This document shows positions 1 to 64,000 of a stretch of 64,000 bases of DNA, in pieces. The stretch is from positions 96,001 through 160,000 of IMG/VR virus record IMGVR_UViG_2061766007_000586. One strand, given 5' to 3'. The DNA is from a virus (lineage: Duplodnaviria; Caudoviricetes). Under the pieces are notes generated by a model, which was not told the origin of the DNA, searched no databases, and saw only the letters and a program-made list of their open reading frames with translations. How positions within the stretch are numbered: the stretch's first letter is position 1; each line of letters opens with the position of its first letter. Position numbers and translations under genes: made by a program.

Positions 1-20
1 CTTATTTAAATATTAAAAAG

Positions 21-48
21 TCAGGCTATCCTACATAGGATAGCCTGA
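21..48 (-). terminator. Intrinsic terminator of the fibre operon
   Basis: Inverted repeat tcaggctatcct/aggatagcctga, followed by a U-tract on the minus strand, just downstream of the 83..2308 stop. Confidence 0.85.
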
Positions 49-82
49 TTATCAATTTGAATATATAACTCAGACTGAGTTA

Positions 83-2308
83 TTAATCAATAGCAGTATA
101 GAACAGGCAAGAAACCCAAACTGCATTTACGGTAGGAGTGACAAAAGTATCACCGGATGTAGCTACAGATGTGATTGTCTTTGTTGTAGCAACAACACCC
201 TTCGTGGTACCGTTACCTGTAGTATCAACGCCACTTACTTTTACAACACCCGTTGTTGGGTTAGCACTAAGACCATTATAACCCGTTACACTGGATACTA
301 AGTTAGTATTTGTAACTGTGTTACTGACTTGATAAATTACTGTCGTACCGTTGACTGTAGAAGTAACTTTGATACCAGCATTACCAGAAACAACAGAAGT
401 AATATGATCGTTGTCAGCTTTAGCATTCAGTGTGGAACTCATGTTCCAAACTGCCTGCATTGTCGGAACAACAAAAGAAGTACCACCAGTAACACCAGAT
501 GTAATAGCATTAAGAGTTGCGACAACACCAACGCCGGTACTAGTACCAGTAGCATTAACACCACTGATAATAACCTTACCTGTAGTAGCATTCTGAATAA
601 GACCATTTGTACCAGATACACTGGACACTAAGTTAGTATTTTTCTGTCCAGAAACAGCGTAAGTAATAACATTACCAGCAACTGAAGATGTAACTGTAAC
701 ATATGCACCTGCTGCAACCACTGTAGACTGTTGAGCCGAGATAACATTTTCAGCAAAATCAGTTATATCTGTAACCGCGTGACTATGAGCGATAGCAGCA
801 TATATAGTATCATGATTGTGATTTGCAGCAGCTTTGCCATCAAGTGCAGTCTGAAGACCACTGATATTAGCGATAGTGTGACTATGATTTGTATTGGCTT
901 TGCCACCAATAGCTGCGTTAAGAGCGGAGCTAACAGTTGAAAGCTGTGCAGACGTTGCATAATTACCAGATGTCTGTTTACCATCAATAGCCGCTTGTAA
1001 TGTAGAACTTGCAGTACTTAACTGTGCCGATGTTGCGTAATTGCCTGCTGCTTGTTTCGTACCAATAGCAGCATTAAGCGTAGAACTCATGTTCCAGACA
1101 GCACGCATCGTAGGAACGATGTATGATGTTTCAGCAGCATTAACAGTACCAGTAGCAGCATTAGTTGAAGTCGTAGAAACAATAGCATTACTCGTTACAA
1201 TTACACCAACCGTGGTACCATCACCTTTAGCATTGACACCAGAAATAATGATATTACCAGTTGAACCGTTTTGTGTAAGTCCATTTGCACCCTTGACACT
1301 AGACACAAGATTAGTATTAGTGTCGGTTGCAGAAATTGTAACTTCACCAACGCCAGTGTTAGGATTAAGTGTAATATTCTTACCAGCTACAATCTTGGTT
1401 ACACCAAAATCATGTGTATGACCAGTAGCTGCCTTACCATCAAGTGCTGTTTGAAGACCAGTTACGTCAGAAATAGCATGGTTGTGAGATATTGCTGCAT
1501 ATACAGTATCGTGATTATGATTTGCAGCAGCCTTTGTACCGATAGCTGCGTTAAGTGTAGAACTTGCAGCGGAAAGCTGTGCAGATGTAGCATATGTTCC
1601 AGCAGCTTGCTTACCAGCGAGTGCTGTGTAAATTGCATTCATTGTCGGTACTACATTACTATTACCACCAGCATTGGATGTGATCACACTAGTCGTGATA
1701 ACAACACCCTTCGTAGAACTGTCGCCCTTAGCATCAATACCAGAAATAATTACAGTTCCTTGTGAACCATTCTGAGTAAGGCCATTTGCACCCTTAACAG
1801 AGGATACAAGATTGGTGTTGCCAGCAGTAACTGCAGAATCAATAGCAGTACGAACAGCAGCTTCAGTAGGAACTAATGTATTTACAGCTGTACCCGCAGC
1901 ACGAACTGTAGTCGTTGAAGCAATAGCCTGATCGATAACAGCCATAGCTGTTCCTGTCCAGCGATAAAGTTTACCACCGGATGTATAGAGAGCAGCACCA
2001 GTAAGATTCTGTGCAGGAGCCCAAACATACGACGTACCATTATACATGGTACCATAGATCGTCTTACTTGTCGTATTAATGTAGTGAGCAGCAGAATCTT
2101 GTTCAGGAGTCGGGACTGTAGTACCCGTCACCGTAGAAGTAAACGGAAGAATTTCATCCACAGAACCAGGGATAAACTGCGGACGAATCACATCGTTTTC
2201 ATCAAAAATGGAGATATTAACATCACCATTCATGATATCAGTTGTTCTTACGCGTGGGTATAACGCATTCGCTGCGCCATCCCTAATTTGGATTTTTCCA
2301 TTAGCCAT
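83..2308 (-). CDS. Phage tail/head fibre protein with PTR-like (HxHxIxDVxGL) repeats, 741 aa
   Basis: Repeats HNHAISDVTGLQTALDGKAA / HSHTIANISGLQTALDGKAA, four NTNLVSSV.G.NGL units and A/T/S/G-rich composition; RBS aaggt upstream. Confidence 0.8.
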   Translation of the reverse strand: MANGKIQIRDGAANALYPRVRTTDIMNGDVNISIFDENDVIRPQFIPGSVDEILPFTSTVTGTTVPTPEQDSAAHYINTTSKTIYGTMYNGTSYVWAPAQNLTGAALYTSGGKLYRWTGTAMAVIDQAIASTTTVRAAGTAVNTLVPTEAAVRTAIDSAVTAGNTNLVSSVKGANGLTQNGSQGTVIISGIDAKGDSSTKGVVITTSVITSNAGGNSNVVPTMNAIYTALAGKQAAGTYATSAQLSAASSTLNAAIGTKAAANHNHDTVYAAISHNHAISDVTGLQTALDGKAATGHTHDFGVTKIVAGKNITLNPNTGVGEVTISATDTNTNLVSSVKGANGLTQNGSTGNIIISGVNAKGDGTTVGVIVTSNAIVSTTSTNAATGTVNAAETSYIVPTMRAVWNMSSTLNAAIGTKQAAGNYATSAQLSTASSTLQAAIDGKQTSGNYATSAQLSTVSSALNAAIGGKANTNHSHTIANISGLQTALDGKAAANHNHDTIYAAIAHSHAVTDITDFAENVISAQQSTVVAAGAYVTVTSSVAGNVITYAVSGQKNTNLVSSVSGTNGLIQNATTGKVIISGVNATGTSTGVGVVATLNAITSGVTGGTSFVVPTMQAVWNMSSTLNAKADNDHITSVVSGNAGIKVTSTVNGTTVIYQVSNTVTNTNLVSSVTGYNGLSANPTTGVVKVSGVDTTGNGTTKGVVATTKTITSVATSGDTFVTPTVNAVWVSCLFYTAID

Positions 2309-2341
2309 AAAAAATCTACCTTATTTTGTTAAATTAAGTTA

Positions 2342-2368
2342 CCCACGAGATTCCAAGAATCTCGTGGG
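2342..2368 (-). other. Intergenic hairpin (weak terminator or mRNA-stabilising stem)
   Basis: 12-bp inverted repeat cccacgagattc/gaatctcgtggg with no clear U-tract. Confidence 0.6.
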
Positions 2369-2381
2369 CATAAATTAAGAA

Positions 2382-3692
2382 TTAGTCAATGTAGCTAAAT
2401 GCTAAGTAACTGGTGATCAGAGAAGTATGTTCAGCAGTAATCTTAGTATCAAGAGCACCGGAAGCTGTACCGATTGCAGTATTCAGAGCTGAGGAGTTAG
2501 CAGTAACTGTACCGGTAAGTGTAGTAACACTGCCATTCAGAGCACTAGAAACCTTGGTGATTGATGTCTGAAGTTCAGTCTTGAGAGCAGTCGTATTACC
2601 AGCAGCAGTAATAGAAGCTGCAAGAGTAGAAGACAGATTTGCAACCGCTTGCATGGTCGGGACAACATAAGTTGAACCATTAGCCAGACCAGAAGAAATA
2701 CTGTTGACAGCAGCAACCGTACCAATAGTACCAGCAGTACCATCAGCAACAATACCAGAAGCGATCAGGCCACTAGCAGTACTCTTGAGAGCAACACCAT
2801 TAGCAGGTGTCGTACCATATTTCAGAGAAACGGTAACAAGACCAGCATCGGTACCTGCACTGATAACACCATCACCATTAACTGCATTAACAATGTTGGC
2901 AGGAATCTTAGCATCTACTGCAGAAATAGCAGCAGCAACTGCACCAGCGGTAGGAACGGTGTAAGCAGCCTTAGCAGTAGCAACACTTGCACTCACAGAA
3001 GCAACAGTTTCAACACCACCGAGTTTACCTGTACTAGCAGTATCAAGACCGATTGTTACAATACCAGCACCACCACCGGTAATACCAGCTTGAGCTGTGA
3101 TCGTCTGAACACCAGCAGAAGCACCCATTGCAGAATTGAATGCAGATTTGGCTTCAAGAACTGCTGCAGCAGATGCTGCATTAACAGCAGCTGCGACTGC
3201 AGCTTCAGTAGGAACAGCATTGTCATCTGCACCTGTTGTACGAACAGATGTGGTAGATACAATATCTGTACCAATCTGATTCAGAGAAGCACCATTGTAC
3301 TTATAGGCTTTAGGAGTGCCGTTTTCTTCGATAAGATAGAGCTTATCCTTAGAGAAATCAGCATACTCAACCCATGAACCACCAGAGCAGAAGAAGATCT
3401 TCTTTGTATTGGTGTTAGCAAAGTACTTGCCTTCCTGAATTCCAGGAAGAGAAGTGCCTTTACCACTGAGTTCGATAATATCCTTCACTTCGATCTGAGC
3501 TAAGTAGCCAGGAAGGAACTCAGGTTTAACTGTCTGAGTTGCACTATCGAAAACCTGCGTAACATTGGATGCATACGCGGTTGCAGCATCAGTACCAGCC
3601 TTGGATGCAACAAGGTCAATCGTTCTTACGCGCGGGAAAAGAAGATCGCTGTTTGCATTCTTAATTTGAATTTTTCTTTGAGAAGTTGCCAT
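2382..3692 (-). CDS. Fibre protein, paralog of 83..2308, 436 aa
   Basis: Shares the N-terminal KIQI....L(Y/F)PRVRT.D motif, VPTEAAV and VPTMQAV motifs and a C-terminal aromatic-ID ending with the neighbouring fibre. Confidence 0.8.
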   Translation of the reverse strand: MATSQRKIQIKNANSDLLFPRVRTIDLVASKAGTDAATAYASNVTQVFDSATQTVKPEFLPGYLAQIEVKDIIELSGKGTSLPGIQEGKYFANTNTKKIFFCSGGSWVEYADFSKDKLYLIEENGTPKAYKYNGASLNQIGTDIVSTTSVRTTGADDNAVPTEAAVAAAVNAASAAAVLEAKSAFNSAMGASAGVQTITAQAGITGGGAGIVTIGLDTASTGKLGGVETVASVSASVATAKAAYTVPTAGAVAAAISAVDAKIPANIVNAVNGDGVISAGTDAGLVTVSLKYGTTPANGVALKSTASGLIASGIVADGTAGTIGTVAAVNSISSGLANGSTYVVPTMQAVANLSSTLAASITAAGNTTALKTELQTSITKVSSALNGSVTTLTGTVTANSSALNTAIGTASGALDTKITAEHTSLITSYLAFSYID

Positions 3693-3753
3693 AATAAACC
3701 ATCCTTTGTTATGATAATTAGGTTAAACTTGTACTAGCAACAATAATTATTAG

Positions 3754-3763
3754 GTATAAAATG
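3754..3763 (-). promoter_or_regulatory. Late-type promoter motif CATTTTATAC
   Basis: Variant of the CAT-NN-TAT(G/A) motif found upstream of most structural genes; lies right after a terminator. Confidence 0.5.
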
Positions 3764-3794
3764 AACTGCACGCCCTGTTAGAGGCGTGCAGTTC
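3763..3794 (-). terminator. Intrinsic terminator
   Basis: Stem gaactgcacgcc/ggcgtgcagttc downstream of the 4165-aa gene. Confidence 0.8.
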
Positions 3795-3811
3795 CCAACT
3801 TACATTTCGTA

Positions 3812-6800
3812 TTAGGGAGTGACACGTCCGTTAATATCGATATCACCATAATGATACTGTGTAACGACAACCGAATTCGTCTCGGAATCTTCATGTACTA
3901 CGCCAAGAACTTTGTAATATCCTTGAGCTGAAGTTGCCTGAGCAGGAAGAACATTGTGTAAGCAATATCCGCTTGAGAAAGCAGACGATTCGTAATAAAG
4001 ATAGAAACAAATACTTCTGTCGTTTTCTGTAATAGTACCAGAAACATCAGAACCAGCAATAGTCATCATAGACGTACCTAATTGGACACGTCCCCCAATA
4101 CAAGATAGTGTAGAAGAATCTACATCATAGAACACTTTGAATGGTCCATTATAAGTTAATTCTACACTATAAGATGTCATATTCGACTCCATTGTCGAAA
4201 TGACAATATCACTGACTTGAGATTCAGTGATGCCACCTCCACCAATAGATGCACTACTAATCTGTGCACTTACATAGGAAGTGAGAGATGTTGTAATATC
4301 AGTCGATTGAGTATCAAGTTCTGAAGTCACATAAGCTTCATATTCACTTGTGATCGTTGCAGAAAGTGTACTATTCTCAGATGTTACAATATCACTAATT
4401 TGTGTTAACGTTACAATACCAGCTGTATCACTTGTTGCTGCAGGAACTGTTACATTACCAGCACTCGTCGCATAAGCCACAGATGTAGTAGTATAATCAA
4501 TAGCAGCAATAGCTGACATATATTCAGATGTAATAGTAGTTGAAACACTAGCTACTACTGATGTTGCTTGATCAGATGCTATCGAAGTAACAGAGTCAAG
4601 AGTTACACCACCAAGTGTGTCAGATGTAGCAGCTGGAAGTGTGTAATTCGACAGTCCATCCACTGCACTTGCAATCTTGGAAGTATAATCATCAACCAAC
4701 GCTGAAGACAGTGTATTATCTGCATCAGTATAAGCACTAGTAATTTCAATTGATAACGATGTATCGAGAACACCAGTACTTGTAACAGCATCGGCAGCAT
4801 AACTACTAGCAATATTGCTAATCGTAGTTAATGTTACACCACCAAGACTGTCTGCTGTAGCAGAAGGTAACACATAAGTTTCAGGAACTTCAAATGCATC
4901 CAAAGCACTAGAAATAGCACTCGTATAAGCTTCAGTAATTGTAGCAGTAGCTGTACTAACTTGAGCAGAAGCTTGTGCAGAAGCAATCGTACTTACAGTC
5001 GTTAATGTAATACCACCTAAACTATCAGCTGTAGCTGTCGGAAGTGTATACGCTGCATCAGCAATTGCAGAAGTGTATGCTTCTGTAATCGTTGCTGATA
5101 AAGTATTATCAGCAGATATAGCAATTTCACTTACTCTAACTTCAGTGACTCCAGGATCTGGCAGGTTATTAATAACAGAAGTAATCTTAGATGTATAATC
5201 TTCAACTATCGCAGCAGACAATACTGTATCAGCAGAAGCATAGCTTGTTGTCAGAAGTACAGACAAGGCATTATCTAACGATGTAGCACTTGTTACTGCC
5301 ACTGTTATTGTTGAAGTATCACCTGCTGTGATTGCTTCATTCAAATTAGACGATAATGCAACAATTGATGTATTCATCAATCCAGATAAAGCTGTATCTG
5401 CAGATACATAAGCCTCAGCAACTGTAGCAGCCGAAGCAGATGCATAAGCATTTGCAATTGTACTAATCTGAGTTAATGTTACTCCACCTAAGCTATCCGA
5501 TGTTGCAGCAACAAGTGTGTAATCATGGGAAGTTGCCATCTCATCTGCAATTGTAGAAATTGTAGTAAGAGTGACTCCACCAAGAGTATCACTTGTAGCG
5601 GCAGGTAAGGTATAAGACGCATCACTAATAGCTGATGTATAAGCTTCAGTGATTGTTGCACTTAAAGTAGTATCTGCACTCGTAGCGATAGAACTTGCGA
5701 TCGAACTTATGGTCGTAAGTGAAACACCGCCGAGAGAATCAGAAGTAGCAGCAGGTAAAGTATAGACAGGTATTGCATTAATTTCAGAAGTAACATAATT
5801 CACCATCGATGTATGTTCTGCACTAATTGCATCTGTATATTCAGACGTAATTGAGACAGACATAGCATTTGCTTTACTTGTAGCAATCGTACTGATGGTT
5901 TCTAATGTAACACCACCCAGCGTACTTGTGGTAGCTTCAGGTAATGTATAATTAGATAATCCACTAACAGCATCTGCAATCTTAGAAGTATAATCTTCCA
6001 CTAATGTACTGGACAGTGCGGCGTCGAGAGACGTTGCACTTGCTACAGCAACGGTGATAGCAGATGTCTTCTGTGTAGCGATTTCAACAGTAAGATCAGA
6101 AGTAAGAGTTGTATCAAGACCATCAGCAATACTACTTGCAATTGTACTAACAGTTGTGAGTGTAATACCGCCTAAACTGTCTACAGTTGCAGTAGGTAAT
6201 GTATAAGGTTCAATACTATTAATTGCTTCATCAATGGCTGAAGTATATTCATTCGTAATCGTTGTAGACATTGCATTAACAAGAGATGTAGCGCGATCAG
6301 TTGCGATACTACTTACAGTTGTCAATGTGATTCCACCTAACGAATCATTTGTAGCAGCAGGAAGTGTATAAGTAGGAATATTGTTAATTGCACTTGTGTA
6401 AGCAAGTGTGATATTACTAGAAAGTACAGCATCCGCTGATGTAAACTTATTCGTAAGTGAAGTGTCTAATTCAGTATCTGCATCCACATAGGCGCTTGTA
6501 ACAGATTCCTCAACTGCTCCAGCATAACCAGATGCAATCGTACTAACTGTAGTAAGAGTTATACCACCAATTGTATCAGCAGTAGCTGAAGGAAGTGTAT
6601 AACTCGGAATTGCTGCAATAGCACTCGTGTATTCTTCTGTAATAGTTGCAGATAATGTATCATCCGCATCTTCATACGCACTAGTGAGCACTTCAGATAA
6701 AGTATCGTCAAGAACTCCAGCACTCGTTACTGCATCAATTACTGCAGATGTTTTAGCAGTTTCAATAGCAGTATTCAGAGTAGAAGAGGCATTTGTAATA

Positions 6801-9800
6801 GATGTAATAGCAGTTACAGTATAAGCATCTGCAATACTACTAATTGTACTAAGTGTAACTCCACCTAAACTTGTCGTAGTGGCTTCTGGGAGAACATATA
6901 TCGACGATGTTATCGCTTCTGTATATTCACTTGTTATGGAAGTATACAGCGCAGAATCAGCATCTTTATAATTACTCGTAATGGTAGTTGCAACATTTGT
7001 TAAATTAGAACCCATGGTAGCATAATTGTTTGCCATCACAGATTGTAATCCATTAATGTTTGATCCCATTGCAGAATTTAATCTACTTTCCAGAGCACCG
7101 TCTAATGATGTAGCTACACCAGTCGCTAATCCACTCACTGTTGATAGCGTGACACCACCTAAAGAATCCATTGTAGCTTCAGGTAGTACGTATTCAGGAA
7201 TATCATTAATAGCTGAGGTATAACCTTCAACTAAGTCAGCCGATAATGTTGCATCAGCATCAGAATAGTCTGAAGTAATAGCATCAGTCATAGAAGTAAT
7301 AGCTGCTTTATATGCAGATGTTACCGTATCGGATACACTAAGAGCAGAAGTAGATGCTTGAGTGTTTGCAATGCTTGTAACCTGATCTAATGTAACACCA
7401 CCTAAAGTGCTTGTAGTAGCTTCAGGTAATGTGTACAGAGAATCAGAAATAGCAGATGTAAACTGATTCACTAATGCAGTAGATAATGTATCATCTGCAT
7501 CAATGTAACCACTTGTAATTGCTTCAGTTAATCCACTATCAAGGGCAAATGCACTTGCAACAGCTGTACTTACAGCAGAAGTTTGAGCATTAGCGATTAA
7601 TGTAGGAATGTCACTGGTAGCATTTGTGATAGATGTAGCAAGTAAACCAAACAGAGTCTTATCAGCTTCTGTATATTCACTTGTCACTGTATCATAATTA
7701 TCCGCAACATAACCACTTGCGATATTACTGACTGTCGTTAATGTAACTCCACCCAATGTATCAGATGTAGCTGCAGATAACGTGAATTCAGGAATATCGT
7801 TAATAGCGCTCGTATATGCTAACGTAATTGTAGAAGACAGAACAAGATCAGCAGATGTATATGCATCTGTAATATTGCTTGTAGCTGTATCTACAAAACT
7901 CTGAGCAACTGTAGAAGCAATTGTACTTACATTCGTAAACTCAGGTTTAGCATTCCAGGATGTACGTTCATCAGCTGTAATATGAATAACAACATCAGAA
8001 GTATGTACTTCAACTAAATCAGTTAAATCACTTACAGTAGATGTGACCTGACTATCAGTGTAATTCTTAGCCATGCTAATCACTGCACTAACATCAATAT
8101 CGTGATCTATCACTGCACTTGTGACTGCTTCATTAGCGAATGCAATTGCGGAATTATAAATATTTGAAACATCGCTTACATGCAGAGTAATAGCTGAGCC
8201 AATCTGATCATCGATGTATGTACTCACATCAGCATAAACTTCAGAGGTGAAGGTATCAGCAGATGTAAACTTTTCATCAACGAGAGATGTTAACTCTGTA
8301 GACAGTGTTTCAATTGAAGTAGTAGCATTTGTACCAGCAAGATTAATCTGAGAAACTAATGTTGCACTAAGTGCAGTATCAGCAGAAATATAAGCTTCTG
8401 TAATAGAAGCTGACAGATCTGTATCTGCAGAAGTACGAGCATCTTCTTCATCAGCAATCTTACTTGTATAATCCTCAACTAAAGTAGAAGAGAGAGCATT
8501 AACAGAAGTTGTAGCAAGAGATGCAGCTATTGTACTAACCGTGGTAAGTGTAACTCCACCAAGATCAGATGTAGTTGCAGCAGGGAGAGTATACGCAGGA
8601 ATATCACCGATTGCTTCAGTATATTCACTCGTAATCTTGTTGTACATAGAAGTATCAGCTTCTGTGTAGTTGCTAACTAATGTTTCTGTTAAACCATGAT
8701 CTAAATTGAATGCACTAGTTACAGCTTCTGTAACTGCCGATGTCTTCATATCAGCAATAGAAACACTCAATGCTGAAGAAGCATTCGAAGCAGCAGTAAG
8801 AGCAGTATCAGTGTATCCACTTGCAATATTGCTTACAGTATTTAACGTAATACCACCCAGCACAGAAGTTGTAGCTTCCGGTAGAGTGTATTCAGGTATT
8901 TCGTTAATAGCACTTGTGTACTCCTCTGTAATTGTAGCAGAAAGTGTATTCAGAGCTGAAGTACGATTTTCTTCTTCGTCTGCAAACTTAGAAGTGTAAT
9001 CAGCAACTAAAGTACTTGAAACTGCTAATGCTGAAGTAGATGCGTATCCTGCAGCAATAGTACTAACTGTTGTTAATGTAACACCACCTAAAGTTGTTGA
9101 TGTTGCAACAGGAAGTTCATATTCAGGAATTGCGTCAATCATACTTGTTACAGATTCCATTAATTCTGCATCAGCTGAAACATATGCTTCAGTGATAGTA
9201 GCAGATAATGTAGTGTCTGCAGCAGTATAATCACTTGTTAACTGTACTTCTAATGCACTATCAAAAGTAATAGCACTTGTTAAAGCATCTGTAATAGTTG
9301 AGGTCTTAGTATCGGCTATCGAAGCAGCTAAACTTGTAGAAGCTGCTGTAACAGAAGTAATCGCAATATCAGTATAAGTACTTGCAATGTTGCTGACTGT
9401 AGTCAGTGTAACACCACCAAGTGAATCAGCCGTAGCTGCTGGAAGTGTATAAGCAGGTATCGATTCTATTGCACTTGTATATTCTTCTGTAATCGTAGCT
9501 GACAGCGTTTCATCTGCATCAACATAGGCACTTGTCATAACTTCTAATAAGTTCTGATCAAGAGCTTCTGCACTTGTCACCGCATCAGCAATACCAGATG
9601 TAATGCTTTCAGTTAATTGAGAAGTCTTAGAAGTGACAAATCCACTGAGAGAAGTATCCGCCGAAGTATATGCATCTGTAACTGTCGTGGATAACGTATC
9701 AATAGCATCGAGATAATCGCTTGTAACAGAATCCATTAAGTTCTGAGCAATTGTACTTGCACTCGTCACTGCTTCAGCAATGTCAGAAGTACTAGCAGTA

Positions 9801-12800
9801 GCAATACTTGCAGAAACTTCAGCTAATTCTGCTGCCAGAGATGTCATCGACTCGCGATCAATCGTAAACTCAGATGTATAATCTTCTGTAATTTCTTCTC
9901 TAACCACAGCAATATTAGAAGTACTAAGATCATTAGCAACACTACTGACTGTTGTAAGTGTAATTCCACCAAGCGTAGATGCTGTAGCAGTCGGAAGCAC
10001 ATATGCAGATGTGCTAATAGCAGCTAAGTACTCAGATGTAATATTACTTGAAGTTGTATTCAGTGTAGTCGTATCAACATACGAAGTTGTAAGACTTGTA
10101 AGAAGCTTATCATATTTTTCTGTATAGTCAGATGTTAAGAGATCTGACATATCGTTCAGCTGAGATGTGAAATCTTCAGGAAGTTGTGAACTAATAGTAT
10201 CGATTAATTCACTCAGCTCGCTATCAGCTGACACATAAGCGTTCGTGATAGATGTAGTTGCATCTGTGATAGCAGATGTACGTGCCACTGCTTCTTCCGC
10301 GATTGCAGAAGTATATCCATCTACTAATGTAGTAGACATAGTTGTAGTAGCTGAAGTCGCTTCTTCAGTAGCAATATCCTTAACCGTAGTTAAAGTTACA
10401 CCACCTAAAGTATCATCAGTTGCTTCAGGAAGAACATATTCATCAATACTACTAATAGCAGAAGCAATTGCACTTGTATAAGCACTTGTAAGTGTTGCAC
10501 TAAGCTCACTATCTGCTGATGTATAATCTTCTACTAAAGCTGCACTTAAAGTTGTATCAGCTGCAATATAACTGGTAGTAAGGTTAGCTGATAACAGATT
10601 ATCAGCAGAAACAAATGCACCAGCAAGTACAGAAGAAATCGTATTAACTGAAGTTGTGAAATCAGATGTTAACTCACCATCAGCTGCGATATAAGCACTT
10701 GTTAAACCAGTACTTAATGTAGTTGTATAGCTCTGAGCTATTGTACTAACAGTATTCAGAGTGATACCACCGAGTGTATCTGAAGTAGCTTCAGGTAATG
10801 TGTATTCTGGAATAGCATCAACTGCTGCATTAATAGCAGATGTATATTCATCTGTAATTGTAGCAGATGCTGCATTCAGTGCGGATGTAAATGTTTCATC
10901 TTCAACTGTAATTGCTGAAGTGAATTGATCAATTAAAGCTGAAGAAAGTGTATTAATAGAAGATGTACGAGCTGTAGTTTCAGCAGTAATCTGAGAAGTA
11001 ACTTCATCAGACAGATCAGAAATTGCTGAAGTTCTAGCTGCAGTTTCTACAGAAATTGCATCTGTGTAAGCTGATGTAACAGTTTCAACAGAAGCATCTA
11101 CAATAGAAGTTGCTATCGTACTAATTGTCGTAAGTGTTACTCCACCGAGACTATCTACGGTTGCTGCAGGAAGTACATAAGTTGCATCTTCAATAGCAGA
11201 AGTAAACTGATCAACTAAAGAAGCAGACAGAGCAGTATCAGCAGCAATATAAGCAGATGTAACTGCAACGATCTTAGAAGTATAATCTTCAACAAGACCA
11301 GCAGATACTGTATTAATAGATGTAGTAAACGTACTGACTAATTCTTCATCAGCAAGTGTATATGCACTTGTGATTACATCATCGAGAGTAGCTGTGAAAC
11401 CTTGAGCAATACTACTAACAGTAGAAAGTGTAATTCCACCAATTGTAGAGGTCGTTGCTTCTGGTAAAACATACTCAGGAATATCAGCAATAGCACTTGT
11501 ATATGCTTCTGTGATAGAAGCAGAAAGTGTATTATCAGCAGAAGTATATGCTGCAGTAATAGAAGTTTCTAATTCTGTATCAGCAGCAGTATATCCTGAA
11601 ACAAGCGTTTCACTAAGTGTAGTATCAGCAGTTGTGTAGCTTGTTGTGATTAATGTAGTACTCGAACTAATGACTTCAGCAATAGCTGACACAGCTTCAT
11701 CTATAATAGCAGAACTTGTGCTATCAACAAGATTTGTATAAGAAGTTGTAATATCAGCAGAAAGTGTTTCATCCGCAGTAGTATACGCAGATGTCACTGC
11801 TTCTTCAGTTGTAGTAGCATATGTACTAGCAATATTACTAATGGTGGTTAAAGTAACGCCACCCATCTTATCACTAGTAGCAGGTTCAAGTACATATTCT
11901 TCAATACTGTTAAATGCTGAATCAATAGCAGAAGTATAAGCACTCGTAATACTGAGTGTTAAAGCTTCATCAGCAGCTGTATATGCACTCGTAAGAGCAA
12001 TACTCAAATTCGTGTCGGCTGTTGTATAAGCAGATGTAACACTTGTAACAGTTTCTTCTTTTGTAGTAGCAATAGCACTTGTGTATGCTGTCGTTACAGA
12101 AGTAACTTGTTCAGTAATAGCATCAGTATAAGCAGATGTAATAGAAGCAGTAGCTTCTGTATCTAAGTTAGTTGCAATAGCTGTAGCAATTGAGCTAACA
12201 GAAGCTGCATCTGTTTTAGCATTCCAAGCTGCTCTTTCTTCTGAAGTAATATGAACAACTTCATCACTTGTGTGACTATCAGTATAAGCATGAGCCATAC
12301 CGAGAACAGCACTTACATCAATATCGTGATCAATGATAGCTTCACTTACAGCAGCAGAAGCATAAGCAACAGCAGAATCATAAATATTAGAAATATCAGT
12401 GATATGCTGACTAACAGCTTCTTCTACTTTACTATCAATGTAAGTACTTACAGTAGAATAAACTTCAGATGTCTGATTTGTAGCAGATGTAAACTTCTCA
12501 TTCACAGTAGAAACTAAAGTATCAGATACTGTTTCAATAGAAGCATTTACATTACTGATTGCTGAAGTAAGATTATTATCTCTTGAAGTGAATCCTTCAG
12601 TAACAGAAGTTACTAAAGTATTATAATCACTCACTGTAGCAAATCCAGAAAGGCTATTACTAACTGCTTGAATTGCAGTAGAATTAGCAGAAACACGAGT
12701 ATCCAAGCCTAACACATTATCAGCTACAATACCTACTTCAGATGTAACCTTATCATCTAATTCAGCAATGCTGGAAGCAAGAGTTTCATCAGCAGCGATA

Positions 12801-15800
12801 TATGCTGTTGTAATAGTTTCACTAAGACTCTCTGTGTAACCCTGAGCGATATTGCTTACAGTGTTTAATGTAATTCCACCAAGACTATCAGCTGTTGCAG
12901 CTGGTAATGTATAGGAAGGAATTGCATTGATAGCAGACGTATATTCTTCTGTAATAGTTGAATGAAGATTCGTATCAGCTAATGTATAAGCACTTGTAAT
13001 GCTTGTGATATTTTCTACAACCAGATCAGCTATTTCACTTGTATAATCATTTACAATAAACGATGTTAACTGAGTGATAGCGGAACTTCTTGCTTCAGCT
13101 TCATCTGCAACAGCAGATGTATAATCTTCAGTGAGAGAAGTACTGAGATCAGCAGTATAAGCTTGTGCAATACTGCTTACAGTTGTAAGAGTAATTCCGC
13201 CTAAAGAATCGGCTGTAGCTTCGGGAAGAACATAAACAGGAATGTCTTCAATAGCACTTGTATAAGCTTCTGTAAGATTGGCCGATAGAGTATCAATTGC
13301 TCCAATACGATTTGATGTCTCAAGCTCAATCTTATTATTGAGATTGGTAGACAGAGCATTTACAGAAGCAGTCAAGGTAGACACAACTGTTTCATCTGCA
13401 AGAATATAAGAACTTGTAATACCTTCATTTGCTACTGTAACAGTACTTGTTGCAATATCAAGAACTGTATTTAGTGTTACACCACCAAGTGTGAGTGCAG
13501 TAGCTTCTGGTAATACATATTCAGGAATATCATTAATGGCACTTGTGTACTGATCTACTAATGTCGTAGAAAGAGTATTAATAGCAGTTGTATATGCGCC
13601 AGTAATTGTGGAAGATAAAGCTGTATCAGCTGCTTTATATTCAGATGTAATATTTGTAGAAGTCGTAGCAATTGCTTCAGTATATTCAGATGTAACGATC
13701 GCAATATCATCGTTCACCATACTGACTACACTATCGATTCTAGAACCAAGAACAATATCATCAGCTAAAAGATCAGATACAGTACTTGTCATAGTTTCGA
13801 GATGACTACCTAAAACATCAGCAATAGCACTAACCGATGCAGTCGTAGCTTTAGAATTCCACGTATCACGTTCTTCAGAAGTAATATGAATTACTGCATC
13901 AGAAACATGAGTATTAATATCATCGATCTGAGATGTGATCTTTGCTACTTCACTATCGGTATAATTTTTACCCATAGAGAATACAGCACTCACATCAATG
14001 TCATGATCAATCACAGCACTTGTAATCGCTTCATTTGCATAAGCCTTTGCAGAATTATAGATATTGGAAATATCTGTAATGTGATTTTCAACAGCAGTAC
14101 TAACTTGTTCATCAATGTAAGTACTAACCGCCGCATATGCGCTAGAAGTTTGATTTGCAGCTGAAGTAAATTGTTCATCAATAGAAGCAGATAGATCTTC
14201 AGATACAGTTGTAATTGATGCTGCAAGAGTTGAACTGATATTATCAAGATCAGATGTACTTGCATAATCAGCAAGAGATGCACTTACTTCAACCGCCGTA
14301 GAAAGAGCGTCAGTAGCAACTGAAGTAGTTGCTTCAATAGCACTTGCATTCGCTGTAACACTTGTTTGAACTAATTCTAATGTTGCTGTATGAGCACTAA
14401 GATTAGATGTAACAAGTTCAAGTGTAGCTGTCGTTGCTGAGATATCAGAAGCAATGAGATTCAGACTAGTTGTATTAGCTGTAATATCAGAAGTAAGTAC
14501 AAGTGAAGTATTAGCAATACTTGTATTGATATCTGAGAAAAGCTCATCAACACCTGAACCTAAAAGATTGAGTTTATTTTCTACCCAATGAATAGAAGTT
14601 GATAAAGTAGTATAGTGACCATACTCTAACTGTCCCTGTGCTAAAAGACTAGAATCAACTTCATTCGATAACACTGTAATCTGACTTGCTAAATCAGTAG
14701 ATAAAACATTATCAGCAGAAATGTAAGCAGAAGTAACTCCAGTTACTCCCGAAGAAACACAATAATTAATCTTGGAAGTAAGTACTGTGTATGCACTTTG
14801 ATCAGCAGATTCAAAAGCAGTTCTTAAAGATCCGGAGATTGCACTAATAGCCGAAGATGTCTTCGTCATAATAGAGTCAGACATACCACTAATTGCATAT
14901 GTGTATGCTTCTGTGATATCTTCTGTATTTGCTAATAAAGCACTATTTACGGCAGACATGCAATCTATCATAATACCACTACTAAGAGCAGTGTCAGCTG
15001 AATTAAAAGAAGCTGTTAAAGTATTTGATAGTGCAATATCAGCATTGGTGTAATTAAGAGTAAGATCAACTGCCTGTTGATTCAGTTCAGAAATACAGTT
15101 ACTCATAACTGCGTCATTAGCTGAAACAATAGCAGCAGTATACTCATCAGAAATTGTATTTGAAACAGCAGTTAATGCTGAATTGAAATTGCTTGTAAGA
15201 CCAAGAGAAACACTCTGATTTGCAAGTGTAATTGATGTATTTGCAATAGTCAGTATTGCATTACGTGCTGAAGCAATTCCACTTGTTAAAGCAGTAGAAA
15301 GAGCAAAGTCCGCTGAAGAATACCCAAGTGTTAAAGTGCTAGAAAGAGTATTTAGATTTGTGTTAACTGTAGAATCAACCATACTCTGGATGGTATTTAA
15401 AGTAATACCACCAAGTTCAGAATCAGTTGCTACAGGAAGCACATATGTTTCAATCTCACCTAAAGCAGAAGAAATCGCAGCATTGTAAGAAGTTGTAATC
15501 GTAGATGAGAGATTAAAATTAGCGGAATTTACAACAGTAAAAATAGCAGAACGTGTACTGTCAATAGCTTGTGATGTTCTGAAATCCGTAGACGTAATTT
15601 GATCGTCAGTATAGTCTTTTGCCATACTGAAAACTGTACTTACATCAATGTCATGTTCAAACACAGCACTAGATACCGCTACTCTAGCAAACTCAACCGC
15701 CGAGTCATAGATAGAACTAACATCAACATCATGGTCTGCTACAGCAGCAGCTACTGTTGAATCAATGTAAGTTGAGACATTAGCAAATTTGGCTGTGTAA

Positions 15801-16309
15801 TCATTAACTAATGAAGTTTTCGTCTCATTAATAAGAATAGTAGTACTTTCAGAATCAGCATCTAATCTACTATTCATTGCACTGACGGCAGATTGAACTG
15901 CCTCAGTCTGTTTCGTATCAACCTGGTTAATAGCAAGCGTAAGTGATGTTGTTTGATCATTCACATAAGCTATGACATCACTGGTACGAGCTATATCAGA
16001 AGTAACACTAATAATGTTTTCTGAAATAGAAATACCAGCTCCTTCAAAAAGCTTATCTTGTTTTTGATCAACTTCTATCATAGCAGTATTCAGTTCCTCC
16101 GGAAGAACATCAACTGTTATTTTACCTTCGCTGTCGGTGTAAACAACATTGTCAGGTAAGAAGTTTTCACTTAGTCTACCGCCAGGAGCAAGATACGGGA
16201 CAACAACAGGTTTTCTGTTACTTACAGAAAGAACCAGATTGTCCAATGTAGCCTGCGGGAATACGAAATTCCCCGACTTATCGACTAGTATAATTCTTTT
16301 GTATTTCAT
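3812..16309 (-). CDS. Giant Ser/Thr/Ala-rich fibre protein (4165 aa): coiled-coil segments punctuated by about 29 Y.LP.AT...LGG.TL repeats
   Basis: 12.5-kb ORF; LPxATxxxLGGV fibre motif repeated about 29 times; HITxxERxxWN.K motifs; YT.AD coiled-coil repeats; small globular C-terminal domain. Confidence 0.85.
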   Translation of the reverse strand: MKYKRIILVDKSGNFVFPQATLDNLVLSVSNRKPVVVPYLAPGGRLSENFLPDNVVYTDSEGKITVDVLPEELNTAMIEVDQKQDKLFEGAGISISENIISVTSDIARTSDVIAYVNDQTTSLTLAINQVDTKQTEAVQSAVSAMNSRLDADSESTTILINETKTSLVNDYTAKFANVSTYIDSTVAAAVADHDVDVSSIYDSAVEFARVAVSSAVFEHDIDVSTVFSMAKDYTDDQITSTDFRTSQAIDSTRSAIFTVVNSANFNLSSTITTSYNAAISSALGEIETYVLPVATDSELGGITLNTIQSMVDSTVNTNLNTLSSTLTLGYSSADFALSTALTSGIASARNAILTIANTSITLANQSVSLGLTSNFNSALTAVSNTISDEYTAAIVSANDAVMSNCISELNQQAVDLTLNYTNADIALSNTLTASFNSADTALSSGIMIDCMSAVNSALLANTEDITEAYTYAISGMSDSIMTKTSSAISAISGSLRTAFESADQSAYTVLTSKINYCVSSGVTGVTSAYISADNVLSTDLASQITVLSNEVDSSLLAQGQLEYGHYTTLSTSIHWVENKLNLLGSGVDELFSDINTSIANTSLVLTSDITANTTSLNLIASDISATTATLELVTSNLSAHTATLELVQTSVTANASAIEATTSVATDALSTAVEVSASLADYASTSDLDNISSTLAASITTVSEDLSASIDEQFTSAANQTSSAYAAVSTYIDEQVSTAVENHITDISNIYNSAKAYANEAITSAVIDHDIDVSAVFSMGKNYTDSEVAKITSQIDDINTHVSDAVIHITSEERDTWNSKATTASVSAIADVLGSHLETMTSTVSDLLADDIVLGSRIDSVVSMVNDDIAIVTSEYTEAIATTSTNITSEYKAADTALSSTITGAYTTAINTLSTTLVDQYTSAINDIPEYVLPEATALTLGGVTLNTVLDIATSTVTVANEGITSSYILADETVVSTLTASVNALSTNLNNKIELETSNRIGAIDTLSANLTEAYTSAIEDIPVYVLPEATADSLGGITLTTVSSIAQAYTADLSTSLTEDYTSAVADEAEARSSAITQLTSFIVNDYTSEIADLVVENITSITSAYTLADTNLHSTITEEYTSAINAIPSYTLPAATADSLGGITLNTVSNIAQGYTESLSETITTAYIAADETLASSIAELDDKVTSEVGIVADNVLGLDTRVSANSTAIQAVSNSLSGFATVSDYNTLVTSVTEGFTSRDNNLTSAISNVNASIETVSDTLVSTVNEKFTSATNQTSEVYSTVSTYIDSKVEEAVSQHITDISNIYDSAVAYASAAVSEAIIDHDIDVSAVLGMAHAYTDSHTSDEVVHITSEERAAWNAKTDAASVSSIATAIATNLDTEATASITSAYTDAITEQVTSVTTAYTSAIATTKEETVTSVTSAYTTADTNLSIALTSAYTAADEALTLSITSAYTSAIDSAFNSIEEYVLEPATSDKMGGVTLTTISNIASTYATTTEEAVTSAYTTADETLSADITTSYTNLVDSTSSAIIDEAVSAIAEVISSSTTLITTSYTTADTTLSETLVSGYTAADTELETSITAAYTSADNTLSASITEAYTSAIADIPEYVLPEATTSTIGGITLSTVSSIAQGFTATLDDVITSAYTLADEELVSTFTTSINTVSAGLVEDYTSKIVAVTSAYIAADTALSASLVDQFTSAIEDATYVLPAATVDSLGGVTLTTISTIATSIVDASVETVTSAYTDAISVETAARTSAISDLSDEVTSQITAETTARTSSINTLSSALIDQFTSAITVEDETFTSALNAASATITDEYTSAINAAVDAIPEYTLPEATSDTLGGITLNTVSTIAQSYTTTLSTGLTSAYIAADGELTSDFTTSVNTISSVLAGAFVSADNLLSANLTTSYIAADTTLSAALVEDYTSADSELSATLTSAYTSAIASAISSIDEYVLPEATDDTLGGVTLTTVKDIATEEATSATTTMSTTLVDGYTSAIAEEAVARTSAITDATTSITNAYVSADSELSELIDTISSQLPEDFTSQLNDMSDLLTSDYTEKYDKLLTSLTTSYVDTTTLNTTSSNITSEYLAAISTSAYVLPTATASTLGGITLTTVSSVANDLSTSNIAVVREEITEDYTSEFTIDRESMTSLAAELAEVSASIATASTSDIAEAVTSASTIAQNLMDSVTSDYLDAIDTLSTTVTDAYTSADTSLSGFVTSKTSQLTESITSGIADAVTSAEALDQNLLEVMTSAYVDADETLSATITEEYTSAIESIPAYTLPAATADSLGGVTLTTVSNIASTYTDIAITSVTAASTSLAASIADTKTSTITDALTSAITFDSALEVQLTSDYTAADTTLSATITEAYVSADAELMESVTSMIDAIPEYELPVATSTTLGGVTLTTVSTIAAGYASTSALAVSSTLVADYTSKFADEEENRTSALNTLSATITEEYTSAINEIPEYTLPEATTSVLGGITLNTVSNIASGYTDTALTAASNASSALSVSIADMKTSAVTEAVTSAFNLDHGLTETLVSNYTEADTSMYNKITSEYTEAIGDIPAYTLPAATTSDLGGVTLTTVSTIAASLATTSVNALSSTLVEDYTSKIADEEDARTSADTDLSASITEAYISADTALSATLVSQINLAGTNATTSIETLSTELTSLVDEKFTSADTFTSEVYADVSTYIDDQIGSAITLHVSDVSNIYNSAIAFANEAVTSAVIDHDIDVSAVISMAKNYTDSQVTSTVSDLTDLVEVHTSDVVIHITADERTSWNAKPEFTNVSTIASTVAQSFVDTATSNITDAYTSADLVLSSTITLAYTSAINDIPEFTLSAATSDTLGGVTLTTVSNIASGYVADNYDTVTSEYTEADKTLFGLLATSITNATSDIPTLIANAQTSAVSTAVASAFALDSGLTEAITSGYIDADDTLSTALVNQFTSAISDSLYTLPEATTSTLGGVTLDQVTSIANTQASTSALSVSDTVTSAYKAAITSMTDAITSDYSDADATLSADLVEGYTSAINDIPEYVLPEATMDSLGGVTLSTVSGLATGVATSLDGALESRLNSAMGSNINGLQSVMANNYATMGSNLTNVATTITSNYKDADSALYTSITSEYTEAITSSIYVLPEATTTSLGGVTLSTISSIADAYTVTAITSITNASSTLNTAIETAKTSAVIDAVTSAGVLDDTLSEVLTSAYEDADDTLSATITEEYTSAIAAIPSYTLPSATADTIGGITLTTVSTIASGYAGAVEESVTSAYVDADTELDTSLTNKFTSADAVLSSNITLAYTSAINNIPTYTLPAATNDSLGGITLTTVSSIATDRATSLVNAMSTTITNEYTSAIDEAINSIEPYTLPTATVDSLGGITLTTVSTIASSIADGLDTTLTSDLTVEIATQKTSAITVAVASATSLDAALSSTLVEDYTSKIADAVSGLSNYTLPEATTSTLGGVTLETISTIATSKANAMSVSITSEYTDAISAEHTSMVNYVTSEINAIPVYTLPAATSDSLGGVSLTTISSIASSIATSADTTLSATITEAYTSAISDASYTLPAATSDTLGGVTLTTISTIADEMATSHDYTLVAATSDSLGGVTLTQISTIANAYASASAATVAEAYVSADTALSGLMNTSIVALSSNLNEAITAGDTSTITVAVTSATSLDNALSVLLTTSYASADTVLSAAIVEDYTSKITSVINNLPDPGVTEVRVSEIAISADNTLSATITEAYTSAIADAAYTLPTATADSLGGITLTTVSTIASAQASAQVSTATATITEAYTSAISSALDAFEVPETYVLPSATADSLGGVTLTTISNIASSYAADAVTSTGVLDTSLSIEITSAYTDADNTLSSALVDDYTSKIASAVDGLSNYTLPAATSDTLGGVTLDSVTSIASDQATSVVASVSTTITSEYMSAIAAIDYTTTSVAYATSAGNVTVPAATSDTAGIVTLTQISDIVTSENSTLSATITSEYEAYVTSELDTQSTDITTSLTSYVSAQISSASIGGGGITESQVSDIVISTMESNMTSYSVELTYNGPFKVFYDVDSSTLSCIGGRVQLGTSMMTIAGSDVSGTITENDRSICFYLYYESSAFSSGYCLHNVLPAQATSAQGYYKVLGVVHEDSETNSVVVTQYHYGDIDINGRVTP

Positions 16310-16353
16310 AGTCCAAACCTTATATAAGAGTGATGACTAACACCGTTTAAACG

Positions 16354-16362
16354 CATAAAATG
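16354..16362 (-). promoter_or_regulatory. Late-type promoter CATTTTATG
   Basis: Recurring motif ending in TATG (the phiKZ late promoter core), 45 nt upstream of the start codon. Confidence 0.6.
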
Positions 16363-16370
16363 GCCAAAAA

Positions 16371-16399
16371 AACCTACCTGGGAAATTCCCAGGTAGGTT
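16371..16399 (-). terminator. Intrinsic terminator
   Basis: Palindrome aacctacctgggaa/ttcccaggtaggtt with a U-tract on the minus strand. Confidence 0.9.
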
Positions 16400-16408
16400 A
16401 ACAATTAA

Positions 16409-19400
16409 TTAAGCATTGAATTCAATAACAGCACCTTCATCAGCCGATATGATTGCTCCTGCATTACTTGTTACATTCAATGCAGAACCATCACTGGCAA
16501 CATAAAGTGTACCATCAGAACTTACAACAATATTAGTTACTGAAGCATTTGCAGAAATATGAAGTTCACCATGATCGTGAATAGTAACACTATCTATTGT
16601 ACAACCAGGATTGCAGAACATAGCTCCAGTATAGATATTGACATTTGACACTATACTACTAGTAATTCTAGCAGTGCATGCACTATCAATATCTAAACCA
16701 TTAATCGTACCGTTAACAAGTTGTAAATACCCTTCGCATTTAACATGATCCATATGGACATTATCAGAAGCCATAGTCCATGTTGCTATACGAGCACTCG
16801 TAAAAGATCCTCCATTTAGATAAACATTACCTCCTAATATAGCAACATTGCTTGCTACATTACCGTTTAACATTAATCTATACGGAGCACCAGAGAATGT
16901 CACATTACTCAAATATCCACTAGTAAGAACAGCATAATCAATTCTTAATGTCGCATCAAGAATAGTACCACCCGTCACATAGCAAGATATTGTCCAACCA
17001 GGAGTAGGTGTTAAATTCGCACCACTTAGTGTAGTATTCGAATGTATTGTTACTATACTCAGATTACTTGTTGTATGATCGATTACATGAGACGCAAATG
17101 TAACACTTGCACCAGTTGCTATCTCAACATATCCACCATCTTCAACAATATCCGTAGCTGTTGCACCCGAAGATACAATAAGTCTTGTACACTCACCTAC
17201 AACAACATTAGAGGCCGAAGCTAATGGATATAAAGTCATACAACAATATCCCGTTATATTGTTTGTCATTGAAACACTTTCAAACAATCCATGGGCAAAT
17301 CCATACAAATATGCAGCATCATTACTAACACTAACTGAAGCATTGCTTACAACACCACCTGATCTAGCAAATAATCTTCCTCCTGTCATGCTAACATTTT
17401 CAACAACACCATTATCCATAGCACAAACAATATAAATTGTAGACCATGCGACTGACACATTACTTAAGGAGTCAACTATATATTGCGAATCTTCTGAATT
17501 ATAAAGTACACCACTATACTGACTTGTATAAGTAATATATGCACCCGTACGAGATATAATCATACCTGTGCCTGTTGGAGGATAATCAACGTTAACAGCA
17601 GTACCGCCAGAAGATACTTCTAGCATTCCTGTATTTACCATAACATTCGAGCATATACCATTAGAGTATACGTAAAGATTACCTGCACTTAATGTGATAT
17701 CTGTTGCAGTTGTTAATTCATGAACTGTCATTCTAACACCTGAACTGAGAACCAGCCCAGAAGTTAATGTAGAAGCAAAAGTAACATTTGCATTTTCATC
17801 AGCGGAGACATAACCACCATTTTCACGAATATTAGTAACAATACCACCGCTAGAGATAAATATACCACCTTTTGCTTTAACTATAACGTTATCAGCAATT
17901 CCACTAGAAAGAACATGCAGATATCCACTAGAAATAGTAAGATTACTTGCAACTGTGTTAGAATGAATTGTGGCTGAGCCACTTGATAATACTCCACTAA
18001 ATACATGTGAAGCAAATGTAGCAGTTGCACCAGATACAATACCAACATAACCACCATTTTCGATGATATCATTTGCTACAGCACCTTCAGATACCACAAG
18101 ATATCCACCATTAACTACAGTGATAGTACTAGCAATACCACCTGCATGAATACCAGTACTCCATGTACAAACGGTAGTATTGTACACAACACCGCCAGAA
18201 TTAACATGAAGATCACCGCTTACATTTACATTACTGGCTGTACCACCGGAGCTAATATAGAGGAAAACTTGTCCTCCAGAGACTGTGACATTGTTAGCAA
18301 TACCACCATTCTTAACACTCATACTACAGAGATTTGCTACAGTAATATTGTCTACAACACAGCCTTCTAATACGTCTAAGTAATCCCACTGAGTAAGTTT
18401 AAAATTAGAACCACTACCATTTCTAAATTCAATAGCAGAGCCAGCATATGTTCCTGCAACACAAGTATCAGATGCAATAGTTAATTTTAACGCAGCACCT
18501 GCTTTTGCGTTAATACCAGTAGCTGTACCACCGCTATAAACATAGAAATAACCGCCAGAGTTGATAGTTGTGCTATTAGCAACACCACCACTAGAAATAA
18601 ATATATCTCCGCCGACGTTAAGTGTAGTATTACTTAATATACCATTAGAATTTATATAAGCAGATCCACCTCTACTAATATTAGTATTAGTAGCGATACC
18701 AGAATCAAATACTTCCATGACTACAGTTGAACCTAAAGTTTTACCAGTCATTGAATCAGTATGTGATAATAGTGTACCATTTGATCCATAATAAACTCCA
18801 GTGAACAGAATATCAGTAGCATATGTTACATATGCACCAGCTTGCGAAACAACTCTACCTTCAGTTGGTGTACGTGAAATATTTAATGCAGTTCCTCCAG
18901 ATGAAACACAGAGATATCCACCGGAGCTAACCACAGTATTACTCGCTATCCCACCGGAAAGAACATATACATTACCTCCAACCAGGTATATATCATTCGC
19001 TAATCCATCAGAATATATGGTTGCATTAGCACTAGAATAAAGTGATGCCGAGTTCATTGTACCACCAGAAGATATGTACAAAGAACCACCAGATGCAGTA
19101 GTATCATTAAGTATACCACCATCTCTAACATTTATTCCATAGTTGTATACTACACCAGGACTTGATACACATACGGCTGAAACACCAGTAGCTTCACCAC
19201 CACTAATGACTAAACCACCGGCTATAAGTTCAGTATCACTAGCTATACCACCAGAACTGACAACTAGAGTACCATAAACTTTATTGCCTGATACCACACC
19301 ATTTTCTTTTACATGCAGTACACCTTCAACCTGATAACGTGAATCTGTTGGCTCTGTTACTATAGCAACACCACCACTAGAAATATACGTATAGTTGAGA

Positions 19401-22400
19401 TACAATACAGTAGCTCCTGCACGAGAATCAACAACACCACCTTGACTATCTATATCAACAGCAGAACCACCAGACATGACTGTTAAAGTACCACCACTCA
19501 TTATAGGATAGGTTAATATTCCACCTGCACTGACAGTTATAGCACCACCTGTCATAGTGATATCTTCAGCACTGCCACCAGATAAAATGGTTACACTATC
19601 TAATCCACCTCCAACATTACTTAAGACATGACCAGAGAAATAAGCATTTTCCATGGTCCTCCAACCATAAGTGTAGTAAGCGTTGATGTATGTATTCGGA
19701 GCAACTGTAACTCTAATGCGACCAACTTGTGGCATAACGTGAGAAATATAGCATCCAGATTTACCATCAATTGATAGTGCGATTCCAGAAGCGTTAACAA
19801 AAGAACCACCGCTATAAACTGTAACAGTGTTGTATTTGCCAACACAGCTATTTCCACCATCGTAAATAGCACCTGATGAAATATTAACACGTCCATTATT
19901 GTTATAATCCGAATTACCAATCTTAGAAATAGTAGCACTATCAGCTATATTGACTACGCCACTATAAAGTGTTATTAAATCTACAACACCTTGTGATATA
20001 GTTGCTGTACCTTTGTTAAGATCTATGTGTGATGCAGAAGCATTGGAAAGAACATTTACAACGTTATTTGCACCAAATACTGATACATTAGAAAGAATAG
20101 CACCACTTGTTGCATTTAAAGTACCAGACTGCATGACCAGATATTCTGCACTAGTCATATCAGTATCAACATTAGACACACCAGAACTAACTACTATTAA
20201 ATTGCCTTCTTCATTAATCCACTCAATATAAGCACCGTTGGTGATGGTAACTCTTTCAAGGTATGCAGTACTAACATGTAGTGCAGTACCACCAGAAGCT
20301 ATTGCAAACGCATTACCTTGCGGTACAGTTGGATTAATTATAACGCCACTAGGATTAACAGTAAATTCTCTGAAATTCTGAATAACAGGATTAACAACAG
20401 AAGCACCCGAGAAAACTCGTACGTAATTACTATTCACACCTGTAATACCAAATAGTGTTGTACCAGAATGTAATTGAATATTTTTTCCACTTATCATCTG
20501 GAGACCAGAAATATAATTAGGTGTAAAATGCTTAACCTTAGATACTACACCCGGTTCTATATTCCCACCATGTTCTGTACAATTACTGATAGTTGTATTG
20601 CCATTGCCGCCAGTAACATAGCCGCCATACAGTACCTGAAGATTATCAATAGTCGTACCATTGAAACATGACAAATCACCTAATCTAACCAATACATTAC
20701 CATAAGAACAATCAGATATACTTACTTTACTATTATTGTCGATAATTAAATCCCATTCTCCTTTACTAAAAACAAGAGAAGTATCATCAATAACATCAAG
20801 TGCATATCTAGCTGAAGCTGATGCATAATCAACACCTACAGCCATATGATTAAATTCAACCCCAGATGTATCCTGTAAATGAATATAATCATGGAATCCT
20901 TCTGATGTTACACCATCAGCAAGATTGTAAACTCCTGAAGATAATTCTTCATCTGGCATTGTTAATGTATAAATAGGTGTACCACTAACCATAGATATAG
21001 GAGAAAGTAACCTACTATTATCTGGTACTAAACTTGTTAAATCAAAGTTAATAACACCACCAGATTGTACGTCAAATCCCTTATACTGATTGGTACAAAC
21101 CATACTACCTGTTATTGTACCACCTAAAACAAGTATTCCAACACCCCAGTCGTATCCAGTTCTCAATGCAACATTACTAGCATATCCATATACACGTACA
21201 TTAGCAGCCGTACCAGTTGCACTGACATTAACTGCTGAACCACCAGATGATATAATTGCACCACCATAGTTAGTCGCATTTAAGTCATAGCCATAACCAC
21301 CACTAAGTATAAGGATGCCTCCGTGATTTATTCTTCCGGCACTAAGGACACCACCTGAATGAACCCTAATATCTATATTAGAACCACCAATATCAATACC
21401 TGTTGTACCTGAGTGCATTGTGCAATTACCAACACTCAAACCAGAAAATGTATTAGGGATATAATTAACTAATGCTGATTCGTGCGCTGAAACATTACCA
21501 CCATTCTCTGTAACATTAATAGCAGAACCACCTATAAAAACGCTTAAATGACCATATGGATTAACAACAACATTACTAGCTATACCAGAGTATTTAACCC
21601 CAAGCTTTCCAGAATTATTTACTATGATATCAGTAGCTGTTGTACCAGAATGTACGGTAGCATAATTACTTTCTATTGTAAGTTCGGAAAACGCATTTGG
21701 AACAAAAGTTGCATTACCTGCATGATTGTTATTATCGAAACCGGTATTAACATAACCTCCGTTTTCTACAATCAATTTTGCATGGCTATGAGCGTTAGAA
21801 CCAAGTGTAAGCGAACCTCCATAGTTAACTACAGTACTTGTAATTCTACCCATTGATGACACATACATAGAACCACCACTATTAATAGTTGTATCTGTAT
21901 ATCTTTCATCTGGTAATACTGTAATAGTCTGACCATTATTAATAATTGTACCAGAAATAGGAATACTGTAGTTATCTAATATAAACATTAAACGACTAGT
22001 AGTATTATCGATTTCTAATGTAATCTCTCTATCTTCACAAACAACTGGATTTCCGAGAGTAAGAACACAAGCACTTACTCCGTCTTTATAGACAGTAACA
22101 GGATATTGTGAAAACTGAGATCCAGGCCAAGCAAGTCTATACGAACCTTGTGAATTAGCACTTGTAAAATGAAGAGTACAGATAGGACTATCATCAATAT
22201 CAATAGTACCATTATTACTATATCTAGTAGAAGTAGTATTAACAGGCGTTAAACCTACTAAATTATAATCAAGAATAGCACCAGATCTAACTAATGCACT
22301 TGCACCAGATCCAACACTGACGAATCCTTTTAATGTACCACCTGATGATACAACTAACCCATAGCCACTTGATTTAGTTATAGTAACCGAATCAGCTACA

Positions 22401-25400
22401 GCTCCATCTCTAACATACACCATACCTGTAGCAATAGTTGTGTCATATGCTGAACCACCAGCCATAATGTTAGCTACACGATCCTTGGTGAATTTAAGAC
22501 GTCTGATACTTCCTCCAGAATTAACTTGGACATACCCACCATCACCGATATTAGCGATATCTACACTTCCACCAGAATAGATTTCTAATCTTTTACTTAC
22601 TGGTAAATCATAATCGCTAACACCAGCTATCTGATCAGCTATTTGACCTTCATAGCCATAATAAACACCAGAAAGGTTACTAGTATAAGTAACTGAAGCA
22701 CCAGCATGTGAAAATACCAATGCGGTAAATGGTGTGTTTTCAACATTAAGAGCTGTTCCTCCGGAAGATACTTCAATATACCCACCTGAACTAAGTCTTA
22801 CGTTGTTAACATATCCATCTAATCCAACAAAGATTTCACCAGTACCATCTTGCGCTGAAACATTATTAGCAATAGCACCAGAATTGATAAGTAATTTCGC
22901 ACTAGATATTAATGATACATTATCAACTATTCCGCTAGAATAAACATCTAATTTATCATCAACAATGGTAGCATCACTGACTATAGTGTTAGAATGAACG
23001 GTGATACCATTCCAATATCCTGAACCTATTGATCCAGTTATTGTATTCGATGCTATTGCGTAAACAGCTCCTTCTTCAGGTCTGAATGATCCACCATTTT
23101 CTACAATGTTCAAAGCAGTACCACCAGAAGAAACAGTTAATTCGTTTCTATAATGTAAAGTTACACTATTTACAATACCAGAATTATAAACATATCCAGA
23201 ATTTCCTGTAATATCTATTAATGTTGTTCCAGAATGTACAGTATACTTATTTGTTGAAACACCAGATACATGATTAGGAGCAATAACAGATGTGGAAATA
23301 TTTTGGTTATCTAATAAACTAAAATATCCGCCATTTTCAGTAATGTTGTAGTAACTTCCATGATCACCAGTAAGAGATGCACCAGGATTAACAATCACAT
23401 TAGATACTGTACCATAATTAGATACTACCAGTGCAGCACCTGAATTTAAAGTAATATCAAACACATCGGCACGAGCATTTATAAGGAGAGATCCTTCATT
23501 TACCTCAATATTAGAAGCAATACCGTCACCGTAAACATACATTCTACCACCAGAAGTGATAGTTGTATCTACACATGATCCTCCACTACTTACGTCTACA
23601 AAAGCAGAATTACCATTGATAATACTACTTTCTAATACAGTACCTGAATGTAATGTAGCTGAATTCTTACCAGTGATTTCTAAATCAGTAATCGTGTTAG
23701 GTGCAAATGTAACAGTAGCATCACTTATATAAACATAACCACCATTTTCTGTAACTTTCGGTAATACAGCACCACTACTAACATTTAATCTACCGCCATA
23801 ATTAACAGTAATATCATCAGGGCTAGTACTATTTCCTGTAACGGTAATAACTTGACCATAAGCAATTATCATGGTATCTAAATCAGATAAAGAAATAGCA
23901 AAGTATTCTTCTTTACCTTTCACCTTTAACTGATTAAAATACTGATAAGCGCAATCTAATGGTTCTGCTGCTTGGAACATTGTACTATAAGTAGTTCCAC
24001 TTAAATTAATATTGGTTCCACTTGATACAAATGTAGCAGGATCTATAATAGTAATTTCACCGGCAGGTGTACCATCAGCATAAGCAACACCAAATTTAAG
24101 CTCAGTGGCTGCAATTCGATCATATTTAAATTTGATTAAATTTACATCAAGTTTGTAGTTATGACCAGCTATACCGATGTTATCACCGGTTAAAATACTA
24201 CTTACATTGTTTGCATAACTAAGTTCTTCAGTCAGACGAACATATCCAGATGCTGATGGAAATGCTGTTATACTTTCATCGAGATATCCACCAATTGATC
24301 CATCAGGGAATCTTGTCCAGATTGTATTCTTATTTGCGGCAAATTTCTTATAGCCTGTTAATGCACATAAGAACTCCTCTAATACGCCACCATGATAATC
24401 CAAATTAGCAAATTTCTTAATACCAACTCTAACTGTATAATTGTTAAACTTGGTACCTTTCTTCATCTGAAATCCCCATGATACCAAACGAATACCATCA
24501 GTATTCGTCATCGATTTGCAATACTTTTCTCTATCAGTATCATCAGGAGATGTATATTTCGCTTGGATCTTTAGAATTTCTGTACCGTTATGGTTAATAA
24601 CATAAAGCTCGTGTGAAACAGAACCACCAGTAAATGTACTAGTACCTTCTATTGATCCAGAAACATATTCCCACCAAAGCAGCCAAGTACCAGAAATACC
24701 TTGTCTAGGGAAGAACACATTCCACACGGTTTTACTATTACCTAATGGCCAAATAACGTTGCGATAATACGAAGTATCATTATTTGTTGTTGTACCATTA
24801 AAAGTAATAGTTCCATCAGCGTTATGCTTAATAGTAATACCACCTTGAGAATATGTCTTTTGACTTATTTTAACAAGATTAGCTACCATGTTATCGTCTT
24901 GTGCATAATAGCACATAGCAGTAACACTTGCACTAATTGAAGGAGTTTTAACAGACGTTGCTGTAAATGTACATTCACCATCTGAATGAATAGTGATATG
25001 TCCATTCTCATCTACTGTAGCGATTTCATCATTAGAACTTGACCAAGTTAATGCAGAAGCTGTAGGACTACCTATAATAGCAGCAGGTTCATACACAACT
25101 TTAATATCTTGCTGATTTACAATCTTACTATCTGCATATAACGTTAAGTTTTCTAAATCTAAATCATCAATGCTGATTTCTTCAAGATTAAACGCTACTC
25201 TAAATCTACCTTGCATCGTAGCGTTTATAATTGTAGCTAATCCTAAAAAGTCAACAACTTTTTCCGATATAAAAGAAGTACTAGCTATATCGTTACGGAA
25301 CTGATCCTCAGATGTTAAATTAATAGTTGTTGCTATTGTTCCATCGCTATAATACAGATTGAAATAAGCAGGAGCATTTTTAAATATTGTTGTTGTATTT

Positions 25401-26803
25401 TCAGGCTTTTCAACAATCTGAACAGTGAATCGATATGCTTTTCCTATTTCTGTAATACGATCACCTGTTACAATTGTAGCAGGACCAGAATTTGTACTTG
25501 TGTAAGAACGGCTATAACGATAAACAGCAGCAGCAGTATTAAGTCCAAAAATTGAAAATGACCCGTCGCATATTCTTGTGTGTGGACCATTTCCCATATA
25601 CTGAGCAAATGTATTAGGTGCAAGCATATAAGGTTCTAATAACCCAAAGTTATACACCTGACCATTAGTCGGATATTTTTTAATACCAATTCGAATTTGA
25701 TAATTGTTAAATACAGTTCCAGATGATGCAAAGATACGGATACCATAAATATTTTTAGTATCATTATGAATTAACTTAGCATGTGTATGCTGAGCAATCT
25801 GTAATGTATTATACAATTCAAGCTGATATTCGGATACTGTTATATTCGAAGAAGAAGGATGTTTAGAACAAAAATCAATATACACACGACCTGATGACAC
25901 AGTACATGAACCACCTAATTCTTCACACCATAAAAGAAGATTTCCTTCTATATCAGAACAATCAAAATAGGTTGGAACTTGAGCGTTATTGGCTAATGGT
26001 GATACAGTAAACTCAGCATTTTGAGTCATTGTTCCATTCAGTGTGAGAACACCTTGATTACTCATCTGAATGGTAACACCATAGGTTGTGTCTGTTGATG
26101 AATATGGTTTAGCAACAGCACAATTTTTCACAACATTAACATCAGGTTCTAATAAACAATAAGCTGTTATTGAACCACTATTCGTAGGATCAGAACCAGT
26201 AAATGTAAAACTACAGGCACCATCAGATACAACAGTAACAACGTCATTTGACATCGTAGCTACTGTAACATCCTGCGATGCCCAAGTTCCTGTTTGATCT
26301 TCTGCATATGCTTCTGTCGGTAAAATCACTTTAGCAGATTTTACGATACAAGGCATAGTGTAAATATCCATCGCAGGGGTTACAAAAAGATTCAGCATAG
26401 CTAATCTTTGAGTAATATAAGCAGAAGAAATTGCTACACTATAATCCGCTAATGGACTACCATCGGATTGATAAGTAACAACTTGTTCATCACCAACCAG
26501 ATTAGCTAAGACCTCAAGGTCTCCTGCAAACGGTTCATCATTTGAATCTAAAAAATTAGGAGCAAGTTCAGCAATAGCCTGGTCAAATTTAGTGCAAAAA
26601 TTTTTATCCATAGGAGCAAAAATAGTTGCATAAGCTGTACTAGGATCAATTGATAACGTAATACCTGCTTCTGTTTCTTTTTCGTTTAAACCTTCAACTA
26701 AGGTTTTAGCAGCAGTATCTTCTGTAAGAAGAATACCGCCACCTTCTAATAAAAGCTGCCAATTAGATGCTGATCTGTCAGCTCCAAGTAAAGCACCAGC
26801 CAT
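16409..26803 (-). CDS. Giant adhesin-like / receptor-binding virion protein (3464 aa): N-terminal Ig-like (Big_2) domains plus about 2400 aa of AIDA-type autotransporter passenger repeats
   Basis: TWSSSNDEIATVDENGHIT...G...TATS Big_2 motif; dozens of (V/I)SSGG.A..(I/V) and ENGGYV...TVHSGT repeats; no signal peptide or beta-barrel; RBS ggagg. Confidence 0.85.
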   Translation of the reverse strand: MAGALLGADRSASNWQLLLEGGGILLTEDTAAKTLVEGLNEKETEAGITLSIDPSTAYATIFAPMDKNFCTKFDQAIAELAPNFLDSNDEPFAGDLEVLANLVGDEQVVTYQSDGSPLADYSVAISSAYITQRLAMLNLFVTPAMDIYTMPCIVKSAKVILPTEAYAEDQTGTWASQDVTVATMSNDVVTVVSDGACSFTFTGSDPTNSGSITAYCLLEPDVNVVKNCAVAKPYSSTDTTYGVTIQMSNQGVLTLNGTMTQNAEFTVSPLANNAQVPTYFDCSDIEGNLLLWCEELGGSCTVSSGRVYIDFCSKHPSSSNITVSEYQLELYNTLQIAQHTHAKLIHNDTKNIYGIRIFASSGTVFNNYQIRIGIKKYPTNGQVYNFGLLEPYMLAPNTFAQYMGNGPHTRICDGSFSIFGLNTAAAVYRYSRSYTSTNSGPATIVTGDRITEIGKAYRFTVQIVEKPENTTTIFKNAPAYFNLYYSDGTIATTINLTSEDQFRNDIASTSFISEKVVDFLGLATIINATMQGRFRVAFNLEEISIDDLDLENLTLYADSKIVNQQDIKVVYEPAAIIGSPTASALTWSSSNDEIATVDENGHITIHSDGECTFTATSVKTPSISASVTAMCYYAQDDNMVANLVKISQKTYSQGGITIKHNADGTITFNGTTTNNDTSYYRNVIWPLGNSKTVWNVFFPRQGISGTWLLWWEYVSGSIEGTSTFTGGSVSHELYVINHNGTEILKIQAKYTSPDDTDREKYCKSMTNTDGIRLVSWGFQMKKGTKFNNYTVRVGIKKFANLDYHGGVLEEFLCALTGYKKFAANKNTIWTRFPDGSIGGYLDESITAFPSASGYVRLTEELSYANNVSSILTGDNIGIAGHNYKLDVNLIKFKYDRIAATELKFGVAYADGTPAGEITIIDPATFVSSGTNINLSGTTYSTMFQAAEPLDCAYQYFNQLKVKGKEEYFAISLSDLDTMIIAYGQVITVTGNSTSPDDITVNYGGRLNVSSGAVLPKVTENGGYVYISDATVTFAPNTITDLEITGKNSATLHSGTVLESSIINGNSAFVDVSSGGSCVDTTITSGGRMYVYGDGIASNIEVNEGSLLINARADVFDITLNSGAALVVSNYGTVSNVIVNPGASLTGDHGSYYNITENGGYFSLLDNQNISTSVIAPNHVSGVSTNKYTVHSGTTLIDITGNSGYVYNSGIVNSVTLHYRNELTVSSGGTALNIVENGGSFRPEEGAVYAIASNTITGSIGSGYWNGITVHSNTIVSDATIVDDKLDVYSSGIVDNVSLISSAKLLINSGAIANNVSAQDGTGEIFVGLDGYVNNVRLSSGGYIEVSSGGTALNVENTPFTALVFSHAGASVTYTSNLSGVYYGYEGQIADQIAGVSDYDLPVSKRLEIYSGGSVDIANIGDGGYVQVNSGGSIRRLKFTKDRVANIMAGGSAYDTTIATGMVYVRDGAVADSVTITKSSGYGLVVSSGGTLKGFVSVGSGASALVRSGAILDYNLVGLTPVNTTSTRYSNNGTIDIDDSPICTLHFTSANSQGSYRLAWPGSQFSQYPVTVYKDGVSACVLTLGNPVVCEDREITLEIDNTTSRLMFILDNYSIPISGTIINNGQTITVLPDERYTDTTINSGGSMYVSSMGRITSTVVNYGGSLTLGSNAHSHAKLIVENGGYVNTGFDNNNHAGNATFVPNAFSELTIESNYATVHSGTTATDIIVNNSGKLGVKYSGIASNVVVNPYGHLSVFIGGSAINVTENGGNVSAHESALVNYIPNTFSGLSVGNCTMHSGTTGIDIGGSNIDIRVHSGGVLSAGRINHGGILILSGGYGYDLNATNYGGAIISSGGSAVNVSATGTAANVRVYGYASNVALRTGYDWGVGILVLGGTITGSMVCTNQYKGFDVQSGGVINFDLTSLVPDNSRLLSPISMVSGTPIYTLTMPDEELSSGVYNLADGVTSEGFHDYIHLQDTSGVEFNHMAVGVDYASASARYALDVIDDTSLVFSKGEWDLIIDNNSKVSISDCSYGNVLVRLGDLSCFNGTTIDNLQVLYGGYVTGGNGNTTISNCTEHGGNIEPGVVSKVKHFTPNYISGLQMISGKNIQLHSGTTLFGITGVNSNYVRVFSGASVVNPVIQNFREFTVNPSGVIINPTVPQGNAFAIASGGTALHVSTAYLERVTITNGAYIEWINEEGNLIVVSSGVSNVDTDMTSAEYLVMQSGTLNATSGAILSNVSVFGANNVVNVLSNASASHIDLNKGTATISQGVVDLITLYSGVVNIADSATISKIGNSDYNNNGRVNISSGAIYDGGNSCVGKYNTVTVYSGGSFVNASGIALSIDGKSGCYISHVMPQVGRIRVTVAPNTYINAYYTYGWRTMENAYFSGHVLSNVGGGLDSVTILSGGSAEDITMTGGAITVSAGGILTYPIMSGGTLTVMSGGSAVDIDSQGGVVDSRAGATVLYLNYTYISSGGVAIVTEPTDSRYQVEGVLHVKENGVVSGNKVYGTLVVSSGGIASDTELIAGGLVISGGEATGVSAVCVSSPGVVYNYGINVRDGGILNDTTASGGSLYISSGGTMNSASLYSSANATIYSDGLANDIYLVGGNVYVLSGGIASNTVVSSGGYLCVSSGGTALNISRTPTEGRVVSQAGAYVTYATDILFTGVYYGSNGTLLSHTDSMTGKTLGSTVVMEVFDSGIATNTNISRGGSAYINSNGILSNTTLNVGGDIFISSGGVANSTTINSGGYFYVYSGGTATGINAKAGAALKLTIASDTCVAGTYAGSAIEFRNGSGSNFKLTQWDYLDVLEGCVVDNITVANLCSMSVKNGGIANNVTVSGGQVFLYISSGGTASNVNVSGDLHVNSGGVVYNTTVCTWSTGIHAGGIASTITVVNGGYLVVSEGAVANDIIENGGYVGIVSGATATFASHVFSGVLSSGSATIHSNTVASNLTISSGYLHVLSSGIADNVIVKAKGGIFISSGGIVTNIRENGGYVSADENANVTFASTLTSGLVLSSGVRMTVHELTTATDITLSAGNLYVYSNGICSNVMVNTGMLEVSSGGTAVNVDYPPTGTGMIISRTGAYITYTSQYSGVLYNSEDSQYIVDSLSNVSVAWSTIYIVCAMDNGVVENVSMTGGRLFARSGGVVSNASVSVSNDAAYLYGFAHGLFESVSMTNNITGYCCMTLYPLASASNVVVGECTRLIVSSGATATDIVEDGGYVEIATGASVTFASHVIDHTTSNLSIVTIHSNTTLSGANLTPTPGWTISCYVTGGTILDATLRIDYAVLTSGYLSNVTFSGAPYRLMLNGNVASNVAILGGNVYLNGGSFTSARIATWTMASDNVHMDHVKCEGYLQLVNGTINGLDIDSACTARITSSIVSNVNIYTGAMFCNPGCTIDSVTIHDHGELHISANASVTNIVVSSDGTLYVASDGSALNVTSNAGAIISADEGAVIEFNA

Positions 26804-26840
26804 TTTAACCTCCGGTGTTAGTTGTTAACGTTCTAAAATT

Positions 26841-26849
26841 CATATCATG
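26841..26849 (-). promoter_or_regulatory. Late-type promoter CATGATATG
   Basis: Recurring CAT-NN-TATG motif between the terminator and the gene start. Confidence 0.6.
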
Positions 26850-26867
26850 GCCGGCAAAAATGAAGAA

Positions 26868-26897
26868 ACACAGAGCCAGGATATCCTGGCTCTGTGT
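26868..26897 (-). terminator. Intrinsic terminator
   Basis: Perfect palindrome acacagagccaggatatcctggctctgtgt. Confidence 0.9.
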
Positions 26898-26903
26898 AAG
26901 CTT

Positions 26904-27131
26904 TTAAATTGCAGATAAAATGAATTGAATAATTTCAATTATCTTTAACCAAACAGTTTGCCACCATTTCGGCTTAACTTGCTCATCAGAAGTTTGTTCT
27001 TCAATCTGAGCACTACCTCCTTCTGAAGCATTAATGCTAATAGGAATAGTGTGATCCATTTCATTCCCATCATCATCTAATTCTACAGCATGAAGTTGAT
27101 TTTGATTTACAATTTCAATATCATCAGGCAT
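26904..27131 (-). CDS. Hypothetical protein, acidic with hydrophobic C-terminal helix (75 aa)
   Basis: Starts 2 nt after the upstream stop; C-terminus WWQTVWLKIIEIIQFILSAI. Confidence 0.7.
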   Translation of the reverse strand: MPDDIEIVNQNQLHAVELDDDGNEMDHTIPISINASEGGSAQIEEQTSDEQVKPKWWQTVWLKIIEIIQFILSAI

Positions 27132-27133
27132 GA

Positions 27134-28936
27134 TTAATATCCTTCAGGGTCATAGGAATCATCAGGAAGGTCTACAAACTGCAGACCATCGATACCATCG
27201 ATACTCTTGATGGTTCCATCTTCTTCATCATAGTAGAACATATCGTCTACATGATTACATCCAGGCCTATTATCCTTAGGTGGAAGAGGCGGATGATCAC
27301 AAGGAATAGGTGTTTTTCCAGGACCGTACATAGGAATCCTCTTAGGTGGTATTCTTGCTAAGTCTTTATGATAACGTCTATAATCTTCTTCTAAGAAGAA
27401 TCTAGAGTCTTTACGGAATAGCATCGGATAACTATTAGGATCTGAACTGCATCCACCACAAGGTGGAATGAAGATTGTATTGCATCTCTTATCGAAAGAG
27501 CAGCTATGATGTTGATGACCAGGACATCTTGGCATGTTCTTCAGATGAGGAGGATTACAATTGAAAATACAATCGCTACAATCACAGATACAGGTCGAAG
27601 GTTGTTCTTCTTCCTCTTTAGGATCTTTGTAGATAATATTTCCATTACCAGATTGTAATGCTGCAAGTAATTTCTTTAATAAGAAAATTACAATCGGGAT
27701 AAAGTAGAACGCAGCAATACGTCTAACAGTTAAGAGTTGCTTCGATAAAGTTAATAGAGCAGATGGAAAGACTTTTCGTTGATCAAAGTAAAGGCGAACT
27801 TGCATTGGAACTGTTACTTCATCTTTATCCCATTCTTTTGGAATTGTGAATGGTGGATAATTATAAGTAGCAATCAAGCAATTATCAATTTGAATGAAGC
27901 ATCGATTAGACAATGCATTCACTGTTGTTGTTCTATAATTGATTGCTTTATTTAACTTCACTGCTCGTTTGATTACAATCTCAGGTGGAGTATAATCAGG
28001 ATCCAGCAGAGCACTCCAGAAACACTCATTCCAGTGTAATGGATTAGGAACGAGTTGCTGTGGATAAATAGGTAAATCTTTACAATCAAATAGTTTTAAG
28101 CAAAATTCAACAAGATAAGGATCATACAAACATGCATCTTCAATGAATGAACGATAGATCTGTTGTTCCAGGAAGTCAGCAATATAGCGATGTGTTAAAA
28201 CATCAATTGCTTTCTTAGTTTGATTTGCTAAAGTTTCTTCATCAGAATTTAATAGAGTACCTTGACCATTCAAGAAAGTCTGTAAATCAAAGTACGCTTC
28301 ATCAACAACACACGCATTGAGTTTAGTTAATATTTCGTCAGTCACCCAAGTAAGTAAGATAAACTTAATGGAATGACTCGTTGTATTAGAAAGAGATAAT
28401 CTCTGAGGGGGTTCAGTAATCTTAAATAATCCAAGTTTGTTCGCATTGGTTTGATAAATAAACATATCACCCTGATACGGACAGAAATATGGATAAAGAA
28501 GAGCTTCACCATTAACCTGAGATTGTGTACCTTCTAAATTATAATTAAATGCAACGGCTTCTTTCAGCTTCATCTGGAAATTATTAATCTTTAAGAAATT
28601 CTGATGAATAGAATCCAGAGTTTCAGAGAAAGTATTATAAGTTGATCTTCCATAAGTATCAGAAGTCAGTTGGTGATAGAACGTAACAGTAATCACACTA
28701 CCTTCAGCATATGCAGCAAGCAAAGCATTCTTTTTATCTTCAGTACTTACTGTACCTAAATCTGAAACAGATCTAGCCACATACTGTTCTGCATTCACTG
28801 CATTCGTTGGTTCTGTATTAACTGGAACTGTACTATACTGGACTTGCTTCGGATCGATAGGCGGAACATCAAAGCATCGTTTTGCCGTGTTGCGTACTGG
28901 GGGTGGTAACGACCCCCTGCTTTTGGCCATTGGCAT
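27134..28936 (-). CDS. phiKZ-like virion structural protein (possible neck / head-tail component) with Cys/His-rich tail, 600 aa
   Basis: VTFYHQ...FLKINNFQMKL...GEALLYP...P.QGDMFI...GLF.I pattern recalled from conserved phiKZ-like virion proteins; RBS aaggag. Confidence 0.65.
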   Translation of the reverse strand: MPMAKSRGSLPPPVRNTAKRCFDVPPIDPKQVQYSTVPVNTEPTNAVNAEQYVARSVSDLGTVSTEDKKNALLAAYAEGSVITVTFYHQLTSDTYGRSTYNTFSETLDSIHQNFLKINNFQMKLKEAVAFNYNLEGTQSQVNGEALLYPYFCPYQGDMFIYQTNANKLGLFKITEPPQRLSLSNTTSHSIKFILLTWVTDEILTKLNACVVDEAYFDLQTFLNGQGTLLNSDEETLANQTKKAIDVLTHRYIADFLEQQIYRSFIEDACLYDPYLVEFCLKLFDCKDLPIYPQQLVPNPLHWNECFWSALLDPDYTPPEIVIKRAVKLNKAINYRTTTVNALSNRCFIQIDNCLIATYNYPPFTIPKEWDKDEVTVPMQVRLYFDQRKVFPSALLTLSKQLLTVRRIAAFYFIPIVIFLLKKLLAALQSGNGNIIYKDPKEEEEQPSTCICDCSDCIFNCNPPHLKNMPRCPGHQHHSCSFDKRCNTIFIPPCGGCSSDPNSYPMLFRKDSRFFLEEDYRRYHKDLARIPPKRIPMYGPGKTPIPCDHPPLPPKDNRPGCNHVDDMFYYDEEDGTIKSIDGIDGLQFVDLPDDSYDPEGY

Positions 28937-30707
28937 CTTTTGTTACTCCTTCGCGTTCAGCAATAATTAAAAAGTCAAGGAAGAAAAAGAAAGGATGAGA
29001 ATATACTTCAATATGATTTGGATTGTCTGGATCATAACCCTGTCTCCATGCTGCTGATTGGTCAACTTTTCTAGGCGGTGTATAACCAATTACCAAGCGA
29101 TAGATATGATTACTTCCCAAACGATTTGGGATCTTTAAAGTAGTACCATCAAATTCTAACAATTCAGGATTTACTTGTCTATCATCTTGGAACACAGAAA
29201 TATGATAAACAGACTCAGTGAATAAAGCCGTTTCTTTTCTATCTTTAAAATAGTTTAATAAACGAGGCTTTAACCGATACATATCTAAATCTTTGGTAAT
29301 ATCAATATTTGTTGTAGCATGCTTCCAGCAATAACAAGGACATGGTTCTTCATACGGATTAGGTTCCGGTCTCTGACGAGGATTTAAAATGTCATATTGA
29401 GCTTTATGATACGGACATTCATGACAATTCGGTAATCTAGAAAGATCTGCATACGGGTCAGCATACGGATCCTCATAAGGGTCTTGATAAGGATCAGCAT
29501 ACGGATCTGCGTAAGGATCTACTTCGTCATATGGATCTGAATGATGATGACAATTACAAGAACAATCAGCGTTACATCTACAATTAGGTCCACAGGTCTT
29601 AGTATGTCCAGCATATTTACTCTCCGAGTCACATGGACAATCTTTACAATCAACCTCGTCTAATGTAAGAGCACCAATAAAAATTGGAATACTACCAAAC
29701 GCTTTATACTGACTGTAATAAATACTCGGTAACCAATCGTCATACCAAGGATTACGTACAGGTTGATATGTTAAGAATTTTTGATATTGATAAACAGGAT
29801 CTAAGAATCGATTTGGATTCTCTAAGAATTCATAAAGACCTTTTTGATAAGAAGTATCAACATTAACAATATCACCAGGAACTAGTGTATTATTAATAAT
29901 GATAGGATAATCAACATAGATTACAGATGGTCTAGAACTGTGTAATGTGACAGTGAAACGTAATGTATGAGCTTCAGCATTATCCATACCAGTTTTGTCT
30001 GGCTCGCCAAAATCATATTCAATCTTACATAACGTTTCAAATACTCTACGATCGATTACCCATTCATATCGTTTATTTTTTGCAGCAGTAGAAACAAGCG
30101 TTTTAATTTGATGATTAGAATATTCTTCCAACCAATGCTTAAAGCACTCTTTTTCGACACCGACTGTTGAAGCCAGTGCCCATAAAGTCTGCATAATCTG
30201 ATACGGTATTGGATAATTATAAGACAAATTTGGTAATGAGATAAGTTCACCACGATTGAATCGTAAAAGAAAACGATCAGCAATATCGTGAGCACGAATG
30301 TAATCTCTAAAGTGTAACTCACAGTTTAACGTAATGTTAAACGGAATTAAACTATCATACATTGTGATATTGTGTTGAGCTACACGTAAGATAGGATAAC
30401 GAGTTCTCCAATCCCTACGATGTCGAACTGCATCCATATGCATCCCAATATCCGTCGTGTCATATGTTAACCCTGTAGCAGGATGTTTCATATCGTACGT
30501 ACAGACAAACTTATCTTCGACTAGAATAGCATTCTTATTTTGATCAGAAGACTTAGAAGGATTATAGATATTAGAATTGATATAGATTCTGTTATCTAGC
30601 ATCTCTAAGATTCCTAATTCTTGTAAGATGTGTCTAGCTACTTCATTTGCCATTACCATATAGACATGATAAGCTGATTCGCTTACTGCAGTAGCAGTTG
30701 TTAGCAT
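28869..30707 (-). CDS. phiKZ-like virion structural protein with Cys-rich and DPYx-repeat insertion, 612 aa
   Basis: Long ORF with RBS aaggag and a late promoter; YPIIINN..VP and PWYDDW motifs; overlaps the next structural gene. Confidence 0.6.
   Translation of the reverse strand: MLTTATAVSESAYHVYMVMANEVARHILQELGILEMLDNRIYINSNIYNPSKSSDQNKNAILVEDKFVCTYDMKHPATGLTYDTTDIGMHMDAVRHRRDWRTRYPILRVAQHNITMYDSLIPFNITLNCELHFRDYIRAHDIADRFLLRFNRGELISLPNLSYNYPIPYQIMQTLWALASTVGVEKECFKHWLEEYSNHQIKTLVSTAAKNKRYEWVIDRRVFETLCKIEYDFGEPDKTGMDNAEAHTLRFTVTLHSSRPSVIYVDYPIIINNTLVPGDIVNVDTSYQKGLYEFLENPNRFLDPVYQYQKFLTYQPVRNPWYDDWLPSIYYSQYKAFGSIPIFIGALTLDEVDCKDCPCDSESKYAGHTKTCGPNCRCNADCSCNCHHHSDPYDEVDPYADPYADPYQDPYEDPYADPYADLSRLPNCHECPYHKAQYDILNPRQRPEPNPYEEPCPCYCWKHATTNIDITKDLDMYRLKPRLLNYFKDRKETALFTESVYHISVFQDDRQVNPELLEFDGTTLKIPNRLGSNHIYRLVIGYTPPRKVDQSAAWRQGYDPDNPNHIEVYSHPFFFFLDFLIIAEREGVTKDANGQKQGVVTTPSTQHGKTML
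29445..29537 (-). repeat. 12-bp tandem repeat encoding (DPYx)n
   Basis: Translation DPYDEVDPYADPYADPYQDPYEDPYADPYAD. Confidence 0.9.
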
Positions 30708-30743
30708 AGAGCTCTCCTTCTATATATTAAAGTAATATTGGCG

Positions 30744-30752
30744 CATAGGATG
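30744..30752 (-). promoter_or_regulatory. Late-type promoter CATCCTATG
   Basis: Recurring CAT-NN-TATG motif. Confidence 0.6.
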
Positions 30753-30765
30753 TTTCCAAAAAAGA

Positions 30766-30792
30766 AACACAAGGCTCTTAGAGCCTTGTGTT
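30766..30792 (-). terminator. Intrinsic terminator
   Basis: Stem aacacaaggctc/gagccttgtgtt plus U-tract. Confidence 0.9.
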
Positions 30793-30820
30793 ATTTAAAT
30801 TTCGTATATGATGAATCTTC

Positions 30821-31147
30821 TCAATGCTTAAGATAGGTAATAAATGTAATATAAAGAATGATAAGAAGTCCCCAATGAAGAAGAATATATTTTTTTACTT
30901 TCTCTACATCTAGTCTTCCTTTCGAACAATCCTTCGTCACATTGATTCTTGCGGCTTCCATTTTTTCATCCCACGTTTTGCATTTCTTAACTTTAGCTTT
31001 GAACTCTTCAATTTCCTCTTCGTCTTTATCTTGTTCAGCTCTATTAAAAAGAACAACAGCATACCCGAACAGAGTATACAAAATGAAATCAATCACAATG
31101 CCTCTGATAGTTTTTCCGATTTTCTGTGAAAACGATTTAGTTTCCAT
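30821..31147 (-). CDS. Small membrane protein with two hydrophobic helices (108 aa)
   Basis: RBS aaggag; segments GIVIDFILYTLFGYAVVLF and YILLHWGLLIILYITFITYL; early promoter upstream. Confidence 0.75.
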   Translation of the reverse strand: METKSFSQKIGKTIRGIVIDFILYTLFGYAVVLFNRAEQDKDEEEIEEFKAKVKKCKTWDEKMEAARINVTKDCSKGRLDVEKVKKYILLHWGLLIILYITFITYLKH

Positions 31148-31181
31148 ATTAATCTCCTTTATTAATTATGGATTATTTATT

Positions 31182-31193
31182 TAGTAATATATA
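31182..31193 (-). promoter_or_regulatory. Early-type promoter TATATATTACTA
   Basis: Exact 12-mer also found upstream of gyrB (44893) and the DNA polymerase (53947); contains the phiKZ early consensus TATATTAC. Confidence 0.75.
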
Positions 31194-31212
31194 CCTAAAC
31201 AAAGAAAGAAAA

Positions 31213-31293
31213 TGGTGGAGCTAGTGGGGATCGAACCCACGTCTTGCGGCGGCACTTTGGCTTTAACCGCAATCGACACCATGTCATAGCCCC
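31213..31293 (-). ncRNA. tmRNA-like tRNA-like domain (81 nt, Ala identity, encoded CCA) lacking the mRNA-like domain
   Basis: GGGGCUA/UAGCUCC-ACCA acceptor with G3:U70 and A73; D-loop UGACAUGGUGUCGA; helix UUGCGG/CCGCAA; GAC linker; T-arm GUGGG-UUCGAUC-CCCAC. Confidence 0.85.
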
Positions 31294-31302
31294 ATTTGAA
31301 AG

Positions 31303-31606
31303 ATAAACTCCTTTCTCAGGTGGAACACTATCCAGATCTTTGTGTTCCGGGTTAACCCAGTCATTACTGACTGTCTCCTTTTTCACGCCTGTGACCGAAC
31401 AATAGCATCGCTGTCTTCGGTCTACTGCTCATCACAGTATCAGGAGCGAGGGACGTATATCGTGATCAGGGTCTTGTCGCGATCAAGAACCCCACCGGAG
31501 CTACACGTTAATATGCTTGGTAGAAGCACCGTGTCTCTTCCCCTCCACACTGGACCACCTGCTTTTCCATACAGATGGCGGAGATTGGTTAAAGATTAGA
31601 GTTTAT
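31303..31606 (-). ncRNA. Unknown structured RNA of about 304 nt, directly upstream of the tmRNA-like element
   Basis: GC-elevated with no credible ORF; ends pair (AUAAACUC/GAGUUUAU); many nested hairpins; early-type promoter just upstream. Confidence 0.65.
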
Positions 31607-31617
31607 TTTTATCATTA

Positions 31618-31629
31618 TAGTCATATATA
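31618..31629 (-). promoter_or_regulatory. Early-type promoter TATATATGACTA driving the RNA cassette
   Basis: One mismatch to the TATATATTACTA 12-mer; 12 nt upstream of the RNA closing stem. Confidence 0.6.
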
Positions 31630-31659
31630 ATCGATAAATTTTGAACAACACTTTTAAAA

Positions 31660-31687
31660 GATCCTGGAGCATTTATGCTCCAGGATC
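31660..31687 (-). terminator. Intrinsic terminator
   Basis: Stem gatcctggagcat/atgctccaggatc plus U-tract. Confidence 0.9.
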
Positions 31688-31694
31688 ATAACTT

Positions 31695-33236
31695 TTATCT
31701 CTTTCTATGTTGAACAGCTTCAGCAGCTTTTTCAGCATATGACATATCAGCAGGCTTCTTAGCATGCTTGTTAAGATATTCACGTGCTTCTTTCTCATCA
31801 ACGATAGCAATACTACCTACTCCGATTTTATCAGTAGAAGGAATTTCTTTTCCTTCATTAAAATCTTTAATGATCTTACTTAAAGGACCTGGTTCTTGAT
31901 AATCAAACTTGTTGATTTCCGTATCCTTCTGTCTATTGACTAAATCATTAATAGGAGTAGTCTTATATGTTTCATGCTCAAGGTTGACAATGTAATGCTT
32001 ATCAGGATCATATCCGAATGGAGGATTAATAATCACACCATCATCAAGGACAAGAAAATGGAGATTATGAGTATCACAACTTACAATACCACCTTTCTCC
32101 ACATAGATGTAACTACCAGCTAAACCAGCTCCATTCCATATATAAAGCCAGCCACCTTTCTTAACCGTGATATTCTTTACAAAAGCAAGTTCATGAAGGC
32201 ATAACACACCATGATCTTCAACAATCACTTCTTGAAGTTCAGTATGCGGCATAAGGATTAATTTACCGCCTCTAAGAACTTTGCAGCAAGCATTATCCGT
32301 TTCTGATCCTTTAATGTAAGTTTCTTCAGTGCTGATAAGTTTCCAAGCAGGATTTGTTTGCTTTTTGTACATCAGAATAGCTTTTTCTGCAAGATTAAGT
32401 TTCTGATTCTTATTCTTACCAACTAAAGATGAAATAAAGTCAGAAGTTTTATATGCTCCATACAGATCTTCATAATCACATTTCATAGACTTCGGAGTAC
32501 TACCAATGCAATCGTGTAAGAAATCTGTCATAGTGTATTTATCAGAGAATCCGCAGTTAAGTCCGGTAATTGCTTCTTTAATAGGAAGCAGAACAAGATA
32601 AGTTTGCAGAATGAATGTTCTACCAACTGTGTAATCATCGAGAGAACATTTTAAAACTTCTCCATCACGAATACGTCTTTCCATGTCATCATGAATAAAC
32701 ATCATCATCTTAGAAGTTAATCCAATACCCTTATCAAGAGCATTGTAAAAACCACGAATGGAGTTAGCAAACTTATGAAGTGTTTTATCTCCGTTAAGTA
32801 CATTCGGAAGAAGATACTTGTTGATATGGAGATTAACTGCTCTCAGGAACTGCCAAATAGCACCTTGATCAAATGCAGTAAAAGCATCCATAATTTCATT
32901 CAGATCCTGAGCATATCTTCCGTTGAGAAAATCAAGATTATATTCTGTCGTATGATAAAACAGACATCCCTTGAAATACTCGTACAGAGATTTATGCTCT
33001 TCTGATGGAGAATAATCATCAATCGTGTTCACACGATCTGACATTCTGTATGTATTAAACATCAATTTAATACATCCATCCTGATGTGTGTAAAGGTAAC
33101 CTGCACCAGGCCCAGATACACCACGTGTTACCGTAAGTTTATACGGCTGTGTCCAAAACTCAGGATTCTGAGCTTTGACGTCGGGTTTCACCAAAGATGA
33201 ATCATCCAGGTGTTCTACAAATTGGAATTTCAGCAT
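31695..33236 (-). CDS. Hypothetical protein with a short degenerate AIDA-like beta-helix segment (513 aa)
   Basis: VLRGGKL...VIVEDHGVL...ITVKKGGWL...VEKGGIV repeats near the C-terminus; RBS aagggg. Confidence 0.75.
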   Translation of the reverse strand: MLKFQFVEHLDDSSLVKPDVKAQNPEFWTQPYKLTVTRGVSGPGAGYLYTHQDGCIKLMFNTYRMSDRVNTIDDYSPSEEHKSLYEYFKGCLFYHTTEYNLDFLNGRYAQDLNEIMDAFTAFDQGAIWQFLRAVNLHINKYLLPNVLNGDKTLHKFANSIRGFYNALDKGIGLTSKMMMFIHDDMERRIRDGEVLKCSLDDYTVGRTFILQTYLVLLPIKEAITGLNCGFSDKYTMTDFLHDCIGSTPKSMKCDYEDLYGAYKTSDFISSLVGKNKNQKLNLAEKAILMYKKQTNPAWKLISTEETYIKGSETDNACCKVLRGGKLILMPHTELQEVIVEDHGVLCLHELAFVKNITVKKGGWLYIWNGAGLAGSYIYVEKGGIVSCDTHNLHFLVLDDGVIINPPFGYDPDKHYIVNLEHETYKTTPINDLVNRQKDTEINKFDYQEPGPLSKIIKDFNEGKEIPSTDKIGVGSIAIVDEKEAREYLNKHAKKPADMSYAEKAAEAVQHRKR

Positions 33237-33350
33237 ATTTTCCCCTTGCTGTTAGGATTGATCGTTTACAATATACAGATACCATGGTTGAAACAATCTA
33301 AAGATGCATGATATCAGATAAAGGCCCTTGCCTCTATTTCAAAAAGGACT

Positions 33351-33392
33351 CACCACTAGGCAAGATGCGTGAGCATACAATACCTAGTGGTG
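33351..33392 (-). terminator. Probable terminator hairpin
   Basis: Stem caccactagg/cctagtggtg downstream of 33406, followed by a U-rich tail. Confidence 0.55.
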
Positions 33393-33405
33393 AAATAATT
33401 TGTTG

Positions 33406-36400
33406 TTACTCGAGAAGATCTTCTTCTCCAAGTTCAAGTGTTTCTAATCTTGAACCCATATGTCTGAAGATTTCTTTCGTATCGAACCATTTGTCTTTCT
33501 GTTCCTGGCTTACATTAGAAGCAATGCGAAGAATACCACCATAGCAGATATTCAGATGTTTTACTTTTACTCCATTGAAGAGTTCAAGTACACCACCTCT
33601 CACGACAGTAACATTCTCTAAGATGCTACCACCGTAAGCCGTGATTGTCGTGCCTGCTTCAACTGAAGCACCTTCCAAAACACCTTCGTTCATTACTTCA
33701 ATTCTGTTACCATCTGTTGGTTCACGGAATGACTGAAGACCTTTAACTTTACCACGGATATAGAGAACTGTACCGTTTTTAATGACAACGTTATAGAACT
33801 CCGTTCCTTTATGAACAGTGACATATATATTATCCAGAGTTAAGTCAAAACATTCGTTACTATTAACTGTGTTTAGCTCATCTCCGTCAAAATCAAGATA
33901 GCCACCACATTCATAAACATTTCCGTAGCATTCTTTCGAATCGATACGAAGCATTCCACCAGGATACACCCATGCATCATCGATATATCCTGATTTCAGA
34001 TGAACAAATCCACCATCGAGAACAGTGACTCTAGATGCTGTTGAACCATCAATTATAAGATCCGTACAGAAATTGACAGGAAGATAATCCTTCTTAGGAG
34101 ATTTATCTTCAAAAACTCCAGTCTGAATTTCTTTTTCAGAAACACCTCTCACCTGAAGATTCTTATAAGGATAGATGTCACAAGTGACTATCTTCTTATA
34201 AACTGTTTCTTTGTGTTCAGGATCTTTTACTACGGCAGGTTCAGCAGGTTCTGTATGCCAGTTGGCAGTATCAGAATAAACCACATCCTGCTTTTTTGAC
34301 GAAGGAAGATTTTCATCAATGTTTGGATCATAGATCTGAATAGATCCTTTGGACGGAGTTGTTCTCGGGTTGTCCATGACATCCCAAATACCGTAGTTGA
34401 CAAACGGAGGACCATCGATCTTTTTACAATCATACATGACATCTAAAAGATCAAACTGGAAATTCTTAGGCAACTCATTATGGAAGGATACATGTGTGAT
34501 TCTTGCTTTCTTGATAAGATCTTTAGAAAGCTCTTTAATCATTTTGTTTCCTGCAATATTGATCTGCCGCAGAGTCCACTTCTTATAAATGAAAGTATAG
34601 ATATTTACCTCAGGATTGTAACTGATTTCAGGTTTATCCCAGAACGAAGTATAGATCGATTTGTCTGATTTGTAATCATCCGTTGGGAATTCCAATTCAA
34701 GCCATGAAATGAAAGAAGAGTTCGGATAATTAGTCCTACAATGAAGAGTCAGATATCCATCTGATGTCTTACCATCTAATTCTTCAAGTTTAGTTTCAAT
34801 AGCTCGAGCCATTCTCTGCTTATTGTTTTCAGATATTTTCTTCGAAGCTTCGATAAGCTTATTGGAAGTTGAGAGCAAAGGCACATAAGCTTGGAAATTG
34901 GTAATACGGATGTTTTCTGTTTTTTCAGCCATATTAACCTGTTTTCCATTATACCAAGCTTCGGTAAAGTGAGGTACATAGAAACCTTTCGTGTCATGAT
35001 CATATCCCCAACCAGTGATCTTGATACTATCAAGAATACAATCACGTTCGAAAATAGTTTGGTCATCAGGAACCCAAAGACACCAATCAGCCAAACGAAC
35101 TGTCATATGATTTGTTTCAGGATTGAAGAGAACAATCCCATTTTTAAAACTGATAGTACATTTGACTGGTTTATCTTCACCAAAACGATTGTATTCTAAG
35201 TAAATTTCTCTTAAAGTACAAACGTTGTTAGCAGAATAACCACCAATAACTAAATTACTGGGATACTGCGAAGATAATTCCTTGGCTTCTTTCTGCCAAT
35301 CATATCTTGAATCGTCTACGGGTTTGCATTCAGGATCACCAAGACATTCATAGCACAGAGGCTCATCACAAACGTAAAGGTTCTTCTGTCTAAAGAGAGC
35401 ACCTTTCTTATCAATGAGACATCTGAAATCTTTGGTAGATCTATAAGTCATTCCAAGAATATCAGCCTTAGCAAGGAAGTCAAGATCTCCTGCGGACATA
35501 TCCGTTTCTGCATCAACAAGATAACAATCTTTCAAATGCAGTAATCCTCTATACTCGAAAGTAGCTTTATCTCTCGGATCAAGAGGATTCATAAACTTGT
35601 AAGGTTCCTCAAGCTTACATGGCTTACTACAGCAATTCCAGGAATCCATTTTGCAATAAAGTTTATAATTGTGATTCAGAATGTGAACAAGAAGATATTC
35701 AAATTCAAAATCTTCAACTTTATCCGTAGTTGTGTATAACGTCAAATACACATCAGACTGATCATTCAGGTCGTAAGTTTTATCATCAGTTGATTTAATT
35801 TTATCATCAGATGCTTTCACTTCAACACCTTCTTCCATTTTGATAAGTTTAAGTGATTCTTCCTTAACTTTAGGATTCACATAAACAGTTGATCCTGTAC
35901 AAGCAGTTACATGATGAGTATGTGTTCTTGGGCAAATCGAAATAGAGCCACCCTTAGCAATATAAATATTTTTAAGATGTGCTCTATCCTCAGCAAACAA
36001 ATGTCCACCATCTAACACAACAACAGAATCAATGATGCTATGTGCTTTTGCCAGAACATAACCATTTTTACCAATATGTGAATCTTTTAAGATACCATAT
36101 TCGTAAACTGTTCCTTCGTTAAGAATTTCACAATCTTTGAAAGTTGTCACATGATGGATAGTAAAAGGGGTGGCAACAATACTACCCTGCAGAGCACTAG
36201 TCATGAAATGAATAGTGGAAGTATCATCGAAAGAAACCCAACCACCAAGTTCTCTAATATTAGAAACTGTGGCATTATGGCTGATATTCAATCTTCCGTT
36301 TCTCACATCAATACTACCGATGTTTCCACCATAGCAGATTACTCCACCATCGCCTAACATATTAATATGTTCGACCGAACCACTAACTTTCATAGACCAA

Positions 36401-36510
36401 GTGTAATGGTCATCTTTGTAGTTCGTAAGATCAGATGAATTAACGAGTGTAAAAGTTTCACGTTTAATATCATCTGGTTCGATTGTAATGCATGTACTAC
36501 TGCATTTCAT
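33406..36510 (-). CDS. Hypothetical protein with N- and C-terminal degenerate AIDA-like beta-helix domains (1034 aa)
   Basis: NIRELGGWV...TIHHVT and NVYECGGYL...VTVHKGT match the ENGGYV...TVHSGT unit of the 3464-aa protein; RBS aaggag. Confidence 0.8.
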   Translation of the reverse strand: MKCSSTCITIEPDDIKRETFTLVNSSDLTNYKDDHYTWSMKVSGSVEHINMLGDGGVICYGGNIGSIDVRNGRLNISHNATVSNIRELGGWVSFDDTSTIHFMTSALQGSIVATPFTIHHVTTFKDCEILNEGTVYEYGILKDSHIGKNGYVLAKAHSIIDSVVVLDGGHLFAEDRAHLKNIYIAKGGSISICPRTHTHHVTACTGSTVYVNPKVKEESLKLIKMEEGVEVKASDDKIKSTDDKTYDLNDQSDVYLTLYTTTDKVEDFEFEYLLVHILNHNYKLYCKMDSWNCCSKPCKLEEPYKFMNPLDPRDKATFEYRGLLHLKDCYLVDAETDMSAGDLDFLAKADILGMTYRSTKDFRCLIDKKGALFRQKNLYVCDEPLCYECLGDPECKPVDDSRYDWQKEAKELSSQYPSNLVIGGYSANNVCTLREIYLEYNRFGEDKPVKCTISFKNGIVLFNPETNHMTVRLADWCLWVPDDQTIFERDCILDSIKITGWGYDHDTKGFYVPHFTEAWYNGKQVNMAEKTENIRITNFQAYVPLLSTSNKLIEASKKISENNKQRMARAIETKLEELDGKTSDGYLTLHCRTNYPNSSFISWLELEFPTDDYKSDKSIYTSFWDKPEISYNPEVNIYTFIYKKWTLRQINIAGNKMIKELSKDLIKKARITHVSFHNELPKNFQFDLLDVMYDCKKIDGPPFVNYGIWDVMDNPRTTPSKGSIQIYDPNIDENLPSSKKQDVVYSDTANWHTEPAEPAVVKDPEHKETVYKKIVTCDIYPYKNLQVRGVSEKEIQTGVFEDKSPKKDYLPVNFCTDLIIDGSTASRVTVLDGGFVHLKSGYIDDAWVYPGGMLRIDSKECYGNVYECGGYLDFDGDELNTVNSNECFDLTLDNIYVTVHKGTEFYNVVIKNGTVLYIRGKVKGLQSFREPTDGNRIEVMNEGVLEGASVEAGTTITAYGGSILENVTVVRGGVLELFNGVKVKHLNICYGGILRIASNVSQEQKDKWFDTKEIFRHMGSRLETLELGEEDLLE

Positions 36511-36540
36511 AAATAATTTCTCCTTATTAAGGTTAAAAAT

Positions 36541-36565
36541 AGAAGAAGGGATTAACCCTTCTTCT
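36541..36565 (-). terminator. Hairpin overlapping a stop codon (terminator or attenuator)
   Basis: Stem agaagaaggg/cccttcttct, then U-rich sequence on the minus strand. Confidence 0.55.
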
Positions 36566-37382
36566 TAGACTTGTTAATTTTGTTACTCCAGACAATGGTC
36601 TCTGTAAAGATTCCATTGTCACCTTCATCAATTTCATTGATGATCTGTGTACCGTCCTCAATCAAGAGTCCATCAAGAGATGATAACTTTGCTCCATCAA
36701 AAGCTTTGCGATAGATTTTAACCGTATTGAGAACTTTCACATTTTTAAATGTGATATCATCTCCACCGTAGATGCTAAGTGTACCGGTGTTAACAGATAC
36801 GTCTTCCATAACACCTTTATACACTCTCAACTCACCGTTAGATTCACATGTTTTGATGGAACCACCACGAAGGTAAACCATGGCTCTTTCACAGATCTTA
36901 GATCCGGATAAAATTCCACCATCGTAAATCATGCAATTTGAATTGGCAAGAAGAGATGTATGATTGATATGTGTACCATTATGGATCGTGCATACACCAT
37001 CAATGATGGCAATATAGCCATTAAAATGGAATGTGAGTTCGGGTGTATAATCAGCATCTTTGAGAAATACGGAACCACCTTCTTCCGAAATATCTCGAAC
37101 AGTGGCGTTCTTAACGAACAGTTCACCTCTTTGCCAAAGACTGATCTTTTCAATCTCACCTTCAATGGCTTGTACTTTACCACCCTGCTTAACTGTCACT
37201 GTGGAAACTTTACCACCGTTAACAATAAGCTCGGTACAAACAAAGTGAGGATTACCTTGATCATCGATCAAGCATCCGCACTGATCTTCATGAAATCCTT
37301 TGTCGTTCATGACAACGACATTTGAGATAAAATCTCCAGGACCAACAGCAATCGTACAAAGTGCATGCTTTTTAATTTGCAT
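36552..37382 (-). CDS. AIDA-like beta-helix protein (276 aa)
   Basis: VTVKQGGKV, DISEEGGSV...CTIHNGT and IYDGGIL repeats. Confidence 0.8.
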   Translation of the reverse strand: MQIKKHALCTIAVGPGDFISNVVVMNDKGFHEDQCGCLIDDQGNPHFVCTELIVNGGKVSTVTVKQGGKVQAIEGEIEKISLWQRGELFVKNATVRDISEEGGSVFLKDADYTPELTFHFNGYIAIIDGVCTIHNGTHINHTSLLANSNCMIYDGGILSGSKICERAMVYLRGGSIKTCESNGELRVYKGVMEDVSVNTGTLSIYGGDDITFKNVKVLNTVKIYRKAFDGAKLSSLDGLLIEDGTQIINEIDEGDNGIFTETIVWSNKINKSKKKG

Positions 37383-37896
37383 TTTCTTCCACCTTAGGCT
37401 GGAAGATTCTGATAACAGAATCTTTTATAATTGAAAGTTTAGGATGTATAATGTTGTCAATGAATTCATGAGGATTTTTATATCCTCTATATTCGTAATA
37501 CTTGTCGTCAACATAAAGAACAGCATTCTCTTCAAAATTCAAGACAATATCTTTTGTCTTAGAAAGAAATGCTAAGCCTACATGTAAACGACCGTTTTCT
37601 TGAATATGGATTGAATGAATTTCAGGAGTTCCTGCAATATATACCGATGCTAATGCACCAATATGAATTGTGTTAGCAACACAATGATATCCAATCTTTG
37701 CTGTTAAATTTAAACCTTTACAAAGAACAAGAGTATCAACGATTGCACCATCATACATTGCAAGTTCAGTACACGACATTGTAACATTATCCATTGAACT
37801 TACAACGTCATTGATAGAATTGGTTACAAGAACCTTACCTACCTTGTCTCCTCTTTCAAGTACAAGACGACGTGTGAGTAATTCCGTTAATTGCAT
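37372..37896 (-). CDS. Degenerate beta-helix protein (174 aa; start reassigned to 37896)
   Basis: RBS aaggag before ATG-CAA (MQLTELL); N-terminus parallels 36552..37382 (GD....V.V ... CTEL). Confidence 0.7.
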   Translation of the reverse strand: MQLTELLTRRLVLERGDKVGKVLVTNSINDVVSSMDNVTMSCTELAMYDGAIVDTLVLCKGLNLTAKIGYHCVANTIHIGALASVYIAGTPEIHSIHIQENGRLHVGLAFLSKTKDIVLNFEENAVLYVDDKYYEYRGYKNPHEFIDNIIHPKLSIIKDSVIRIFQPKVEENAN

Positions 37897-37906
37897 TTGA
37901 GTCTCC

Positions 37907-38194
37907 TTATCGAGGTGTATATTGACATTCTGTTGTAACTTCGAAAATATTCTTTGAACAAAGATCACAGATAGGAAATTGCTTCTTATCTGTTTTGAAA
38001 TTTGCACAACTTGTACATTTTTTGATTTGTGGAATACTGTAGATAAATTTTGCATTAGCATTAACAGCACACCAAATACCATCGATGTCATTTTTGAAAG
38101 TTTGAATTGCTCCTAACAAAAATAACTTATCCTGCTTGAGCATATTGATTTGCTGCTGAAGCTCTTTGATTTTCTTACGATTGAAAAGATCCAC
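37907..38194 (-). CDS. Small protein with coiled coil and CxxC...CxxC zinc-finger-like motif (95 aa)
   Basis: GTG start with RBS aaggagg; CTSC...CDLC; first gene after an early-type promoter at about 38228-38239. Confidence 0.75.
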   Translation of the reverse strand: MDLFNRKKIKELQQQINMLKQDKLFLLGAIQTFKNDIDGIWCAVNANAKFIYSIPQIKKCTSCANFKTDKKQFPICDLCSKNIFEVTTECQYTPR

Positions 38195-38271
38195 AATAAA
38201 CCTCCTTGCTTAAATTGGTTACATTTAAGTTATATATATTTTAACCTATTATCAAAAAAAATAAAAGAACA

Positions 38272-38301
38272 GCTCGTAGGCGTTGCCACACGCCTACGAG
38301 C
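38272..38301 (-). terminator. Intrinsic terminator ending the 600-nt RNA
   Basis: Stem gctcgtaggcg/cgcctacgagc plus long U-tract. Confidence 0.9.
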
Positions 38302-38890
38302 CATTAATTGTTCCAGGGACCCGGTCAACAAAATCCCTTATCATCCATGTTACCTACCTCACTTGCGTACGACTTATTGCCAATGCGTAACTCACTAAAC
38401 CAAAGTTATTCACTCATCAGAGTAAATAGTTTACGTCCTAGTAAGCTGGATAGATTTTGAGACCAACTGAAAGTGGCATTTTCAGTATCTCAAGGGCTGT
38501 ACCGAAGCAGCTCAGCATGTGTGAATTCTAGTATCGGATTGTCCTGGCTAGTACCAGTTAGACTAATTGGATCTCACTCTTACACGTTTCAAAAACTCGT
38601 CACATCGGATGTACATGGAGCTCAGGGAACCGCTTTTCGACTATAAGACCTTTTCATCTCTAACACGTGGTGTTGATCTAGGTTATCCACGCGTAGTACA
38701 TGATGCAGTGACCGACGTCTGCGTTCAAATACGACTATCATGCTAGCCGTCCATGGCAAAGAAATGAGGATCAAGGTGGACTCTCTCGATCCTCAACGTA
38801 ACTAGAATTCTTGTCCAGACGAGATATCTTCTTGGCGCCATCGACTACATCCTCATGGCCTATCTGAGCCTGCATCAGCACTCTAGTATA
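38272..38890 (-). ncRNA. Unknown large structured RNA of about 600 nt
   Basis: Non-coding and GC-elevated; bounded by promoter motifs (38886-38907) and a terminator; 10-bp long-range helix GAAUUCUAGU/ACUAGAAUUC; many hairpins, with UUCG and GCAA loops. Confidence 0.7.
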
Positions 38891-38926
38891 CAATGGAGAC
38901 ATATATACATAAAAAATATTTGAAAA

Positions 38927-38954
38927 TGTCTGGAGATGTTTCCATCTCCAGACA
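38927..38954 (-). terminator. Intrinsic terminator of the DUF4422 pair
   Basis: Stem tgtctggagatg/catctccagaca plus U-tract. Confidence 0.9.
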
Positions 38955-38964
38955 AGATATACGA

Positions 38965-39711
38965 TTATGAGAAGAGAAGAATATGGGGCTGGACGCAACG
39001 GAACCCTTCAAGGTTCATCATTCTTGCGAAGTAATAGCCATCAACAAATTCAAGAATCTTAGCAGCTGCGCAGATAGGATAGGTCTTACCATCACCACTA
39101 TCAGCAATGACCGGCTGAAGCTGGTCGATAGCCTGCATCACTTTAGACATGAAATCATCAAGCTTTGTAGTAGGCATGATGAACAGGTTGGATGTCGGGA
39201 GATAATCATGAGCCATGAAGTCATCATGCATCTGCTGTTCTTCAGTTGAACGATTTGGATACAGAGTATCAATCAGGTCAAGTGTAATCTGCTTCAGAGA
39301 AGGATTGAAACGAGCTTCACCCATAGCATCCACATTAGGAACACCAAAACCAGCACGAGTTGGTGAAATGATGGTATCAGGAGTTAAAACACCACCCTGG
39401 TTCCAGGTATTAGCGGTATAGAAACGACGGAAATGATTAAGACCAATAAAATCAGGATTATCAAGCTTATCCAGATTCTTCCATGCCCAATACAGCTGAG
39501 AAATTTCATAAATGTAAGGATTCAGATTGGAGATGTTATCCGCACCATCATCATCACCTTGCATATCTGCATACTGTTCAGGAATATTACCAAGAGCATG
39601 TCCACCCATCACAGGCACATAGATCTCTCCTTCAGGATCATATTCCGGAAAATAGCTACGATAGTCTCTTGCATTTTTGTCGTAAGCAACGATAATTTTT
39701 AAAGCACTCAT
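38965..39711 (-). CDS. DUF4422 family glycosyltransferase-like protein
   Basis: KIIVAY..., PVMGG, GDDDG.DNISNLNP.I.E...LYWAWKN...PDFIGLNHFRR signature. Confidence 0.85.
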   Translation of the reverse strand: MSALKIIVAYDKNARDYRSYFPEYDPEGEIYVPVMGGHALGNIPEQYADMQGDDDGADNISNLNPYIYEISQLYWAWKNLDKLDNPDFIGLNHFRRFYTANTWNQGGVLTPDTIISPTRAGFGVPNVDAMGEARFNPSLKQITLDLIDTLYPNRSTEEQQMHDDFMAHDYLPTSNLFIMPTTKLDDFMSKVMQAIDQLQPVIADSGDGKTYPICAAAKILEFVDGYYFARMMNLEGFRCVQPHILLFS

Positions 39712-39733
39712 AAAAATTTCCTCTTATTTAAAG

Positions 39734-40513
39734 TTATGCTAAATAAGTAATTGTTCCATGCTGACAATGATAATCACCAACATTGACTAATCTATCAAGA
39801 TAGAAAGCAGTGAAATATTCCATGAGTTTTTCAGCTGCACGACTCTGATAGAATCCATTATCAATACCTTCAAAAATCGGTTGTAAAACTGTAATAGCTT
39901 GTTCAACCTTAGTCATGTAATCATTGAACACTTCTTTTGGCATAATAAACGCATTATGCTTTGCAAGCAGTACCCAATTCTTCCATTTTGTGTAGAATGC
40001 TTGATCAGCTTCTGTCATATTTGGGAAAAGCTGTGCGATCAAATTTTCACCTTCATCTTTAAGAGAAGGAGTGCATGTTTTCTTTAGATATAATCCGTTC
40101 AAGCCATATCCTGTTGCATTGCACATTACAACATAGTTCGGTAAAAGACCAATTTCTGTTGGCATATGTGTTTCTGGATCTTCTGCACCGAGCCAAGAAG
40201 GTGGCGCAAGAATACGGCGATAGTGACAAAGTCCGATATAATCTGGATTACCGATCTTATCTTGATTTTTCCATGCCCAGTAAGCATGAGTTAATTCACA
40301 CAGATAACGATTTAAGTTAGAGATATTTTCTCCATCATCATCGCCCTGCATATCTGCTAATTCGTCAGGAATTTCCCCTAACACGTGGCCACCCATAACC
40401 GGCACATAAACATCACCTGGTTGATATTTTTGGCCTTCTTCAAAGGCGGTTAATCTACCACGATAGTCTTCGGAAGACTTATCATAAGCAACTATAATTT
40501 TTAAATTCTTCAT
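39734..40513 (-). CDS. DUF4422 family glycosyltransferase-like protein (tandem paralog)
   Basis: GDDDGENISNLNRYLCELTHAYWAWKN...PDYIGLCHYRR, NAFIMPKEVFNDY and R...L.E motifs. Confidence 0.88.
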   Translation of the reverse strand: MKNLKIIVAYDKSSEDYRGRLTAFEEGQKYQPGDVYVPVMGGHVLGEIPDELADMQGDDDGENISNLNRYLCELTHAYWAWKNQDKIGNPDYIGLCHYRRILAPPSWLGAEDPETHMPTEIGLLPNYVVMCNATGYGLNGLYLKKTCTPSLKDEGENLIAQLFPNMTEADQAFYTKWKNWVLLAKHNAFIMPKEVFNDYMTKVEQAITVLQPIFEGIDNGFYQSRAAEKLMEYFTAFYLDRLVNVGDYHCQHGTITYLA

Positions 40514-40596
40514 TTGGTATACCTTTCAGTATAAGGTTAATGAAATAAAATGTTTATTTCTAATCATAGAATAATCGAATTTGACTTAAAAAGAAA

Positions 40597-40626
40597 ACTA
40601 CACCAGGACATGAATCCTGGTGTAGT
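40597..40626 (-). terminator. Intrinsic terminator of the gyrB operon
   Basis: Stem actacaccagga/tcctggtgtagt plus U-tract. Confidence 0.9.
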
Positions 40627-40630
40627 AACA

Positions 40631-40993
40631 TCACATTACAGTTACAAGCCGATCAAACGTTAAACAATCATGTTCACGGTTAAATTCACCATTCCATAAA
40701 TCTTGATGAATTTCCATAACTTCTTGAGAAGACAATACTTGATTCAATGTTTTATTTGCTAAATCACAAATAGCAATTGCTAGTATTGATTCTTCGTACT
40801 TGTTTAACTTACGACCTAACTTCTTTTCTATTTGTTGTTTGCTACCATTCATAATGTTGTACTTGTGAGTCTTTTCACCTGTACGTTCATTACGAACTGT
40901 ACCTGCATAAAATCCATAACCAGGTGTCATGTATTTATATACAGTTTCAGCGGCATCATACAATTTATCAAATAGCTTGGGATCCTTAATCAT
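40631..40993 (-). CDS. Hypothetical protein (120 aa)
   Basis: ATGA-coupled to the upstream gene in the gyrB operon. Confidence 0.75.
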   Translation of the reverse strand: MIKDPKLFDKLYDAAETVYKYMTPGYGFYAGTVRNERTGEKTHKYNIMNGSKQQIEKKLGRKLNKYEESILAIAICDLANKTLNQVLSSQEVMEIHQDLWNGEFNREHDCLTFDRLVTVM

Positions 40994-41523
40994 TCTTGAT
41001 ACCCTATTTTCATTGTTCCAATACCTGAATTATCAGGTATAACTACTTGTTTAAAATTGTTTCCCTCTGAAGTACCTGTCATCAATCCATCTTCAGTTCT
41101 AACAGTTATTGGTATTTCTTGATTGTCCTCTGTTACAAATACAAAAGTAGCAAGAGTAGGTTTCAATCCTAACACCAATTGTGTTAATTCCATAAAACGT
41201 CTTGATGAGAGTTTCTCACCTTTCTTCAACTCTTTCACAATATTTGCTTTATTGTTCATAGCTGATTGAGGTGTTTTTCCTAACACAAGGATAGCATATT
41301 GCTTGTACTTTTCGTCGAAGTACTCCTTCGTAATATGCTCTTGTACACAAAGACGTCGAAACATACTGAGGATAATATCACTCGTAGCACCAACATCTTT
41401 TTCCGTAAACAAAGGAGTTCCTTCTTGTCTCAGCTGCTCTACTTTATCAATCGGAAGTAGAGTACCTGACATATCCTCAAATTCCTGAAATATATTTGAT
41501 GATTCAGGAGTTGCCATGCTCAT
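40990..41523 (-). CDS. Hypothetical protein resembling a small helical phiKZ-like family (177 aa)
   Basis: IL.MFR....I....F...Y.......N..KELKK...S...F pattern; ATGA coupling; RBS aggag. Confidence 0.7.
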   Translation of the reverse strand: MSMATPESSNIFQEFEDMSGTLLPIDKVEQLRQEGTPLFTEKDVGATSDIILSMFRRLCVQEHITKEYFDEKYKQYAILVLGKTPQSAMNNKANIVKELKKGEKLSSRRFMELTQLVLGLKPTLATFVFVTEDNQEIPITVRTEDGLMTGTSEGNNFKQVVIPDNSGIGTMKIGYQE

Positions 41524-42353
41524 AATTTTAAACTCTCCTTGGATTTTTGTTTGAAATATTCTTGAGCAGTTAATTGATATTCAATATGTTTTAAAGCAAC
41601 AATTTCTTTCGCTATTGTTCCAAAAGATTCTGCAACTGCAGATCTTTCAAACAAGCAAGCTAAGAAAACGGTCGCATATTCAGATATAACATTCTTGTAG
41701 AAATTATATCTAGATTCTTCTGTGTATATTCTTGTATCTTCTTTACACATTTTCATAAGAGGTGCAAAGTTCGGTATACATCTCGTAATATCAAACTCTA
41801 TATCTCTTTCATGTCCACCACGATTTGCCAGCATACTGTATCGATCAATAGTTGATAATAAATAACGTGCAATATAGTACGTATATTTAAAATCACGTTG
41901 CTTTGAATAAGCAAAGATCGGCATTAAGCAAGCATACCATCCTGGGTTTTCATGATTGTAAGGAAAACGTGTGATACAAAAGATAAATTCATGTAGTAAA
42001 TGAATGTATTTTCGATTAATCGGTGTATCATACGACAAGTAGCCTGCCAATTGATACGCATCATCATCTTCCATCCAGTGCAACTTATAGTTGGCTAAAC
42101 GGAACATAGTAACAAGTAATTCAATTGTGCAGGCATGCACGTCGTATAAATCTTTAGTGTCTTTATGATTTCTTAAAAGAGCTGTCATAGCTCCAACATC
42201 GAACATCTCGATTGGGAAGATGTTTCGATCTGAAGGTGGCAGCTCATTTGCATAGACACTGATGTTTTCGCTTGGGTCGGGGTTAGACGCAAGATATTGC
42301 GTCATAACCGACTCCAAGTTCTTTTTGTAATCGTTTATTTCAGATTGCTTCAT
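41520..42353 (-). CDS. Hypothetical protein (277 aa)
   Basis: ATGA-coupled to the gyrB stop. Confidence 0.8.
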   Translation of the reverse strand: MKQSEINDYKKNLESVMTQYLASNPDPSENISVYANELPPSDRNIFPIEMFDVGAMTALLRNHKDTKDLYDVHACTIELLVTMFRLANYKLHWMEDDDAYQLAGYLSYDTPINRKYIHLLHEFIFCITRFPYNHENPGWYACLMPIFAYSKQRDFKYTYYIARYLLSTIDRYSMLANRGGHERDIEFDITRCIPNFAPLMKMCKEDTRIYTEESRYNFYKNVISEYATVFLACLFERSAVAESFGTIAKEIVALKHIEYQLTAQEYFKQKSKESLKL

Positions 42354-44848
42354 AAGTCACCCCTGGTCCAAGTATAACCAAAGTCAGAGGCAACTAACTT
42401 CTTACGAGCAGTTGTCTCTTGTCCTAACATGTCGTATAATGTCTGTACATTACCTACGCCATTGATAGTCATGACTGTTCTTGTATTAGCATCCAAGCAA
42501 GTACGCTTCAGTTCATCACGGCTACATTCGCCTAATCCCTTTAAGCGTGTTACATTGAATTCACTATCAAGAACTTCGAAGATCTGTTTTATTTGCCAGA
42601 ACATCTTCGGTTCAGTTTTAATCTTATCTGTCAATTTGGTTGATACAAAGATAGTATAAGATCTCCAGTTATACTGTTCAAGGAACGGAAGAATGTGATA
42701 GCCAATTTCATTGATTAAACGATCAACAGGTACTGAATACTCCACTGATCCTGTGATTAAAGTTAACACATTACTAGAAGCAGTAAAGATACAATCACTG
42801 AGTTTCAAACGATCTTTGATACCTTCAGTATTGACACATAACTGTCCAGTTGTGTTATAGTAGATGAAATCTGTACAATGACACATTTCTTCCACAATGA
42901 ACGGATCAACGGCTAACTTTCTACTTGTATCTTCCAGCATAGATGCGACATACTTAATAAAGTACACCAGATCACGATAAGCACTACCTGTTACTTCAAT
43001 AAGAGGTTGTCCATCTGTCATAACAAATAATGCAATTTGCTGTTGATACATTTCGACTCTGAAGTCGTCTAATGCTTTCTGATCACGAAGATACTTACAA
43101 TTCGTATCATCATCTTTCTTATTCTTCGATTCTTTACTACGAAGAACATAGAGAGGTGGCATGGCGACTTTCACTCTCCCCTGATCAAGGATCAAAGGAT
43201 TGATTTTGTAGAACATTCCGATCAAGAGGTCAATGATACTGAGACCATCAGGGTCAGCATCAGCCATGATTACGATTTCTTTGAAGTTCATATTGTCAAG
43301 ATTTGTATCTCTCGGATGAACTCCAATCAAACGAACCAAGTCTGTAAACACATCGTCTTTTCTACAGGCATCTGGAGATTTGACGAATGTGTTAATACAC
43401 TTACCTCTTAATTCATACACTGCTTGATAGGATGGATCACGAAGCTGAATAACCCAGTTACCTGAAGACAATCCTTCAACAATGTTCAAAGTTGCAACTG
43501 ATTTATCACGAGTCTCACATGCAAAATAGCAGTCAGGACGTGACAATTCAAATGCAACATTCTTCAGAGACTTACCTGTATTCAGTGCTCTGTTCAAACT
43601 CTGACTAAATTTCTTTGTCAGATCTTCTTGAATCAACTCAAACAAACGTTCAAATACAGAATCATCAACACGATCTAATTCATGTGCTAGTGCAGTACTG
43701 TAAATTCTAGAGAAGTCTAACGATACAAATGAAGACTTAGTCTGAGAAATGAACTTGGCATTCTTGTACTGAGCATTCACATAACCATGGAATGGTAAGT
43801 TATACTGCTGTTCAAAGAACGATCTAAGATCACTATTATCTTCATCCAGATATTGAACTAATCTAGATTTAATTACATTCTGCAAAACTGCGATATGAGA
43901 TGCAGTAGCTACAGAAATAATGTTTCCATTTACAATACCTAAAATACCTGATTCACGTTCAGGATGAGCTGTTAAACCAAGACCAATATCATATCCAATC
44001 ACATCGTTCGGATCGACTAAACTGATGTCTTTGTGGAAGTTATACTTCCAAACTGTAGGATCATTGATCTTACATTCCTGACGAGAATAGTCAAACATAC
44101 TAACATGATCAGGACTCTGATAAATAACAGGTCCATTAAACTCAGTGATATATTTCCACTGATCTTTAAACGGCTGGTTAAACCAGTCTTGTGGAAGCAG
44201 GAAGTCAGCACGATAAACAGTGAACTTCACATTTGGTCTAAAGACCGACATGAACTCAAGCTGTTTAATAGTTGTCATCAAACCTCTCTCATCTGTCATA
44301 TAAAGTTTGGTTTCTTTTACGATAGAAGGATCGGTTTCATAGATAACAGTAGTACCGTTTGTGGCATCGTTCTTATCAAGCGGTTTATACTGCTTATACT
44401 CTTTTGTAACACCTTGTTCAAATCGAACACCAGCAAATCCATCAGGACGTTTCGAAATAGAAATAAAGTGATTACTAAGAGCATTGGTAAGTTTACTACC
44501 ACAACCCCAGCATCCGGAACTTAATCCGTAATATGCTGAAGCGTCGTACTTACCAGAAGTAGAACGCTTTGTATAAACATCCTCTAATTTATCCAGAGGA
44601 ATACCACGTCCATGATCTTGTACTGCAACCTGATAATTTTGACCATCCGTGAAGAAGATCATTTTGATATGATAAATGATATTCGGGTCAATTGCTTCAT
44701 CAGTAGCATTCAAACAGATTTCAAGAAATAACTGAACATCTGTATCAATACCACCTGATCCTACATATTGACTTGAATTAATACGATAGTCTTCAAGAGC
44801 TGTAAGAGTTCTAATATTAGAACTATCATATTTCGGTATCGTACCCAT
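42350..44848 (-). CDS. gyrB: Type IIA topoisomerase / DNA gyrase subunit B (start reassigned to 44848, 832 aa)
   Basis: GHKL motifs EICLNATDE, DHGRGIP, G..G.G...NALS, GTTV; TOPRIM motifs VEGLSS, ELRGKCIN, MADADPDG; C-terminal RLKGLGEC; RBS aaggag. Confidence 0.92.
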   Translation of the reverse strand: MGTIPKYDSSNIRTLTALEDYRINSSQYVGSGGIDTDVQLFLEICLNATDEAIDPNIIYHIKMIFFTDGQNYQVAVQDHGRGIPLDKLEDVYTKRSTSGKYDASAYYGLSSGCWGCGSKLTNALSNHFISISKRPDGFAGVRFEQGVTKEYKQYKPLDKNDATNGTTVIYETDPSIVKETKLYMTDERGLMTTIKQLEFMSVFRPNVKFTVYRADFLLPQDWFNQPFKDQWKYITEFNGPVIYQSPDHVSMFDYSRQECKINDPTVWKYNFHKDISLVDPNDVIGYDIGLGLTAHPERESGILGIVNGNIISVATASHIAVLQNVIKSRLVQYLDEDNSDLRSFFEQQYNLPFHGYVNAQYKNAKFISQTKSSFVSLDFSRIYSTALAHELDRVDDSVFERLFELIQEDLTKKFSQSLNRALNTGKSLKNVAFELSRPDCYFACETRDKSVATLNIVEGLSSGNWVIQLRDPSYQAVYELRGKCINTFVKSPDACRKDDVFTDLVRLIGVHPRDTNLDNMNFKEIVIMADADPDGLSIIDLLIGMFYKINPLILDQGRVKVAMPPLYVLRSKESKNKKDDDTNCKYLRDQKALDDFRVEMYQQQIALFVMTDGQPLIEVTGSAYRDLVYFIKYVASMLEDTSRKLAVDPFIVEEMCHCTDFIYYNTTGQLCVNTEGIKDRLKLSDCIFTASSNVLTLITGSVEYSVPVDRLINEIGYHILPFLEQYNWRSYTIFVSTKLTDKIKTEPKMFWQIKQIFEVLDSEFNVTRLKGLGECSRDELKRTCLDANTRTVMTINGVGNVQTLYDMLGQETTARKKLVASDFGYTWTRGDL

Positions 44849-44892
44849 ATTTGCTCCTTTTATGTTGGGTTTGTGAAATTTCGTCTCTATAG

Positions 44893-44904
44893 TAGTAATA
44901 TATA
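44893..44904 (-). promoter_or_regulatory. Early-type promoter TATATATTACTA
   Basis: Exact repeat of the 12-mer, 45 nt upstream of gyrB. Confidence 0.75.
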
Positions 44905-44981
44905 GCTCAAGGAACAATGGCTATAAGAAGATATGCAATATATTACCATTTCTCCAAATTTTTAAACTAACGTATTTAGTC

Positions 44982-44990
44982 CATGTTATG
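44982..44990 (+). promoter_or_regulatory. Late-type promoter CATGTTATG
   Basis: Recurring CAT-NN-TATG motif upstream of 45061. Confidence 0.5.
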
Positions 44991-45060
44991 ATAATAACCT
45001 TATTATTTTAGGTTAGTTTTGATGTCGTATATTTTCATTTTTATATAGTCGAGGTGGTAT

Positions 45061-45522
45061 ATGGACGAGAACACTATTCCAAAATCTCCAGAAGAATTAG
45101 CATTCGATGAGATGAATACTGCTCTTGAGAGTATCAAAGATAAACGATCAGTACTGATCGATCAATTATTAGAAACAGCACGTACAACAAAAATTGATTT
45201 TGAAAACGATGCTCCAAGAAAAACAGAGATGAAATTATCTCTTATGAAAACAGTAGATGATCTACTGAAATCTCAAGAATCTCTTTACACTGGTAAAGTT
45301 AAAATTAATCTTCAAAAGAAGTCTGAAGAAACAAATGAAGGTATTAAGAAAATGGCTGTTGAAATTCTTAGAAATATCAATATGAATCAACATGCCAATG
45401 CTCCTGTTTCTACAACAACTAATGATGAAGAAAACTTAAAGAAAGCATTTGATGAGATGGTCAATGATGACCCAGATAAATCGATTAAAGATTCAGAATT
45501 AGAAATACCAGATACAAAATGA
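45061..45522 (+). CDS. Hypothetical helical protein (153 aa), probable jumbo-phage core gene
   Basis: RBS gaggtg; next to the RNAP beta-prime gene cluster. Confidence 0.8.
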   Translation: MDENTIPKSPEELAFDEMNTALESIKDKRSVLIDQLLETARTTKIDFENDAPRKTEMKLSLMKTVDDLLKSQESLYTGKVKINLQKKSEETNEGIKKMAVEILRNINMNQHANAPVSTTTNDEENLKKAFDEMVNDDPDKSIKDSELEIPDTK

Positions 45523-45526
45523 AAAC

Positions 45527-45553
45527 AGGACTACGGGCTAAGCCCGTAGTCCT
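45527..45553. terminator. Bidirectional terminator; same stem as 51021-51053
   Basis: Stem aggactacggg/cccgtagtcct between convergent genes. Confidence 0.85.
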
Positions 45554-45692
45554 TTAGGTCAAACTTGCGTTTTTTCGTTTCCAATGAACAAACTCAAATT
45601 CATGAAAAGAAAGGATTGAATTGAGAGAGGTAAAAGGCAGGACGTGTAAACGTCCTTTAGAACTAGGGAAACACTTATGTCATTCAAAACGT

Positions 45693-46265
45693 TTAAACTT
45701 GTTCAGCTTTACGTAAAATCCAGCGACCAAGTGATTCACTTAAACACATGGCCCGCATAGATTTTAATGTAAAACGATAATGCTTAGAACGAGTACGAAT
45801 CACACGAGCAAGTTCTTCAAATGATTGATGAATGGAACTTACCATAGTTTTCGTTCTAGCATCCTGAATATTGTGCACACCAAGAAGAGCAACAGCAGGA
45901 TTTGTGAGCTCTTCAAGATTACGTGCGAACCATGCATAGAATTCCTGATAAACTTTCGGATCATTGATACGATTCAAATAGTTACAGAGATTAATCCAAT
46001 GAATCATGGTTGATTCTTTTTTCTGATATGCAGTTGTATAAGCTGTAATCAGCTTTGTTAATTTATCTACATTCGTAGGTGCTTTCTTAGGTGGTTCTTT
46101 CATTTGATTCACTTTGACTGTAGGAGTTGGAGTTTGCGCAGGTCTCGCAAATGAGACGGAGCTACTAATTGAGGAAGATGATGCAAGGGTCACATCACTT
46201 GTTTCAGTTGGGGTTTCATCAGGCATAGTTAAACCTTCATTTAATTTATATTTATTTTTCTTCAT
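45693..46265 (-). CDS. Hypothetical protein downstream of the RNAP subunit (phiKZ gp79-like position)
   Basis: ATGA-coupled to the RNAP gene; low-complexity N-terminus and helical C-terminus; alternative start at 46226. Confidence 0.75.
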   Translation of the reverse strand: MKKNKYKLNEGLTMPDETPTETSDVTLASSSSISSSVSFARPAQTPTPTVKVNQMKEPPKKAPTNVDKLTKLITAYTTAYQKKESTMIHWINLCNYLNRINDPKVYQEFYAWFARNLEELTNPAVALLGVHNIQDARTKTMVSSIHQSFEELARVIRTRSKHYRFTLKSMRAMCLSESLGRWILRKAEQV

Positions 46266-47935
46266 AAGACAAACTGATCCAGTGTGTTAGGTTGAAGTTC
46301 AATGAGTTCTAGTTTCGTACCATGCATATTTTTCATAGATGCAAGCATGAAGGTTGTTGAAATATCAACAATCATTAAAGATAACTGCTTCACATCTAAT
46401 TCAGCGAATAATCTACCAACACACTTATAGCAGAATCCATTCTGACACTGGCAATATAACGGACTTCTCATCGTATAAGTTTTTGCTGGTAACATTTTAG
46501 CTAGGTCTTTTGTAATCTCAACCCATTTGTTATCTAATAAAATATATCTACCCATAAATTTTTCAATAGGTACTTTTTCAAAGTCAATTGGTATTCCACG
46601 TTTGGTATGACAATCGTCTAATGTAATACGACTATCATGGAATGCACGAATCACATCTTTAGTTAAAGCACCACCTTTACGGGTTTCATGACCACGCTGA
46701 TAAGAACCTTTACGAGATTCATTACCATAGACTGGTAAGTCTTCTACACGTAATCCATCTTCAAGACTATTACGTAAGAATTCATATTTAGAGGAGTCAT
46801 TGGAGAATGCTTCAATACCACCAACAGCAATATAAAGTTTCTTACGATAAAGGTCGAATGATTTACCACCTTGAGGTGTGTAGAAACGCATAGAGTTATC
46901 ACCCTTTAAATAAGCCTTATCAAGTGCAATTAATTCATTTTCAATTTTTGCAATTGTTTCAGGATCATTTAAAGTGTCTTTATATTTTTCATAAAGTTCT
47001 TTCTTCCTACGAGCAACTTCATCAGAAGTGGATAATGCTCTTTCCGTAATACCAGGAGTACAAAGTTCTGTAAAGTGACCAAGATAGAACAAGCGATCTA
47101 AGCACATACGATAAGATTGAACTGTAATCTTTTTAGCAAGTAATGCTTTATTAATCGTATTGACTACATCTCCCTTGTCAACTAACATTGCTTTATTCTC
47201 AAATGGGAAACTAACACCGAATGGTTCAACAAAAACAAGTTGATTGAAGATAACTCTTCCAACTGTTGTTTCAACTGGTTCTTTGATATTAGGAATAGGT
47301 CCACCTGGTTCAAGATCTAATGTGTCAACTTCAGTCATAAGACGTGTATCAACATTATCACTCAGAATTGTAAGTGAAATTGTTTTCTTTTTTATCAGAT
47401 CATCAAGAGAAGAACAAACTTCAGCAACATAGCTTACTCCATCTTCATCATTCAGTTGAACAATTTCATAATACTCTTGATCTCTGAAATAACGACTTAG
47501 TACATAATCAAAATATTCTTCATTGGTACACTTACGAACTTGTCTGGAAAAGATATCAGCAGTTTCTTGATCTTCCATAGGCAGACTTGTGAAATTCTGA
47601 TATTGAAGAACAAGTCTATGAATATCCTGATTTTCAGTAATCAAAGGAATATTCTTTTCATACATCCATTTGGTTACTGTATCGAGTTTCTGATAATCTT
47701 GTGGTTGAATAGGTTGATCATCAGGATTTTGTAATCGTACAGGATTTGCTAAACTATTTTTCAGCTCTATATATGTGGGTTGCGCGTGCGTGCGCGCGCC
47801 CTCAATCACGCTTTTCTTTAATTCCATTCCTGGCTTGATGCTTCTGGTCAATGCATGAATGAGAAATTTACGAAACTTGAAATGAGATGTATTTCGTAAA
47901 AGAAAATCTTTGAGAACAGGATTCAATTTACTCAT
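46262..47935 (-). CDS. Phage multisubunit RNA polymerase beta-prime subunit, C-terminal part (phiKZ gp80-like, virion RNAP)
   Basis: ETTVGRVIFN; bridge-helix region GSYQRGHET..GG..TK; DDCHTKRG; zinc site MRSPLYC....GFCYKCVG; trigger-loop-like MKNMHG. Confidence 0.88.
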   Translation of the reverse strand: MSKLNPVLKDFLLRNTSHFKFRKFLIHALTRSIKPGMELKKSVIEGARTHAQPTYIELKNSLANPVRLQNPDDQPIQPQDYQKLDTVTKWMYEKNIPLITENQDIHRLVLQYQNFTSLPMEDQETADIFSRQVRKCTNEEYFDYVLSRYFRDQEYYEIVQLNDEDGVSYVAEVCSSLDDLIKKKTISLTILSDNVDTRLMTEVDTLDLEPGGPIPNIKEPVETTVGRVIFNQLVFVEPFGVSFPFENKAMLVDKGDVVNTINKALLAKKITVQSYRMCLDRLFYLGHFTELCTPGITERALSTSDEVARRKKELYEKYKDTLNDPETIAKIENELIALDKAYLKGDNSMRFYTPQGGKSFDLYRKKLYIAVGGIEAFSNDSSKYEFLRNSLEDGLRVEDLPVYGNESRKGSYQRGHETRKGGALTKDVIRAFHDSRITLDDCHTKRGIPIDFEKVPIEKFMGRYILLDNKWVEITKDLAKMLPAKTYTMRSPLYCQCQNGFCYKCVGRLFAELDVKQLSLMIVDISTTFMLASMKNMHGTKLELIELQPNTLDQFVL

Positions 47936-47999
47936 ATGGATTCATCTCTCTTTGAAAGGTTTAAATTCACAATCTATAGGATAGACATATAAATGATCA

Positions 48000-48200
48000 T
48001 ATTTTTTAAAAACAAATTTTTCTTTATTTTCTTTTCTATATTCTTTTCTTTTGTTTTGTAAGATATATAAAGGATACGATGAGTATTCTTTATATATCGC
48101 CATATATAGTGTTCCTCAATTCTTTCTTTGTCTTGTTCTTTATTCTTCTTTTCTTTGTATTACTTTCTTTTCTTCTTGTTTCTTATTCTATGTCTTTCTC
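48000..48200. other. Strand-skewed T/C-rich non-coding tract with a central imperfect palindrome
   Basis: Runs of tttct/ttctt on the plus strand around gatatataaaggatac-N5-gtattctttatatatc. Confidence 0.6.
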
Positions 48201-48216
48201 AAAAAATAAAGATAAA

Positions 48217-48243
48217 CACAAGAGGTGCTGAGCACCTCTTGTG
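48217..48243 (-). terminator. Intrinsic terminator
   Basis: Stem cacaagaggtgct/agcacctcttgtg plus U-tract. Confidence 0.9.
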
Positions 48244-48249
48244 ATAGAA

Positions 48250-48954
48250 TTAATTAACTTCTTTGAAGAAACTACCCATGCTACGATTATCTTCATCGTT
48301 CGCATGGTGATAATTATTACGATGTGCACGTTCGTATTGACCATTAGGATCATTACGCATTTCATCATCGGCTCTGTATTCTTCTTCGTTTTTCGATTTC
48401 ACTTTTCTGGAACCAATTAATCCACGATTCATCCATGTGAATAATTTACGTCCAGCTTTTGTAATAATACCATCTTTAGCGTCTGATAAAGCACGACTCT
48501 CTAAACCTTCATCAAATGTTTCTTGTGTAGAGAATCCAGCTTGAGCTGTAGCGCTTGTATCAAACTCATTTGGTTGTACAGCTGTGAATCGAATAACATT
48601 CCATTTGATTTTTTCAGCACGAATATGATCAAATCTCCACTTAGCTAAAGTGTAAATAATAAGAGGATTTACCCCTTTGTTTAATTTGATCTCTTCATTC
48701 GTTTTCATACTGATACCAGTTACAATACAACGTGAAGTATAGATTTTGTGCTTATAAACACAAACTAACATTTTAACTGTTAAGTTTTTAATGTTTTGAT
48801 TATCGTGATAATATCTAATTACACGTAATACTGGTTCTGTTAATTTTTGTAATTGATGATTTGGAGTTCTCTTTTCAATCGCTTTTTTCTCTTTTTTAGA
48901 TTGACCTTGAGATTCCTGTTCGTCATCATCAAAAAATCCTTCATCACTACTCAT
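48250..48954 (-). CDS. Hypothetical protein (likely start 48954, MSSDEGFF)
   Basis: RBS gagga before this ATG; long ORF. Confidence 0.75.
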   Translation of the reverse strand: MSSDEGFFDDDEQESQGQSKKEKKAIEKRTPNHQLQKLTEPVLRVIRYYHDNQNIKNLTVKMLVCVYKHKIYTSRCIVTGISMKTNEEIKLNKGVNPLIIYTLAKWRFDHIRAEKIKWNVIRFTAVQPNEFDTSATAQAGFSTQETFDEGLESRALSDAKDGIITKAGRKLFTWMNRGLIGSRKVKSKNEEEYRADDEMRNDPNGQYERAHRNNYHHANDEDNRSMGSFFKEVN

Positions 48955-48982
48955 TATTGTTATCCTCATTAGGTGTTATAGT

Positions 48983-50014
48983 TTAATCTTTATTTAAACC
49001 GAGCATAGTTCGGTAATCTTGTTTACAAAGTTCTTGTGTAAAAATATAAAGATCTTTTGCAACAATCTCTTCAAGTGGTTTGATACGATTTAACATTTGT
49101 CGTGATGTTAGATTATCGAGCACAAGTGACACAACAAGCATAACTGCTATTTCTTTTGTGTACACTGGCATAGGAACTTTATATTCTTTAAATTTCTTGA
49201 AATGATCTTCCCAATATTCAACATGATGATTGACCTTGAGATGATGTTCTTTTAAAAACACCGGTTCTTCCTTTGGCTGAATATCGTTGTAAGCAGCGAA
49301 TAAAGGAAGTTGATCATTGTTTAATTTTTGGATGTCATAGTTCTTAACATATTTGTCAAGAACTTTTCGATTTAAATCAGAATAGATATCACAGAGTTCT
49401 CTTATATAAACTGAAACTGTTTCGTTTCTTTGCTTCATCTTGTCTAAAAATCTCTTGATAGAATCAACATTCGTATCATTAACTGGTGCTTTATTACGAT
49501 CAGTTTGTTCAACTAATTTGTTAATAATCCCACCAATGTAAGTAGCAAAATCTTGTGTTGAGTACCAATGTAAAGGAGCACGATCAATGAGATCCCATTG
49601 TCTATCGTTTGGTGCTAACTTTGCTAGCCATGGTGCAAGTTCTAAGAAAAGATCTTCAGCAAGATCTGTTGATTCGTAAACGTTTCTAAATTCTGAGAAA
49701 GATTCATCTGATAAATTCTTCAGCATTTCGTATAAATGATTCTCATCGAATTTATCACGTAGTGCAAATAAAGTATCAAGTTCATAACTGTCGTCAACAA
49801 AATCATCAACTACATAATCAGCTTCAATACCAAATTCTTTGACTTCAGCAAAAACTAATTCAAGGGCAACATGGAGAAGATAACGATCTGTAATTTCTTC
49901 TTGTTGATATTCATCAGTAGAACTTTTATATTGTTGGTTTTCAAAATAATCATTAATGACCGGAGATAAAAATCTCGCTTTACTAATGATTTCCTGTTCA
50001 AAAGATTCGTTCAT
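48983..50014 (-). CDS. Hypothetical protein, late-expressed (start reassigned to 50014)
   Basis: RBS aaggag before MNESFEQE; late motif CATGGTATG at 50043-50051. Confidence 0.8.
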   Translation of the reverse strand: MNESFEQEIISKARFLSPVINDYFENQQYKSSTDEYQQEEITDRYLLHVALELVFAEVKEFGIEADYVVDDFVDDSYELDTLFALRDKFDENHLYEMLKNLSDESFSEFRNVYESTDLAEDLFLELAPWLAKLAPNDRQWDLIDRAPLHWYSTQDFATYIGGIINKLVEQTDRNKAPVNDTNVDSIKRFLDKMKQRNETVSVYIRELCDIYSDLNRKVLDKYVKNYDIQKLNNDQLPLFAAYNDIQPKEEPVFLKEHHLKVNHHVEYWEDHFKKFKEYKVPMPVYTKEIAVMLVVSLVLDNLTSRQMLNRIKPLEEIVAKDLYIFTQELCKQDYRTMLGLNKD

Positions 50015-50102
50015 AAATAAACTCCTTTTAAAAGAGGGTAAGCATACCATGCTTGGTTATTCTATACATAAATCTTAAAAACAATTATGCAAGGATCTTA
50101 AG

Positions 50103-50951
50103 ATGATGACTCTATTACAAGAATATGAAGAGTGTGAAGATCTGTTCGCATTAACTGATCAATTTGTTGCTTATGGTGAAAAATTAAGCAACATGTTAGA
50201 TAATTTGAAAGTTGTATATCATTGCATTGAACGAGAAGTTAGCAATGAAGGTATTATGCTTCTTAATTCTCTTATCAGTCTTGAAGCAGATATAAATGCT
50301 ACTGCCATGACTGAAGGTAGAGTAACAGCTAGTAAAGGAAATAAAAAATCAGCTTTATCTAATGCTGTTATGAAAGCTCAATCTATTATGGGTAAGTTAA
50401 GAGAGTTTATGAGAACAGCCGGAAATTGGTTTAATACTTTCTTTACAAAAGCTGCAGCAACCGGTATCAACATATCGAACCAACTCACACAACGTATCTT
50501 AGATATTCAGAATAAAAACAATAATCTGAATTATAAAGTGCGTAACATTTATCTCGAAGTAAATAATGCTACCTTGACTCCTTGGCTTGGTCGTATTACT
50601 GGATTAAATTCTCGTGAAGACTTAGCTAAGATGTATGCTGAAATGAGAAACAATTTAGAGTCAAGAGTAGTTAAAGATACAAAGGAATTATCGAAAGAAG
50701 ATATGGTTAATCTTCTTCGTGGATATTCTGAAGCAAACAAACGAATAAGTTCTGAACGAACAACTGCTTCCCGTTTTTATCAATCAACGATTCAGAATGC
50801 ACAAAATGAAAAAGATCAGGCCAAGATCAAATTGTATCAAGACCGAATGACCGCTGCAATCAATTGTGCAAATTATATTGTTCGTTTTATCTTCAGAAAT
50901 TCGATGAAGCTATTGGCTTCAACGGCACAAAATATAAAACAAAATGGATAA
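50103..50951 (+). CDS. Putative internal head protein with S-x-E-cleaved propeptide (282 aa)
   Basis: Acidic N-terminus with VSNE and ISLE sites, then a basic helical domain. Confidence 0.7.
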   Translation: MMTLLQEYEECEDLFALTDQFVAYGEKLSNMLDNLKVVYHCIEREVSNEGIMLLNSLISLEADINATAMTEGRVTASKGNKKSALSNAVMKAQSIMGKLREFMRTAGNWFNTFFTKAAATGINISNQLTQRILDIQNKNNNLNYKVRNIYLEVNNATLTPWLGRITGLNSREDLAKMYAEMRNNLESRVVKDTKELSKEDMVNLLRGYSEANKRISSERTTASRFYQSTIQNAQNEKDQAKIKLYQDRMTAAINCANYIVRFIFRNSMKLLASTAQNIKQNG

Positions 50952-51020
50952 CAAACGACGACGGGTTTGTGACTGACATGGTGATTTCTCTCCATTTGTT
51001 AGTTCCTTATTGAGGTTCTG

Positions 51021-51053
51021 AAGGACTACGGGGTAAACCCGTAGTCCTGTTTT
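51021..51053 (+). terminator. Intrinsic terminator; same stem as 45522-45554
   Basis: aaggactacggg-gtaaa-cccgtagtcct-gtttt. Confidence 0.9.
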
Positions 51054-51100
51054 ATTTTTATGTTTATGCTTAATTTTATAACGAGATAAGAGAGGTAAAA

Positions 51101-51562
51101 ATGAGACCGAAAATTACAATTTACACCGATGGTAGTTATCGAGGAAAACTACGAACCGGCGGATATGCAGCATTCATTACAGATCAATACGGACACTACA
51201 TGTTGGTTGGTGATGGAATGCCTAACACTACAATTTCAAGAATGGAATTATCTGCTATGTTAGCAGGTATTTCTTATCTTCAAGATGGATGTGATGTTGT
51301 TTTTATTTCAGATAGTCAGTATGCTTGTAATGTTGTAAATAAATGGTTATCTGGATGGATTCAAAATAACTTTACAAAACAAGATGGATCATCTGTATCA
51401 AATCAAGATATTTTGTCAGCTCTCCAGTTTCATATTTCAAGAATGCATTCTGTAGAAGCTTTATGGGTGAAGAGTCATACAGGTTACACAGATGATCTAA
51501 GTTTAGGAAATGAATTGTGTGATAATGCTGCTGTTGCTTATGCAATACGAGCAGCAAAATAA
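51101..51562 (+). CDS. rnhA: Ribonuclease HI
   Basis: IYTDGS, TT.SRMEL.A, SDSQY, NQDI, WVKSH.G and GNELCD.AA motifs. Confidence 0.95.
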   Translation: MRPKITIYTDGSYRGKLRTGGYAAFITDQYGHYMLVGDGMPNTTISRMELSAMLAGISYLQDGCDVVFISDSQYACNVVNKWLSGWIQNNFTKQDGSSVSNQDILSALQFHISRMHSVEALWVKSHTGYTDDLSLGNELCDNAAVAYAIRAAK

Positions 51563-51590
51563 AAAAATAAATCATGTATATTAATTTTAT

Positions 51591-51815
51591 GCAAATTGGG
51601 CGCAGGTCAATTTAAGAACTAGACAGGCCGGAACGGTGCACAGTGATGGTGTGCGTAGTTCGGACGTTACTAATTTTCATGTGTGTTGAAATTCGTGCTA
51701 GGAAGCAACCACTACCAAAGCGAACGTAGCTCGTGTGAAAATGGTGATTAATGCGTGTAGTTTGTTTCATACCGGAGCGGGATGGCCATCCCGCTCCGGT
51801 ACCTTTCTTTTTATT
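51591..51815 (+). ncRNA. Unknown structured RNA of about 200 nt
   Basis: Starts at the G of a TATG late motif; GCAAAUUG..GCGCA pairs with UGCGU.UAGUUUGU; two internal hairpins; ends in a strong terminator. Confidence 0.6.
51770..51801. terminator. Perfect 32-bp palindromic terminator, bidirectional
   Basis: taccggagcgggatgg/ccatcccgctccggta; U-tract on the plus strand; just past the polymerase stop on the minus strand. Confidence 0.9.
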
Positions 51816-53904
51816 TTTCAACTTGTTCATACAGTTCAGAGAATAACATCCCTGCTGTACTACTTCCACAGTTGATATTCATCTGATTCAGAATAGAATA
51901 AGCTGGTTTCACATTTAACTCAATGAGATGCTTTACATCAATGAGTCCAATGATTTCTTCTGGAACTTTTTCTAGTGCTGGATTAATGATCAACTTGGAA
52001 GGATATTTTGGATTTGTTTTCAACCAAATACTAAGATTCTTATAGAACGCTGGATGAGTTTTCTGTATCTGTTCCATATACTCCTTTGTTGGATATATGG
52101 ATGGGAATGCAATTACTTTCACAGGTCTTGTGATATTACCATATTTCTTGGCAAGTAAGTTTTCCCAAAATCTAAATCCAATCAGAATGGGTTGATTTGG
52201 ATTCTTATAATCCTTATCCATTTTGATAGATTCAGTATTCAGATATTTGATCTCTCCAGATAAGAGAGATTCTCTCATTCCATTTTCAAATCGAACCATA
52301 GCTTCGATTAACTCATAGGCAGATACTTGACCAGTCATTGCTGGTTTCATAATCTTTTCTACGAGCAAGTCTTCAATGAATTTGTTAACATCGTCAGCCT
52401 TGGAAGATCCACGTAAAGCTTGACCTTTGATATCAACTTTTGGTGGATTTAAAATAGAACCTTCTTGAACTTTAACAATAGAGGCATATGTCTTCTTTGC
52501 ATTGGTTAACAAGAAGATTGGATACAGGAATTCATTCTTAAACATCAGTGTTTTCATATACGGATCTGTAACACCAAGCTTAATAGAGAATCGATGCATC
52601 ACATAACTAACGATATTACTAAGCCAATACACACAAAGTGCATTGATACCAAGAGATTCATTGTCGACATAGAACTTTTCAGATCCATGATACCAGTCAG
52701 CCCATTGCTTAGTTGTAAACATAGAACTATCGGTATCTTGGAGAACCACAGTATTTCTCTTAGAGAACTGACCACGAATTTTGATATTTGGAATATCACA
52801 ATCTGTGTTACAGAATGTGTCAAAGATATCTTCCATATCATCGAGTCGTTCTTTAATACCTTTACAAATACCGAGAAGAATCGGAATATAATTTTGATGA
52901 GATTTTACAATATCATCAATGGAATGTTCTCCCAATGCTTCAGTGAATGCAACAGCAACAAGAATTTTGATAGAATCTGGTATCGCTTTCACATCATCAA
53001 CAGTTCCTTCAATTGGTGGATAGGAACTAGCATCAAGTAGATGTTGAATATGTGGCTTGAAAAATTCTTCGTTATACTGAATGATATTTCTGAAATTACA
53101 ATAATAGAACAAGAAACTTACTTGAGCAGGTCTGATTTTCATAACCAGATCTTTTACTCTCAGATAATTCTCTTCTTTTGTATATTTCGAGAAATGATAT
53201 TTGTAATATTGATAAAGCGTTTCAGCGTCAATTTGTTTCATGTGATATTTATTAATCACAGATTCAATTTGACTATCTTCAGGAGCATGTGCTAAATTAA
53301 CAAGAATATAATTAAGTAATTCTTGTTCACTCCACCAAGCAAATTGACCACCTAAGAATTGTTCAGTGGTTGTAGAAGATCTACGAACCATAGCTCTTCC
53401 TGTGCTAGTGATAGTATTATAAGCGCATTTATCAAAGAAGATTGAATATGCACTTGCATAAGCACCTGGAAGAGAATTCATCAGGATCTTAATAGATGCC
53501 TGAATATACCAATATCGATTGGCTTCTGTATATTCTCCAGCTGCTAATGCTTTTAACTGTTTCTTCTTGACAGTACCTCTTTCTTTCTTTTTATAGTTCA
53601 AGAATTCAGATACTGGGGAAGGACAATCTGTTGTTGAATAATAAACTCCACCATTTGGAGCAACGACTTTATCATTAAGCTCTCGCAAGAATTTATAGAG
53701 ATCAGATTTTTTAACTTCAGTTTGACCTCTACCTACTGCTTTGACATAAATGACAGATTTTGGTTGATAGGTTTCTTTTACTCGTTGTCGAACAATAGCT
53801 TCGGCTTTTTCTGGTTTATAACCATATCGAGTAATCAGATAACTTTTCATTGTCTTTAAATATGACATGAAAAGATCAGGACGTTTTACTTGTGTATGAC
53901 TCAT
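51811..53904 (-). CDS. Family B DNA polymerase, C-terminal subunit of a split polymerase (phiKZ gp82-like)
   Basis: Motif B KILMNSLPGA, motif C QDTDS, KNEF, KKTYA, IKG; no exonuclease motifs and no motif A seen. Confidence 0.88.
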   Translation of the reverse strand: MSHTQVKRPDLFMSYLKTMKSYLITRYGYKPEKAEAIVRQRVKETYQPKSVIYVKAVGRGQTEVKKSDLYKFLRELNDKVVAPNGGVYYSTTDCPSPVSEFLNYKKKERGTVKKKQLKALAAGEYTEANRYWYIQASIKILMNSLPGAYASAYSIFFDKCAYNTITSTGRAMVRRSSTTTEQFLGGQFAWWSEQELLNYILVNLAHAPEDSQIESVINKYHMKQIDAETLYQYYKYHFSKYTKEENYLRVKDLVMKIRPAQVSFLFYYCNFRNIIQYNEEFFKPHIQHLLDASSYPPIEGTVDDVKAIPDSIKILVAVAFTEALGEHSIDDIVKSHQNYIPILLGICKGIKERLDDMEDIFDTFCNTDCDIPNIKIRGQFSKRNTVVLQDTDSSMFTTKQWADWYHGSEKFYVDNESLGINALCVYWLSNIVSYVMHRFSIKLGVTDPYMKTLMFKNEFLYPIFLLTNAKKTYASIVKVQEGSILNPPKVDIKGQALRGSSKADDVNKFIEDLLVEKIMKPAMTGQVSAYELIEAMVRFENGMRESLLSGEIKYLNTESIKMDKDYKNPNQPILIGFRFWENLLAKKYGNITRPVKVIAFPSIYPTKEYMEQIQKTHPAFYKNLSIWLKTNPKYPSKLIINPALEKVPEEIIGLIDVKHLIELNVKPAYSILNQMNINCGSSTAGMLFSELYEQVEK

Positions 53905-53946
53905 ACTTTCTCCTAGTTAAGTATAAGATTTTATCGTCATATATTT

Positions 53947-53958
53947 TAGTAATATATA
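53947..53958 (-). promoter_or_regulatory. Early-type promoter TATATATTACTA
   Basis: Exact repeat of the 12-mer, 43 nt upstream of the polymerase. Confidence 0.75.
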
Positions 53959-53981
53959 GAGTTTCCGAGAATGAATTGTTC

Positions 53982-53990
53982 CATTTTATG
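53982..53990 (+). promoter_or_regulatory. Late-type promoter CATTTTATG
   Basis: Identical to the motif at 16354; upstream of the head-protein array. Confidence 0.6.
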
Positions 53991-54023
53991 CATGTAAATA
54001 AAATAACCTATAGGAAAAGCGTT

Positions 54024-54779
54024 ATGCTAAATTTTAAAGGTTTAAATAATAGTCAAGAAGATTTATCAGATGCAGCTATGATGACTATTGCATTAGGTAC
54101 TCAATTGACATTTGCAATAGCTGGTATTGCGTCTGTTCTTTCTTATCTCTATATTCGTAAACAAACGATTGAATTTATTAAAAAATATTGGACAAAAATT
54201 TGTTCCTATATTGAGAAGCAAGAATCAGATGATGACTTTTACACAGAAGATCATGCAGTACTTTACGTAAAAGATATTCTTAAAATGCAAAAAGAATATA
54301 TCAAAGTATGTGAAAAACTTACGCAATTACCCAAGCCAACTCCTAATGACACTATAGATTCATATGAAGTAAGATTTACTGATTTTATGAAAGATATAGA
54401 GCTAGAATATAAGCTTAAACCTGCTGTTGATAGTTATAAAAATGCAGGTTATTTAAATGGTCGTGATATTACTGAGTTGTATGAGAACATTGATAAAGTT
54501 ATAGATTCTTGGCGCAAAGCTGTTAAAGTTATTAAAAGCTTACCATTTAAATTTAAAAATACCTATTACATAGCGAAAATACTTCGAGAGTTACGAGCAG
54601 ATGACTTGGTTATATTTGCAGGAAATACTTGGGTTATTCGTGATAATAACGGTCCTGCTATGGAAGTAAATCGTTATGTGTGGTGGGTACATTCACATAT
54701 TGTGAAAAAAATTTTAAAACGTGTTAAAAAAGATTTTCAAAAATATCAAAAACAAAATAAGGATACTGAAAATGATTAA
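54024..54779 (+). CDS. Internal head protein paralog, family A (start reassigned to 54024)
   Basis: MLNFKGLNNSQE-D site, hydrophobic helix, KIC.YI motif and YKNAGYL motif. Confidence 0.8.
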   Translation: MLNFKGLNNSQEDLSDAAMMTIALGTQLTFAIAGIASVLSYLYIRKQTIEFIKKYWTKICSYIEKQESDDDFYTEDHAVLYVKDILKMQKEYIKVCEKLTQLPKPTPNDTIDSYEVRFTDFMKDIELEYKLKPAVDSYKNAGYLNGRDITELYENIDKVIDSWRKAVKVIKSLPFKFKNTYYIAKILRELRADDLVIFAGNTWVIRDNNGPAMEVNRYVWWVHSHIVKKILKRVKKDFQKYQKQNKDTEND

Positions 54780-55371
54780 TCTTGGTATTGTAAATTCTTT
54801 TGAGCAATATGAAGTAAGTCAAGAAGATTTGTCAATTGTACAGCAGATTGCTGTAACATTATTACCTGCCAGTGCTGCCATAATTGGAGCTGCAGGATAC
54901 TTCATGATTTCTGAATCCGGAATAATCGGAAGATTACTTAATAAAGTTCTTGATAAAGCTGCTGATAATGCAGCAAAGCAAGAGCAAATGGTTAAGAATA
55001 AAAAAGAAATTTTAGTGCATATTTATAAATTAGCTAGAGCACATAGAGATGCTTGTAGTAAGCTTGGTTCTGACAAAATGAAAAAAGTATTTCCAGAAAC
55101 TGTAACTAATAAAGTTGATGACTATATTGCTGCATTAAAACAAGGTACACAGTTATCACCAACTGGAAAATATACTTATGCAGAAGCAGGATTTTTAGAT
55201 GCTAACAAAGTATCTGAATTTTTACGTTTATTTGGAAATAGTCAGACAAAAGGTCGTGAAATGAAAGCTGACACAAAAATTGCTGGCTTAAGTATTATGA
55301 GGCAATTTTTAAGTGTTACTAAAGCTATCGGTTCTCGTTTATCAGCATTTAAAAAATTTCAGAAGGCTTGA
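54772..55371 (+). CDS. Internal head protein paralog, family A (start reassigned to 54772)
   Basis: MINLG...VSQE-D, hydrophobic helix, YAEAGFLDA. Confidence 0.8.
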   Translation: MINLGIVNSFEQYEVSQEDLSIVQQIAVTLLPASAAIIGAAGYFMISESGIIGRLLNKVLDKAADNAAKQEQMVKNKKEILVHIYKLARAHRDACSKLGSDKMKKVFPETVTNKVDDYIAALKQGTQLSPTGKYTYAEAGFLDANKVSEFLRLFGNSQTKGREMKADTKIAGLSIMRQFLSVTKAIGSRLSAFKKFQKA

Positions 55372-55377
55372 TTAATT

Positions 55378-56808
55378 ATGATGCAATTAAATAATATCAA
55401 CAGCAACGGTAATGTTGAACAGAGTCAGGAAGATGCTTCAGGTCTTGTAGCTTTTGGTATTCTGGCTGCTATTGTCGGTGCTATGACACTCTTTGCTAAG
55501 ATTCAGGAAAGTAAAGATAGAAAAGTTTGGGACTTTGTTACACATCATTATTTAAAGATTTGTAACTTCATCAAAGATCATCAGCAAGATGATCCTTATT
55601 ACTTTGAAAACACAAAGCATCTCTACAAAGTGAAAGATGTTGCTGATACAGCAGTAGCATTCTTAAAGGTTCTTTCAGTTGCATTAACTGCACCAAGACC
55701 AAAATCCTATCAGGATAGTAGAGAGTATATGGAAGAGTTTGAACAATTCCTTTCAAAGAAATCTCTTCCAAAAATAAAAGATTATCTTTCATCTGAAATG
55801 ACTCTGAATGATGCAGGTTATCTTGATTATGCTCTTGTCAAGAAAGTATTTGATACTGAAAGAGACATCTGTTTTAATCTGAATAAATTCTGGTCATTTG
55901 CTTGCAACTGTGCTTATGACTTAGATGCAGATCCGAATGAGATTTATTATAAGCTCATGGGTAGAATCAAACGTTTCACTGATGGCATCGGTGGACAAGC
56001 AATTGTTTATGATTGCGACGTTGTGTTCTATGTTGTAAGAGAGATTGTAAAACATGTTCTTAAGAAATATGAGAAGTGGAAAAAATCTAATGAAGAATTA
56101 GAAGATAAACTTCTCGCAGATCTTTTGAAACTTGAGTTTAAGGTTTCTCAATTTGCGAAGCAATATAAAGATCAGAATTTCAAGCAAGATGTTGTGAAAC
56201 TTACTGAGAAGTATCATTCAGAAGAATGCATGAAATTTGCTGAGAATATGCTCGGATGCAAAATTGATGAAGTTAAGATTGAAATTTCCGATGAGGCTTT
56301 CAATGGTATCACTAATTCATTTATCAGCGAAGCAGAAACAGTTAAAAATAAGTTAGATGAATTAGCTAAGTACTTTGCAGCAAAATCAAAAATTGTAAGT
56401 AAAGTAAATCTTCCTGATACTGTTGCTTCAAAAATTAAAGCTATGAAACTTGATTTTACTGAAATCGAAAATTCATCCATAGATGTTAAAGCACTATCAT
56501 CCAGATTAAATAGCTTAGCTAGTGCTATTGATAAAAAATGCATACAGTCTTTCAAAAAGGAGTATGCTAATAAAGATGCATCTTTGGATGGAATGAAAAA
56601 AGTTTTAACACAACTGCGCCAACTTTTAGCAGCGCTCTTCTTAATTAAGAGATACATTGAAAGTAGCAGAGGTCCAGGTGGAGAGAATGAAAAGATTGTT
56701 CCTCCTCCGAGAAAAGGTACTTCTAAATACAGTTCTGCTCCAGAGCCACGTCATCGTGCGTTCGGTAGTAAAGAATTTGGTCCAGCATATCACAATGGGA
56801 TGTTTTAA
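55378..56808 (+). CDS. Internal head protein, fusion of family A and family B modules (476 aa)
   Basis: QSQE-D, hydrophobic helix and DAGYLD, followed by an internal KSNEEL...HSEECMKFAENML module. Confidence 0.8.
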   Translation: MMQLNNINSNGNVEQSQEDASGLVAFGILAAIVGAMTLFAKIQESKDRKVWDFVTHHYLKICNFIKDHQQDDPYYFENTKHLYKVKDVADTAVAFLKVLSVALTAPRPKSYQDSREYMEEFEQFLSKKSLPKIKDYLSSEMTLNDAGYLDYALVKKVFDTERDICFNLNKFWSFACNCAYDLDADPNEIYYKLMGRIKRFTDGIGGQAIVYDCDVVFYVVREIVKHVLKKYEKWKKSNEELEDKLLADLLKLEFKVSQFAKQYKDQNFKQDVVKLTEKYHSEECMKFAENMLGCKIDEVKIEISDEAFNGITNSFISEAETVKNKLDELAKYFAAKSKIVSKVNLPDTVASKIKAMKLDFTEIENSSIDVKALSSRLNSLASAIDKKCIQSFKKEYANKDASLDGMKKVLTQLRQLLAALFLIKRYIESSRGPGGENEKIVPPPRKGTSKYSSAPEPRHRAFGSKEFGPAYHNGMF

Positions 56809-56810
56809 TT

Positions 56811-57545
56811 ATGAACTTTGGTAAATTAAATGTAAATGATTCATCGGAGAGTATTGTCATAGCTGGTGTTGCAGCTGGTGCTGTGTATGCTGCTCTATTA
56901 TCATGGGTTACTGTATGCTTAATAAAAGATCATCGTGATAAAAAAATAAGAGAATATATTAATTTGCATTATGATAAAATTTGTGAGTTTATCAATAAAG
57001 CAAGAAAAGATGATCCATTCTTTTTTACAGAAAAAAGAGATTTGCACAAAATCAACGATATTGCTAAATTAATGGAGAAATTCAAAAAGTTATATGACAA
57101 AGTTTCTCAAGTACCTATGCCAAATGACAACGAGGATACTAAAGAATATATCAAAAAACTTCAAGCAATGTTTAGAGAATTTGATATATCTGATCTTGCT
57201 CGTAAACATGAAACTTCTTCATTAACTTATAAAGAAGCAGGTTATCTTGATGCAAATTTAGTTAAAAAGACTTTCTCAATTGATAAATTTGCATGGGATA
57301 GTTATGCAAAAGCATCCGGCGTTATAGACGACATTGCATTTCATTTTCAAAGTAAATTTGATGAAAGTTTTTACAGTTACGTAAAAGATGATCCTACGTT
57401 GAAATACATATTCTGGTATGATCATATGACAGATTCTCCACCTGATATGTCTGGAATAGAAGTATTTCAGAATATCAAAGTGATACTTAAAAATGTCAAG
57501 AAAGAATTTGAAGAGATGAGAAAATCTTCAAAAAACTCTGAATAA
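56811..57545 (+). CDS. Internal head protein paralog, family A (244 aa)
   Basis: MNFG...DSSE, hydrophobic helix, HYDKICEFI, YKEAGYLDA. Confidence 0.82.
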   Translation: MNFGKLNVNDSSESIVIAGVAAGAVYAALLSWVTVCLIKDHRDKKIREYINLHYDKICEFINKARKDDPFFFTEKRDLHKINDIAKLMEKFKKLYDKVSQVPMPNDNEDTKEYIKKLQAMFREFDISDLARKHETSSLTYKEAGYLDANLVKKTFSIDKFAWDSYAKASGVIDDIAFHFQSKFDESFYSYVKDDPTLKYIFWYDHMTDSPPDMSGIEVFQNIKVILKNVKKEFEEMRKSSKNSE

Positions 57546-57551
57546 CTTACT

Positions 57552-57577
57552 GTGCCTAGGGACATGTCCTTAGGCAC
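57552..57577 (+). terminator. Intrinsic terminator
   Basis: gtgccta-gggac-at-gtcct-taggcac plus U-tract. Confidence 0.8.
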
Positions 57578-57606
57578 TTTCTTCTTTGATTATATATAGT
57601 TATAAT

Positions 57607-57615
57607 CATTGTATG
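57607..57615 (+). promoter_or_regulatory. Late-type promoter CATTGTATG
   Basis: Recurring motif directly after a terminator. Confidence 0.6.
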
Positions 57616-57670
57616 CATGCTGGTCATTTACCATAATTTAAAATAACAATCAATATAAGGGACTTTTATT

Positions 57671-58516
57671 ATGGGTCTTAATCTTGGTCTTGAAGGCCTC
57701 GTTGTTCCTGAGGCTGAAGTTAAATTTTCAAACGAAGAATTACTTCGTTCCACTTTATCTGCTTCTGTCGCACAGAATCACATGGATAAAGCGTTTCGTG
57801 ATTTACATGAATTACTCCGTAATGCTGCTAACTACACAGAAATTCTGAATAGTCTACAGAAACATTCATCCAACGAATGCTTAGCTTATGCATCTGAACT
57901 TCTGAATCAGAGTATTTCTTCTACAGAAGATGCAAAAGCAATCGTAAAGAATGCTATCAGTACTGCTGGTGCAAAGATTGCACAGGCTGCAGTAGTGGCT
58001 GGTAAAGCTTTGAAAGATTGGCTTCATACATTAATAGCATGGTGTAGTGAACTTATCAAGAAAGTCAGAGATGCCATTCATGAAAAAGCTGAAGCCAAAC
58101 GCAATGCTCAGGATGAGGAAAACATTGCAAAAGCAAGAGCTATCTTCCATACGAAGCCAAAAGTTGCTACGATGGAAGCGGCAACAGATATCATGCAGGC
58201 AATGAGGAATAATAGCTTTAGTAGACCGCAAGAAATGTCAAAATTAGTCGCATGCTTACGTGAAAATGGAACTGAAGAGATTACCGATAAAGCTGGAGCG
58301 ATGAATTATCTTCGTATTGCAAAAGATATGTTCTCTACAGCTGCTAATTGGGTTGGTGGTGCTCTTAAAAAAATTGGTGAATCTGCACAGTTTAAAGCTT
58401 GTATGGCTATTTTGAAATCATTCTGTGAGAAACTTAAAAACGGCATTATGAATGCTGTTAAGTGGGCTCTCAAGCGTGGTGGCGAAGCTACTGTTAAAGC
58501 TAGTGAAAGTATTTGA
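57671..58516 (+). CDS. Internal head protein paralog, family B (281 aa)
   Basis: MGLNLGLE, FSNEEL, SSNECLAYASELL and SSTE sites. Confidence 0.82.
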   Translation: MGLNLGLEGLVVPEAEVKFSNEELLRSTLSASVAQNHMDKAFRDLHELLRNAANYTEILNSLQKHSSNECLAYASELLNQSISSTEDAKAIVKNAISTAGAKIAQAAVVAGKALKDWLHTLIAWCSELIKKVRDAIHEKAEAKRNAQDEENIAKARAIFHTKPKVATMEAATDIMQAMRNNSFSRPQEMSKLVACLRENGTEEITDKAGAMNYLRIAKDMFSTAANWVGGALKKIGESAQFKACMAILKSFCEKLKNGIMNAVKWALKRGGEATVKASESI

Positions 58517-58528
58517 TCAAAAAACAAA

Positions 58529-58560
58529 CGAGGATAGGATCTTTTCAGATCCTATCCTCG
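58529..58560. terminator. Terminator between convergent genes
   Basis: Stem cgaggataggatct/agatcctatcctcg; U-tract on the minus strand. Confidence 0.88.
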
Positions 58561-58576
58561 AATGCTTTAGAACGTA

Positions 58577-59074
58577 TCACCGCTTCGCGATGATGATGCC
58601 GCCGACAGCAAGACCGGCGACAACGATCACACCAGCAGTGATTCCGATCGCCTTGATATGGCGGCGGAAGAATCCGGGCTTCTTCTCTTCGCCCGGCGCA
58701 GGAGCGGCCTGGTTCGCAGTCGTGGGAGCTTCAGCACTCTTGGTGTTTTCGATGGCGGGATTGGCGGTTTCGTTGGTGGTGGTTTCTTTGTTCTCAGTCA
58801 TGTTCTGGGTCTCCTTGAAGGATTCGGGGTTGATGGGAATGTGAATGGTAGTTCCGGTAGCTTCAACAACCGGACCGACGTTGATGGTGATTTCTCCGAC
58901 CTCAGGAACGGGATCGGAAGGTTTCTTTTCCTCTTCGACGACAGGCTGCGGCGGAAGCACAGTGGCCGTTCCACCAGGAAGCTCATTCAGGTTCTGATCA
59001 ACCTGAGTGGTCTTGCTGTCAACGATCGGGGTTTCGTTCTTTTCGACGCTTTTGTTTTTGACTTTCTTACCCAT
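58577..59074 (-). CDS. GC-rich C-terminally anchored membrane protein, with a possible nested 74-aa isoform starting at 58801
   Basis: RBS aaggag upstream of ATG 59074; second aaggag-N9-ATG at 58801; C-terminal AIGITAGVIVVAGLAVGGIIIAKR; early-type promoter at 59115-59126. Confidence 0.8.
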   Translation of the reverse strand: MGKKVKNKSVEKNETPIVDSKTTQVDQNLNELPGGTATVLPPQPVVEEEKKPSDPVPEVGEITINVGPVVEATGTTIHIPINPESFKETQNMTENKETTTNETANPAIENTKSAEAPTTANQAAPAPGEEKKPGFFRRHIKAIGITAGVIVVAGLAVGGIIIAKR

Positions 59075-59169
59075 TTTCAATTCTCCTTATAAAGGGTTTG
59101 TGGTTTTATCACTATAGCCATATATACTTGAAAATTTTTCAATAACAGCAAATATGAAAGAATATTATC

Positions 59170-60036
59170 ATGGATGATAGTATTAATGAAATGCTAGATT
59201 TATTTTCTTCATTTGAAGAAGACGATTCGTGGAATACAGTATTAAATCTAGCTGCTTCAATTTACACCAGTAAAGATCCTGAAGCCGTGGTAACTGCTTT
59301 TGACCGTGATAAAGATTTTCATGATAACTTTAATTCAAATGGGCGTCCTGCTCTTGAGAATTTAATTGCTTATTTGGAATCTTCTAATGAAGGTCTTTGG
59401 CAAGACTTCTTATCACATGGACCTTTAGGATTATTAAAAGGTGCATTCTACGAATCACTTATTATTGTCCACAAATATTGTAAAAAATATTCCACCAAAG
59501 GTTTTAATAAACCGGTTGGAGACAATCACTCTATTTATTTACCACATCATAGTGTTTTTGAATCTAGTATGAAAAAGCTCGACATGATTTATGATGCATG
59601 TAAGAACTTTCTCGAAGATGGAGATGCATCTATTCGTAATATCAAACAAGTGTTGATTATGAGTGGAGTATCTGTAAAAGATAGTGGTAAGATTAGTGAT
59701 CTTGTTAATACTGACTGGGCTTCTGTTAGACACTATTTAATTGGCCGTAGATTTGGTATGGAAAATAGTAGTGCTAACGAAGGTCCTATTAGTAACCGTG
59801 GTTGGGATACTGAGAAGCTTATCGATGCTGCTCGTACTATTTGTGTACAAATTCAAAAATTAAAAGAACTTAAGAAAACTCCAGCAAAAGAAATGTTAAA
59901 GAAGTTAGAGTTAGAAGATAGAGATTTCAAAAACAAACTTCGTTTCTATTCTAATGCTTTACGAGTTTATGTTTCTACGATCAAAATACTTGGTCGTGGC
60001 GTCGTTTGTGGATTTAGTGCCACAAGAACTTACTAA
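59170..60036 (+). CDS. Internal head protein paralog, family C (288 aa)
   Basis: SKDPEAVVTAFDRDKDFH, YLESSNE site, PISNRGW. Confidence 0.8.
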   Translation: MDDSINEMLDLFSSFEEDDSWNTVLNLAASIYTSKDPEAVVTAFDRDKDFHDNFNSNGRPALENLIAYLESSNEGLWQDFLSHGPLGLLKGAFYESLIIVHKYCKKYSTKGFNKPVGDNHSIYLPHHSVFESSMKKLDMIYDACKNFLEDGDASIRNIKQVLIMSGVSVKDSGKISDLVNTDWASVRHYLIGRRFGMENSSANEGPISNRGWDTEKLIDAARTICVQIQKLKELKKTPAKEMLKKLELEDRDFKNKLRFYSNALRVYVSTIKILGRGVVCGFSATRTY

Positions 60037-60060
60037 CAATTTATATAAAGGTAATTTATT

Positions 60061-61125
60061 ATGCCTCTTGATTTAGGACTTGAAAACCTTAAGACTTCTA
60101 CAGAAACCACAGAAATCCCTGCAACAACTGTAGAAGAGATTATCGATATGATTGAAGCTTGTGAACAGTTTGAATCTGAATTAGATGAAATTGGAGTATT
60201 CAATCGTGTATTCGGCATTGGCCAAGCTATCGCTAACAGCAAGAATCCTCAGGCTGTTATCGATGCATTTGATCGTGACAAAGCTTTCCACAAAGCATTT
60301 AACAATGGTGGAGATTGCTTACAAAATATTGCAAATTATCTCCAGGCTTCTGTTGAAACCTATTGGGGAGATGCTGTTCGTCACAACCAGGCTGATGACA
60401 AAACTGCAGCTTTTACCAATAAGAGTGCTGTACAGAAAGTTAAAGAAATGTGCAGTCGCTACAATGCTTCTAATATTGATGCTACAGTACTGGAACATCG
60501 TGCTGTTACTTTACCTCCTGCCAAGTTATTTGATGCACAAGTTAAATATTTACGCATGATGGGTAAAGCAGTATCAGTATGGAAGAAGAATCCGAATATC
60601 ACAGAAGCACAGGCGAAACAGATTTACCATAAACTTGGTTTTGAAGAAGCTCAAGCTAATTCTGACCGAACTGGCGAAATGTCCGCAAAAGATATGCTGA
60701 AAGCATTAGGATTTACACTGGGATTAACAGTAGTTGGTCATGCAATGAATACTGCTGCATGGGCCGCTTCTACAGTTGGTAATCCGAAACCGCCTAAGGC
60801 TTTAGCAACATATGTTGGTTTTCTACCAGCAGTTGTTGCGGTGATGAGACAACTTGGCGGAATGGCTGGTATTGCTTTGTCACAGCGTAGAGATCCTATT
60901 GGTAAACGTGGCTGGACGACTAAGAATCTTGGTTCGGCATGTGCAACGATAGTTGCACTTCTTAATGAAGCAGCTACTGCTACCACAGAACCATTACCGA
61001 AGAAAGATAAATCCAAATACGATATTAAAGCTTATCGCATTATGAGAGAGCTTGATATCGCTTATATGAAGGGTGTTCTTACACTCGGTCGTGCTTTAAT
61101 CACAGCAATTGGTGTTGTGAAATAA
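60061..61125 (+). CDS. Internal head protein paralog, family C (354 aa)
   Basis: MPLDLGLE, SKNPQAVIDAFDRDKAFH, YLQASVE site, PIGKRGW, hydrophobic insert. Confidence 0.82.
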   Translation: MPLDLGLENLKTSTETTEIPATTVEEIIDMIEACEQFESELDEIGVFNRVFGIGQAIANSKNPQAVIDAFDRDKAFHKAFNNGGDCLQNIANYLQASVETYWGDAVRHNQADDKTAAFTNKSAVQKVKEMCSRYNASNIDATVLEHRAVTLPPAKLFDAQVKYLRMMGKAVSVWKKNPNITEAQAKQIYHKLGFEEAQANSDRTGEMSAKDMLKALGFTLGLTVVGHAMNTAAWAASTVGNPKPPKALATYVGFLPAVVAVMRQLGGMAGIALSQRRDPIGKRGWTTKNLGSACATIVALLNEAATATTEPLPKKDKSKYDIKAYRIMRELDIAYMKGVLTLGRALITAIGVVK

Positions 61126-61148
61126 CACTACATTTAATTCAGTTATTG

Positions 61149-61179
61149 AACTAAGGGTAGGTTAATCCTACCCTTAGTT
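61149..61179 (+). terminator. Intrinsic terminator
   Basis: Stem aactaagggtagg/cctacccttagtt. Confidence 0.85.
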
Positions 61180-61233
61180 TATCATATCAACTTGTTATTT
61201 TATGAAACCTTAATAAATATAAGGGTATTGTTT

Positions 61234-61356
61234 ATGCAAGAAAATACTTCAACTAAAGATTCTGAAACTACTTCGGAATCTGAACAACCGACTGTCTGTT
61301 CCCTTGAAGAAATGGAATTTATGACATATCTTAAATTACAATGTATGCAACCGTAA
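61234..61356 (+). CDS. Small 40-aa ORF with an S-L-E site (not in the ORF track)
   Basis: MQENTSTKDSETTSESEQPTVCSLEEMEFMTYLKLQCMQP; RBS aaggg; TATTTTATG motif upstream. Confidence 0.55.
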   Translation: MQENTSTKDSETTSESEQPTVCSLEEMEFMTYLKLQCMQP

Positions 61357-61373
61357 TATAAGGATTTCTATAC

Positions 61374-61895
61374 ATGAGTATTTATTCTAAAGAAAATTTC
61401 GCTGGTAATGCAGCATCTACAGCAAACAGTAATTTTGATGTTTCTGATAGCATCTCTTCTTCTGTTGCTATGTCTTTAATTGAAGGTTATATCGCATTTC
61501 AAGCAAGTAATGGTTCATTAAAGAGTGTTACACAGACATTAGATTTTGTTAGTAACTTTACAAAAGATATGATTGATAATGGTGATCTTACACTTGCTCA
61601 GTGTGAGCATATCAAGAATTGGGTAAAAGGTCACTCTGCTATGTTTACTGATCGTGAACCGAATTTCAAGAACAAATTAGTATTGAAGGTTCTTGACAAT
61701 TGTAATATCACTTGTTCTTCTGAAGAGGATTCTACTGCTCTTAAGAATTACTTAAATCGTAAAGCTGAATTTGATCGTCTTACCTGTGAGACAATGAATG
61801 CATTAGGACCTTCAATTAAAAATGCTATTTCTCAGTTTACACAGCGTTATGGAAAATCAATGGATGATAGTTACTTAAAACAATGGGAGAGTTAA
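61374..61895 (+). CDS. Putative head protein (173 aa)
   Basis: YSKE and CSSEE candidate cleavage sites; lies in the head array; RBS aagga. Confidence 0.75.
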   Translation: MSIYSKENFAGNAASTANSNFDVSDSISSSVAMSLIEGYIAFQASNGSLKSVTQTLDFVSNFTKDMIDNGDLTLAQCEHIKNWVKGHSAMFTDREPNFKNKLVLKVLDNCNITCSSEEDSTALKNYLNRKAEFDRLTCETMNALGPSIKNAISQFTQRYGKSMDDSYLKQWES

Positions 61896-61896
61896 T

Positions 61897-62577
61897 ATGG
61901 GTCTTTCCTTAGGTTTTAAATTAGAACAGCCTGAAAATATGATTTCTAATAATGTATATATCAAGGCTGTGCTTGATTTATCAGAAGCAGCAAATTATGT
62001 TGAAGAATACGCAAGATATAAAACACTCGAAAATCAATGTGAGATAGCTGAATCACAAGAATGTATTGAATTTGCAAAGGAGATACTTTCTAGTATGGAA
62101 GCAGAAGGACAGAAATTTTCTAGTGGACAATTTGATAGAACTGTAAAAAAAGCTGCTGATTCGGCTAAAGTCGTTTTAAATGGATTAAAGCAAAAAATCA
62201 AAAACGCTATCGCAAATATGCCACAGGAAAAGAAAGCACGATTGAGAATTAAAGTTCCTGCTACATTTGCAAGAATCAGTCATAATAAAAGCTGGCATGG
62301 TATTACAGCTTTATTGAAACGAAAAATTGCTCCGAACTTAACAGAAGTCAGTACTGTATCAGACATAAATACTGCCGTTGATGAAGTATGCAAAAGAATG
62401 GAAATAGCATTAGACAGTATCAATGGTACTTATAGTACTGGTTATCGTGTCGATGGTGTAATTCGTGCAGGATATATGCATGATCCTGCATCTAGTAGTC
62501 AAGAATTTCACGAAATTCTCGGAAACTTTAATCATTTCTGTTCAGAACTAAAAGTTATTTTAGCTCAAGTCTCCTAA
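61897..62577 (+). CDS. Internal head protein paralog, family B (226 aa)
   Basis: MGLSLG, ESQECIEFAKEILSSMEAEGQKF. Confidence 0.8.
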   Translation: MGLSLGFKLEQPENMISNNVYIKAVLDLSEAANYVEEYARYKTLENQCEIAESQECIEFAKEILSSMEAEGQKFSSGQFDRTVKKAADSAKVVLNGLKQKIKNAIANMPQEKKARLRIKVPATFARISHNKSWHGITALLKRKIAPNLTEVSTVSDINTAVDEVCKRMEIALDSINGTYSTGYRVDGVIRAGYMHDPASSSQEFHEILGNFNHFCSELKVILAQVS

Positions 62578-62636
62578 TAAATAAGTCATGATATACTAAT
62601 TACCTATAATCTTAACAAATTCAACATGAGGTTATT

Positions 62637-63269
62637 ATGATGAACTTTGGTACTATTAATCAGAAAACTGAAGATCCTGTATTCGCCCTTCTCAATGAAG
62701 TTTTCACAGATGATCTTCTTATCGCCATGCAGGATACTCAGATTCAATATATGAATATTGATCATGGTTATCAAGATGCTTACAATGCACTCGAGATCGC
62801 ACGTATGGCAAAGGCAACTGCTTCTCAGGAATGCATGACATTCGCAAGAGAACTGGTTGGAACACATGTGAGATCAGTTGATATCACTTCTTCACTTGAG
62901 GCACTTGATGCAGAATCTAAGGGTGCTGGTGAAAAGTTTGGTGCACAGATGGATGCTCTCATGGCTCAGTGTGATCGTGCTCTTGCTGAGATCAAAAAGA
63001 GACAGATTGATGTAACAGCAAAGCCGTACGTTTGGGCATTTGTAGCTGATGCAAACTTTAATGACCTTGCTGGACTTTCTAAGGCTGTTCTTGGAAATGG
63101 CACTAAGAGAGTCCAACTTCCTATGGTTCAGATGCTGCAGAAAATTAAAGCATTTGCTGGAAAAGCAAAAGCAATTATCGGTACTTCAAAAGGACCGGAA
63201 GTAGCTAAAGTTGCAGCTGCAATCTTAGCAAAAGTTAATAAGAAACTTGTCTTAGGCATTTCGAAGTAA
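62637..63269 (+). CDS. Internal head protein paralog, family B (210 aa)
   Basis: MMNFG, ASQECMTFARELV, SSLEA...GEKF; late motif CATGATATAC at 62587. Confidence 0.8.
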   Translation: MMNFGTINQKTEDPVFALLNEVFTDDLLIAMQDTQIQYMNIDHGYQDAYNALEIARMAKATASQECMTFARELVGTHVRSVDITSSLEALDAESKGAGEKFGAQMDALMAQCDRALAEIKKRQIDVTAKPYVWAFVADANFNDLAGLSKAVLGNGTKRVQLPMVQMLQKIKAFAGKAKAIIGTSKGPEVAKVAAAILAKVNKKLVLGISK

Positions 63270-63275
63270 CATTAT

Positions 63276-63302
63276 ACCACAGGTGGCATTGCCACCTGTG
63301 GT
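63276..63302 (+). terminator. Intrinsic terminator
   Basis: Stem accacaggtggca/tgccacctgtggt plus U-tract. Confidence 0.9.
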
Positions 63303-63353
63303 TTTAATTATTTTTTGTTCGTCATTTCTATACATAAATATAGGAGAGGTAAT

Positions 63354-64000
63354 ATGGACGATCTTACAGCTAAAGAGTTTATGACAATTTCAAAAGCAAT
63401 TTTCTATCAGTTATTTAATAGAAAATTAAGCTTTGTTGTTTTCTCAGGAGATGAATCAAAATCAAATGAATGGTTGTTTACTAATGTAGGTTATGAAACA
63501 ATCTTAATGTATGATTCTAATCCTGATTATTTTTATTCATATGTCATAATCAAGAACAAAGCATATCTAGATAAGTTCTATGAATATTTTCCAGTATTAA
63601 AATCAACTGCATGTTTAATACGTGTTGTTGATATGTTGTCCACTTTATCAAAGTTAGATGATATTAGTAAATGTTCTGTTCAAAGACGACATAATGAGAT
63701 TGTAATGGTATATACCGATAATGATGAAGAAGTAATAAAACCAATTGGTGTTCATTTAATGGACATTGATGTTGATATGTATCAGACATTATGGAGATCA
63801 GGTTTAATAACTTCTGAACATTCTTATTCTAAAGAATATACCTATATGGAAATTGCAGAAGTAGATGGACGGACTATTTTACATGTTTCTGATTCGGATG
63901 GATCAGATGAGCATCTTCCTAGAAGAGCAACTGTTGTAGTTCAATATGGGTTTATGCTTCCTAGTTTATCTATGTTCTTAAAGAATATGTCAGATCAAAA
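63354..64000 (+). CDS. Hypothetical protein, truncated by the window end
   Basis: RBS ggagagg, ATG (MDDLTAKEF...), open to the end of the window. Confidence 0.75.
   Translation, partial: MDDLTAKEFMTISKAIFYQLFNRKLSFVVFSGDESKSNEWLFTNVGYETILMYDSNPDYFYSYVIIKNKAYLDKFYEYFPVLKSTACLIRVVDMLSTLSKLDDISKCSVQRRHNEIVMVYTDNDEEVIKPIGVHLMDIDVDMYQTLWRSGLITSEHSYSKEYTYMEIAEVDGRTILHVSDSDGSDEHLPRRATVVVQYGFMLPSLSMFLKNMSDQ

What the first reader, a model, noticed from the sequence alone, without database searches (positions are those of the whole stretch)
31213..31293. Tag-less mini-tmRNA: a phage gene containing only the tRNA-like domain
Seen: the minus strand reads GGGGCUA UGACAUGGUGUCGA UUGCGG (17 nt) CCGCAA GAC GUGGG UUCGAUC CCCAC UAGCUCC ACCA. 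It has the alanine determinants (G3:U70, A73, encoded CCA), a tmRNA-type D-loop ending GG...UCGA and the GAC linker before the T-arm. Helix 2 closes after about 17 nt, so there are no pseudoknots, no tag ORF and no 7-nt anticodon loop. Established: these are tmRNA hallmarks and the SmpB contact region; tmRNAs without the mRNA-like domain occur in jakobid mitochondria, whereas typical bacterial and phage tmRNAs carry a tag. Inference: it may be alanylated and either titrate SmpB or rescue stalled ribosomes without tagging proteins for degradation, which would counter trans-translation or tRNA/mRNA-cleaving defences.
Basis: partly seen in the sequence, partly recalled or inferred. Interest (0 to 1): 0.88.

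Follow-up and report, generated by a model that had tools for sequence, protein, structure and literature searches.

The report
Phage tag-less mini-tmRNA gene
A 319-kb rumen jumbo phage carries a real, conserved 81-base gene for only the alanine-accepting, tRNA-like end of the bacterial ribosome-rescue RNA (tmRNA); this type is already known from mycobacteriophage DS6A and is common in phage sequences, so it is a new member of a known kind.

Summary
Window 31213-31293 (minus strand) matches the Rfam tmRNA model end to end (45.8 bits, E 4e-17), with all 308 positions of the tag and pseudoknot part deleted. ARAGORN misses it.

It is not an assembly collapse. The same 81-nt form sits at the same genomic position in diverged relatives from independent assemblies, with compensatory changes in the acceptor stem, T stem and helix 2. 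G3:U70, A73 and CCA are kept.

The kind is already known: the 'TLD only' tmRNA of mycobacteriophage DS6A (Mao 2009; Hudson 2014). I located it and found the same architecture. At least 120 IMG/VR contigs carry such genes. This scan had already reported the type on other DNA (65 notes, at least 58 genomes).

The phage lacks SmpB, AlaRS, Pth and ArfB, so the RNA must use host factors. The most likely mechanism, which is inferred, is that the RNA is charged with alanine, captures host SmpB and competes with host tmRNA, so stalled ribosomes are engaged without a degradation tag.

New here is the context. The gene is the 3' end of a phiKZ-type early transcription unit, behind an unclassified structured RNA of about 300 nt. 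Whole contigs from rumen RNA libraries cover that upstream RNA.

Novelty: new member of a known kind. Interest is moderate to low.

The parts
31213..31293 (-). Mini-tmRNA gene (81 nt including the encoded CCA): tRNA-like domain only
   Evidence: RF00023 end to end, 45.8 bits, E 4.4e-17. Conserved at the same genomic position in L009-L012, L014, L020 and L023.
31287..31293 (-). Acceptor stem, 5' strand GGGGCUA (G3 of the G3:U70 pair)
   Evidence: Read directly. The relative L012 has GGGCCUG/CAGGUCC, so pairs 4 and 7 change on both sides while G3:U70 is kept.
31273..31286 (-). tmRNA-type D-loop UGACAUGGUGUCGA. It is 2 nt longer than the consensus, and GACA/UGUC can pair.
   Evidence: cmscan alignment. 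Relatives have GAC/GUC or GAAA/UUUC at the same place, a weak hint of a short D stem.
31244..31272 (-). Helix 2 (UUGCGG/CCGCAA) with a 17-nt cap containing UUAAAGCCAAAGUGC, in place of an anticodon arm
   Evidence: The helix covaries in the family. The cap motif recurs in unrelated phage contigs.
31224..31243 (-). GAC linker and T arm (GUGGG UUCGAUC CCCAC)
   Evidence: The T stem is 100% paired with 4 pair types at positions 1-2 across 109 sequences.
31213..31223 (-). Acceptor stem 3' strand UAGCUCC (U70), discriminator A73, encoded CCA
31294..31612 (-). Unclassified structured leader RNA of about 300 nt, with no terminator between it and the mini-tmRNA; probably co-transcribed
   Evidence: No conserved ORF. 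The MFE z-score is -4.33. No Rfam family matches. Whole contigs from three rumen RNA libraries lie on 31316-31601. Three different versions exist in relatives.
31620..31629 (-). Promoter-like motif TATATATGAC (phiKZ early type) ahead of the leader and mini-tmRNA
   Evidence: The motif TATATAT[TG][AT]C occurs 29 times on the minus strand and once on the plus strand of the genome, ahead of genes and tRNAs. It matches the phiKZ/201phi2-1 promoter TATATTAC (PMC7058600 Table 2).
31660..31687 (-). Hairpin terminator of the upstream 513-aa gene, which sets the 5' limit of the RNA unit
   Evidence: It is conserved with compensatory changes in L012.
31195..31212 (-). U-rich tail after CCA (UUUUCUUUCUUUGUUU), followed at 31184-31193 by the next promoter motif
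   Evidence: The tail is U-rich in most relatives. The simple scan did not call a terminator here.

Best explanation
SHOWN: this is a genuine, conserved phage gene for a 'TLD-only' (tag-less) tmRNA. It comprises an acceptor stem with the alanine identity set (G3:U70, A73, CCA), a tmRNA-type D-loop and T arm, and helix 2 closed by a short cap. It has no resume codon, tag frame or pseudoknots. It lies at the 3' end of a non-coding unit that starts at a phiKZ-type early promoter motif and includes a structured leader of about 300 nt. INFERRED: (1) RNase P cuts the RNA from the precursor at G1. (2) Host AlaRS charges it with alanine. (3) It binds host SmpB and EF-Tu, because the phage encodes none of these factors. 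(4) As an abundant competitor of host tmRNA, it enters ribosomes stalled on broken or non-stop mRNAs and accepts the nascent chain, but it offers no tag template. Trans-translation tagging, and the SmpB pool that supports it, are thereby diverted during infection. The ribosome is then freed by the host's back-up release routes or by a further round. The net effect is interference with tmRNA tagging, and possibly extra rescue capacity when host or defence nucleases cut mRNAs.
For: Identity rests on the following. RF00023 matches end to end at E 4e-17, and the relative L009 passes the gathering score at 49.6 bits. The 81-nt form sits at the same genomic position in relatives whose neighbouring protein is 76-91% identical, from ENA, JGI and Logan assemblies. 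Across 109 sequences the T stem is 100% paired and helix 2 pairs 1-5 are 92-99% paired, with 4-6 pair types each, against 32-39% when the partner is shifted. On alignment A6, 99.8% of cells are paired versus 64% in shuffles, and the covariation score is 0.919 versus 0.194. Evidence that charging is under selection: in loci found without any constraint on the acceptor (neighbour-protein and cap-motif searches), every sequence keeps G1-C72, G2-C71, the G3:U70 wobble and A73, while pairs 4-7 vary. Dependence on the host: the 319-kb genome has no SmpB, AlaRS, Pth or RF-1/ArfB domain. [quoted passage not shown] Transcription unit: a strand-biased promoter motif (29:1) lies at 31620-31629, and no terminator lies between it and the gene.
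Against: There is no direct evidence that the 81-nt species exists, is charged or binds SmpB. The RNA-library contigs cover the leader, not the mini-tmRNA, and contigs cannot show RNA ends. The window's score is 1.2 bits below Rfam's gathering score. As summarised in PMC4131195, inhibition by a TLD-like RNA did not depend on chargeability, so charging and ribosome entry may not be needed. The D-loop is 2 nt longer than the consensus and may form a short stem, with unknown effect on SmpB binding. The host is unknown. After peptidyl transfer, a TLD without a resume codon leaves the ribosome stalled again, so any benefit to the phage is not obvious.
Confidence: 0.55

Rival explanations
1. Pure SmpB sponge. 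The RNA acts only by sequestering host SmpB (and perhaps AlaRS or EF-Tu) off the ribosome. This shuts down trans-translation without the RNA ever accepting a peptide.
For: [quoted passage not shown] The SmpB-contacting D-loop and T-loop elbow motifs are the most conserved parts. The phage has no SmpB of its own.
Against: G3:U70, A73 and a CCA end (or a CCA-addable end) are kept wherever they were not imposed by the search, while neighbouring acceptor pairs change. That argues for selection on charging, which a passive sponge would not need.
Confidence: 0.25
2. Cis-acting processing handle. In this lineage the tRNA-like element mainly recruits RNase P to make the exact 3' end of the upstream ~300-nt RNA (as the mascRNA element does for MALAT1). 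The upstream RNA would then be the functional product.
For: Whole contigs from three RNA libraries cover the leader only. In L009-L011 a second tRNA-shaped RNA follows, which looks like a processed multi-RNA operon.
Against: The leader is replaced by unalignable versions in close relatives, while the mini-tmRNA is kept. The same RNA type occurs in at least 120 unrelated viral contigs without this leader. RNase P recognition would not require G3:U70 or the tmRNA-specific D-loop.
Confidence: 0.08
3. Decoy or substrate for another tRNA-binding factor, for example a host defence nuclease or toxin, or a modification enzyme, that recognises the acceptor/T-arm minihelix. SmpB would not be involved.
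For: The genome holds 20 tRNAs and several odd tRNA-shaped RNAs (earlier unchecked notes). This suggests strong pressure on the tRNA pool.
Against: The element scores as tmRNA rather than tRNA within the clan. It keeps tmRNA-specific D-loop and linker motifs that it shares with DS6A. No anticodon arm is present for anticodon nucleases to cut.
Confidence: 0.07
4. No function: a decaying remnant of a captured tmRNA, an attachment-site fragment, or an assembly artefact.
For: The score is just under Rfam's gathering score.
Against: Both gene ends are intact in one 81-nt unit. The gene is conserved with compensatory changes in several independent assemblies. The genome has no integrase, and att remnants carry only the 3' part of tmRNA.
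Confidence: 0.03

Closest known systems
'TLD only' / CDS-less tmRNA of mycobacteriophage DS6A (tmRNA Website tmID 11587; Mao et al. 2009 RNA Biol 6:355, cited in PMC4131195; 'Phage__Mycobacterium.9' in PMC11915505)
   Same: The architecture and size are the same (83 nt versus 81 nt). Both have a 7-bp acceptor stem with G3:U70, a GG..UCGA D-loop, a 6-bp helix 2 closed by a short cap with an A-rich bulge, a 3-nt linker and a T arm. The Rfam scores are nearly equal (43.2 versus 45.8 bits). I located it at JN698994 28478-28560 and aligned it. Both are phage-encoded, and this phage has no SmpB gene (DS6A was not searched).
   Different: DS6A is a 60.6-kb integrase-encoding phage whose listed host is Mycobacterium tuberculosis. 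This is a 319-kb, 36% G+C rumen jumbo phage without an integrase. Sequence similarity outside the universal tmRNA motifs is low. The DS6A 3' end reads ACUA, not ACCA. Here the gene is fused behind a ~300-nt structured leader under a phiKZ-type promoter motif.
Bacterial tmRNA (ssrA, Rfam RF00023)
   Same: The tRNA-like domain is shared: alanine identity elements, D-loop, T arm, the base of helix 2, and presumably dependence on SmpB, AlaRS and EF-Tu.
   Different: It lacks the resume codon, tag reading frame, stop codon and all pseudoknots (308 of 374 model positions). It therefore cannot tag proteins or supply a stop codon.
CDS-less organellar tmRNAs (jakobid and oomycete mitochondria; ~65-bp forms in Mallomonadaceae plastids, PMC11915505)
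   Same: These are tRNA-like-domain-only RNAs that are thought to work with SmpB.
   Different: They are organellar, vertically inherited and partnered with a nucleus-encoded SmpB. Within the Rfam clan the bacterial tmRNA model, not the mitochondrial one, fits this RNA best.
Synthetic TLD constructs used in trans-translation biochemistry (Shimizu and Ueda 2006, as cited in PMC3895274)
   Same: They are minimal tmRNAs that accept the peptide on stalled ribosomes together with SmpB and EF-Tu.
   Different: They are laboratory constructs, whereas this one is natural and under selection.
tRNA-Ala
   Same: The acceptor stem identity is shared (G3:U70, A73, CCA). The phage also has a normal tRNA-Ala(UGC) elsewhere in the genome.
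   Different: There is no anticodon stem-loop and no standard D arm. ARAGORN makes no call. The acceptor and T-arm sequences differ from the phage's own tRNA-Ala.

Membership tests
tmRNA (RF00023), full-length | Acceptor stem with G3:U70, A73 and a CCA end | tested here: met
   Read from the sequence; cmscan alignment
tmRNA (RF00023), full-length | tmRNA-type D-loop (GG...UCGA, no standard D arm) and T arm GGUUCGAnnCC | tested here: met
   cmscan alignment with high posterior probability over these positions
tmRNA (RF00023), full-length | Resume codon, tag reading frame and stop codon | tested here: not met
   Only 17 nt lie between the strands of helix 2; 308 model positions are deleted
tmRNA (RF00023), full-length | Pseudoknots PK1-PK4 | tested here: not met
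tmRNA (RF00023), full-length | Score at or above Rfam's gathering score (47 bits) | tested here: not met
   45.8 bits in the window. The syntenic homologue in L009 reaches 49.6 bits.
TLD-only (CDS-less) phage tmRNA, DS6A type | A complete tRNA-like domain whose helix 2 is closed after a few base pairs, total length about 60-90 nt, phage-encoded | tested here: met
   81 nt. Same layout as the DS6A RNA that I located and aligned. 108 further unique examples of 62-89 nt in IMG/VR.
TLD-only (CDS-less) phage tmRNA, DS6A type | Helices supported by covariation (a real RNA gene) | tested here: met
   syntenic relatives
TLD-only (CDS-less) phage tmRNA, DS6A type | Inhibits host tmRNA and binds SmpB | not testable with these tools
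   Reported for a DS6A-like molecule in E. coli (PMC4131195). No RNA-protein prediction or assay was available here.
TLD-only (CDS-less) phage tmRNA, DS6A type | Expressed as a discrete small RNA | tested here: inconclusive
   Contigs from RNA libraries cover the adjoining leader but not the 81-nt gene itself. Only a contig from an 85%-identical relative touches it.
tRNA (RF00005) | Anticodon stem with a 7-nt loop; standard D arm | tested here: not met
   ARAGORN makes no call. tmRNA outscores the other families of the tRNA clan.
Permuted (two-piece) tmRNA | Acceptor piece followed by a coding piece with a tag frame | tested here: not met
   Only an 18-bit, E 0.13 match that runs into the ribosome-binding site of the next ORF

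The most novel reading that the evidence does not exclude
In this phage lineage the mini-tmRNA may not act alone. It is the 3' module of an early multi-RNA operon whose 5' part is an abundant, unclassified ~300-nt structured RNA. The two could form a new ribosome- or SmpB-directed system. Alternatively, the charged mini-tmRNA may add one or more template-free C-terminal alanines to stalled chains, a phage counterpart of alanine tailing.
Probability: 0.12. Interest if true: 0.8.

Novelty: new member of a known kind. Interest (0 to 1): 0.35.

Why it matters
Trans-translation is a near-universal ribosome-rescue and protein-quality pathway in bacteria. A small phage RNA that diverts it would be a compact host-takeover or counter-defence tool. 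This case adds a jumbo-phage example with a likely early promoter and a defined precursor. It also adds evidence that the alanine identity is under selection, which favours ribosome entry over passive SmpB titration. It shows again that standard annotation (ARAGORN, Rfam gathering scores) misses this widespread class. The concept itself was published for phage DS6A, and this scan has found it repeatedly, so the finding is not a surprise to specialists.

Tried and rejected
1. blastn of the locus and of the 81-nt gene against 50,697 GenBank phage records gave no match.
2. Single-protein pattern searches for the two neighbouring genes in IMG/VR found no relatives. Relatives came from the protein database instead.
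3. tblastx of four unrelated mini-tmRNA loci against the genome found no shared genes, so the RNA is not tied to one phage lineage.
4. One IMG/VR pattern scan was wasted on a spacing error.
5. The idea that the conserved cap loop pairs with the leader RNA failed: duplex energies are no better than for shuffled leaders in any of the four leaders tested, which cover all three versions.
6. The leader is not a known RNA family. There are no meaningful Rfam hits for the three leader versions.
7. The leader's 3' block is not found elsewhere in IMG/VR.
8. The leader is not protein-coding, nor an obvious antisense copy of a gene. Only unconvincing stop-to-stop frames exist, and indels between relatives break them. 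This was not pursued with homology searches.
9. Host inference from the 3' end gave only two bacterial tmRNAs with the same T stem and acceptor strand (a Bacteroidales MAG and a Gracilibacteria MAG). That is too weak to name a host.
10. Reads: the RNA-library contigs give no cover of the 81-nt gene itself, apart from a contig of an 85%-identical relative. Parts without cover are no evidence either way.
12. Mao et al. 2009 is not held in the library. Its result is cited through PMC4131195.
13. No phage RtcB was found.

Full report
**What is there.** The window is bases 96001-160000 of a 318,604-bp viral record that CheckV rates as complete. It has 36% G+C and comes from bovine and sheep gut (rumen) samples.

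- a 7-bp acceptor stem GGGGCUA/UAGCUCC with the G3:U70 wobble;
- a 14-nt D-loop containing GG and UCGA;
- a 6-bp helix (UUGCGG/CCGCAA) closed by 17 nt;
- a GAC linker;
- the T arm GUGGG-UUCGAUC-CCCAC;
- A73 and an encoded CCA.

ARAGORN reports nothing in the window, and no Rfam family reaches its gathering score. A permissive cmscan places the tmRNA model RF00023 on exactly 31213-31293, from model position 1 to 374. The 308 positions of the mRNA-like and pseudoknot part are deleted, the score is 45.8 bits (gathering score 47) and E is 4.4e-17. Lower-scoring matches to related families of the tRNA clan were superseded. The MFE fold gives the same shape.

**It is a real, conserved gene and not a collapse.** Homologues of the upstream 513-aa neighbour (76-91% identical) led to contigs from independent ENA, JGI and Logan assemblies. 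A cap-motif scan of metagenomes added two more contigs.
- In L009-L011, L012, L014, L020 and L023 an 81-nt mini-tmRNA lies at the same position, between the 513-aa gene and the ~610-aa gene. The L009 copy passes Rfam's gathering score at 49.6 bits.
- These copies differ by compensatory changes. The acceptor stem is GGGGCUA/UAGCUCC or GGGCCUG/CAGGUCC. The T stem is GUGGG/CCCAC or CCGGG/CCCGG. Helix 2 is UUGCGG/CCGCAA, UUGGGA/UCUCAA or UUGGA/UCCAA. G3:U70, A73 and CCA stay unchanged.
- No relative has a full-length tmRNA here, and the genome has no other tmRNA. The remaining weak hits are ordinary tRNAs.

**It belongs to a large family.**
- A strict pattern found four further mini-tmRNAs in IMG/VR contigs that share no genes with this phage.
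- Together with the other loci, this gave 108 unique sequences of 62-89 nt. Of these, 38 encode CCA. Twenty lie within 300 nt of a tRNA, and ARAGORN calls a tmRNA in only three of the loci.
- Parsing from fixed anchors, independent of any aligner, shows acceptor pairs 5-7 at 94-98% canonical, T-stem pairs at 100% and helix 2 pairs 1-5 at 92-99%. Each has four to six pair types. With the partner shifted by one or two bases, pairing falls to 39% or 32%.
- On a 58-sequence alignment, 99.8% of cells pair, against 64% in shuffles. The covariation score is 0.919, against 0.194 in shuffles and at most 0.152 in slid controls.
- These patterns imposed GGGG...CUCCA, so they say nothing about G3:U70. In the loci found through the neighbouring protein or through the cap motif, where the acceptor was unconstrained, every sequence still has G1-C72, G2-C71, G3:U70 and A73.

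**It is already known as a kind.**
- Hudson, Lau and Williams list 'Mycobacterium phage DS6A (TLD only)'. [quoted passage not shown]
- The 2025 tmRNA database paper repeats this and adds CDS-less plastid forms (PMC11915505).
- I located the unannotated DS6A gene at JN698994 28478-28560 (43.2 bits). Its architecture matches the window's RNA.
- Earlier agents of this scan reported the same type on other DNA: 65 notes in at least 58 genomes. I treat those notes as leads only. The family-level facts above were re-derived here.

**Context and transcription unit.** The gene lies among genes with virion-structural family matches: a head-tail joining domain and PHROG 3013.
- The 513-aa gene ends in a strong hairpin at 31660-31687.
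- The motif TATATATGAC follows at 31629-31620. The degenerate motif TATAT AT[TG][AT]C occurs 29 times on the minus strand and once on the plus strand of the genome, in front of genes and tRNAs. It matches the promoter TATATTAC reported for phiKZ and 201phi2-1 (PMC7058600 Table 2). Calling it an early, virion-polymerase promoter is an analogy and was not tested.
- Between this motif and G1 lie about 320 nt without a conserved reading frame. This stretch is 44% G+C in a 36% G+C genome. It folds far better than shuffles (z -4.33) and matches no Rfam family.
- No terminator lies before the mini-tmRNA. A U-rich tract follows CCA, and the next promoter motif starts 20 nt after it.
- So the mini-tmRNA is most likely cut from a leader-TLD precursor by RNase P (inference; U is at position -1).
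- In three rumen RNA libraries from three studies, whole contigs of 204-286 nt lie within 31316-31601 at 99% identity and have no loose ends. The 81-nt gene itself is not covered. By the tool's own rules this is a weak hint that the leader is a discrete RNA. It says nothing about the mini-tmRNA.
- The leader is replaced by two other, unalignable versions in close relatives (L012/L020 and L023), while the mini-tmRNA is retained.
- The conserved cap loop is not complementary to any leader version beyond chance.

**Mechanism.**
- The genome encodes 20 tRNAs, including a normal tRNA-Ala. It has no SmpB, AlaRS, peptidyl-tRNA hydrolase, RF-1/ArfB domain, integrase or RtcB. The RNA must therefore work with host factors, and it is not an attachment-site remnant.
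- Established knowledge: AlaRS recognises G3:U70 and A73. SmpB binds the D-loop/T-loop elbow of the tRNA-like domain and stands in for the missing anticodon arm. TLD-only constructs accept the peptide on stalled ribosomes in vitro (Shimizu and Ueda 2006, as cited in PMC3895274).
- The G3:U70 wobble is kept while neighbouring pairs covary, which indicates selection for charging. I therefore favour a charged competitor that takes SmpB and EF-Tu onto stalled ribosomes without delivering a tag (about 0.55) over a passive SmpB sponge (about 0.25).
- Lesser rivals are a cis-acting RNase P handle for the leader (0.08), a decoy for another tRNA-binding factor (0.07), and a relic or artefact (0.03).
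- All functional steps are inferred. None could be tested with the tools at hand.

**Verdict.** The function is plausible but untested. The kind is already published and common, so the novelty is 'new member of a known kind' and the interest is moderate to low. The most interesting residue is the context: an early multi-RNA operon with an abundant, unclassified leader RNA. The first stage has already listed that leader as a separate finding.

Noticed in passing
window 31294-31612 (-): An unclassified structured RNA of about 300 nt lies directly upstream of the mini-tmRNA. It is GC-rich for this genome, folds with z -4.33 and has no Rfam match. Whole contigs from three rumen RNA libraries cover it. 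Close relatives carry two other, unalignable versions (L012/L020 and L023) at the same place. The first stage already noted it as a separate finding.
   Followed up: partly
whole genome (G000); in the window at 31620-31629 and 31184-31193 (-): The promoter-like motif TATATAT[TG][AT]C occurs 29 times on the minus strand and once on the plus strand, upstream of genes and tRNA genes. It matches the published phiKZ/201phi2-1 promoter TATATTAC.
   Followed up: partly
L009:6050-6156 (+) (also L010, L011): In the closest relatives, a ~107-nt tRNA-shaped RNA follows the mini-tmRNA by 11 nt. It has an acceptor stem and T arm, a long insert where the anticodon arm should be, and no encoded CCA. The window has a 108-aa ORF at that place instead.
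   Followed up: partly
window 30821-31147 (-): A 108-aa ORF with two hydrophobic segments, so possibly a small membrane protein. It has its own promoter motif and terminator (30766-30792) and no family match. It is absent from relatives L009-L012.
   Followed up: no
L015-L024, L044, L050, L121 and others: The cap of helix 2 (UUAAAGCCAAAGUGC and close variants) is conserved in sequence across mini-tmRNAs of unrelated phages, while the helix below it covaries freely. This suggests a specific contact site.
   Followed up: partly
L033:2976-3318, L085:10221-10616, L111:5905-6228: In three of the 108 mini-tmRNA loci, ARAGORN calls a longer tmRNA that ends at the same 3' end as the mini pattern. These may be full-length phage tmRNAs or false calls.
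   Followed up: no
L145:4-397 (-): A Bacteroidales MAG (UBA4333) has a full-length tmRNA with the same acceptor stem and T stem as the phage RNA. One Gracilibacteria MAG shares the same 3' end. This is only a faint host hint.
   Followed up: partly
window 31177-31212: In two RNA libraries, high-depth contigs match only these 36 bases (the U-rich tail plus the promoter motif) and continue into unlike sequence on both sides. They are probably other loci or phages that share the promoter region.
   Followed up: no
window 3812-26803 (-): Two giant ORFs of 4165 and 3464 aa lie back to back.
   Followed up: no

Follow-up and report, generated by a model that had tools for sequence, protein, structure and literature searches.

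ROOL (RF03087) and GOLLD (RF01998) are phage-encoded, elaborately folded non-coding RNAs lying beside tRNA genes, and large structured phage RNAs of this type rank with the most poorly understood RNAs. Rumen samples were the source of the first ROOL; in GOLLD, the 3' part is conserved and the 5' part variable, and tRNAs are in some cases covalently linked to the RNA. Furthermore, several systems are known in which a longer RNA and a tRNA-like RNA derive from one transcript, namely MALAT1/mascRNA, MEN-beta, and the 'species 1 and 2' of the phage T4 tRNA cluster; in MALAT1/mascRNA, the upstream RNA obtains its 3' end from the RNase P cut at the tRNA-like fold. Pre-tmRNA, like any mimic of the acceptor/T-arm, is matured by RNase P, an enzyme that prefers U at position -1. 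The permuted two-piece tmRNA starts with the acceptor piece, with which the coding piece pairs. Lastly, mycobacteriophage DS6A offers an example of a phage tmRNA reduced to the tRNA-like domain (TLD) (Hudson, Lau and Williams 2014, PMC4131195), and the TLD-only tmRNA has been proposed to titrate SmpB and thereby inhibit host trans-translation, according to the citation of Mao et al. 2009 in PMC4131195.

The stretch of DNA analysed here (the window, 64,000 nt) corresponds to positions 96001-160000 of a virus record of 318.6 kb, rated as complete, in which an earlier note had proposed a structured RNA, here called X, just upstream of a mini-tmRNA. X is phage-borne, has a multi-helix fold backed by covariation, and abuts a tRNA-like gene; by analogy, we read it as nearest in kind to the tRNA-linked ROOL/GOLLD RNAs. 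It matches them in neither sequence nor structure, it is 300-440 nt long vs. about 580 and about 800 nt, and it adjoins a TLD-only tmRNA, whereas ROOL and GOLLD adjoin ordinary tRNAs. Unlike MALAT1, X comes from a bacterial virus, has no triple-helix end, and is followed by a tmRNA mimic, and the cleavage of its unit is only predicted. The likeness to the two-piece tmRNA is that two RNAs would come from one ssrA-type transcript; unlike that system, the TLD of the window is complete in one piece, and there is neither a tag frame nor a kept pairing to X. The likeness to DS6A, in turn, concerns the neighbour (31293-31213) and not X, and no structured RNA upstream of the DS6A element has been reported.

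Organization of the locus and its tRNA-like element

The RNA unit is encoded on the minus strand, flanked by a 513-aa and a 108-aa gene, and is composed, in the order of that strand, of a terminator hairpin, a promoter-like motif, X, a spacer, the TLD-only tmRNA, and a U-rich tract (Table 1); the 20 tRNA genes of the virus record all lie outside it. The terminator hairpin of the 513-aa gene is kept, with compensatory G/C changes, in L061, L062, L064, and L066, and the terminator scan called the same palindrome on the plus strand.

Table 1. Features of the RNA locus in window coordinates, together with the metatranscriptome contigs made only of X.
Feature	Position	Strand	Length	Remarks
Terminator hairpin of the upstream 513-aa gene	31660..31687	-		GAUCCUGGAGCA-UAAA-UGCUCCAGGAUC, then UUUU
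Promoter-like motif	31614..31650	-		TGTTGTTC at 31650-31643, TATATAT at 31629-31623, TATAAT at 31619-31614
X RNA	31294..31608	-	about 300-315 nt	structured, non-coding; GC-rich part 31606-31303
P1, 5' strand	31599..31606	-		AUAAACUC; pairs with 31310-31303 in the MFE fold; window-specific
P2, 5' strand	31580..31584	-		UCUCC; closes the conserved core; pairs with GGAGA at 31378-31374
P3 hairpin	31554..31579	-		GCCAUCUGU-AUGGAAAA-GCAGGUGGU; paired in types A, B, and C
CUAYCAA-loop hairpin	31513..31529	-		GUGCUU-CUACC-AAGCAU; loop motif kept in types A, B, and C
P2, 3' strand	31374..31378	-		GGAGA; inside the purine-rich, Shine-Dalgarno-like AAGGAG
GNRA hairpin	31358..31373	-		CAGUCA-GUAA-UGACUG; 6 pairs
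Loop hairpin	31322..31348	-		GGAACAC/GUGUUCC; 13-nt loop AAAGAUCUGGAUA at 31341-31329
P1, 3' strand	31303..31310	-		GAGUUUAU; window-specific
Spacer	31294..31302	-	9 nt	CUUUCAAAU; U at -1 before the tRNA-like domain
TLD-only tmRNA (mini-tmRNA)	31213..31293	-	81 nt	acceptor, D-like loop, helix 2, T-arm, ACCA
U-rich tract	31190..31212	-		UUUUCUUUCUUUGUUU, after the CCA end; position conserved in relatives
X-only contig	31316-31601		286 nt	word depth 65
X-only contig	31308-31581		274 nt	
X-only contig	31312-31575		266 nt	
X-only contig	31330-31543		215 nt	

The promoter previously placed just upstream of X corresponds to a promoter-like motif with the spacing TGTTGTTC-N13-TATATAT-N3-TATAAT, which is almost invariant in five loci (the window, L061, L064, L066, and L071) and occurs three times in the whole 318-kb genome; the other genomic sites of the TG(T/C)TGTTC...TATATA motif are at G000:C1 313784 and 167316, on the minus strand. 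The sigma-70 consensus scan did not call the motif at 31614-31650; thus, its promoter function is treated here as putative. From this motif, X would start 6-8 nt past the -10 box, and it would end between its last helix (31303) and the predicted RNase P site (31294).

In agreement with the earlier note, the terminator scan gave no terminator-like site on the minus strand between the promoter-like motif and the tRNA-like domain, and no promoter-like site was retrieved by the scan between X and the TLD; this suggests that X and the TLD belong to one transcript. The U-rich tract downstream was not called by the terminator scan; from its sequence, it is the probable end of the RNA-only transcription unit. 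An AT-rich motif (GTATATATTAC...), located at 31165-31195 (minus strand) of the window between the mini-tmRNA and the 108-aa gene, is present in all the relatives and is probably a separate phage promoter for the 108-aa gene.

The neighbour of X had been described as a mini-tmRNA, and this assignment holds. The 81-nt element scored 45.8 bits (E 5e-17) against the Rfam tmRNA model, just missing the gathering score of 47, and the model matches it end to end with 308 interior positions deleted. Its acceptor stem has 7 bp, including G3:U70, and helix 2 closes on itself in the fold; moreover, it has the GGGG start, A73-CCA, a D loop ending in UCGA, and the T-arm GGGUUCGA, with neither an anticodon arm nor a tag frame. 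Because of this end-to-end match and of its TLD fold, we assign the element to the TLD-only tmRNAs; ARAGORN called no gene at the locus.

TLD-only tmRNAs are widespread in phage contigs, yet they have hardly been studied. A degenerate TLD pattern, closed by a short helix 2, retrieved 51 IMG/VR loci (L004-L054), about 45 of which are clear TLD-only tmRNAs. The latter have a recurring AAAGCC-hairpin interior and a GC content of 0.31-0.69; those of L005, L016, L042, L043, L047, and L048 lie directly after tRNA genes, and some (e.g., L005, L016, L042, and L048) are inside tRNA arrays. None of these other IMG/VR TLD-only loci harbors an X-like sequence or the X loop hairpin. A survey of ORF-free length at the other TLD loci was uninformative in GC-rich contigs.

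Relatives and types of X

Homologues of the 612-aa neighbour protein were found in rumen and gut assemblies at 32-99% identity; the cassette is present on the contigs encoding the 70-75% identity group of this protein, plus one JGI contig, L065, the single locus that the motif scan of the JGI metagenomes gave. The more distant relatives (L055-L060 and L072-L074, with 45-67% protein identity) harbor neither a TLD nor X at the locus. The search on IMG/VR with the neighbour proteins, the exact TLD, the X motif, and the TLD-family motif did not retrieve any close relative; blastn of types A-D (see below) against GenBank phages gave no match, and probing bacterial genomes with the TLD-family motif yielded only three matches, which are chance ones in coding DNA. 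All the X sequences identified to date belong to one clade of rumen jumbo phages.

Among the syntenic loci of the relatives, the terminator, the promoter, and the tRNA-like domain align well, whereas the intervening RNA does not. Four types of the latter can be recognized: type A (the window, L061, and L064); type B (L062, L063, and L065), in which the core follows an extra 5' domain of about 255 nt; type C (L066, L077, and L078), with an extra 5' hairpin; and type D (L071), which has no recognisable similarity to the other three and no detectable module in common with them. The coupling of X with the mini-tmRNA is kept in every relative having the cassette.

X sequences of different types share about 50% identity, no more than unrelated sequences do, vs. 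74-86% for the TLD variants. Furthermore, a single TLD sequence is 100% identical in L061, L062, L064, L065, and L066, that is, in loci with types A, B, and C; type A, in turn, accompanies two TLD variants that are 74% identical to each other, and L071 carries a window-like TLD beside the unrelated type D, its TLD and neighbour protein being the closest to those of the window though the upstream RNA is unrelated.

These data bear on the main rival of the reading that we favour, according to which X would be just a long structured 5' leader of the mini-tmRNA, serving its transcription, folding, or RNase P presentation, with the accumulating RNA as a functionless stable by-product. Such a leader would fit with X being far less conserved than the TLD, with identical TLDs behind types A, B, and C, and with the presence of type D in the same slot; the locus therefore tolerates the complete replacement of X, as a mere leader would. 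Most other phage mini-tmRNAs, moreover, lack an upstream RNA of this kind. We regard the functionless leader as unlikely, on account of the helices, loops, and contigs described in the following sections.

Fold of X

The description of 31606-31303 as GC-elevated and non-coding proved correct. The GC content is 0.48-0.505 across 31200-31600 vs. 0.29-0.38 in the flanks (overall, 0.49 vs. 0.33 for 31606-31303), and the minimum free energy of the 321-nt RNA is -107.7 kcal/mol vs. -85.6 +/- 5.6 for its shuffles (z -3.97), none of 100 shuffles folding as well. No ORF is conserved on either strand of X across the relatives. It is true that a frame of 99 codons, the longest one, is stop-free on the antisense strand (31300-31599), and that a sense AUG at 31365 lies behind the Shine-Dalgarno-like AAGGAG, as would be expected if the stretch encoded a small protein; indels of 1 nt and 4 nt between the window and L061/L064, however, break the former, the latter opens a frame of 26, 10, 2, or 0 codons depending on the type, and the substitutions preserve base pairs instead, which makes a small protein on either strand extremely improbable. 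Likewise, no tag frame, as expected of a tmRNA mRNA-like domain, is conserved between types, in keeping with the earlier note, which had found no tag ORF in X.

Searching Rfam 15 with 31303-31606 gave no family at the gathering score, nor at E<=10, among 4227 models, which include those of bacterial RNase P A/B, the group I intron, ROOL, GOLLD, HEARO, T-box, 6S, and SRP, and the six homologous loci gave no match at E<=0.1. These results make it very improbable that X belongs, as a highly diverged member, to a known large RNA class, such as RNase P RNA, a group I intron, the tmRNA interior, ROOL/GOLLD, or an IscB/TnpB guide scaffold, even though its size, its multi-helix architecture, and its GNRA hairpin would fit, and even though it adjoins an RNase P substrate and is phage-borne beside a tRNA-like gene, as ROOL/GOLLD often are. 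Exons are absent, and X is not adjacent to any nuclease gene. In bacterial RNase P RNA, the order of the elements is P1-P2-P3-P4...P18-P2'-P4'-P1', with a P4 pseudoknot and the CR-I/CR-V consensus; P18 precedes P2' and P4' follows it. The order in X is different (P2, P3, arms, and P2', followed by two hairpins), no RNase P model of Rfam matches it, and no long-range P4-like pairing is kept when types A-C are compared; the absence of a P4 consensus had already been noticed. We read X as a genuine structured non-coding RNA whose family is uncatalogued, new, narrow, and fast-evolving.

Concerning the individual helices, P3, the GNRA hairpin, and the loop hairpin (Table 1), all proposed in the earlier note, are present and show compensatory changes in the relatives. 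The proposed pairing of the two ends (P1) exists in the window, but both strands are insertions absent from L061/L064; thus, P1 is a local extension of the window and not a family feature. The true closing helix of the core, P2, had been missed. It reads UCUCC/GGAGA in type A, UCUCCUC/GAGGAGA in type B (L062/L065), and CCUCC/GGAGG in type C (L066), and, when the types are compared from the conserved GGAG(A/G) and the sequence after it, a single complementary 5' strand is present in each of them, with a hairpin directly behind that strand.

P3 has three different sequences in the same place in types A, B, and C, with the pairing complete in each, and the loop motif CUACCAA/CUAUCAA is kept in the same types on differing stems; an A-rich joiner also belongs to the core common to them. 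In the GNRA hairpin, five of the six pairs differ on both sides in type C, the fraction of paired cells is 100%, and none of 500 shuffles reached the observed score. In the loop hairpin, four of the five inner pairs are changed on both sides, and 96% of the cells are paired. These statistics refer to three alignable types with five distinct sequences, that is, to few independent events; type B and the P3 helices were compared by coordinates, the MAFFT alignment being incorrect there. As a whole, five helices are kept through compensatory changes across types A-C, which argues against a functionless leader, as does the retention of the 13-nt loop and of the CUAYCAA loop motif across types that are otherwise unalignable.

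The type-A consensus fold obtained with RNAalifold has 78 pairs, several of them with one- and two-sided consistent changes, and embeds the previously proposed GGGUUCUUG/CAAGACCC, GACCGAA/UUCGGUC, and ACACG/CGUGU. The pairing CAGUGU/AUACUG, on the other hand, is not supported: AUACUG is replaced by AUUCGC in L061/L064, and it is another local hairpin that is kept there (ACUG...CAGU in the window, GCUAC...GUAGC in L061/L064).

The loop AAAGAUCUGGAUA is near-invariant and represents the most conserved element of the X family, with a consensus across types of 13-14 nt, AAAGAU(CU/UG/-)GG(A)AUA(A), that includes UGG in all types; the palindromic loop sequence AGAUCU of type A is not kept in types B and C. 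A covariance model of the loop hairpin, run on the genome and on the other 51 mini-tmRNA loci of phages, did not retrieve any further convincing copy, and the search of the phage genome for targets of the 13-nt loop gave only near-matches at chance level. A weak match to the same model (23.4 bits, E 0.003) at 34325-34347 of the window (plus strand), antisense inside a 1034-aa gene, is probably due to chance. A candidate pseudoknot of the conserved loop with the CCAGUG that follows P3 would comprise, as judged by eye, 5-6 bp in type A, a shifted register in type B, and 3 bp in type C. Lastly, the P3 loop and the CUAUCAA loop are complementary over 8-9 nt in types B and C and over only 3 nt in type A, so a contact between the two loops is not claimed for the window.

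Transcripts, maturation, and possible role

Part of the RNA stretch is contained in 13 rumen or gut metatranscriptome runs from 11 studies; four of these runs, each from a different bovine rumen study, were examined in detail as assembled Logan contigs. Each of the four studies yielded one contig made only of X (Table 1), with at most two differences from the window; one of these, 31405 G>A, is common to all four and turns a predicted C-G pair into U-G, so that the pairing is kept. According to these data, X is expressed in the rumen. The contigs end at 31308-31330, 15-37 nt before the TLD, and contigs give neither true ends nor strand; that they end near the predicted ends of X in four studies is a weak hint of a discrete RNA species. 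One X contig has a word depth about six times that of a neighbouring-gene contig, such depth being a poor measure of expression. The occurrence of X-only contigs in four studies, one of them at this depth, adds to the points against the functionless leader.

In the four runs, no contig bridges X to the TLD or to the upstream gene, and no phage contig covers 31602-31634 or the TLD, gaps of this kind being no evidence either way. The contig pieces that match the TLD have 7-10 mismatches and foreign flanks and are, therefore, assigned to other organisms.

We propose the following scenario. The rumen jumbo phage would harbor an RNA-only transcription unit formed by its own promoter, X, the 9-nt spacer, the TLD-only tmRNA, and a U-rich stop, and X and the TLD would be made as one primary transcript. 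Since all five sequence types have AU directly in front of the acceptor-stem GGG, and given the known preferences of RNase P, the host enzyme is predicted to cut this transcript before G31293 (G+1 of the tRNA-like domain). This single cut would serve both RNAs, maturing the mini-tmRNA at its 5' end and X at its 3' end. Judging from sequence and analogy, the splitting of one precursor into X and the mini-tmRNA by RNase P is the most likely course. The one-precursor reading put forward in the earlier note fits with the conservation of the unit, the lack of an intervening terminator or promoter, the U at -1, and the canonical acceptor and T-arm of the TLD; a contig bridging the two parts was not found.

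After the cut, X would work on its own, using its conserved loops, as a scaffold that binds proteins or self-assembles, without sequence-specific pairing to the mini-tmRNA. Its core, consisting of P2, P3, the CUAYCAA-loop arm, the A-rich joiner, the GNRA hairpin, and the 13-nt-loop hairpin, would bear freely swapped peripheral arms and 5' extensions. The invariant loops on covarying stems, the swapped arms, the phage origin, and the tRNA-type neighbours favour this independent scaffold or binding role; against it, the analysis brought up no signal of a partner, a target, or an oligomer. Taken as a whole, that is, as an RNase P-split unit whose X is an independent scaffold or binding RNA in the manner of ROOL/GOLLD, the reading lies, in our judgment, slightly on the probable side.

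A different possibility is a ribosome-rescue device made of two RNAs, X and the mini-tmRNA, in which X would replace the pseudoknot/mRNA-like domain in trans or would hold the TLD. The two RNAs invariably share one unit, the length of X is close to that of the missing tmRNA interior, and the UGG of the conserved loop, present in all types, might hold the CCA end of the TLD; moreover, positions 47-55 of the TLD find a 9-nt complement in L061/L064 and another in L062/L065. These complements, however, lie in parts of X that are not homologous, drop to 5 nt in the window, and have no counterpart in type C; there is no conserved tag frame, and the tmRNA model aligns to the TLD alone. Since X types and TLD types occur in every combination, since no complementarity is conserved between types, and since the X-TLD duplex energies are within about 2 sd of those of shuffles and the search for a SmpB gene in the phage found none, a base-paired partnership, including the partnering of X with the mini-tmRNA in trans that the earlier note had offered as its alternative, is disfavoured, and we consider the two-RNA device quite unlikely.

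Decidedly unlikely, in our opinion, is also that X and the mini-tmRNA are the two halves of an RNase P-split device for the takeover of ribosome rescue, with X as a swappable specificity/scaffold module docking the TLD, SmpB, or the ribosome. In such a device, X would dock via the invariant UGG-containing loop and the Shine-Dalgarno/anti-Shine-Dalgarno-like strands of P2, and the fast turnover of the X cassettes would reflect an arms race with host defences. If X and the mini-tmRNA did act together, they would represent a new viral way of interfering with ribosome rescue; otherwise, the locus would be a clear case, in a bacterial virus, of a stable RNA whose 3' end is made by a tRNA-like processing signal. 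X is smaller than ROOL and GOLLD, is expressed in nature, and combines a compact conserved core with naturally swapped arms; it thus amounts to a ready-made set of mutants for studies of structure and function.

Some further features of the unit vary among the relatives. The mini-tmRNA of L071 (L071:1017-1096) has no encoded CCA and ends in ...GCUCCAUUU. Directly after the mini-tmRNA, L065 (L065:533-642) and L071 (L071:1108-1215) harbor a tRNA-like element of about 110 nt (47.4 bits with the Rfam tRNA model), having an acceptor stem, a D arm, a T arm, and a greatly enlarged 'anticodon' arm, which ARAGORN did not call. In L061 only, about 190 nt of extra non-coding sequence (L061:4364-4560) lie between the mini-tmRNA and the U-rich stop and may represent a further small RNA of the RNA-only transcription unit of this locus.

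The gene downstream of the RNA unit is also swapped (window 30821-31147, minus strand; L061:4594-4920; L066:2973-3299; L071:1283-1600; L062:4579-4962). It codes for one of two unrelated proteins of about 108 aa, either membrane-like (window and L064) or Cys-rich (L061/L066/L071); in L064, the window-type 108-aa gene is followed by a second gene, coding for 107 aa, and in L062 a 127-aa gene lies downstream on the opposite strand. On comparison of these loci, the RNA-unit locus is a hot spot for cassette exchange.

Follow-up and report, generated by a model that had tools for sequence, protein, structure and literature searches.

Background

Few large structured RNAs with genes of their own are known from bacteria and phages. 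Those known, ROOL, GOLLD and OLE, have proved to build RNA-only assemblies without precedent, and what they do has yet to be established. ROOL averages 581 nt and came to light in metagenomes of the cow rumen (Weinberg et al. 2017, PMC5737381); its structure has been studied by cryo-EM (10.1101/2024.12.08.627333). As a kind of object, an orphan large structured phage RNA is therefore already known.

Here, I describe a putative RNA gene from a rumen phage, which matches none of these models and which recurs, in strongly diverged forms, at the same place in the genomes of related phages. The window analysed is a stretch of 64,000 nt, bases 96001-160000 of a 318,604-bp IMG/VR record rated complete (IMGVR_UViG_2061766007_000586). 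RNA-polymerase beta-like subunits, DNA polymerase, topoisomerase and giant virion proteins are encoded by this 318.6-kb genome, which thus belongs to a lytic-type jumbo phage equipped with multisubunit RNA polymerases of its own. Metagenomes of cattle and sheep rumen are the source of the related contigs.

Results

Layout of the locus

Nearly all genes near the locus lie on the minus strand. An ORF-free gap (38195-38964) is flanked by a DUF4422 glycosyltransferase gene and by a gene for a protein of 95 aa, which is zinc-ribbon-like; within the gap, the RNA unit occupies window positions 38255-38907 on the minus strand and contains no ORF. The GC content is 45.1% in a 534-nt core (38272-38805), vs 36.2% in the genome. 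The features are listed below in the direction of transcription; the window's version of the locus and its close relatives are called A-type.

38965-39711, minus: DUF4422 glycosyltransferase gene, on the upstream side of the ORF-free gap
38928-38953, minus: terminator-like hairpin of 10 bp with a T-rich tail, which closes the upstream glycosyltransferase operon (from the sequence; identical in all A-type relatives)
38898-38926, minus: predicted promoter, a T-rich/TTTTCAAA upstream element and a 10-nt AT-rich core at 38907-38898 (from genome-wide recurrence of the motif)
38815-38878, minus: hypervariable 5' leader, of unrelated sequence in each A-type version
38642-38797, minus: predicted conserved 5' domain, with H3 (38795-38765), a U-rich linker, CCAUGG (38756-38751), H4 (38750-38731), H4b, H4c with a 16-nt loop (38694-38663) and a purine-rich tail (from model R2)
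38523-38810, minus: predicted long-range helix P0, 38810-38801 with 38532-38523, a perfect 10 bp in the window
38306-38641, minus: 3' body, with a long imperfect hairpin, hairpins at 38496-38511 (UUCG loop), 38457-38493 and 38407-38428, a GNRA-capped hairpin and a last hairpin at 38315-38338 (from the consensus fold of three A-type sequences)
38253-38305, minus: strong intrinsic terminator of the RNA, stem 38305-38268 and U-run 38269-38253 (from the sequence)
38195-38252, minus: control region of the 95-aa gene, outside the RNA, with a predicted early promoter of its own (core 38238-38229) and a ribosome-binding site (from the motif copy)
37907-38194, minus: 95-aa gene, with a strong ribosome-binding site, on the downstream side of the gap

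Comparison with known RNA families

A preliminary description, made from the letters alone, had proposed either a divergent member of the ROOL/GOLLD class or a new large non-coding RNA, and only the latter has stood. The cmscan comparison that it called for, run with lax filters on 951 nt (window 38100-39050) against 4227 Rfam 15 models, returned four chance-level hits, all on the terminator or the flanks, and no match to OLE, HEARO, raiA, group I/II introns, RNase P, ribozymes or rRNA models. For ROOL (RF03087; gathering score 99.1 bits), neither the region nor the complete genome of 318.6 kb contained a match at E<=10; the whole-genome search was also blank in control genomes and says little on sensitivity, the lax scan of 951 nt being the better test. 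Likewise, GOLLD (RF02032; gathering score 150 bits) had no match in the region at E<=10, and its single match in the genome (11.9 bits) lies elsewhere and resembles the chance matches found in control genomes. No Rfam family, tRNAs included, reaches its gathering score anywhere in the 64-kb window. The setting typical of ROOL and GOLLD, next to tRNA genes or in a prophage, is not the one found here, in a lytic-type phage with no Rfam-detected tRNA in the 64-kb window. The RNA family is new in the sense that neither Rfam 15 nor the literature searched contains it.

Promoter, start and terminators

In jumbo phages that encode RNA polymerases, a highly conserved AT-rich element of ~10 nt, centred near -10, has been found bioinformatically before early operons and is used by the virion polymerase (Sokolova et al., PMC7598289). 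The core motif upstream of the RNA (seven alternating T/A bases, any base, then A/C/T, then C) has 50 copies in the genome, 46 of them on the minus strand; the copies usually have in front of them a T-rich element whose last bases are TCAA or TGAA-like, and stand 25-40 nt upstream of ribosome-binding sites or ~15 nt upstream of tRNA genes. A promoter of the same class was also read at window 31629. An AT-rich motif at 38907-38898, recurring genome-wide and mostly co-oriented, is what an early (virion-RNAP) transcription unit should possess, and the promoter is probably of this early, virion-polymerase class, with an RNA start expected near 38893.

At the other end, the terminator stem has 16 pairs, 8 of them G-C, and its upper stem and loop are common to A-type and B1-type loci (see below). 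About 15 nt past its U-run lies the promoter copy at 38238-38229, by which the 95-aa gene is served, so that the RNA is not needed as its leader. The unit of ~635 nt, from ~38893 to ~38258 on the minus strand, would therefore be a stand-alone transcription unit, from promoter to terminator.

Much of what had been proposed for the boundaries holds. A stand-alone non-coding unit is supported, on the minus strand, by the promoter motif and the terminator; terminators are found on both sides (intrinsic at 38305-38268, a hairpin with a T-rich tail at 38928-38953), and both of the decamers read as promoters are present, at 38907-38898 and 38895-38886. Of the two promoters claimed, however, it is the one with the genome-wide early-type motif that stands; the second, "late-like" decamer (38895-38886) has no independent support and occupies the place of a downstream T/A-rich element seen in other promoter copies. 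Expression throughout infection, which had also been suggested, is not supported; only the early-type motif can be backed.

Absence of coding capacity

The absence of any credible ORF over ~620 nt, as first described, was confirmed under three genetic codes (table 11, TAG read as Q, and table 4), the longest open frame in the gap being of at most 82 codons. In the small ORFs of both strands, all differences among three related sequences are non-synonymous, frameshifts or stops. The RNA stretch does contain plus-strand ORFs of 50-59 codons, in which the differences are all non-synonymous and one of which gains a stop in L028, an A-type relative; a 1-nt indel among A-type relatives frameshifts the minus-strand ORFs; and a frame of 34 codons running from the leader into the core is open in the window and in L005, another relative, and stopped in L028. 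The plus-strand ORFs run antisense to the promoter-terminator unit.

A decayed protein gene had been named among the findings that would speak against an RNA. With the GLF, glycosyltransferase and 170-aa proteins of the relatives as queries (see below), tblastn detected no remnant in the gap or elsewhere in the genome. Modules of tRNA or tmRNA type were not found, and ARAGORN gave no tRNA over 38150-39000. The stretch is without coding capacity and is neither a live nor a dead protein gene.

Close relatives: a conserved core in a mosaic region

Database look-ups with two neighbouring proteins yielded two further A-type versions, one being L005 (JGI contig Ga0247610_10043333) and the other common to L027, L028 and L029 (ENA), of which L028 is from a contig of 318,677 bp. 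Across the three versions the 534-nt core is 95.5-98.9% identical, and the flanking genes 86-98%; pair by pair, the identities are as follows.

Window and L005: core 98.9%; flanking genes 85.9%, 88.4% and 91.7%
L005 and L028: core 95.7%; flanking genes 86-90%
Window and L028: core 95.5%; third codon positions of the flanking genes 86-94%

Whichever pair is compared, the core is better preserved than any other piece, and these alignments show it changing more slowly than the silent sites of the neighbouring genes, even if part of its high identity could reflect recent exchange within a mosaic region.

Upstream of the core, the leader is of a different length in each version (~64-73 nt in the window, ~103 in L028, 148 in L005), while the sequences on both sides of it are 96-99% identical; two public assemblies break exactly at this point. 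Downstream, the 95-aa gene occurs as two alleles with 42-47% protein identity, which do not follow the RNA type. Swapped leaders and swapped alleles of the next gene mark the region as a recombination mosaic.

Other searches returned no relatives: the stretch had no match among GenBank phages (BLAST, distant mode), the neighbour proteins and two A-type 20-24-mers had none in IMG/VR, nor did a B-type 20-mer there, and no paralogue was found in the same genome by blastn or with a B-type nhmmer profile.

Folding energy and substitution pattern

For the whole stretch, z is -4.85 when the minus strand is folded and -4.32 for the plus strand; the minus-strand value is due in large part to the terminator. 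With both leader and terminator removed, the body of 500 nt scores z = -2.29 on the minus strand (3 of 100 shuffles being as good) and -0.67 on the plus strand. In a background test with mononucleotide shuffles, random genome windows scored low too, and like-for-like coding controls were therefore used: four 500-nt coding segments of the same phage, in sense, gave z = -2.76, -0.37, -3.43 and +0.89. Folding energy favours the minus strand and does not separate the region from ordinary genes; since the body folds no better than the coding controls, thermodynamics alone is no proof of an ornate RNA. Support for the RNA comes instead from conservation, substitution pattern and homologues.

As to the substitutions, those of L005 and L028 were placed on the single-sequence MFE fold of the window: 11 are at unpaired sites, 9 leave a pair intact and 5 disrupt one, vs 6.5 kept and 9.2 broken when the same changes are placed at random (P = 0.03 for so few breaks), and the plus strand gives no signal in the same test (P = 0.32). 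The consensus fold of the three A-type sequences contains 12 one-sided pair-keeping changes (among G-C, G-U and A-U), vs 1-5 in slid controls, and such changes preserve pairs in seven helices of the 3' body; the number of double compensatory changes among the three sequences is zero. The long-range helix P0 is of 9 bp in L028, where one C-to-U change leads to a G-U pair, and of ~7 bp in L005. The substitutions thus appear to lend modest, strand-specific support to many stems, short of proving an ornate fold. Several junctions and one candidate pseudoknot are predicted for the A-type.

Set against the preliminary description, the preference for the minus strand is borne out by the body (-2.29 vs -0.67); all the stems that it listed appear in the MFE and consensus folds; and its 10-bp helix (38801-38810 with 38523-38532) is indeed a perfect inverted repeat, which encloses 268 nt. 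The value for the whole stretch (z = -4.85) overstates the case, and the body, at -2.29, lies within the range of the coding controls. The term "ornate" is unproven, as the energy is not above that of coding controls and comparative evidence backs the fold only in part.

The same slot in distant phages

Five more distant loci, here called B-type, fall into B1 (L002/L034) and B2 (L003 and L007/L033). Their gene order is glycosyltransferases, GLF, an ORF-free unit of 545-760 nt, in some a 170-aa gene, and a 94-96-aa gene. The 170-aa gene, with an RNA-polymerase alpha-CTD domain, is present in L002, L003 and L034; a UDP-galactopyranose mutase (GLF) gene and a third glycosyltransferase gene are carried near the slot by B-type phages and not by A-types. 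Each B unit has its own early-type promoter and a strong terminator, and none of the B-type loci matches an Rfam family. In all, the slot order (glycosyltransferase genes with or without GLF, the RNA, with or without the 170-aa gene, the 94/95-aa gene) holds in ten loci, the units sharing slot and strand and each having its own promoter and terminator.

At the level of plain sequence similarity, BLAST finds only the downstream promoter in common between B-types and the window, 38195-38252 being the only part of the gap so matched. More sensitive comparisons go further. Searched with an nhmmer profile made from the B RNAs, the 318-kb genome yields one match, namely the last hairpin and terminator of the RNA, on the right strand (E 0.0012); that last hairpin covaries between A and B types. 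In global alignment, the A body scores above all 200 dinucleotide shuffles against B1 (z 3.3) and not significantly against B2 (z 0.6-1.7).

The 5' domain of the B-types contains 6 pairs with double changes, with 95% of cells paired, vs 0-2 in slid controls. A covariance model of this domain (R2), built from four B sequences only, aligns over its full length at the site that had been predicted by eye in the A-types (window 38642-38797, L028 2398-2554, L005 2632-2783). The matches score 6-9 bits, with E 0.9-6 in a 75-kb search, and reach significance only in searches restricted to the slot (E 0.011 in the window, 0.0047 in L028); an earlier model from two B2 sequences (R1) missed the A-type. 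A match of R1/R2 at window 51018-51100 was rejected as a homologue, being a terminator hairpin.

In a mechanical search, one set of elements turned up in A, B1 and B2, each in a matching position: H3 at domain positions 3-33, CCAUGG at 41-43, a 7-bp H4 at 46-68, and H4c at ~96-136 with a loop of 16-21 nt. The stem sequences of H3, H4 and H4c are entirely different between the three types; the H4c loops of A and B1 both contain the word AGAUCA, and the purine-rich tail is able to pair with the U-rich linker. In addition, the H4 loop is complementary to the strand just before H4c (positions 89-100) over 6, 7 and 6 bp in three different sequences, with shuffle P = 0.08, 0.05 and 0.22 by type and ~0.03 combined, which makes the two a candidate pseudoknot. 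A hand-drawn helix P2, pairing CCAUGG with a downstream AUGG, was dropped as a family feature, for it is not kept in the A-type and is imperfect in B1.

From these comparisons it is concluded that A, B1 and B2 are, in all likelihood, diverged alleles of one RNA gene family, whose plan would comprise a conserved domain of 150 nt, a variable 5' extension and a largely re-made 3' body. The extensions are leaders in A and B1, and two extra hairpins in B. Some seven distinct sequences, all from a single clade of rumen jumbo phages, make up the family as known so far. Outside it, a B-type 20-mer had 1 match in GTDB genomes, in an Anaerolineales MAG and confined to a hairpin, which was rejected because ~1 chance match is expected.

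A run of 13 nt in the B2 allele is identical to the universally conserved segment of 16S that adjoins the 790 loop. Mimicry of rRNA by the A-type was rejected, as only words of 8-11 nt, at chance level, are in common with the E. coli rrnB operon.

Discussion

A probable non-coding RNA gene and its alternatives

The stretch is very probably a real non-coding RNA gene. The most serious competing explanation is that of a functionless spacer, perhaps left by gene loss or gain at a recombination hot spot, conserved by recent exchange and with fortuitous hairpins. The mosaic nature of the region, where leader and 95-aa gene are swapped between close relatives, fits this explanation, as do the lack in A-types of the GLF gene and third glycosyltransferase gene found upstream in B-types, a folding energy no better than that of coding controls, and the zero count of double compensatory changes within the A-type. 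A spacer, however, would hardly be expected to possess a dedicated terminator and a dedicated promoter of the genome's main class, nor a GC content 9 points above the genome; moreover, the core is more conserved than silent sites or flanks in three of three pairwise comparisons, the pair-preserving substitutions are strand-specific, protein remnants are not detectable, and the B-type RNAs have the same 150-nt architecture with different stem sequences. A mere spacer is therefore regarded as improbable. That the stretch encodes one or more small proteins is hardly credible: plus-strand ORFs of 50-59 codons and the 34-codon leader-core frame of the window and L005 could be so read, yet the former run antisense to the transcription unit, differ by non-synonymous changes throughout and gain a stop in L028, where the latter is stopped as well, and the minus-strand ORFs are frameshifted by a 1-nt indel.

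Granted an RNA, it might act in cis, as a leader or insulator controlling read-through into the downstream early operon, or as an RNA of put type; put-type antitermination RNAs modify the transcribing polymerase. Its position directly upstream of an early operon, on the same strand, and a terminator ~15 nt from the next promoter would suit such a role. Against it, the gene downstream is equipped with a ribosome-binding site and a complete early promoter of its own, which are kept even where another RNA type is present or the 170-aa gene intervenes; the downstream allele varies independently of the RNA type; and 635 nt far exceeds known leaders of such kind, so that a cis-acting function is quite improbable. 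A very divergent ROOL or GOLLD is suggested by a size near the ROOL mean of 581 nt, a rumen origin like that of the first ROOL (PMC5737381) and the encoding by a phage; neither model matches at E<=10, be it in the lax 951-nt scan or in the genome, the B-type relatives are unmatched too, and the 64-kb window has no Rfam tRNA at gathering score, all of which renders membership in either family very unlikely.

A possible role in early infection

The explanation favoured here is that of a stand-alone non-coding RNA gene of ~635 nt, under an early promoter, belonging to a family tied to one genomic slot, whose product acts in trans as a decoy or scaffold; taken as a whole, this statement is considered reasonably probable. 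If the promoter is of the early virion-polymerase class, the injected virion polymerase would transcribe the RNA in the cytoplasm of the host, within the first few minutes after infection begins. Once folded, the RNA would act in trans and most likely bind and retain a protein of the host or the phage, in the course of host takeover or counter-defence; the conserved 150-nt domain might be the docking part, and the variable parts peripheral. The locus may be regarded as an exchangeable accessory cassette, in which RNA type, leader and 95-aa gene allele are reshuffled independently.

The trans-acting role rests on the early promoter and on the behaviour of the locus: binding as a decoy or scaffold is proposed because the unit is independent of the surrounding genes, and because the locus behaves as an accessory cassette with rapid allele turnover. 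Considered on its own, the decoy or scaffold function is a tentative suggestion, more doubtful than the existence of the RNA gene. A more specific version, in which the slot holds an exchangeable early RNA effector, made of a docking domain with leader and body modules shaped by an arms race, and sequesters or imitates a component of host translation or defence, is rather unlikely. A self-assembling RNA-only particle of ROOL type is possible. As a separate observation, the zinc-ribbon-like neighbour protein does not co-vary with the RNA type.

Significance and relation to ROOL and GOLLD

The locus adds a new RNA family, not in Rfam, with a fixed genomic slot and an apparent early promoter. It comes with natural domain swaps, in which one core carries three different leaders and one 5' domain three body types; these variants point to the essential part, and are ready-made constructs for probing, cryo-EM and pull-downs. 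The findings suggest that RNAP-encoding rumen jumbo phages may deploy a set of early RNAs in host takeover. The weight of the locus is limited by its narrow distribution, with about seven distinct sequences in one phage clade, and by a structure that is supported in part.

To sum up, the RNA resembles GOLLD in being a large stand-alone phage-associated RNA gene, and differs from it in that GOLLD is larger and typically adjoins tRNA genes, its model having no match here. As to ROOL, both are large non-coding RNAs of bacteria or phages, of similar size and of rumen origin, often phage-borne, and without an adjacent partner gene. In contrast with ROOL, support is here limited to the 150-nt domain and scattered hairpins, and the RNA is so far that of one clade of rumen jumbo phages, where it keeps to a fixed slot with no Rfam-detected tRNA in 64 kb.

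Gene neighbourhood of the RNA slot

Directly 3' of the A-type RNA (the ORF-free RNA of the window, also carried by the rumen contigs L005 and L028) lies a gene of 94-96 aa, whose product has a helix at its N-terminus and a Cys-rich region at its C-terminus.

Window 37907-38194, minus strand: 94-96-aa gene
L005 3236-3520; L028 3001-3285; L003 11798-12088: the same gene in relatives

The gene exists as two alleles with a mutual identity of just 42-47%. The window allele has 93% identity with the one in L003, a phage with a B2-type RNA, one of the two B types (B1 and B2) that occupy the same slot in more distant phages; L005 and L028 carry the A-type RNA, as the window does, yet have the other allele. 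Judged by these sequences, RNA types and alleles are therefore reshuffled independently of each other.

In some relatives, a further gene, preceded by an early-type promoter of its own, separates the B-type RNA from the 94-aa gene. It encodes a protein carrying an RNA-polymerase alpha C-terminal domain (PF03118), and is missing from the window's phage genome and from L007.

L002 4226-4738; L003 11269-11781; L034 2472-2984: 170-aa protein gene

Upstream of the slot, the following region was compared.

Window 38965-40513, against L002, L003, L007 and L034: genes upstream of the RNA slot

DUF4422 glycosyltransferase genes number two in A-type and three in B-type phages, the latter also having a UDP-galactopyranose mutase (GLF) gene immediately upstream of the slot; these differences in gene content suggest that sister phages differ in glycan chemistry.

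Across the whole genome, 46 of the 50 copies of the early-type promoter motif lie on one strand. The motif stands before tRNA genes and other ORF-free units in addition to protein genes, a distribution suggestive of a large programme of early RNAs in this phage.

Resemblances to known RNAs

The best window match of both covariance models built from B-type RNAs only (17-20 bits) comprises a hairpin with its flanks; it was rejected as a homologue of the RNA and appears to be a terminator.

Window 51018-51100, plus strand: best match of the B-type models

Words from the universally conserved 16S rRNA segment that surrounds the 790 loop recur unchanged in B-type RNAs, in permuted order.

L003 about 11123-11135 and 11063-11078; L002 about 4007-4014: 16S-identical words

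In B2, one run of 13 nt, GGAGCAAACAGGA, matches exactly (blastn-short E 0.03), and an 8-mer and then a 6-mer are also present; B1 has a single 8-mer. Since the A-type RNA does not have these words and rRNA models gave no match, the identity may be due to chance.

Two hairpins recall other known RNAs.

Window 38407-38428, minus strand: hairpin with hammerhead-core word
L003 10775-10804, with equivalents in L002, L007 and L034: tip of H3, the first hairpin of the shared 5' domain, in B-type RNAs

The loop region of the former reads CUGAUGAG, the conserved core word of hammerhead ribozymes; helix II and any Rfam hammerhead match are absent, and the base preceding the word is changed in L028. The likeness is probably a coincidence. 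The H3 tip, at which ARAGORN called no tRNA and a 20-mer of which occurs once in an Anaerolineales MAG (the match being confined to the hairpin), has a 7-nt loop on a 4-bp stem and resembles the T-arm or T-loop module of a tRNA.
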